20,000 nt of DNA from an uncultured virus (IMG/VR IMGVR_UViG_3300039159_000181) (lineage: Duplodnaviria; Heunggongvirae; Uroviricota; Caudoviricetes): the IMG/VR virus record IMGVR_UViG_3300039159_000181, one strand, 5' to 3'. The position numbers were made by a program, and so were the translations under genes. Below the pieces are notes generated by a model. That model was not told the DNA's origin and ran no database searches. It saw only the letters and a program-made list of their open reading frames with translations. This document shows, in pieces, positions 1 to 20,000 of this stretch; position 1 is the first letter of the stretch; every line of letters begins with the position of its first letter.

Positions 1-27
1 GCCGGACTGCAGTGAGGAAGTCGTTCA

Positions 28-234
28 CTATTTCTTGCCTGTGTGAGGCTTCACGTAAGTGAAGTTGTTGGGGATGTACCCCGCGGAGAGCATTGCGACC
101 ATCGCTTCTTGGCGATTATTGGGTCGGTAACCAACAGTGGCAGCACCAGCCATAAACTCTTTGTGCTCATCTAGCCCGTAGTAGTCGTTAGGACGTTCCC
201 ACCACGGACGCCAGTTGTTGGACGTCATCCGCAT
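28..234 (-). CDS. hypothetical phage protein (68 aa)
   Basis: ORF with SD-like GAGGGG before the ATG. Its TAG overlaps a GTG at 26-28 (TAGTG) that starts a further gene running off the window. Confidence 0.7.
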   Translation of the reverse strand: MRMTSNNWRPWWERPNDYYGLDEHKEFMAGAATVGYRPNNRQEAMVAMLSAGYIPNNFTYVKPHTGKK

Positions 235-350
235 ATCCCCTCACGAGGCGCAAACTGGCCAGAGCCAGACAAGTGCCCGCACGGACACCTGCCTCTCCAG
301 GATAGAGAAGATATAGGTGTCTGTCGGGATGAAAAGGAGTGCTACGGAGG

Positions 351-650
351 CTACTTCTTACCGGCTCGTCGTTTGTTTTCTTTCCCCACATTGGCCTTGG
401 CGCTAATAGCACGCAGGTTTGAGGGGCTGTCGTTCTTTTTGTTGTTGTCCTTGTGGTCGACGTGCGAGGACTTAGCGAGCTTCCCGTTCTTTTCTTCATA
501 GTCAGAACGAGCCTTGTTCTGGGAGGTGGTCTTCCACGTCCCGTCAGCCTGCTTGGTCTTGCGCACCACGATAGGCCTACCGTCGTTTTCTTTCGAGCCC
601 GCGTATGGCCCAAACTTGCGGGTAGTTCCAACTGCGACCTTAGTGGCCAC
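351..650 (-). CDS. small basic HNH-motif protein (99 aa)
   Basis: HVDHKDNNKKNDSPSNLRAISAKAN is an HNH core. Start reassigned to GTG 648-650, which overlaps the upstream TAG. The track's 815 start overlaps another gene. Confidence 0.7.
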   Translation of the reverse strand: MATKVAVGTTRKFGPYAGSKENDGRPIVVRKTKQADGTWKTTSQNKARSDYEEKNGKLAKSSHVDHKDNNKKNDSPSNLRAISAKANVGKENKRRAGKK

Positions 651-829
651 TACTTGGCGGTCTTTTTTGCAGGAGCCTTGCTCTTTTTGGAAGCAGCCAT
701 GTTGTCGATGAGGTTGGGGTAGGGACGGCCTGCCTTTTTTGCTGCCGCTTTGGCCGAAGCCTTCTGTCCCGTAGTGAGCTTTTTGTCCTTCTTGGTGGGG
801 TCGGGGGTGTTCCACACTGCTTTAGCCAT
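650..829 (-). CDS. small Lys/Ala-rich protein, 59 aa (MAKAVWNTPDPTKKDKKLTTGQKASAKAAAKKAGRPYPNLIDNMAASKK...)
   Basis: Translated by hand; not in the ORF track. TAATG overlap upstream and TAGTG overlap downstream. The AGRPYPNLxDNM motif is familiar from phage small proteins. Confidence 0.8.
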   Translation of the reverse strand: MAKAVWNTPDPTKKDKKLTTGQKASAKAAAKKAGRPYPNLIDNMAASKKSKAPAKKTAK

Positions 830-1140
830 TACTTCTTCTCCTTGGTGTTGAGGCGCTTGCTGATAGCCGCCGCCTTTGCCTTTGCATCAGACTTGCTGCT
901 TGCCCCCCAGGCATTGAGAGACAGCAGAAGGCGCGTGGGTTCTCCATTGGGCTTGCGTTCGGGGCCAGACATGCCCCCCATGCGGGCTAAGAACGAAGCC
1001 CGGCGGTGGTTGTCCCCCGATTTGACCGGGGACTTCAGGTCTGAGCCGGGGTTAGCCTTCTCGTAGGATTTGCGGCCTTTTTCGTTAAGGCCCCCCTTGG
1101 GGTTTTTGCCGTCTTTACGTTGCCATGCTTCACTAGCCAT
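829..1140 (-). CDS. basic phage protein, DUF6321-like (103 aa)
   Basis: AWQRKDGKNPKGGLNEKGRKSY...SDLKSPV...RRASFLARM pattern. ATG at 1138-1140 with a GGAGGGAG SD. Confidence 0.75.
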   Translation of the reverse strand: MASEAWQRKDGKNPKGGLNEKGRKSYEKANPGSDLKSPVKSGDNHRRASFLARMGGMSGPERKPNGEPTRLLLSLNAWGASSKSDAKAKAAAISKRLNTKEKK

Positions 1141-1202
1141 TGCGCGTCTCCCTCCGGGAAGCTCTGGGTGCAAGAAATATCGGGACTGTACTGCGTAGTG
1201 TA

Positions 1203-1799
1203 TTACGAAGAGTTCTCCGTTGTGGGCCTTTGCACCTGTTCGGGCTCCAAAGCATACTGTTGGAACTGCGCATCGTTGACAAGCTCTTCGGAGTTAACTT
1301 CATTACAGTCGACAGTAACCACGGCGTAGTAGTCCTTGAAGTGCCCCCGTGGCAACAGCCGAGTGGGCGAGAACACCTGGCCTTTGTATACGATGCGGTC
1401 TTTGATGTGCTGGTCGGGAATGGGCAGCATCTGCGGCAAGAGGGCATTGATGTCTTTGACGTTGATGACGAGGCGCAGTGTGTCAGTGGTATAGAAACCC
1501 CGCTCGTTGATGACGCTGCCTCCGCGGATAACCTGCGCCATCACGACCGGTACTTTCAGCGGCTCTAGCCACTTGCGCCCCAAAATAGTGGGGCTGCTAA
1601 GCGTTGCCGGGGTGGACTTCGAGGTGTCGTAAATGTCGTCCACGACATCCTCATAGTTTTCCTCTAGGTGGTCCTGGTCCCACTCCCACCAGTCGACGAC
1701 GTTTCCCACGGGTAAGCGCAGCTCGTCGTTGATGCCCTCGTAGATAGACAACGCTTCGTAGTCAATGTCAAAGCGACCCAAGATGTGTGTTCCGCGCAT
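1203..1799 (-). CDS. putative head-closure/neck structural protein
   Basis: 198-aa ORF with AAGGAG SD, positioned in the morphogenesis module. The C-terminal half (LRLVIN...DRIVYKGQVF) resembles head-completion proteins. Confidence 0.55.
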   Translation of the reverse strand: MRGTHILGRFDIDYEALSIYEGINDELRLPVGNVVDWWEWDQDHLEENYEDVVDDIYDTSKSTPATLSSPTILGRKWLEPLKVPVVMAQVIRGGSVINERGFYTTDTLRLVINVKDINALLPQMLPIPDQHIKDRIVYKGQVFSPTRLLPRGHFKDYYAVVTVDCNEVNSEELVNDAQFQQYALEPEQVQRPTTENSS

Positions 1800-1811
1800 A
1801 GTGGCTACTCC

Positions 1812-3170
1812 TTAGACGTTGGTGATGTTGCGCCAGGCTCCATTGCGGTAGACCTTGGCGTTGGTGATGTTGCGCCAGGCACCCTGCCGGTAGACCTTTC
1901 CCGTAGTGATGGGAATAAAGTCGGCATTGCGGAGTATGGTCCCGTAGGCCGCGACAAGGGTTGAGGCTGTTTCTACAAAGAGGCTGTTGCCGGTTACGTT
2001 CGTGGCAAAGGCGCGAAAGCGGTAGGTACTGCCGGGAGTTAAGCCACTGAATACGGTGCTGCCGCTGCTGATGTCCCGGGCAGACGGCCCGTCATACGGC
2101 AGCCCGTTTTCGCTGCGCTGCACGGTGTATGCGGAGATGCCGCTTCCGCCATCGTTCGATGAACCGGTGATGGTGATGGTGATGGAGGTGCCCACCTGGC
2201 TGGCGATAGTAATGGACTGCGGAGCTGTAGGTACTCCGGGGGTAAACGTGGAGGCGCTCGGTGCGCCCACACCCGCGGACGACACTGCTCGTGTTTGAAT
2301 GAAGTAGGGCTGATTTGGTGCCGCACCGGTCGTGGCGACGCCGTCGAGTCCCATCGACACCCAGCCACCCCAGTTAGAGCCGTTGGTGCTGGAGCGCCAG
2401 TTGTAGTCAGACAGTGCAACGGGTGACGAGACTCCCTGGGTAAAAATAGTCAGCGTGCCGCCATCGGCACTCCGGGAGAGGCTCGGAGCTCCGGGGGTGG
2501 TCGGCACTCCGGGACTCCAGGTCTCGGCGCTCCAGCCCCCCGCTCCTTCAGAGGACATTGCTCTCGTTTGAATGAAGTACGACGTCGTGGGGTCCACACC
2601 GATGCTGATGAACCCGTCGGTTCCCATGGACGACTCGCCGCTCCAGGTCGCCCCGATGCGAAAGCGGTATTGGTAGTCAGACAGTGTGACCGGAGATGAG
2701 GCCCCTTGGGAGGAGATATTAAGGGTTCCGCCTTCAGGGTTTCGCGAAAGGGTCGGAGCTCCTGGAGTGCTGGGAAGCCGTACGTAGTTGGTCAGTGTGG
2801 CGGTGCCACTACCGCTCTGGACTGTGCCCCACCCGGTAGTTCCGACAAACTGGCCACTGCCGCCAACACCGACGGCCAGGTCGCCGCCACCATTGTGGGT
2901 AACGACCTTTGAGGCGCGACCCATCTCTGTTACGACCCCTGAGCCACCAGCCCTAACTTCCCTACCAGTACCACCAATGTTGAAGTTTTCTCCGTGGATA
3001 GTCACGCTACCCGTGAAAGTACCGAAGGTCCGGGTGCTGCCTGTGGTAAATGCCGTCATGACGACAGTGACTGTGGACTGGTTGTTTGCGGCGTCATCGG
3101 TTGACGACCAGCTAATGGTGGGACGAACGAAGGAGGTTTGGTTCCAAATGCTAAAAGAGCCTGATGGCAC
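1812..3170 (-). CDS. virion protein with fibronectin type III-like repeats
   Basis: S/T/G-rich. FN3 signature P..P...SNDGGSGISAYTV...GLTPGSTYRFRAFATN..G, two tandem ~90-aa repeats, and a C-terminal KVYRxGAW repeat. Confidence 0.8.
   Translation of the reverse strand: MPSGSFSIWNQTSFVRPTISWSSTDDAANNQSTVTVVMTAFTTGSTRTFGTFTGSVTIHGENFNIGGTGREVRAGGSGVVTEMGRASKVVTHNGGGDLAVGVGGSGQFVGTTGWGTVQSGSGTATLTNYVRLPSTPGAPTLSRNPEGGTLNISSQGASSPVTLSDYQYRFRIGATWSGESSMGTDGFISIGVDPTTSYFIQTRAMSSEGAGGWSAETWSPGVPTTPGAPSLSRSADGGTLTIFTQGVSSPVALSDYNWRSSTNGSNWGGWVSMGLDGVATTGAAPNQPYFIQTRAVSSAGVGAPSASTFTPGVPTAPQSITIASQVGTSITITITGSSNDGGSGISAYTVQRSENGLPYDGPSARDISSGSTVFSGLTPGSTYRFRAFATNVTGNSLFVETASTLVAAYGTILRNADFIPITTGKVYRQGAWRNITNAKVYRNGAWRNITNV
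1817..1898. repeat. 42-bp-period tandem duplication (KVYRQGAWRNITNA / KVYRNGAWRNITNV)
   Basis: cgttggtgatgttgcgccaggc occurs at 1817 and 1859, and cggtagacctt follows in both copies. Confidence 0.9.
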
Positions 3171-3210
3171 GTTAACCCCCCACCCTCACGCTAGTGCTGT
3201 CCACGGGTCT

Positions 3211-4146
3211 CTAGCCCCAGAAGTAGAGGTCGCCTTCGACGACCCCGTTAGCGGCGACAGTTGGCTCGGTGTTCTGAATCCAGATGCGAGTGTTGGTGCT
3301 GTGGTTGCCCCAGTTGTTGACGCTACCGGCACCAAAGTCTGCGGCGGCGCGACCCGTGAGGACTGAGGAGGGGATAGTGGCAGAGGCCGTGACGTTGTTT
3401 CCTGCCGCGGTACCCACGAGATACCCGCTGAGGGCCACTCGGAGGTTGGCGGTTGTCAGAACGCTGGTTGCGGTGACGTCTGTCGCTGTGAGCGTACTTA
3501 CTCCGGAGATGTTGTTGTTACCCAAGGCCAAGTTACCGGTCATGGGCTGCGCCCCAGTTCGAAGCAGGGCGGTGTCGTTGACGTAGGTCTGCGTTGCTAC
3601 TGTCCCGGTCTCGTTGGGAAGAGTCAGAGTTCCACCCGCAGCGGCAGCGGCGCGAAGGGTCGTGGTACCGCTAGTAGAGCCCTGGAACACTGCACCACCG
3701 GAACCGATTCCCGGGGTGACCAGTGCGGGGGAGGTGGCGAACACCAGCGCGCCAGTACCGGTCTCATCGGCAACAACGGTAGCTAGCTCGGCGCTGGTTG
3801 TTGCGGCAAAGGCATTGAGCTTCGGCTGCGTCCAGCTAGGTACACCGGCAGCAAGTATCAGCACCTGGCCGTTGCCACCTGCGGGCAGAAGAACCGTTGT
3901 TCCCGCACCGCTCTGGTAGGCAAGGCTACCGGCGAGCCCCCCAGCAATGTTTGTGGCGGTCACCGCAGTAGTTGCCTGACCCGCAGCGGCGTACAGCAGC
4001 ACGTTCCACGCAGTGTTGCCGCTACCGACCTTGAAGCGGAGGGTATCGGTTTCTACCCCGAGCTCTCCGGCAGAGAGGACGGGGTTAGTAGCGGCCCAGT
4101 TCGCTTCAGTATCGCGGCGATGTTGAATGCGGGTTTCTACGGGCAT
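3211..4146 (-). CDS. fibre protein with N-terminal Mtd_N (major tropism determinant N-terminal)-like domain
   Basis: RIQHRRDTEANWAATNPVLSAGELGVETDTLRFKVGSGNTAWNVLLY, followed by an A/G/T-rich shaft including DETGTGALVFATSPAL. Confidence 0.8.
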   Translation of the reverse strand: MPVETRIQHRRDTEANWAATNPVLSAGELGVETDTLRFKVGSGNTAWNVLLYAAAGQATTAVTATNIAGGLAGSLAYQSGAGTTVLLPAGGNGQVLILAAGVPSWTQPKLNAFAATTSAELATVVADETGTGALVFATSPALVTPGIGSGGAVFQGSTSGTTTLRAAAAAGGTLTLPNETGTVATQTYVNDTALLRTGAQPMTGNLALGNNNISGVSTLTATDVTATSVLTTANLRVALSGYLVGTAAGNNVTASATIPSSVLTGRAAADFGAGSVNNWGNHSTNTRIWIQNTEPTVAANGVVEGDLYFWG

Positions 4147-4230
4147 AAGGTCTTCCTAGTTATCCAGGGATGACACCGCAGGGTGCCGTCGGCTTTTACA
4201 GTTTACGGAGAGCTATGGAGCATGTCCGGC

Positions 4231-5301
4231 TTAGCCCCAGCTCTCGCGGACCCGCTCGGTGAAGAAGTCTCCACCGATAACTTGAATACGGTCGGCCTCG
4301 GGGGTCGGCTCCACGATAATCTGCCAGTAGCTGCGCTTGAACAGGCGGCGGGTCTGCTCCGCGGACAGCGAGAGCTGCGCGGTGTAGGTGTCGCCCACCG
4401 AGGTGAGCACCATCGCGATGTCCTGCAACCGCTGAAGACTGCCGCGCTGGTGGATGATGCGGGCGTAGAACGCGGCCTCGCTGGTGTAGCTCCCGGTGAA
4501 AGTGACGGTGTCGTTCCAGGCGAGAGTCTGGTATGCGGTGAGGTCTCCCCCATCGGTTGGCCATGCCACGGGCACCGAGCCGTAGGTCGGCAGCGGCGCA
4601 TCGACACGCTTGGGCCACGAGCGGTCGTCGACTTCTTGCGCAACGAAGACCGGGACATAGCGCCCCGTCATCTTCGACTGGCGACGGAGTGTAAAGACAT
4701 CAATGGAGTACATTCCGATACCGAGCTGCACACACAACTCTTGGTACTGCGCCTGGCGGGTGCGCACCACCTCCATGAGCTGGCGGTAACGCTCAGACCT
4801 GGGGATAGTGATGCCATCAGGGGCCTGGATGTCGATGTCGAAGGCGGCATCGGTGGCGAGAGTGTAGAGCGCCAGCGTCGTGGCGAGGATAGCTAGCGGG
4901 TATTCCTCGACGAAGGGGAGGTTGTACAGCGTGAGCTCGCGTCCCAAAGAGTCGGTGCGGCGGGCACTGTGCTGGGCAAAGGCCGTTTCAAGCGTTGTTT
5001 CCAGCTCGGAGTTGGTGAAGTAGCGAAAGAAGGTCCCGCTAATCAGCAGGGTGCTTCCAGCGGCGGGGGGATTAGCCAGGACTAAGACCCCCGACTGCTC
5101 TTCTACCGAGGCTGTAGAGGATACATCGACCTGCGAGGTGGGGGTATCGACGAGAACAGTCAGGCCTAAGCCGTCCAACGGAGAGTGCTGGAGCTGAAAG
5201 CGTTCGGTGGTTCCGTCAGCAACGACAGTCTCCACGAAGGACTGCCCGAGGTCACCGAGTTCCATGCGAACCCGAGCAACTAGGGAGCTAAGAGTGGGCA
5301 C
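4231..5301 (-). CDS. putative head-tail adaptor/neck protein
   Basis: GTG start with GGAGG SD. N-terminal LVARVRMELGD...YFTNSELE adaptor-like helices with an inserted beta domain; lies downstream of the capsid gene. Confidence 0.65.
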   Translation of the reverse strand: MPTLSSLVARVRMELGDLGQSFVETVVADGTTERFQLQHSPLDGLGLTVLVDTPTSQVDVSSTASVEEQSGVLVLANPPAAGSTLLISGTFFRYFTNSELETTLETAFAQHSARRTDSLGRELTLYNLPFVEEYPLAILATTLALYTLATDAAFDIDIQAPDGITIPRSERYRQLMEVVRTRQAQYQELCVQLGIGMYSIDVFTLRRQSKMTGRYVPVFVAQEVDDRSWPKRVDAPLPTYGSVPVAWPTDGGDLTAYQTLAWNDTVTFTGSYTSEAAFYARIIHQRGSLQRLQDIAMVLTSVGDTYTAQLSLSAEQTRRLFKRSYWQIIVEPTPEADRIQVIGGDFFTERVRESWG

Positions 5302-5327
5302 AGTTCCTCCGAAACGGTCTAGACTCT

Positions 5328-5362
5328 ATGGTCTCGCGTTTCGTCCCCACAGACACGGCAAA
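5328..5362 (-). promoter_or_regulatory. degenerate copy of the putative late promoter motif (TTTGCC-N23-GACCAT)
   Basis: Same 23-nt spacing as the sites at 5837, 8555, 11247 and 17958. Lies directly after a terminator hairpin. Confidence 0.4.
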
Positions 5363-5365
5363 CAG

Positions 5366-5404
5366 CTGACCCCACTGTGAGGAAGGCGGTCACAGTGGGG
5401 TCAG
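5366..5404 (-). terminator. intrinsic terminator-like hairpin
   Basis: Perfect 15-bp stem ctgaccccactgtga/tcacagtggggtcag, followed by CTGTTT on the minus strand. Confidence 0.75.
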
Positions 5405-5420
5405 GTCTTAGTCCTGGAGC

Positions 5421-5792
5421 TTAGTTTGGTTGCCAAACGTAGCCGAGCATCTCCAGGTAGTCAGCAAGTCCTTTGTCGACCTTGTACTTCTGACCGGCTT
5501 TGAAGGTGTAGTTGTTGCCTACGCCGTACGTCATGTCTTCGATGTCGACGACGGTGCGGATGATGACACTGTTATCGCGCATCGTCACACCGAGCTCTTC
5601 GACCTCGTCCAGCACCAGCGGCACGTCGGGGTTCTTGGGGTCAAAGACCTCTGTGCGGAGGCTGACTTCTTCCTGGGCACGGACGAGGCTAATCTCGTCG
5701 GCGCGCTCGCGCAGGGTCTTTGCGTTTTCCTTAGCGGCCTTTTCAGCGGCTGCGCCGGTTGCGTCACGGGGGTCGGTACGAGTAGCTGCCAC
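5421..5792 (-). CDS. small head-associated structural protein (putative)
   Basis: 123 aa, GTG start with AAGGAG SD, strong GC3 bias like the capsid gene; lies between capsid and neck genes. Confidence 0.7.
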   Translation of the reverse strand: MAATRTDPRDATGAAAEKAAKENAKTLRERADEISLVRAQEEVSLRTEVFDPKNPDVPLVLDEVEELGVTMRDNSVIIRTVVDIEDMTYGVGNNYTFKAGQKYKVDKGLADYLEMLGYVWQPN

Positions 5793-5836
5793 GATGTTCT
5801 TCTCCTTGGTTGGTACTGCGGGGTATGTCGCGCTCT

Positions 5837-5871
5837 AGTTTTGCCCAGCAGGAGCGGGGTGTCAGCCTAAA
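5837..5871 (-). promoter_or_regulatory. putative late promoter TTTAGG-N23-AAAACT
   Basis: Matches the sites at 8555 and 11247. Overlaps the last codons and stop of the endonuclease gene. Confidence 0.6.
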
Positions 5872-6386
5872 AGTTTATGCGCCAATAGGTACTTGTATGC
5901 CCTCTGGACATTATCGAGGTCATCACGAAGGTTGCCGATGCCTAAGTTGCAGGGTCGGCATAAGAGGCCCCTGACCGCACCGGTGTCGTGGTTATGGTCA
6001 ATAGCAGGCTGCGTGCCGAGGGTCGCAAACTCCACTTCGCAAATGCAGCAGCGGTAGTCTTGGCGCTCCAATAGCTCGTTGTATTCGTCTTCCGTAATGC
6101 CGTAATGCTTCATGCGTGACCGTTTGACGGTCTGCTGACGGCACTGAGGACAGCGGACTTCCCCCGACCAAATAAGCACCGTAGCGGGGTCCAGGGGGTG
6201 CCCGCTGGCGCAGGTATCCGCCAACTGAAATGACGCTATCGGCCTTAGCGCGTTACGAAGGCGGGCTTCTCGCGCCAATAACGACTTACATGTTCGACAG
6301 CGGCGTGAGCCGTCAGCTCGGTAACTCGTGGTCTGTTCGGAAAACAGATGTCCACGGATGCAGTGGGACGGAGTCGCGCGCGGCAT
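5862..6386 (-). CDS. endonuclease VII-family (His-Me) protein with two N-terminal Cys/His zinc-ribbon repeats; probable free-standing homing endonuclease
   Basis: YGITEDEYNELLERQDYRCCIC...AIDHNHDTGAVRGLLCRPCNLGIG, plus the N-terminal repeats HCIRGH...RRCRTC and TCASGH...RCPQC. Confidence 0.88.
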   Translation of the reverse strand: MPRATPSHCIRGHLFSEQTTSYRADGSRRCRTCKSLLAREARLRNALRPIASFQLADTCASGHPLDPATVLIWSGEVRCPQCRQQTVKRSRMKHYGITEDEYNELLERQDYRCCICEVEFATLGTQPAIDHNHDTGAVRGLLCRPCNLGIGNLRDDLDNVQRAYKYLLAHKLLG

Positions 6387-6463
6387 AACAATTCGACAAT
6401 ATGGGAATGCTGCTCGGTAAACCGGACAAACTGTTTATCACCGCGGTATTTAGGGGGTTACGC

Positions 6464-6499
6464 CAAAGAGCGGGCCAGCAATCGCTGACCCGCTCTTTG
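6464..6499 (-). terminator. terminator hairpin after the major capsid gene
   Basis: Stem caaagagcggg/cccgctctttg, about 18 nt after the capsid stop. Confidence 0.75.
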
Positions 6500-6517
6500 T
6501 TGCCGCAAAAGGATTAC

Positions 6518-7630
6518 TTACGCGGTGTAGACCTTCGTGATGGCCTGGTCGGTGATGATACCGAGGCCCCAGATGGCGTACCATGCCAGCGCGTGCTCAC
6601 GACCGAAGTCAAGCACGCCACCGTCGCGCAGTTCCACCGGGAGGCTGATGGCGTGGCCGAAGGCGTTGTCACCAATCATGATGGATTCGTACACGTCGGT
6701 CACCGTGGTGCCTGCAGGAGCAGTGGCACCGGGCTCTTCAGGGTTACCACCTGAACCAGGAGCGGTGTTCGGACGAACCGGCACCGACCCAGCGTTCGGG
6801 GGTGCGCCAACGAGACCGGCGTAGTTGACGACCGTTCCCTGAGCCAGCTTTTTGACCTGAGTCGTCTCAATGAAGACCACGTCGTAAAGGCGACCGATTT
6901 CACCGAGCATGAAGTTACCGGGGGCGGCGTACTTCGTAACTTCGATGAACTCCGGGTTCGAGCGCAAGTCGCGCGACTGCTTCGGGTGAACGAACTGCAC
7001 GTAGGTCTCACCGATGCGGGGGATGTTCTTGCTGGCAAGTGTCAGAGCGGCATCCTTGATGGCACCGGTCGTCAGCTTGTGGTTCGCCGTCACACCAGCG
7101 ATGCTGGTGGCGCGGCTGCCCTCGTCGTAGTTGGTGAACGCGCCACCGGCGATAGCCGAGCGGTCGTAACCAAAGACAGCCGACGTCGCGGCACCGAGGG
7201 TGTTGCGAGCCTGCACGTCGAGGTACTGAGCCATGTGGCGACCCAGGAGACGCGAAGCCGATGCCATGATGTCATCGAACGAGGCGTTGAGCAGCAGTTC
7301 CGAAACCGCTACGGCGTAGCCGTGCTCGGCAACGGTGATGGCGATTTGCTCGGCAGTCAGAGCGTTGGTCGTCATACGAACACCCTCTGTGAGGGGGGTC
7401 GGGTCGACAGCAAAGTTCTTGTAACGCAGGAAGTTCACGCGGAGACCAGGCGCGACGCCCAGTTCCGTCTTCTTGACCGCGAACTGCTCGAAACGCAGAA
7501 TCGGCATGGCCTGGAAGAGGATTTCCTTAGACCAGATGGTCTGGATTGCCTGCGAGAGTTGTGAATTGCTGCCTGAATAGGCGGTGGGGGCACTGGCAAG
7601 CTGGCCGGTACCGGTAATTGCGGAAGCCAT
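6518..7630 (-). CDS. major capsid protein (N4-gp56 family, HK97 fold)
   Basis: IWSKEILFQAMPILRFEQFA, PLTEGV, YVQFVHP..SRDLR, GEIGRLYDVVFIET and LAWYAIWG motifs. GAAAGGA SD; follows the scaffold gene. Confidence 0.93.
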   Translation of the reverse strand: MASAITGTGQLASAPTAYSGSNSQLSQAIQTIWSKEILFQAMPILRFEQFAVKKTELGVAPGLRVNFLRYKNFAVDPTPLTEGVRMTTNALTAEQIAITVAEHGYAVAVSELLLNASFDDIMASASRLLGRHMAQYLDVQARNTLGAATSAVFGYDRSAIAGGAFTNYDEGSRATSIAGVTANHKLTTGAIKDAALTLASKNIPRIGETYVQFVHPKQSRDLRSNPEFIEVTKYAAPGNFMLGEIGRLYDVVFIETTQVKKLAQGTVVNYAGLVGAPPNAGSVPVRPNTAPGSGGNPEEPGATAPAGTTVTDVYESIMIGDNAFGHAISLPVELRDGGVLDFGREHALAWYAIWGLGIITDQAITKVYTA

Positions 7631-7682
7631 TATGGCTGGTCCTTTCGGTTGGGAGGTTGTTTGTTACGGGTAGTGGGTATTA

Positions 7683-8474
7683 CTACCCAAAAAGCCCCTG
7701 CCCACGATTGTTGCCTGCGCTGCCGAGCAGCTTTTGACGATTCTTGGCGTAGTCCGCCATCGACATATTTGCAATGTCTCCGGGGTTGTTCGAAATGTAG
7801 TCCGGGTCGTTGTCGAGGGGTCCAGAGGTCGGGGCAGTGATGCGGGTCCCCGGCATGTTTTGGCGAGTCTGCTGCGCGGCTTGCGCTACAGACTCAAAGA
7901 TTCGAGCAGAGCGCTCACGCAGAGTTGTTGCGCTGGCCTCTAGCTCTTCCACAGTGTTGCCCTGAATCAGGTCCAACAGTTCTGGAACGATGTTGTCTTG
8001 TTCGCGAGCCAGCAGAGTTTGACGCCGTTCTTGCAGCGCCTGGAACTCCTGCTCACGCTGCAGAAGAGCAAAAGCGCGTTCGCGCTCCGTACGCTCCGCT
8101 GTCAGCTGTTCGTGCCACTCTGCCTCTTTAAGACGAAGAAGGTCCTTAGCAGACATCTCTTCCTCTACGGCAAGCTTGCGCCGCTCATCCGCGAGGTCGG
8201 CTTCCTTGCGGCGTGCCTCAGACTCGGATGCTTCGCGGCTCACACGCTCATCCCGCTCTTTGCGGAGGATAGACAGTTCGTCTTCCATCTTGCTGAGCTG
8301 CGGGTAAAGCTTTTGCTTCTCCTGCTCACGAGCACGCTCGATGTCTTCGACGCTAAAGCTTTTGCCAAAAGGCGAAGCTTCAGGCGCGGGGACAGCTTGG
8401 GGAAGCTGGGTAATGGGGTCAGAAGCCACCTGCGGCTCCACATTCTCCGTTGTCAGTACGTTGTTTTTCGACAT
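7683..8474 (-). CDS. capsid scaffolding protein
   Basis: E/R-rich coiled coil, C-terminal DIANMSMADYAKNRQKLLG; sits between portal and capsid. Start probably ATG 8472-8474. Confidence 0.8.
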   Translation of the reverse strand: MSKNNVLTTENVEPQVASDPITQLPQAVPAPEASPFGKSFSVEDIERAREQEKQKLYPQLSKMEDELSILRKERDERVSREASESEARRKEADLADERRKLAVEEEMSAKDLLRLKEAEWHEQLTAERTERERAFALLQREQEFQALQERRQTLLAREQDNIVPELLDLIQGNTVEELEASATTLRERSARIFESVAQAAQQTRQNMPGTRITAPTSGPLDNDPDYISNNPGDIANMSMADYAKNRQKLLGSAGNNRGQGLFG

Positions 8475-8554
8475 GGGTGCTCTTCTCGTTGAGTGGTCGT
8501 TATCCGAGTGCCCCGAAGGACGTATCACATGACCTATTAGTTAGGAACGACACA

Positions 8555-8589
8555 AGTAAAGCCAAGACAGGTTCAGGTGTCTCCCTAAA
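8555..8589 (-). promoter_or_regulatory. putative late promoter TTTAGG-N23-TTTACT for scaffold and capsid
   Basis: Shares TTTTAGG..GACACC....CCTG...GGC...ACT with the 5837 site. Confidence 0.6.
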
Positions 8590-8610
8590 ACCATGTTCGC
8601 ACCGAAAAAG

Positions 8611-10341
8611 CTACTCGTCCTTGTCAACTACGCGGCGAGAAGGAAGTTTCGTGCCGTACGCAGCCTCAACCAGACGCATTCGCAACTCTTGCTCGCTGCC
8701 GCCCAGGAGACCGTCAAGCTGGGCATCGACGGGGCTCGCGCCCTCCGCGGCGGGGCCAGCGATGCCGTCGCCGAGGACATCCCCGTCACCGAGCATCATC
8801 GGGTCCATCGGCATCGCGGTTCCGTCAGGGCCTGGCATCATTCCGGTGAGGTCCACAATGGTCTTCTGGATGAGGACCTTGACCAAGTTCAGCGCGCCAT
8901 CGGCCTCGGTGTCTTCGCGCAGTTCTTTACGGACTTCGGCCAGCTTCTCGTCCGGGAACTCGTTGCCCAGAAGACGCAGTGCGCCCTCTTTGGACTCAAG
9001 GCCCATCGACATCTTCATCTGCAGCTCGTTGAGCATGATGAGCTTATCGAGGGGTAGCGGGTCATTGAAGTGGGTGTAGGTCCGATACGTTATCGGGTCA
9101 TTGGGGTCAAGCTGAGTCAGTTGGCCATCTTTGAGGGGGCCATCCTCTTCTGGGTTGTAGGTAAGGACTTCAGGCTCTTTAACCGCAAGGGTCAGCATAA
9201 CCAGCTCGTTGACGCGCTCGATGCCCGCACCGTACTGCGCCGTCTTCTGCGACCAGCGGTTCATCAGCGGCTGGTACTGAATGCTCAGTGCCACGCCGGA
9301 GGTGTTGGAGATGGGCTGCATCTGGCCGAGGGCCGTCTCTGGCACATTCATCAGCTCGTGCATCGAGGTCTTGAGCATCCGAAGATACTCCATCGCTCCC
9401 GCAAGGCCGCTAGCGCCACCTTCGAGGTTGAACACCTGCGCGTCTTTAGGGAGACCTCCCCAGACCTTCTTGGCACCCTTTTCCAGGTTAGAGGCCTTCG
9501 CGCCCACGATAACGGTCACCGGAGCGGCGTGGTAGTTGACGATGTCTGCCACGTCGGTGGAGATTTCGTTGTAGGCGCGGTTCAGGGTGATGATGTCGTG
9601 TGCATCCGAAAGACCCCAGGGGGAGCCAGAGACGGGGATGTTGGGGATGTGGATAACGGGGATAAGACCCAGGGGGTTTGGTCGACTGTCGATGAGCTCA
9701 TCGTTGACATACTCTTCGATGATGTCGTCGGTGAGAATCTCGGTGTAGGTGAACACCTGGCGGGTGCCTTCGAGCGAGGTGCCCCAGAAGCGGTACTTCT
9801 GCTTGAAGCGCAGGAGGCGTGTCCGGTCGTGGGGGTGGAACTCGGGAAAAGCAAAGGCGGGGTTTAGCGGCAGGATACGGACCTTGCCGGGGTGCATGCG
9901 GCCAATGGAGTCAACCCACGGCTCCTCGTAGGCGACTTTGACGAAGGCATCTCCGGTGATGCCGCCAGTCTGCCCCAGCTCTGTGAGGACACGCATCTTG
10001 TCGTTGTCTTCTTCCCAGACCCGCTTCAGGCGGTCAGGGACAATAGCTTCGGTGGAGCGGGCACTGCGGAAGTGGATACCTGCGCCGAAAGTAAATCTAG
10101 TCAGGTAGTCGATAAATGCGCGGTAGTAGTTAACCGCAATCTGCATCTCGCCCTGTTCCCGGCGGTAACCCCAGTGGTGACCTAAGTACATGGCCCAGTT
10201 GAGGGAGTACCGGTTTAGCCGCGGGCCGTGGACTTCAAACTCTTCGTCCGCCAGCTCGACAAGGCCCAGGGGGGAAATGGAGATGGTGAGGTCAGAAGAA
10301 GCGGCCCTATAGGACGGGGGTGAGAAGTCTGCGAATGACAT
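8611..10341 (-). CDS. portal protein (SPP1 gp6-like)
   Basis: 576 aa. VNYYRAFIDYLTRFTFG, GITGDAFV, NPLGLIPVIHIPN, WGLSD and SNTSGVAL motifs; lies between terminase and scaffold. Confidence 0.9.
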   Translation of the reverse strand: MSFADFSPPSYRAASSDLTISISPLGLVELADEEFEVHGPRLNRYSLNWAMYLGHHWGYRREQGEMQIAVNYYRAFIDYLTRFTFGAGIHFRSARSTEAIVPDRLKRVWEEDNDKMRVLTELGQTGGITGDAFVKVAYEEPWVDSIGRMHPGKVRILPLNPAFAFPEFHPHDRTRLLRFKQKYRFWGTSLEGTRQVFTYTEILTDDIIEEYVNDELIDSRPNPLGLIPVIHIPNIPVSGSPWGLSDAHDIITLNRAYNEISTDVADIVNYHAAPVTVIVGAKASNLEKGAKKVWGGLPKDAQVFNLEGGASGLAGAMEYLRMLKTSMHELMNVPETALGQMQPISNTSGVALSIQYQPLMNRWSQKTAQYGAGIERVNELVMLTLAVKEPEVLTYNPEEDGPLKDGQLTQLDPNDPITYRTYTHFNDPLPLDKLIMLNELQMKMSMGLESKEGALRLLGNEFPDEKLAEVRKELREDTEADGALNLVKVLIQKTIVDLTGMMPGPDGTAMPMDPMMLGDGDVLGDGIAGPAAEGASPVDAQLDGLLGGSEQELRMRLVEAAYGTKLPSRRVVDKDE

Positions 10342-10484
10342 TAGGCCAAAACCTCGTTTATGTAGGGGCTAGAGAAGCAGGCTGCTCGCCGCATATTCGA
10401 CAGTACAGGCTGGCCAACGTGCGTACGGGGGTGAACCGTAGAGCTCTGCATCGCGGGGCTGGTCATCTGCGTCACGGCGTAGTG

Positions 10485-10739
10485 CTACTTCTTCTTGTCG
10501 TCTTTAGCGACAGCGTGTTCGCCGCCGTGGGCTTTCATCGCCTCTTTGCGTTTCTGCCACTGACGACCGAGCTTCTCTGCTTGGGCACGCGCGGTGGTGT
10601 CGATAAAACGCCCGCCGTACTTGACGTACTGCTCGTGGACCCAGTGACTTGCGGCAGGGGAGGGGTAGGTCTGGTACTTAGCCCGAGCCTGGGCTCCAAG
10701 GCTGGCCCAAAGCCTTTCGTTCGCAGGCTTTTGGGCCAC
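10485..10739 (-). CDS. small basic conserved phage protein
   Basis: GTG start with GGAGG SD; PAN..LW.....QARAKY..YPSPAASHWVHEQYVKYGGRF motif. Confidence 0.75.
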   Translation of the reverse strand: MAQKPANERLWASLGAQARAKYQTYPSPAASHWVHEQYVKYGGRFIDTTARAQAEKLGRQWQKRKEAMKAHGGEHAVAKDDKKK

Positions 10740-10756
10740 GGTTCCTCCAAGCAGAG

Positions 10757-10794
10757 GGTCACCCCGCCCGCCTGGTAGTGGGTGCGGGGTGACC
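10757..10794 (-). terminator. GC-rich intergenic hairpin (terminator or mRNA-stabilising)
   Basis: 11-bp stem ggtcaccccgc/gcggggtgacc just after the stop at 10806; weak U tail. Confidence 0.55.
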
Positions 10795-10805
10795 GGTGAG
10801 GCTAG

Positions 10806-11201
10806 TTAGTCCTGGACGACAGTCGGGTTGAGACGCGCGGTGCGGGCACCGGTGCGGGCAACAACTTCGACGACCTGCTCGGCGTAGTCCGTGAACGAGC
10901 CGTGTGCGAACTCCGCAAGGAAGGTAGGTGCCTCAATCCAGGCGGCGCTACCGACGTGGGCGCGCTCGCTGAGGGTCTCTGCGGCTGACTTCAGCCACAC
11001 AGGGGCGTTGCGGTTTGGACGGCCAGGAGCCGAAGCAAAACCGTTCATGATGCCGGTCTGGAAGTCGGTGGGGACATCCGTGTCGGTGGCAAGGCCCTCT
11101 TCAAAGCGCAGCGGTCCGCGGCGGTCGAGGTTGTCGGCAACCTTGAGCTCGTAGGTCTGGGGTGCGCGTTCCGGGAACATAGGTGCGGGGCCAATGCCCA
11201 T
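10806..11201 (-). CDS. conserved hypothetical, probably virion protein
   Basis: AAGGAG SD, strong codon bias, RRGPLRFEEGLATDTDVP motif; has its own promoter motif and a downstream hairpin. Confidence 0.8.
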   Translation of the reverse strand: MGIGPAPMFPERAPQTYELKVADNLDRRGPLRFEEGLATDTDVPTDFQTGIMNGFASAPGRPNRNAPVWLKSAAETLSERAHVGSAAWIEAPTFLAEFAHGSFTDYAEQVVEVVARTGARTARLNPTVVQD

Positions 11202-11246
11202 GGGGAAACTCCTTAGCTAGGTGAGAGTACTGCAATCTCTGTTCCA

Positions 11247-11281
11247 AGTTTGACGACCTGACGGAGGCTTTGGGGCCTAAA
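11247..11281 (-). promoter_or_regulatory. putative late promoter TTTAGG-N23-CAAACT
   Basis: Same boxes and spacing as the 5837 and 8555 sites. Confidence 0.6.
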
Positions 11282-11289
11282 CAGTCGGC

Positions 11290-12900
11290 TCAGCTAAAGA
11301 ACACGTTCGTTGTTGCTTCAATCTCCGGCATAACCAAATCGCGAGTCATGGAGCAGGCAATAGCGAGGGAGTCCACAAAGTCATCGTGGGCATGGGCCTC
11401 ATCCGGCGCGGCGACGGTGAAGGTATTGCCGCGGTACTTGACCTCAGCGTCCGTCAGCTGCTGAGTAAACCGCTTCCACATCCGCAGTCGCCGGGTCTTG
11501 GCGTGGGCGGGGTAGGACAACGCCTGGCGCTGAATAAGCGCCTGGAGGTGCTTGAAGCGTGTCGACTGTTCGCTGGAGCTGGAGGTCAGTGCAACGACCT
11601 GCGCACGGGGCATCAGTACTTTGAGCCGCTGGGCGACCGCGTCACCGACACCGTTGCCGTCGATTCCCACTGCTAGGACATCGTAGTTAGAGAGGAAGTT
11701 GACCATCTGGAAGTACTGCTCTTCCCAGTCATCGCCCTGTATCTCTAGCCAGTTGAGGATTCGGTGGTCGAAGTAGCCAAACTCATCGGGGCGGTCCCAG
11801 TCGACCCAGACCACAGTGACGACCGTAGAGTCGGCCTTTCGGGCGGGGTCGATACCGACAACAACGGGGGTCTTGTGCCAGACCTTGACGACCTCTTGGC
11901 TGGTGTCTCCCAGGGCTTCGAGGGCGGTCTGAGTCACGAACATCCCGCGCTCCAGCAGCCACTTACAGTTGTAGCTCATCTGGAACTCGTCGGAGTCCTC
12001 GCCAATGCGCAGCATCTCCTTGCGGATGAACTTCTGGTAGTTCTTGTTGACCTTAGCCACGTCGCGCCAATCCCACTGGAAGTGGTTCTGGCGCGCGCCT
12101 CGGCCCGTCTGCCGCCTCCGGTTGAGCTGGATAGCGCGGTAGAAGTTGTTCTTCGAGGTAGTTGGGGTCCCGGTCTTTATCATCGTCCCGGCGTAGTACG
12201 CCAGCATCGGGCTGATGGACTTCGACACAACGAAGTCATCGGCCTCTTGCGACTCGTCGATGACGATGACATGGAAGGACTTGGACTCAATCTTGGCGCG
12301 GGGGTTAGCGGTCATCATGGTCAGTGTCGAGCCGGACTTCTTCAGGCGAATCATCCGCGTTACTCCGCCGACTCGCTGTGCCTGGTCGTCAATCTCCGGG
12401 TCACCCAGGACATCGAGCGCCTGCTCGGACGTCAGCCGAGTAACTGTGCGGCTAAAGAGGGTCTCCGCCTGCGACTCGGTGGGTGCAAACATCCCTACCC
12501 AGAGGCCATCTTTAAACTTCCCCAGCAATTCGGGGTAGAGACTTGCCAGCAGAGGCAGGATGACCATAAGGGTTGCCAGGACATCGGATACGGTCTCGGT
12601 CTTGCCGGACTGGCGCGCCGCCAGTGCGGTGATTTCTTCACCGTCGTTGATGAGTATGGACTCGATGATGCGCCGAGCGAGGGGCTTTTGGTAAACATGC
12701 AGGTCGTGGCCGACCATCACGACCATAAACGCCATTATCTTGTCGATAAGTTTGGCTACAAACTCCCGGGAGAGTTCATCTTCAGGCTCCTCCTCGAAGT
12801 CTTCTCCCTCGACATGCTCTGCGTAGAACTCCGGGGTTATCTCCTCGAACTGGTCTTCAAGTCCATCGAGAACTTCGTCTTCAGTAGGGTCAGAACTCAC
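11290..12900 (-). CDS. terL: terminase large subunit
   Basis: Walker A AARQSGKT, Walker B VIVIDESQ, coupling motif TGTP, and RNase H-like nuclease motifs VGIDPAR and HDDFVDSLA. Confidence 0.95.
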   Translation of the reverse strand: MSSDPTEDEVLDGLEDQFEEITPEFYAEHVEGEDFEEEPEDELSREFVAKLIDKIMAFMVVMVGHDLHVYQKPLARRIIESILINDGEEITALAARQSGKTETVSDVLATLMVILPLLASLYPELLGKFKDGLWVGMFAPTESQAETLFSRTVTRLTSEQALDVLGDPEIDDQAQRVGGVTRMIRLKKSGSTLTMMTANPRAKIESKSFHVIVIDESQEADDFVVSKSISPMLAYYAGTMIKTGTPTTSKNNFYRAIQLNRRRQTGRGARQNHFQWDWRDVAKVNKNYQKFIRKEMLRIGEDSDEFQMSYNCKWLLERGMFVTQTALEALGDTSQEVVKVWHKTPVVVGIDPARKADSTVVTVVWVDWDRPDEFGYFDHRILNWLEIQGDDWEEQYFQMVNFLSNYDVLAVGIDGNGVGDAVAQRLKVLMPRAQVVALTSSSSEQSTRFKHLQALIQRQALSYPAHAKTRRLRMWKRFTQQLTDAEVKYRGNTFTVAAPDEAHAHDDFVDSLAIACSMTRDLVMPEIEATTNVFFS

Positions 12901-13129
12901 GGGCGCGTCGCTTTAGCTCTCGTGTAATAGCCAGCAGTGCCTCAGCACCCATCTCCGCTTCGGAGAGCATCGCCTCGTCGTTGTTTCGACTGCCATGCAC
13001 AATGTTTTTTCCGATGGCAAAGAGGGCATTCTCGCCCCACACCGCAAGCTCAGAGGTCGGGATACCCGCTATCCGCTTCTCCAGCCGAGTCTGGGGCGGG
13101 GGTCCAGCCTTTGTCTTCGTGAAAATCAT
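12890..13129 (-). CDS. hypothetical helical protein immediately upstream of terL
   Basis: Likely start ATG 13127-13129 (MIFTKTK...). Overlaps the terL start and the end of the upstream gene. Confidence 0.65.
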   Translation of the reverse strand: MIFTKTKAGPPPQTRLEKRIAGIPTSELAVWGENALFAIGKNIVHGSRNNDEAMLSEAEMGAEALLAITRELKRRAREF

Positions 13130-13379
13130 TATCAGTAAGGTCCCGTCGTTGAATGGCCCGGTTGAGTGCTTCTTCTTCTGGTAACTGCCCTGTCCAGCGC
13201 CCGAAGGCAAGAGCTCGGTGGCGTGGCAGGCGCACGATGATGGGCTCAGAAGTGCGGAAAGGCTCTTCTATCTCCTGCGTCCAGCCACGTACCCAAACCT
13301 TAGCTCCCCACTTAACGGGAAACCGCAGAAACTGAATGAAGTACTTGTTGTCGACGCCGTAGTCGTGGGTAACGGGCAT
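13050..13379 (-). CDS. hypothetical protein
   Basis: 109-aa ORF 4 nt after the KTSC gene; GWTQEIEEPFRTSEPIIVRLP motif. Confidence 0.75.
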   Translation of the reverse strand: MPVTHDYGVDNKYFIQFLRFPVKWGAKVWVRGWTQEIEEPFRTSEPIIVRLPRHRALAFGRWTGQLPEEEALNRAIQRRDLTDNDFHEDKGWTPAPDSAGEADSGYPDL

Positions 13380-13383
13380 TGTG

Positions 13384-14271
13384 CTAGGGGTTCTTTCGTC
13401 GTCCGGTCTTTTGTGCGGGGTTCTTGCCCGAAGTTGCAGCGGGGTTCTTGCCCTGACGATACGCGACTTGCTGCGCCCGCGGTTGCCGATTAGGTCGGAT
13501 ACCCTGATTGCCCTGGTACAGAATCTGGTTCGTCCGAGAGACTCGGTAAAACAGCTCTTGGGCCTTCTCCGACAGGTAGCTCATATCGGCGTAGCCGCGG
13601 GGCTTAGAGTTCAACTTCTCGAAAATGTACTTGCCCTTGCTTTTGGCAGCTTTGAAGGCAGTCCACATCTGGTACGCGACGCTGTAGTAGTTGTAGAAGG
13701 TGCCATCCCGGAACACCACCGTGAGGGTCTGCCGCTCACGGTCATACCCGGCAGCAACCGTTCTCGGCCTGCGGGGGTTTGTGGTGGAGGTGGGCCGCAC
13801 CGTAAGGGCAGCGGGGCCGTTTTCGTGATTGCGGGGGTCAGCAGCCCTGTTTGGGTACTTATCGTTGGGCGAGTAGAACAAGCCAGCGGTCTGGTCAAAG
13901 CCCATGCCCTCCGCTTCAGGCCGGTCCTGCAGTACTGCGTATGCCTCCGTGACGCGGTTATTCTCTCCGTAACGCCGCAAGGTTGCACGGTAGTTTGTTG
14001 TGCGGGCAAACTCTCCGCGCCCTGAGGCAATGGGCAACGCGGCGGCAAACGACTCATCAATGACGTCTCGGTTGCGTAGACGCGTGGGTGCTGGAACGCC
14101 CTTAGGAGCAACGTGGCTCTGCTGCGTTGCTCGGAAAGCCTCTTCGGCTACCCCGCGGTTGAATCCGTAGATACGGTTCCGGGGGTCTGACCTGTTTAAG
14201 CGCTCTGCTGTGCTTTCCGCTTCCTGCCGCGAGGGGCGGGAGGGTGGCATATTGGCGGGCACTTGTGCCAT
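13384..14271 (-). CDS. KTSC domain-containing basic protein
   Basis: TVAAGYDRERQTLTVVFRDGTFYNYYSV...WTAFKAAKSKGKYI is a KTSC signature. Confidence 0.85.
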   Translation of the reverse strand: MAQVPANMPPSRPSRQEAESTAERLNRSDPRNRIYGFNRGVAEEAFRATQQSHVAPKGVPAPTRLRNRDVIDESFAAALPIASGRGEFARTTNYRATLRRYGENNRVTEAYAVLQDRPEAEGMGFDQTAGLFYSPNDKYPNRAADPRNHENGPAALTVRPTSTTNPRRPRTVAAGYDRERQTLTVVFRDGTFYNYYSVAYQMWTAFKAAKSKGKYIFEKLNSKPRGYADMSYLSEKAQELFYRVSRTNQILYQGNQGIRPNRQPRAQQVAYRQGKNPAATSGKNPAQKTGRRKNP

Positions 14272-14292
14272 TGGTCAAACCCCCGGAGAGTG

Positions 14293-14325
14293 AGCGGAGC
14301 TATACGTCTGCGGTATAGCTCCGCT
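14293..14325 (-). terminator. perfect 13-bp intergenic hairpin
   Basis: agcggagctatac/gtatagctccgct, 7 nt after the stop at 14333; no U tail. Confidence 0.6.
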
Positions 14326-14332
14326 GGGTGTG

Positions 14333-14986
14333 TTAGGCGTACGCGACAACCGTGACAGCAGCTCCGACCGCAACCAAGTCAGCTCCAGCAGCAAGGCTCT
14401 GGCTCTTGACGGTTCCCGAGACACCGGCGACGGTGCCTGCAGTCAGACCCGAACCCGAAAGGGCGGTGCTGGCTGACGACACGAAGGTCACGCTGTTGGT
14501 GGCGTTGGCGGTAACGATGTACGAACCGTTGAGGCCACTGTTCGGTGCTGCCAAATCGGCAACCACGATGGAGGTCCCGACGGGGAATGCCGCGCCTGCA
14601 CCGGCGGCGGTGAGGGTAGCGTTGGCGCTTCCCGCGGTCCGCGTCAGGGCAGTGATGTTGATGGTTGGGTTAGCCGCGGCAGTGCCGACGGTGACGACGA
14701 GTCCAGCATCGACCAGTGCGCCGCTGGCGCGGACCAGAGTAAGGCCGAGGATTCCAGGAACGATAATGTAGCCATCGCCCTCTGCACCAGCAGCACCGGG
14801 GTTGTACTGTGGGTAGCCGTTCCAGCCCTCGTACGCGATGACGTGGTTGTCGAGTGTGGGGTCCAGAAGTCCCCCGCCGTTTTCGGTGCGGACGTCGTTT
14901 GGCTGCATTGGGACGTTGCCCCAGACATGGTCGACGGCCACGTTTCCGCCACTGTCCAGCAAGTTGCCGTTATCGTTGACTGCCAT
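14333..14986 (-). CDS. putative virion protein with an interrupted PASTA-like domain
   Basis: VPGILGLTLVRASGALVDAGL ... GTVKSQSLAAGADLVAVGAAVTVV look like the two halves of a PASTA domain. AGGA SD, strong codon bias. Confidence 0.65.
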   Translation of the reverse strand: MAVNDNGNLLDSGGNVAVDHVWGNVPMQPNDVRTENGGGLLDPTLDNHVIAYEGWNGYPQYNPGAAGAEGDGYIIVPGILGLTLVRASGALVDAGLVVTVGTAAANPTINITALTRTAGSANATLTAAGAGAAFPVGTSIVVADLAAPNSGLNGSYIVTANATNSVTFVSSASTALSGSGLTAGTVAGVSGTVKSQSLAAGADLVAVGAAVTVVAYA

Positions 14987-15039
14987 GGTGTTTCCTATTC
15001 TCTAGAGGTGAGGGTGCTCCCCTGCGCGCGCTAGGGGAC

Positions 15040-15279
15040 CTAGACGTTGTCGTCGCACAGGTGAGAGGAAAGACCCTCCTCGTACATGACATCGCCGCAG
15101 TACTTACAACGGTACATGCGTACGTCGTCCAGCGCTTCGTGTAGCGAATCTGAATGCTCTTCTTCGTCGTAAACTACGCGGCCCTGCGCAAGAACTTCTG
15201 GCGGGAAAGGTCCTCGGGGGGAGTGCGCAGTACGTGGAATAGCGTGCCCCTGGACGGCAAACTTCCGAATGATAGGCAT
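15040..15279 (-). CDS. small protein with a C-terminal CxxC...HxC zinc finger; probably leaderless
   Basis: YRCKYCG...SHLC. ATG 15277-15279 lies 6 nt after TATGCT and has no clear SD at normal spacing. Confidence 0.75.
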   Translation of the reverse strand: MPIIRKFAVQGHAIPRTAHSPRGPFPPEVLAQGRVVYDEEEHSDSLHEALDDVRMYRCKYCGDVMYEEGLSSHLCDDNV

Positions 15280-15309
15280 AGCTCCAGCATACTCCGACAG
15301 AAACAGCAA

Positions 15310-15334
15310 GACCCCCCTACACAGTAGGAGGGTC
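15310..15334 (-). terminator. intrinsic terminator after the CESCQ micro-ORF
   Basis: Minus strand GACCCTCCTAC-TGT-GTAGGGGGGTC followed by TTGCTGTTTCT. Confidence 0.7.
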
Positions 15335-15351
15335 CGCGGGGGTGATGCTAG

Positions 15352-15435
15352 TTACTGGCAGCTCTCACACTGCAGCTCGTCCATGGGGTCGTTTGGGACG
15401 TAGTACCCACCAACGGTTTCAGTCTTGGGGTCCAT
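15352..15435 (-). CDS. 27-aa microprotein MDPKTETVGGYYVPNDPMDELQCESCQ, resembling the RNR alpha C-terminal CxxC tail
   Basis: Translated by hand. GAGGAG SD 10 nt before the ATG; overlaps the upstream stop; TAA followed by a terminator. Confidence 0.75.
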   Translation of the reverse strand: MDPKTETVGGYYVPNDPMDELQCESCQ

Positions 15436-15766
15436 CGGGGGTAGTCTCCTCTGTTTCGGTGGTTTCAGAAGTACCAGTATCCCCCACTACGGGGTCCGAT
15501 GCTTCTACCATCAGAGGCTTTTTAGCTACTACTTTGCGGGACTTTGCCTTCGGCGCAGCGGGTTCAGGCGAAAGCTTGCTGAGGGCTTCAGCCTTAATGA
15601 GGTCATGCCCTTCAGTCCTCACCACGAGAGTTACCGGAGCTCCGTTTTGGCGCAAGAAGCTGGGTAGGTGCTTCCCGCAGAAGTGCTGTGCGAAGTCCGC
15701 CGTCAGGATGTAGGAGTAGAGCGCGCCTTCAGGGCAGTTGGCGCAGACGAGGTTGAGGTCAGTCAC
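15419..15766 (-). CDS. small protein with an N-terminal CxxC...CxxH zinc finger and a disordered tail
   Basis: CANC...FCGKHLP; GTGA overlap with the upstream gene. Confidence 0.75.
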   Translation of the reverse strand: MTDLNLVCANCPEGALYSYILTADFAQHFCGKHLPSFLRQNGAPVTLVVRTEGHDLIKAEALSKLSPEPAAPKAKSRKVVAKKPLMVEASDPVVGDTGTSETTETEETTPDGPQD

Positions 15767-15921
15767 GATACATCTCGCTTTCTTGACACGACTCTGGCCG
15801 TACCAATGGTTTCTCCGGGTTTACGGGGGTTCGACTGCGCCACACTCAGGGTGCGGTTCTTGTTCGGCTTCGGGGGCTCGTAGAGGCGAACGGGAAGCTG
15901 TCGTCGGGCGGCGCTATCCAT
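15763..15921 (-). CDS. small basic hypothetical protein (52 aa, MDSAARRQLP...)
   Basis: ATG 15919-15921 overlaps the end of the upstream gene, and the stop overlaps the next GTG. Confidence 0.6.
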   Translation of the reverse strand: MDSAARRQLPVRLYEPPKPNKNRTLSVAQSNPRKPGETIGTARVVSRKRDVS

Positions 15922-16624
15922 TGCCGCCGGGGGATGCCCCGCCTCGTTGGTTCGGCTTTTTGGGCGCGGCCTGGATAGGCGCTTTGGTGGCGGCAGTCTT
16001 TCCCGCGGTGAGCTTGCGGGGAGTGCTCTCGGGAGTTTTCTTGGTGGGACTGCCTGCAGCTTTGACTGCAATCTTTCCCACAGTTACGGCTGCAGCCTTG
16101 GCGGCTCCGGATTTCCCCCCGGTGGCGGCACCGAGGGCGGCTGCGCCTGCAACTATGGCTACGTTTTTGGCGACATTGCGGGCGGCGGCAGCGCGAACGC
16201 CCGCGGCGCGGCCCTCTTGCGTAGCGGGAGCGTTCTTGGTCGAAGCTGCGCGAGCGCGGCTGCGGGGAGGTGCGCCAAAAGTCGCGGAGAACTCTCCTGA
16301 AGGACCCCCTTGGAGGTTCTTCATCCCGGTGGCCTTGCCCTTGTCGAGCATCGCCATGGTGTGGCTCTGGTTTTGCGCGGTCTGCGCCATGGTGTGTCCG
16401 TGCGCCTGGTCAGCACGTTCCATGTTCTGCTGGTGCTCCTGGCTTGCTAGCTGCGAGGAGACATGCCCCAGAGTGCGGATGGTCTTATCGTCCAAGCCGG
16501 TGTTGTGGGCGGTGGCGGATTCCCGGAACCGCTGGATACGGCCAATAAGGCTCGGTCCTGGGTTTGCAAGCCCAGCGGCGGGCAGTCCACGGTTCTGCGC
16601 GGCGTCGTATCGGGGGTCAGCCAT
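15914..16624 (-). CDS. low-complexity Ala/Lys-rich protein (possible internal virion protein)
   Basis: 236 aa, TAATG coupling, histone H1-like A/K/P-rich C-terminal half. Confidence 0.7.
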   Translation of the reverse strand: MADPRYDAAQNRGLPAAGLANPGPSLIGRIQRFRESATAHNTGLDDKTIRTLGHVSSQLASQEHQQNMERADQAHGHTMAQTAQNQSHTMAMLDKGKATGMKNLQGGPSGEFSATFGAPPRSRARAASTKNAPATQEGRAAGVRAAAARNVAKNVAIVAGAAALGAATGGKSGAAKAAAVTVGKIAVKAAGSPTKKTPESTPRKLTAGKTAATKAPIQAAPKKPNQRGGASPGGNG

Positions 16625-17061
16625 TATGCGGTCCTTTTAGGTTGGCGGGCGTAAGAATTGAGGTGCGCGTCGTGCTCTTTGAGTGCTGCCTCGGTCTTAC
16701 GGAGGCGGGCATCAATGTCGGCCAATGCCGTGGCCGAGCTCGTAACTTGGGCGATGAGGTCGGCCTGCATCTCTACAACTTCTTCAAGCTTCTCTTCGAT
16801 GCGGTGAACTGCGTCCTTCATTGTCGAGCCCCCATTTCGCTTTAACTCACCGTCTAACCGATTAAGGCGCTCCATCACCCCCGGGACGCGGTCTCGACCC
16901 GGTTCGCCGTCCTCACCCACCCAGTCTCGCAAGAAGTGGTCAAGGGCCTGCCGTCGACGCAATACGCGTCGGATAGCAGGGACAAACAGCAGGGTAATAA
17001 GCCCTCCCAGGGAGGTAATAATTCCCAGCACTGTTGCGGTGACCTGGAGCTCTAGGGACAT
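16624..17061 (-). CDS. membrane protein with an N-terminal TM helix and a coiled coil
   Basis: TM segment TATVLGIITSLGGLITLLFVP; ELKRNGGSTMKDAVHRIE motif typical of actinophage membrane proteins. Confidence 0.8.
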   Translation of the reverse strand: MSLELQVTATVLGIITSLGGLITLLFVPAIRRVLRRRQALDHFLRDWVGEDGEPGRDRVPGVMERLNRLDGELKRNGGSTMKDAVHRIEEKLEEVVEMQADLIAQVTSSATALADIDARLRKTEAALKEHDAHLNSYARQPKRTA

Positions 17062-17073
17062 TGGTCACATTCC

Positions 17074-17277
17074 CTACGACTGAGAGCCGAACTGAGGGCT
17101 CAAACGCGGTTGACGCGTTGAGCCGGAGTTGACGGACTCGCCGCTTACCCCACGGCCTGGATTGTTCCACGTTTTTATGGAAGGAGACTCTTCTGACTTG
17201 GGAAACTTCACTGCAGCATTGCGCAACACAGAGTTAGGTCGTGCAGGCTGTGGTGTCAGTGGCTTACGCGGAATCAC
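17074..17277 (-). CDS. small basic hypothetical protein, probably leaderless
   Basis: GTG lies 6 nt after a GATGAT box; the ORF fills the intergenic gap. Confidence 0.6.
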   Translation of the reverse strand: MIPRKPLTPQPARPNSVLRNAAVKFPKSEESPSIKTWNNPGRGVSGESVNSGSTRQPRLSPQFGSQS

Positions 17278-17283
17278 ATATCA

Positions 17284-17318
17284 ATCATCGCAAAGCCGGG
17301 GGTCTAAGACTCGGTGAA
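17284..17318 (-). promoter_or_regulatory. degenerate promoter motif TTCACC-N23-GATGAT-N6-GTG
   Basis: Same geometry as the 17958 site. Confidence 0.45.
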
Positions 17319-17323
17319 CGGGC

Positions 17324-17512
17324 CTAGCCGTAGGCTGCGATGTACTTGTTATTTCCTTCAGCCCCAACGACCGTCTTCTGCGGCGGAGCACTGCGGGTGG
17401 ACATTGCAGCGTAGCGCGACGTCGAGCTGGTGTACGTGGGGAAGAAGCCCATAGCCCACTCGGCATCGCCGGAGAACTGTCCGCTAGAGATGGGGCTCTG
17501 TGGCTTACGCAT
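17324..17512 (-). CDS. small hypothetical protein (62 aa, MRKPQSPISSGQF...)
   Basis: ATG 17510-17512 with a GAGGAGG SD. Confidence 0.65.
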   Translation of the reverse strand: MRKPQSPISSGQFSGDAEWAMGFFPTYTSSTSRYAAMSTRSAPPQKTVVGAEGNNKYIAAYG

Positions 17513-17618
17513 CGCTGTCCTCCTCATCATTATCGAATACCACGAACTCAAAGACCGAGTCGGAGGGGGTATGCTCACTCACCTCGGCAACAAAGTCACC
17601 CTCGTCGTCGGGGTCCAT
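17505..17618 (-). CDS. 37-aa hyperacidic microprotein MDPDDEGDFVAEVSEHTPSDSVFEFVVFDNDEEDSDA
   Basis: Translated by hand. TGATG coupling to the upstream stop; overlaps the next start. Confidence 0.55.
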   Translation of the reverse strand: MDPDDEGDFVAEVSEHTPSDSVFEFVVFDNDEEDSDA

Positions 17619-17779
17619 CAGTAGCCAGGCTGGGACTGCGTCTGGGCCTGCTTGTTCTCGCGGCCCTTCTGCTGAGCGGCGGACAGCGCTGAACCAACGC
17701 CGCGGGCGGCTAACCCCACTGCAGCTTGGACAGCGATTCTGCCCACGACGGGGGCGGCGATGAGGGCGGCAAAAGGCAT
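17618..17779 (-). CDS. small hydrophobic/amphipathic protein (53 aa, MPFAALIAAPVV...)
   Basis: ATG 17777-17779 with an AGGAG SD. Confidence 0.65.
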   Translation of the reverse strand: MPFAALIAAPVVGRIAVQAAVGLAARGVGSALSAAQQKGRENKQAQTQSQPGY

Positions 17780-17789
17780 GGTGTAGCTC

Positions 17790-17951
17790 CTAGTCGTTCT
17801 GAACGCCGGAGCTAGCAACTCGGCGTCCGTAGTTAGCGGCGAACTTGTTCTGCTCTCCGCCCATGGGTAAGGGGGCAGGGCCTGCGTACTTGTACGAGTT
17901 AAAGGCGGCACCGAGGTGCCCCAAACGAAACTCAGCAGTACGATTAGCCAT
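17790..17951 (-). CDS. small hypothetical protein (53 aa, MANRTAEFRLGHLG...), probably leaderless
   Basis: Translated by hand; ATG lies 6 nt after a GATACT box. Confidence 0.6.
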   Translation of the reverse strand: MANRTAEFRLGHLGAAFNSYKYAGPAPLPMGGEQNKFAANYGRRVASSGVQND

Positions 17952-17957
17952 GCCCCC

Positions 17958-17992
17958 AGTATCTCAGGAGAAGAGGTTTAGTTCATCCGAAA
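17958..17992 (-). promoter_or_regulatory. putative late promoter TTTCGG-N23-GATACT-N6-ATG
   Basis: One mismatch to the TTTAGG box, identical spacing, leaderless geometry. Confidence 0.55.
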
Positions 17993-18236
17993 CTTGCGGG
18001 GTGCTGTCCTGGTGCATGAGCTGTTCGCGCATCATTTCGGTTACTACCGAGAGGTGATGGATTACGGCTTGCACCCCCACGGAGGACATCTGGCGGGTGC
18101 TGAGGGTTGCCAGCAGGTCGGTGATGGCCTCTTGAGCATCTAACTGACCCCGGAGGTAGGCCACCCCCTCAGAACTCAGTACCTCGTACTGGTTCTTGGC
18201 GAAGTCGTGGGTGGCGGTGAAGTTGGCGGCGTTCAT
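17964..18236 (-). CDS. hypothetical protein
   Basis: ATGA overlap with the upstream gene; GAGGGAG SD. Confidence 0.7.
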   Translation of the reverse strand: MNAANFTATHDFAKNQYEVLSSEGVAYLRGQLDAQEAITDLLATLSTRQMSSVGVQAVIHHLSVVTEMMREQLMHQDSTPQVSDELNLFS

Positions 18237-18571
18237 GCTGCTCCCTCGTTATGGGCGGTAACCGCGCCCCAGTCGGCCTCTTCGTCGGGCGAGGTGCCGA
18301 CCATCGAGGTGGTGGGTAGGCCGAGGCTTTCCATCCGGCTGAGGTAGAGGTCTCGATGCTTCAGCAGAAACTCCTGGACCTCCAACCGACGGGTGCTGAG
18401 TACTGTCTCGACCTGCTGGCGCGCATCCTCTTCGAGGTCAGCCCAGTTGGCGCGGATGGTATCTTCGGCGCTCTTGATGGTGCTCCACGCGGTGGCGGCT
18501 TGGACTTGTCGTCGTTCCCACAGGGCCTCGGACTTTGCTCCGCGACGTCGTACGGTTTGGTTTTTACTCAC
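18233..18571 (-). CDS. hypothetical helical protein
   Basis: GTG start with GAGGAGG SD, coupled to its neighbours. Confidence 0.75.
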   Translation of the reverse strand: MSKNQTVRRRGAKSEALWERRQVQAATAWSTIKSAEDTIRANWADLEEDARQQVETVLSTRRLEVQEFLLKHRDLYLSRMESLGLPTTSMVGTSPDEEADWGAVTAHNEGAA

Positions 18572-18746
18572 TGTGCTGTGCCTCCTCGTTTACTACCCTC
18601 GTCGGGCAGTCCATCCATATGGCTTTTAGGTCCGCATCGTGCTTGTGTTCAAACTTATCAGGGCCTGGCCACCAGAACCCCTCTGTGTCTTGCTGGTCTA
18701 CGCGCCAGCAGCCCGTAGCCTCTACACCGCTGTTTGAGGTGCTCAT
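18564..18746 (-). CDS. hypothetical protein (60 aa)
   Basis: TAATG coupling; GAGAGG SD. Confidence 0.65.
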   Translation of the reverse strand: MSTSNSGVEATGCWRVDQQDTEGFWWPGPDKFEHKHDADLKAIWMDCPTRVVNEEAQHSE

Positions 18747-18907
18747 TAGTCGGTCCTCTCTTTGGCGAACACCTTGAGAGTTCGCTGGTCGTCTTGTAGT
18801 TGGATGAACACTCCGGGGTTGAAGTATCCGACAAACCGGCGACCGCTAGAGTCGATGACTTCTACGCGGGATACGTTCGGGTGGGCTCGGTAGGTCTCGT
18901 CAGTCAT
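18746..18907 (-). CDS. small phage protein (53 aa, VSRVEVIDSSGR...LQDDQRTLKVF)
   Basis: Translated by hand; GAGGAGG SD. The RVEVID...LQDDxRTLKVF motif is familiar from phage hypotheticals. Confidence 0.75.
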   Translation of the reverse strand: MTDETYRAHPNVSRVEVIDSSGRRFVGYFNPGVFIQLQDDQRTLKVFAKERTD

Positions 18908-19214
18908 GGGGTGCCTCCTCGAATAGGTCCAAAACTGCTTGAGCCATGCGGAGGTACGCGTTTGCGCTCATGGGCGGAATGTCTTCCCACTTATGCCCAC
19001 ACTGTGTAGAGATTGCGGCGGCAACTGCGCCCAGGCCAGGTGTTTTTACGTATCCGTAAAGAACCTGCCGGTCATGCTCAGCAAGCCACCGGTCGAACTC
19101 GGCCCCACCCCGCTGCTCATCAATGTCGTAACTGGTGGGACTGGTTTGCACGAAACTGCCTGACGCGTATATGTCGCGCACGTTTGCCGTCGTCGGCGTG
19201 TAGTCGTTAGTCAT
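18900..19214 (-). CDS. hypothetical protein with YTPTT..VR / AEFDRWLAEHD motif
   Basis: AGGAGAG SD; motif typical of actinophage small accessory genes. Confidence 0.75.
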   Translation of the reverse strand: MTNDYTPTTANVRDIYASGSFVQTSPTSYDIDEQRGGAEFDRWLAEHDRQVLYGYVKTPGLGAVAAAISTQCGHKWEDIPPMSANAYLRMAQAVLDLFEEAPHD

Positions 19215-19249
19215 AGGCGTCTCTCTCCTGAGTCTCTGTAGGGAAATAC

Positions 19250-19283
19250 TAACGGCCCCCCGAGTAGAACCGGGGGGCCGTTA
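19250..19283 (-). terminator. intrinsic terminator
   Basis: Stem taacggccccccg/cggggggccgtta, followed by GTATTT on the minus strand. Confidence 0.8.
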
Positions 19284-19323
19284 CTTTATCGTAATGCGAA
19301 ATGGAGTATTCCGCGGTTAGCGC

Positions 19324-19755
19324 CTATAACGGCAATCTGTCAAAGTCAATACCAGCCGCGTGCAGTGGTTCGGTAAGAGTTGCGAAATGCTCGACCGAGA
19401 TAAGGTCGCGCACGGCTAATGCTGATGCGGCCCACGCCGCGGCCTGTACGGCAACCAGAACCGTGTCCCGTTCCTCCTCCGGCACCGCGGAGAGCCCCGC
19501 GCCAAACGCCTCCGACTGTGCCGCATCGCGGGTGGGGTCTTGGTGGGGACCCCGTGCCGCGGCTTGCGCGTCTTTTCGCGCTATGGCCCGCTGGGGGTTA
19601 GCCATGGCATCCAGCAGCGTAAAGCGTGCGGCATTTCGGACGGTTACCCACTGCTCACTCGTTAGTCCCGGCAGGAGGGCTAGAAACGTAGCTAGCTCAC
19701 GGGCGCGAGCCCCACCGGCGCGATGCTCGGCATTGTACTTTTCGTCAGTAGTCAT
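19324..19755 (-). CDS. Ala-rich actinophage hypothetical protein
   Basis: Likely ATG 19753-19755 with GGAG SD; AAAWAASALAVRDLISVEHFATLTEP motif. Confidence 0.7.
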   Translation of the reverse strand: MTTDEKYNAEHRAGGARARELATFLALLPGLTSEQWVTVRNAARFTLLDAMANPQRAIARKDAQAAARGPHQDPTRDAAQSEAFGAGLSAVPEEERDTVLVAVQAAAWAASALAVRDLISVEHFATLTEPLHAAGIDFDRLPL

Positions 19756-19844
19756 TTCTTCTCCGACCCATGAGCTAGTAGCTGCTATCGGGCGAGAATA
19801 TCCCAACCGGTTATCTTTATCCGGCTAGTCTCGCCGCAAACGAG

Positions 19845-19876
19845 AACGGCCCCCCAACTCTCGCTGAGGGGCCGTT
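19845..19876 (-). terminator. intrinsic terminator after the RNR beta gene
   Basis: Minus strand AACGGCCCC TCAG C-GAGA-G TTGG GGGGCCGTT (GNRA loop), followed by CTCGTTT. Confidence 0.8.
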
Positions 19877-19892
19877 ATTTCTCGTGTTGCGG

Positions 19893-20000
19893 TTACGCGT
19901 TGACCTCGTAGGAGGTGTTGGTCGACTCGAAGAAGTTGACGAGCTGAAGGGTGTCGTTGGCGGTTGCCATCCACTTGGCCGGGTTCGACACGTTGTACTG
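19893..20000 (-). CDS. nrdB: class I ribonucleotide reductase beta (R2) subunit, C-terminal 35 aa (partial)
   Basis: Hand translation QYNVSNPAKWMATANDTLQLVNFFESTNTSYEVNA*. NP..WM...NFFE.....Y is the R2 C-terminal signature. Confidence 0.85.
   Translation of the reverse strand, partial: QYNVSNPAKWMATANDTLQLVNFFESTNTSYEVNA

Follow-up and report, generated by a model that had tools for sequence, protein, structure and literature searches.

A candidate free-standing redox tail of class I ribonucleotide reductase encoded by a 27-residue phage gene

A very short gene on a tailed-phage contig is predicted, with a probability of about 0.8 and on the basis of sequence comparisons, to encode, as a separate peptide, the counterpart of the redox tail found at the C-terminus of the class I ribonucleotide reductase (RNR) alpha subunit, NrdA. 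RNR makes the building blocks of DNA and is essential, and the tail of its alpha subunit has so far been regarded as inherent to it. NrdA proteins lacking any C-terminal cysteine were found, however, in Microbacteriaceae, Saccharibacteria and phages with this type of RNR, and in these genomes the tail is encoded as a separate small ORF.

The peptide gene and its surroundings

The analysed stretch of DNA (20,000 nt from an uncultured virus, in the following called the window) belongs to a tailed phage, and its large terminase, portal, major capsid and tail-fibre genes are all located on the minus strand. The peptide gene occupies positions 15352..15435 of the same strand, with the ATG at 15435-15433 and a TAA stop codon at 15354-15352, and is translated as MDPKTETVGGYYVPNDPMDELQCESCQ*. 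A Shine-Dalgarno-like GAGGAG (15446..15451, minus), read from the sequence, is found 10 nt 5′ of the ATG. Upstream, a 115-aa ORF taken from the ORF list (15419..15766, minus) overlaps the peptide gene with its last 17 nt, which suggests coupled translation of the two. Downstream, a consensus scan identified an intrinsic-terminator-like hairpin of 12 pairs (7 of them G-C) followed by the T-rich sequence TGCTGTTTCT at 15309..15335 (minus). This hairpin (15335-15309) begins 16 nt past the peptide stop codon, and its predicted RNA fold has an energy of -23.5 kcal/mol (z = -2.4 in comparison to shuffles).

These features agree with a first-pass annotation of the window, which had described the ORF with its GAGGAG motif and the overlap with the upstream stop without naming the strand, and had placed a terminator 17 nt rather than 16 nt downstream. 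The same annotation had reported an RNR beta gene ending at 19893. Indeed, the minus-strand frame 19893..20000 in the ORF list, cut by the window edge at position 20000, represents the 3′ end of nrdB, i.e. the last 35 codons of RNR beta, and 34 of the 35 residues are identical to those of bacterial NrdB proteins. Between nrdB and the peptide gene, a second, strong terminator-like hairpin, readable on either strand, is present at 19250-19283 (minus 19272-19253; 13 pairs, 10 of them G-C), situated between a 160-aa and a 104-aa ORF. This hairpin may form a boundary between nrdB and the genes preceding the peptide gene, which makes co-transcription of nrdB and the peptide gene uncertain.

The 115-aa ORF yielded no match in Pfam or PHROGs. 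Both ORFs flanking the peptide gene on the minus strand carry motifs of the Cys-x2-Cys type, namely CANCPEG...C..H in the upstream one (15419-15766) and CKYCG...HLC in the downstream one (15040-15309), and no family match was obtained for either. Genes for an HNH endonuclease and an endonuclease VII (351-815 and 5862-6386, minus) are embedded in the structural/tail module. The nearest viral record (G001) matches the window at 99% over 3211-14294 and at 94% over 1-2410, leaving 2411-3210 unmatched. The unmatched stretch falls inside an fn3 minor tail protein gene (1812-3170) and may represent a swapped receptor-binding segment. DNA searches of the peptide region for near and distant relatives in the phage collection gave no matches, and a search for relatives of the 160-aa neighbouring ORF, as a route to nrdA, found none.

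A conserved family of short peptides

The product of the gene belongs to a large and strongly conserved family of 20-35-aa peptides ending in ...VPxDPMDxLQCxSCQ-stop, which is represented by at least 120 viral loci and at least 120 loci in bacterial genomes. Searches using tblastn with the peptide revealed weak but collinear matches in four reference phages, each of them corresponding to a tiny ORF. In the Clavibacter phages CMP1 (L004 3010..3078; MGDGEYTVPQDPMDEFQCDSCQ) and CN1A (L006 2983..3054; MNNDNEYTVPIDPMDELICEGCQ) as well as in the Pontimonas phage phiPsal1 (L005 2974..3075; ...VPIDPMDLLQCTSCQ) this ORF is unannotated, while in the Pseudanabaena phage Pan2 (L007 2989..3069; MDDFDTIDGFACPNDPADLVSCESCQ) the gene Pan2_27 is annotated over the same DNA in a different frame.

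Viral contigs were scanned with a degenerate DNA pattern for P-x-D-P-x-D-x3-C-x2-C-Q-stop, which gave at least 120 matches. All 120 matches listed are members of the family, with 104 distinct 22-residue tails, and among these tails positions left free by the pattern are also conserved (Met at -9 in 84, Leu at -6 in 75 and Ser at -2 in 85 of the 104). The same pattern matches the window once and none of 200 shuffles; taken together with the uniform family membership of the listed viral matches, this indicates that the peptide ORF is not a product of chance. A second scan was independent of the cysteines (V-P-x-D-P-M-D-x-L; at least 120 matches). The 120 matches listed comprise 108 sequences with C-x-x-C-Q-stop, two with C-x-x-C-E-stop and 10 unrelated chance matches, so that both cysteines are retained in 110 of the 110 family members among them, the C-x-x-C always being located one residue from the end. 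The peptide of the window ends in ...QCESCQ-stop and thus possesses the two terminal cysteines that are characteristic of an RNR alpha tail.

At conserved residues every synonymous codon is used, including all six Ser and all six Leu codons, and nucleotide differences among the family members listed amount to 26916, 21550 and 61836 at codon positions 1, 2 and 3, respectively. The excess at third positions and the synonymous codon use point to selection acting on the protein. A start codon giving a product of 18-75 aa is present in 119 of 120 viral and 122 of 123 genomic copies listed (median 26-27 aa). A search with the peptide profile against PDB sequences yielded 0 matches at E <= 10.

Homology to the C-terminal tail of NrdA

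Within one clade of NrdA, marked by ...KTTYYLHMKPRHTAEQS..., the final ~20 residues of the protein are homologous to the peptide. A homology search for longer proteins bearing the motif, started from an alignment with a naturally occurring 61-aa long form of the peptide as its first sequence, returned an NrdA fragment (P0004) ending in ...EYEVPVDPMDDLQCESCQ. At first sight this fragment resembles a natural fusion of NrdA and tail. Compared with locus L221, it reads as a -1-frame read-through of the split arrangement, the apparent fusion probably being an indel or assembly artefact, and it was not counted as a fusion. Used as phmmer query against 1.84 billion representatives, the fragment returned 150 NrdA relatives. 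The YY motif is present in 123 of the 150 representatives listed; 80 of these 123 end in C-x-x-C-Q, in 22 the C-x-x-C is followed by 0-3 final residues, and cysteines after YY are missing from 11. Within the subclade marked by YYLHxKPRH, 13 of the NrdA proteins listed have tails such as VDGTACPVDPQERLQCDSCQ and seven have none.

A profile built from the free peptides (67 sequences, 22 positions) matches 11 of the 150 NrdA representatives listed, with E-values from 3e-7 to 2e-3 (e.g. IVDGTACPVDPQERLQCDSCQ). Each of the 11 matches ends at the final residue of NrdA and spans 15-22 of the 22 positions. This location at the extreme C-terminus shows the free peptide to be a homologue of the tail of that NrdA clade, as had been proposed in the first-pass annotation. 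C-terminal CXXC motifs are common in the enzyme class, being present in 1737 of 2022 class I RNR sequences (Burnim et al., 2022; PMC9531940). In the available parts of this and a related publication (PMC9531940, PMC9669993) detached tails are not mentioned, and no description of a free-standing class I RNR tail was found in the literature. An AlphaFold2 model of a naturally fused NrdA (L190) has a core with a mean pLDDT of 88.1, while residues 785-855 remain below a pLDDT of 50. The low confidence of the tail fits a flexible arm and gives no docking information.

The extent of the homology also bears on the question whether the resemblance to an RNR tail might be coincidental and the product an unrelated peptide, for instance a zinc or iron knuckle dimerising via four cysteines or the precursor of a RiPP. 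Metals are frequently coordinated by C-x-x-C pairs, the sequence is short and acidic, and neither Pfam nor PHROGs nor NCBIfam contains a model for it or its long form, all of which would suit such a product. However, the similarity to NrdA tails covers 15-22 residues and thus reaches beyond the C-x-x-C, the synteny and the complementarity of fused and split forms with NrdA (see below) are strong, and no conserved modifying enzyme adjoins the gene in the 120 viral loci listed. An unrelated metal-binding or precursor peptide is therefore considered very improbable.

Split and fused arrangements in bacterial genomes

In bacterial genomes, the peptide pattern was found at at least 121 loci. The loci listed belong to Microbacteriaceae (Leifsonia, Clavibacter, Lacisediminihabitans, Cryobacterium, Pontimonas and others), Saccharibacteria and other Patescibacteria. 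Sixty of the 123 genomic matches listed adjoin nrdA and/or nrdB, and the usual place of the separate tail ORF is between these two genes. For 50 loci among the matches listed (Microbacteriaceae and Saccharibacteria) the end of NrdA was readable, with 45 being split and five fused; labels, seen for three of the fused loci, assign them to Patescibacteria. In all 45 split loci among the matches listed, NrdA contains no cysteine after the YY dyad, and in split loci the peptide ORF ends 65-338 nt past the nrdA stop codon. The Saccharibacteria peptide is a long form of 53-72 aa with an N-terminal LEEKLAAID helix. The partner NrdA is of class I, as it has the YY dyad and an adjacent nrdB, and its best NCBIfam model is NF005101 (ribonucleoside-diphosphate reductase alpha).

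Five genomes were searched for RNR alpha genes with the domain PF02867. Four of them, namely Clavibacter, Leifsonia poae, Naasia and one labelled Streptomyces sp. L7, contain a single such gene, and in all four the peptide ORF comes directly after this gene, which encodes a tail-less NrdA. The fifth, an incomplete Pontimonas MAG of ~0.9 Mb, gave no match. In Clavibacter, the host genus of phages CMP1 and CN1A, the lone tail-less PF02867 gene is followed immediately by MNDDTFGDYVVPMDPMDELQCDSCQ. For the Clavibacter 25-mer, UniRef uses the name "Ribonucleotide reductase, alpha 2 subunit" and NCBI the name "subunit beta"; the bacterial peptide is thus named only loosely as an RNR subunit in public databases.

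Since the frame of the peptide is often -1 with respect to nrdA and open far upstream, a programmed frameshift joining the tail to NrdA was also taken into account. This is thought unlikely, because high GC3 accounts for the open frame, and because the peptide starts at a codon of its own and works in phages as a solitary gene.

In addition to the copy at nrdAB, a second chromosomal copy of the MDYENDSVGGYAVPVDPMDLLQCDSCQ type is found in many Microbacteriaceae away from nrdAB, upstream of hadA-hadB-murB (e.g. L130, L138, L158, L192 and L197). This linkage was observed in 16-20 of 40 loci without RNR neighbours among the matches listed, and the position of the second copy hints at a role beyond RNR. 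Furthermore, a glutaredoxin/NrdH-like protein with a CAPC site (95-99 aa; P0167-P0181) is naturally fused to a tail motif of the form ...DAP[IV]DPSDALACEGCQ. The fusion is present in each of the 15 members listed from a cluster of 73, one example being encoded at L014:2694-2990 (minus) on a viral contig without RNR alpha.

Both the conserved second copy and this redoxin fusion would be in accordance with a more general function, in which the peptide acts as a diffusible two-cysteine shuttle for several disulfide-forming enzymes, RNR being one client among them. Against such a general carrier stands the specificity of the homology, which is to the NrdA tail, and the fact that the commonest genomic place of the gene is between nrdA and nrdB. 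Moreover, the absence of cysteines from NrdA coincides exactly with the presence of a separate peptide (45 of the 45 split loci listed), and no other client enzyme was identified. We regard this explanation as improbable.

RNR content and gene context of the phage copies

A search of viral contigs with the NrdA alignment identified members of this clade, with 73-74% identity, on three contigs, each of which combines a Cys-less NrdA with a free peptide gene located about 0.1-1 kb upstream. In one of them (L128) the gene order is peptide, nrdA, nrdB; its NrdA (1120 aa, including an intein) ends in ...KTTYYLHTKPRHTAEQSTVKVNK...PRKGFGFKSAN and contains no cysteine there. The L128 nrdA (808..4170) has an NCBIfam intein N-terminal match at residues 448-514. 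In another contig, L374, a free ORF of 315 aa (9026..9973) lies between the peptide gene and nrdA and by eye resembles the intein/homing-endonuclease segment of L128. Concerning the phage of the window, the NrdB end described above is identical at 34 of 35 residues to the NrdB C-termini of the split nrdA-peptide-nrdB loci L191, L165 and L180. From this identity we infer that its NrdA, encoded beyond position 20000, is probably tail-less as well.

The tail is thus a free-standing ORF rather than covalently attached to alpha in the window, in 45 of the 50 bacterial loci listed and in all three phage contigs with this nrdA, which makes the peptide a detached homologue and not a tail in the strict sense. 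The suggestion of the first-pass annotation that the peptide serves a tail-less NrdA in a split RNR is supported by these bacterial loci and phage contigs, and for the window itself the NrdB identity makes a tail-less NrdA probable. Likewise, the co-occurrence of homologues that it had proposed to examine was found with the tail-less NrdA clade. It does not extend to phage RNR in general: RNR alpha (PF02867) is present in none of the four complete reference phage genomes with the peptide and in only one (L128) of 50 peptide-bearing IMG/VR records, including none of the 22 with a completeness of 90% or more. It follows that most phage copies must act on the tail-less enzyme of the host.

The gene context of the phage copies varies considerably. 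Among the 120 viral loci listed, the peptide gene was found after an M23 endolysin gene in 33 cases, after a holin gene in 19 and a further 5, between the large terminase and portal genes in 25 and after a metallophosphoesterase gene in nine. Clustering of the neighbours in these 120 loci revealed no shared enzyme, the contexts changing from one to the next. A lysis-related role, considered since the gene follows a holin gene in the four reference phages, was rejected on account of the varying contexts and of the homology and synteny that point to RNR.

The scarcity of phage-encoded RNR alpha raises the question whether the phage peptide might be directed against the host. As a decoy or inhibitor, it would compete with the host tail peptide or trap host thioredoxin or NrdH and thereby throttle dNTP synthesis or disturb the redox balance. 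It would in this respect be likened to Sml1, a small RNR inhibitor that competes with the R1 tail. RNR alpha is missing from 49 of 50 peptide-bearing viral records and from all four complete phage genomes, so that the target in most phages would be a host protein, and the gene is often placed like an accessory one, either behind lysis genes at the end of an operon or between those for terminase and portal. Nevertheless, the phage copies are near-identical to the functional peptide encoded by the host (e.g. ...VDGYAVPVDPMDLLQCDSCQ in a phage compared with MNEDNVGGYAVPVDPMDLLQCDSCQ in a host). The retention of both cysteines in all 110 members listed leaves no trapping variant such as C-x-x-S among them. 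In addition, replicating phages need dNTPs, and the three phages with their own RNR of this clade all carry the peptide, too. An inhibitory function thus appears unlikely, though somewhat less so than a general dithiol carrier, and a peptide supporting RNR turnover remains the preferred reading.

Proposed function and implications

As a redox tail acting in trans, the reduced peptide would enter the active site of NrdA after each turnover and reduce the disulfide formed there with its Cys-x-x-Cys pair. The oxidised peptide would then depart and be re-reduced by a protein of the thioredoxin fold (Trx, NrdH or Grx). The natural fusion of the tail to a glutaredoxin/NrdH-like protein lends such a redox relay indirect support. 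The docking affinity that is otherwise given by covalent attachment might be supplied by the conserved Y-x-V-P-x-D-P-M-D-x-L-Q segment. In the phage of the window, the peptide would most likely serve the phage's own NrdA/NrdB, with NrdA presumed to be tail-less, and possibly the host enzyme too. In the many phages with the peptide but without RNR, it would most likely feed the tail-less NrdA of the host. In the latter case the peptide would be the product of a 75-nt auxiliary gene that sustains the turnover of dNTP synthesis during infection.

Extending this further, the class I RNR of Microbacteriaceae and Saccharibacteria might be a three-component enzyme, the turnover of which depends on a diffusible dithiol peptide of ~25 aa. 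Phages would have acquired the gene for this peptide, possibly the smallest of all auxiliary metabolic genes, and even those without RNR would express it to override the dNTP limit of the host, the supply of the peptide being the throttle. We put this broader model forward tentatively and consider its chances to be slightly short of even.

A natural tail that is separate and only 25 residues long would allow a clean study of how the active site is accessed and which reductant recharges it. The findings also illustrate that genes of 75 nt, which are missed by gene callers, can belong to core metabolism, and they draw attention to a very small and very common phage gene that probably manipulates the nucleotide supply of the host. 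With regard to annotation, they correct three reference phage records that lack the gene and a fourth that has another frame in its place, as well as the NCBI name "subunit beta" for the bacterial peptide.

Comparison with known systems

Like the tail of class I RNR alpha (NrdA/R1), the peptide is flexible and acidic and carries a terminal pair of cysteines, and it aligns to such tails over 15-22 residues. It differs in being a separate product of 20-35 aa, translated from a start codon and ribosome-binding site of its own, whose cognate NrdA is Cys-less after the YY dyad (45 of 45 split loci listed). Moreover, copies also travel alone in RNR-less phages.

A rearrangement of redox components is also known from the NrdB of Facklamia ignava, in which a glutaredoxin domain is fused to an RNR subunit. 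In both cases parts of the RNR redox relay have been shuffled between polypeptides, a glutaredoxin-like CAPC protein being fused to the tail in the system described here. However, the reductant is placed on beta in F. ignava, whereas here it is placed on the shuttle tail and neither of the two is joined to alpha or beta.

A parallel in terms of function might be the NrdJa/NrdJb pair of Pseudomonas aeruginosa, which is referred to as a unique split RNR in a free-living organism in the available part of the report by Crona et al. (2015; PMC4520616). According to the same part of this report, disulfide exchange via the C-terminal cysteines is the main role of NrdJb. Going by that description, both systems place the Cys-bearing redox part on a protein other than the catalytic polypeptide. 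Yet NrdJa/NrdJb is a class II (B12-dependent) RNR and NrdJb a larger folded subunit, whereas the enzyme considered here belongs to class I and only its tail is detached and mobile among phages. By analogy, the tail-peptide system would thus work like NrdJb, but it is not a member of the NrdJa/NrdJb type.
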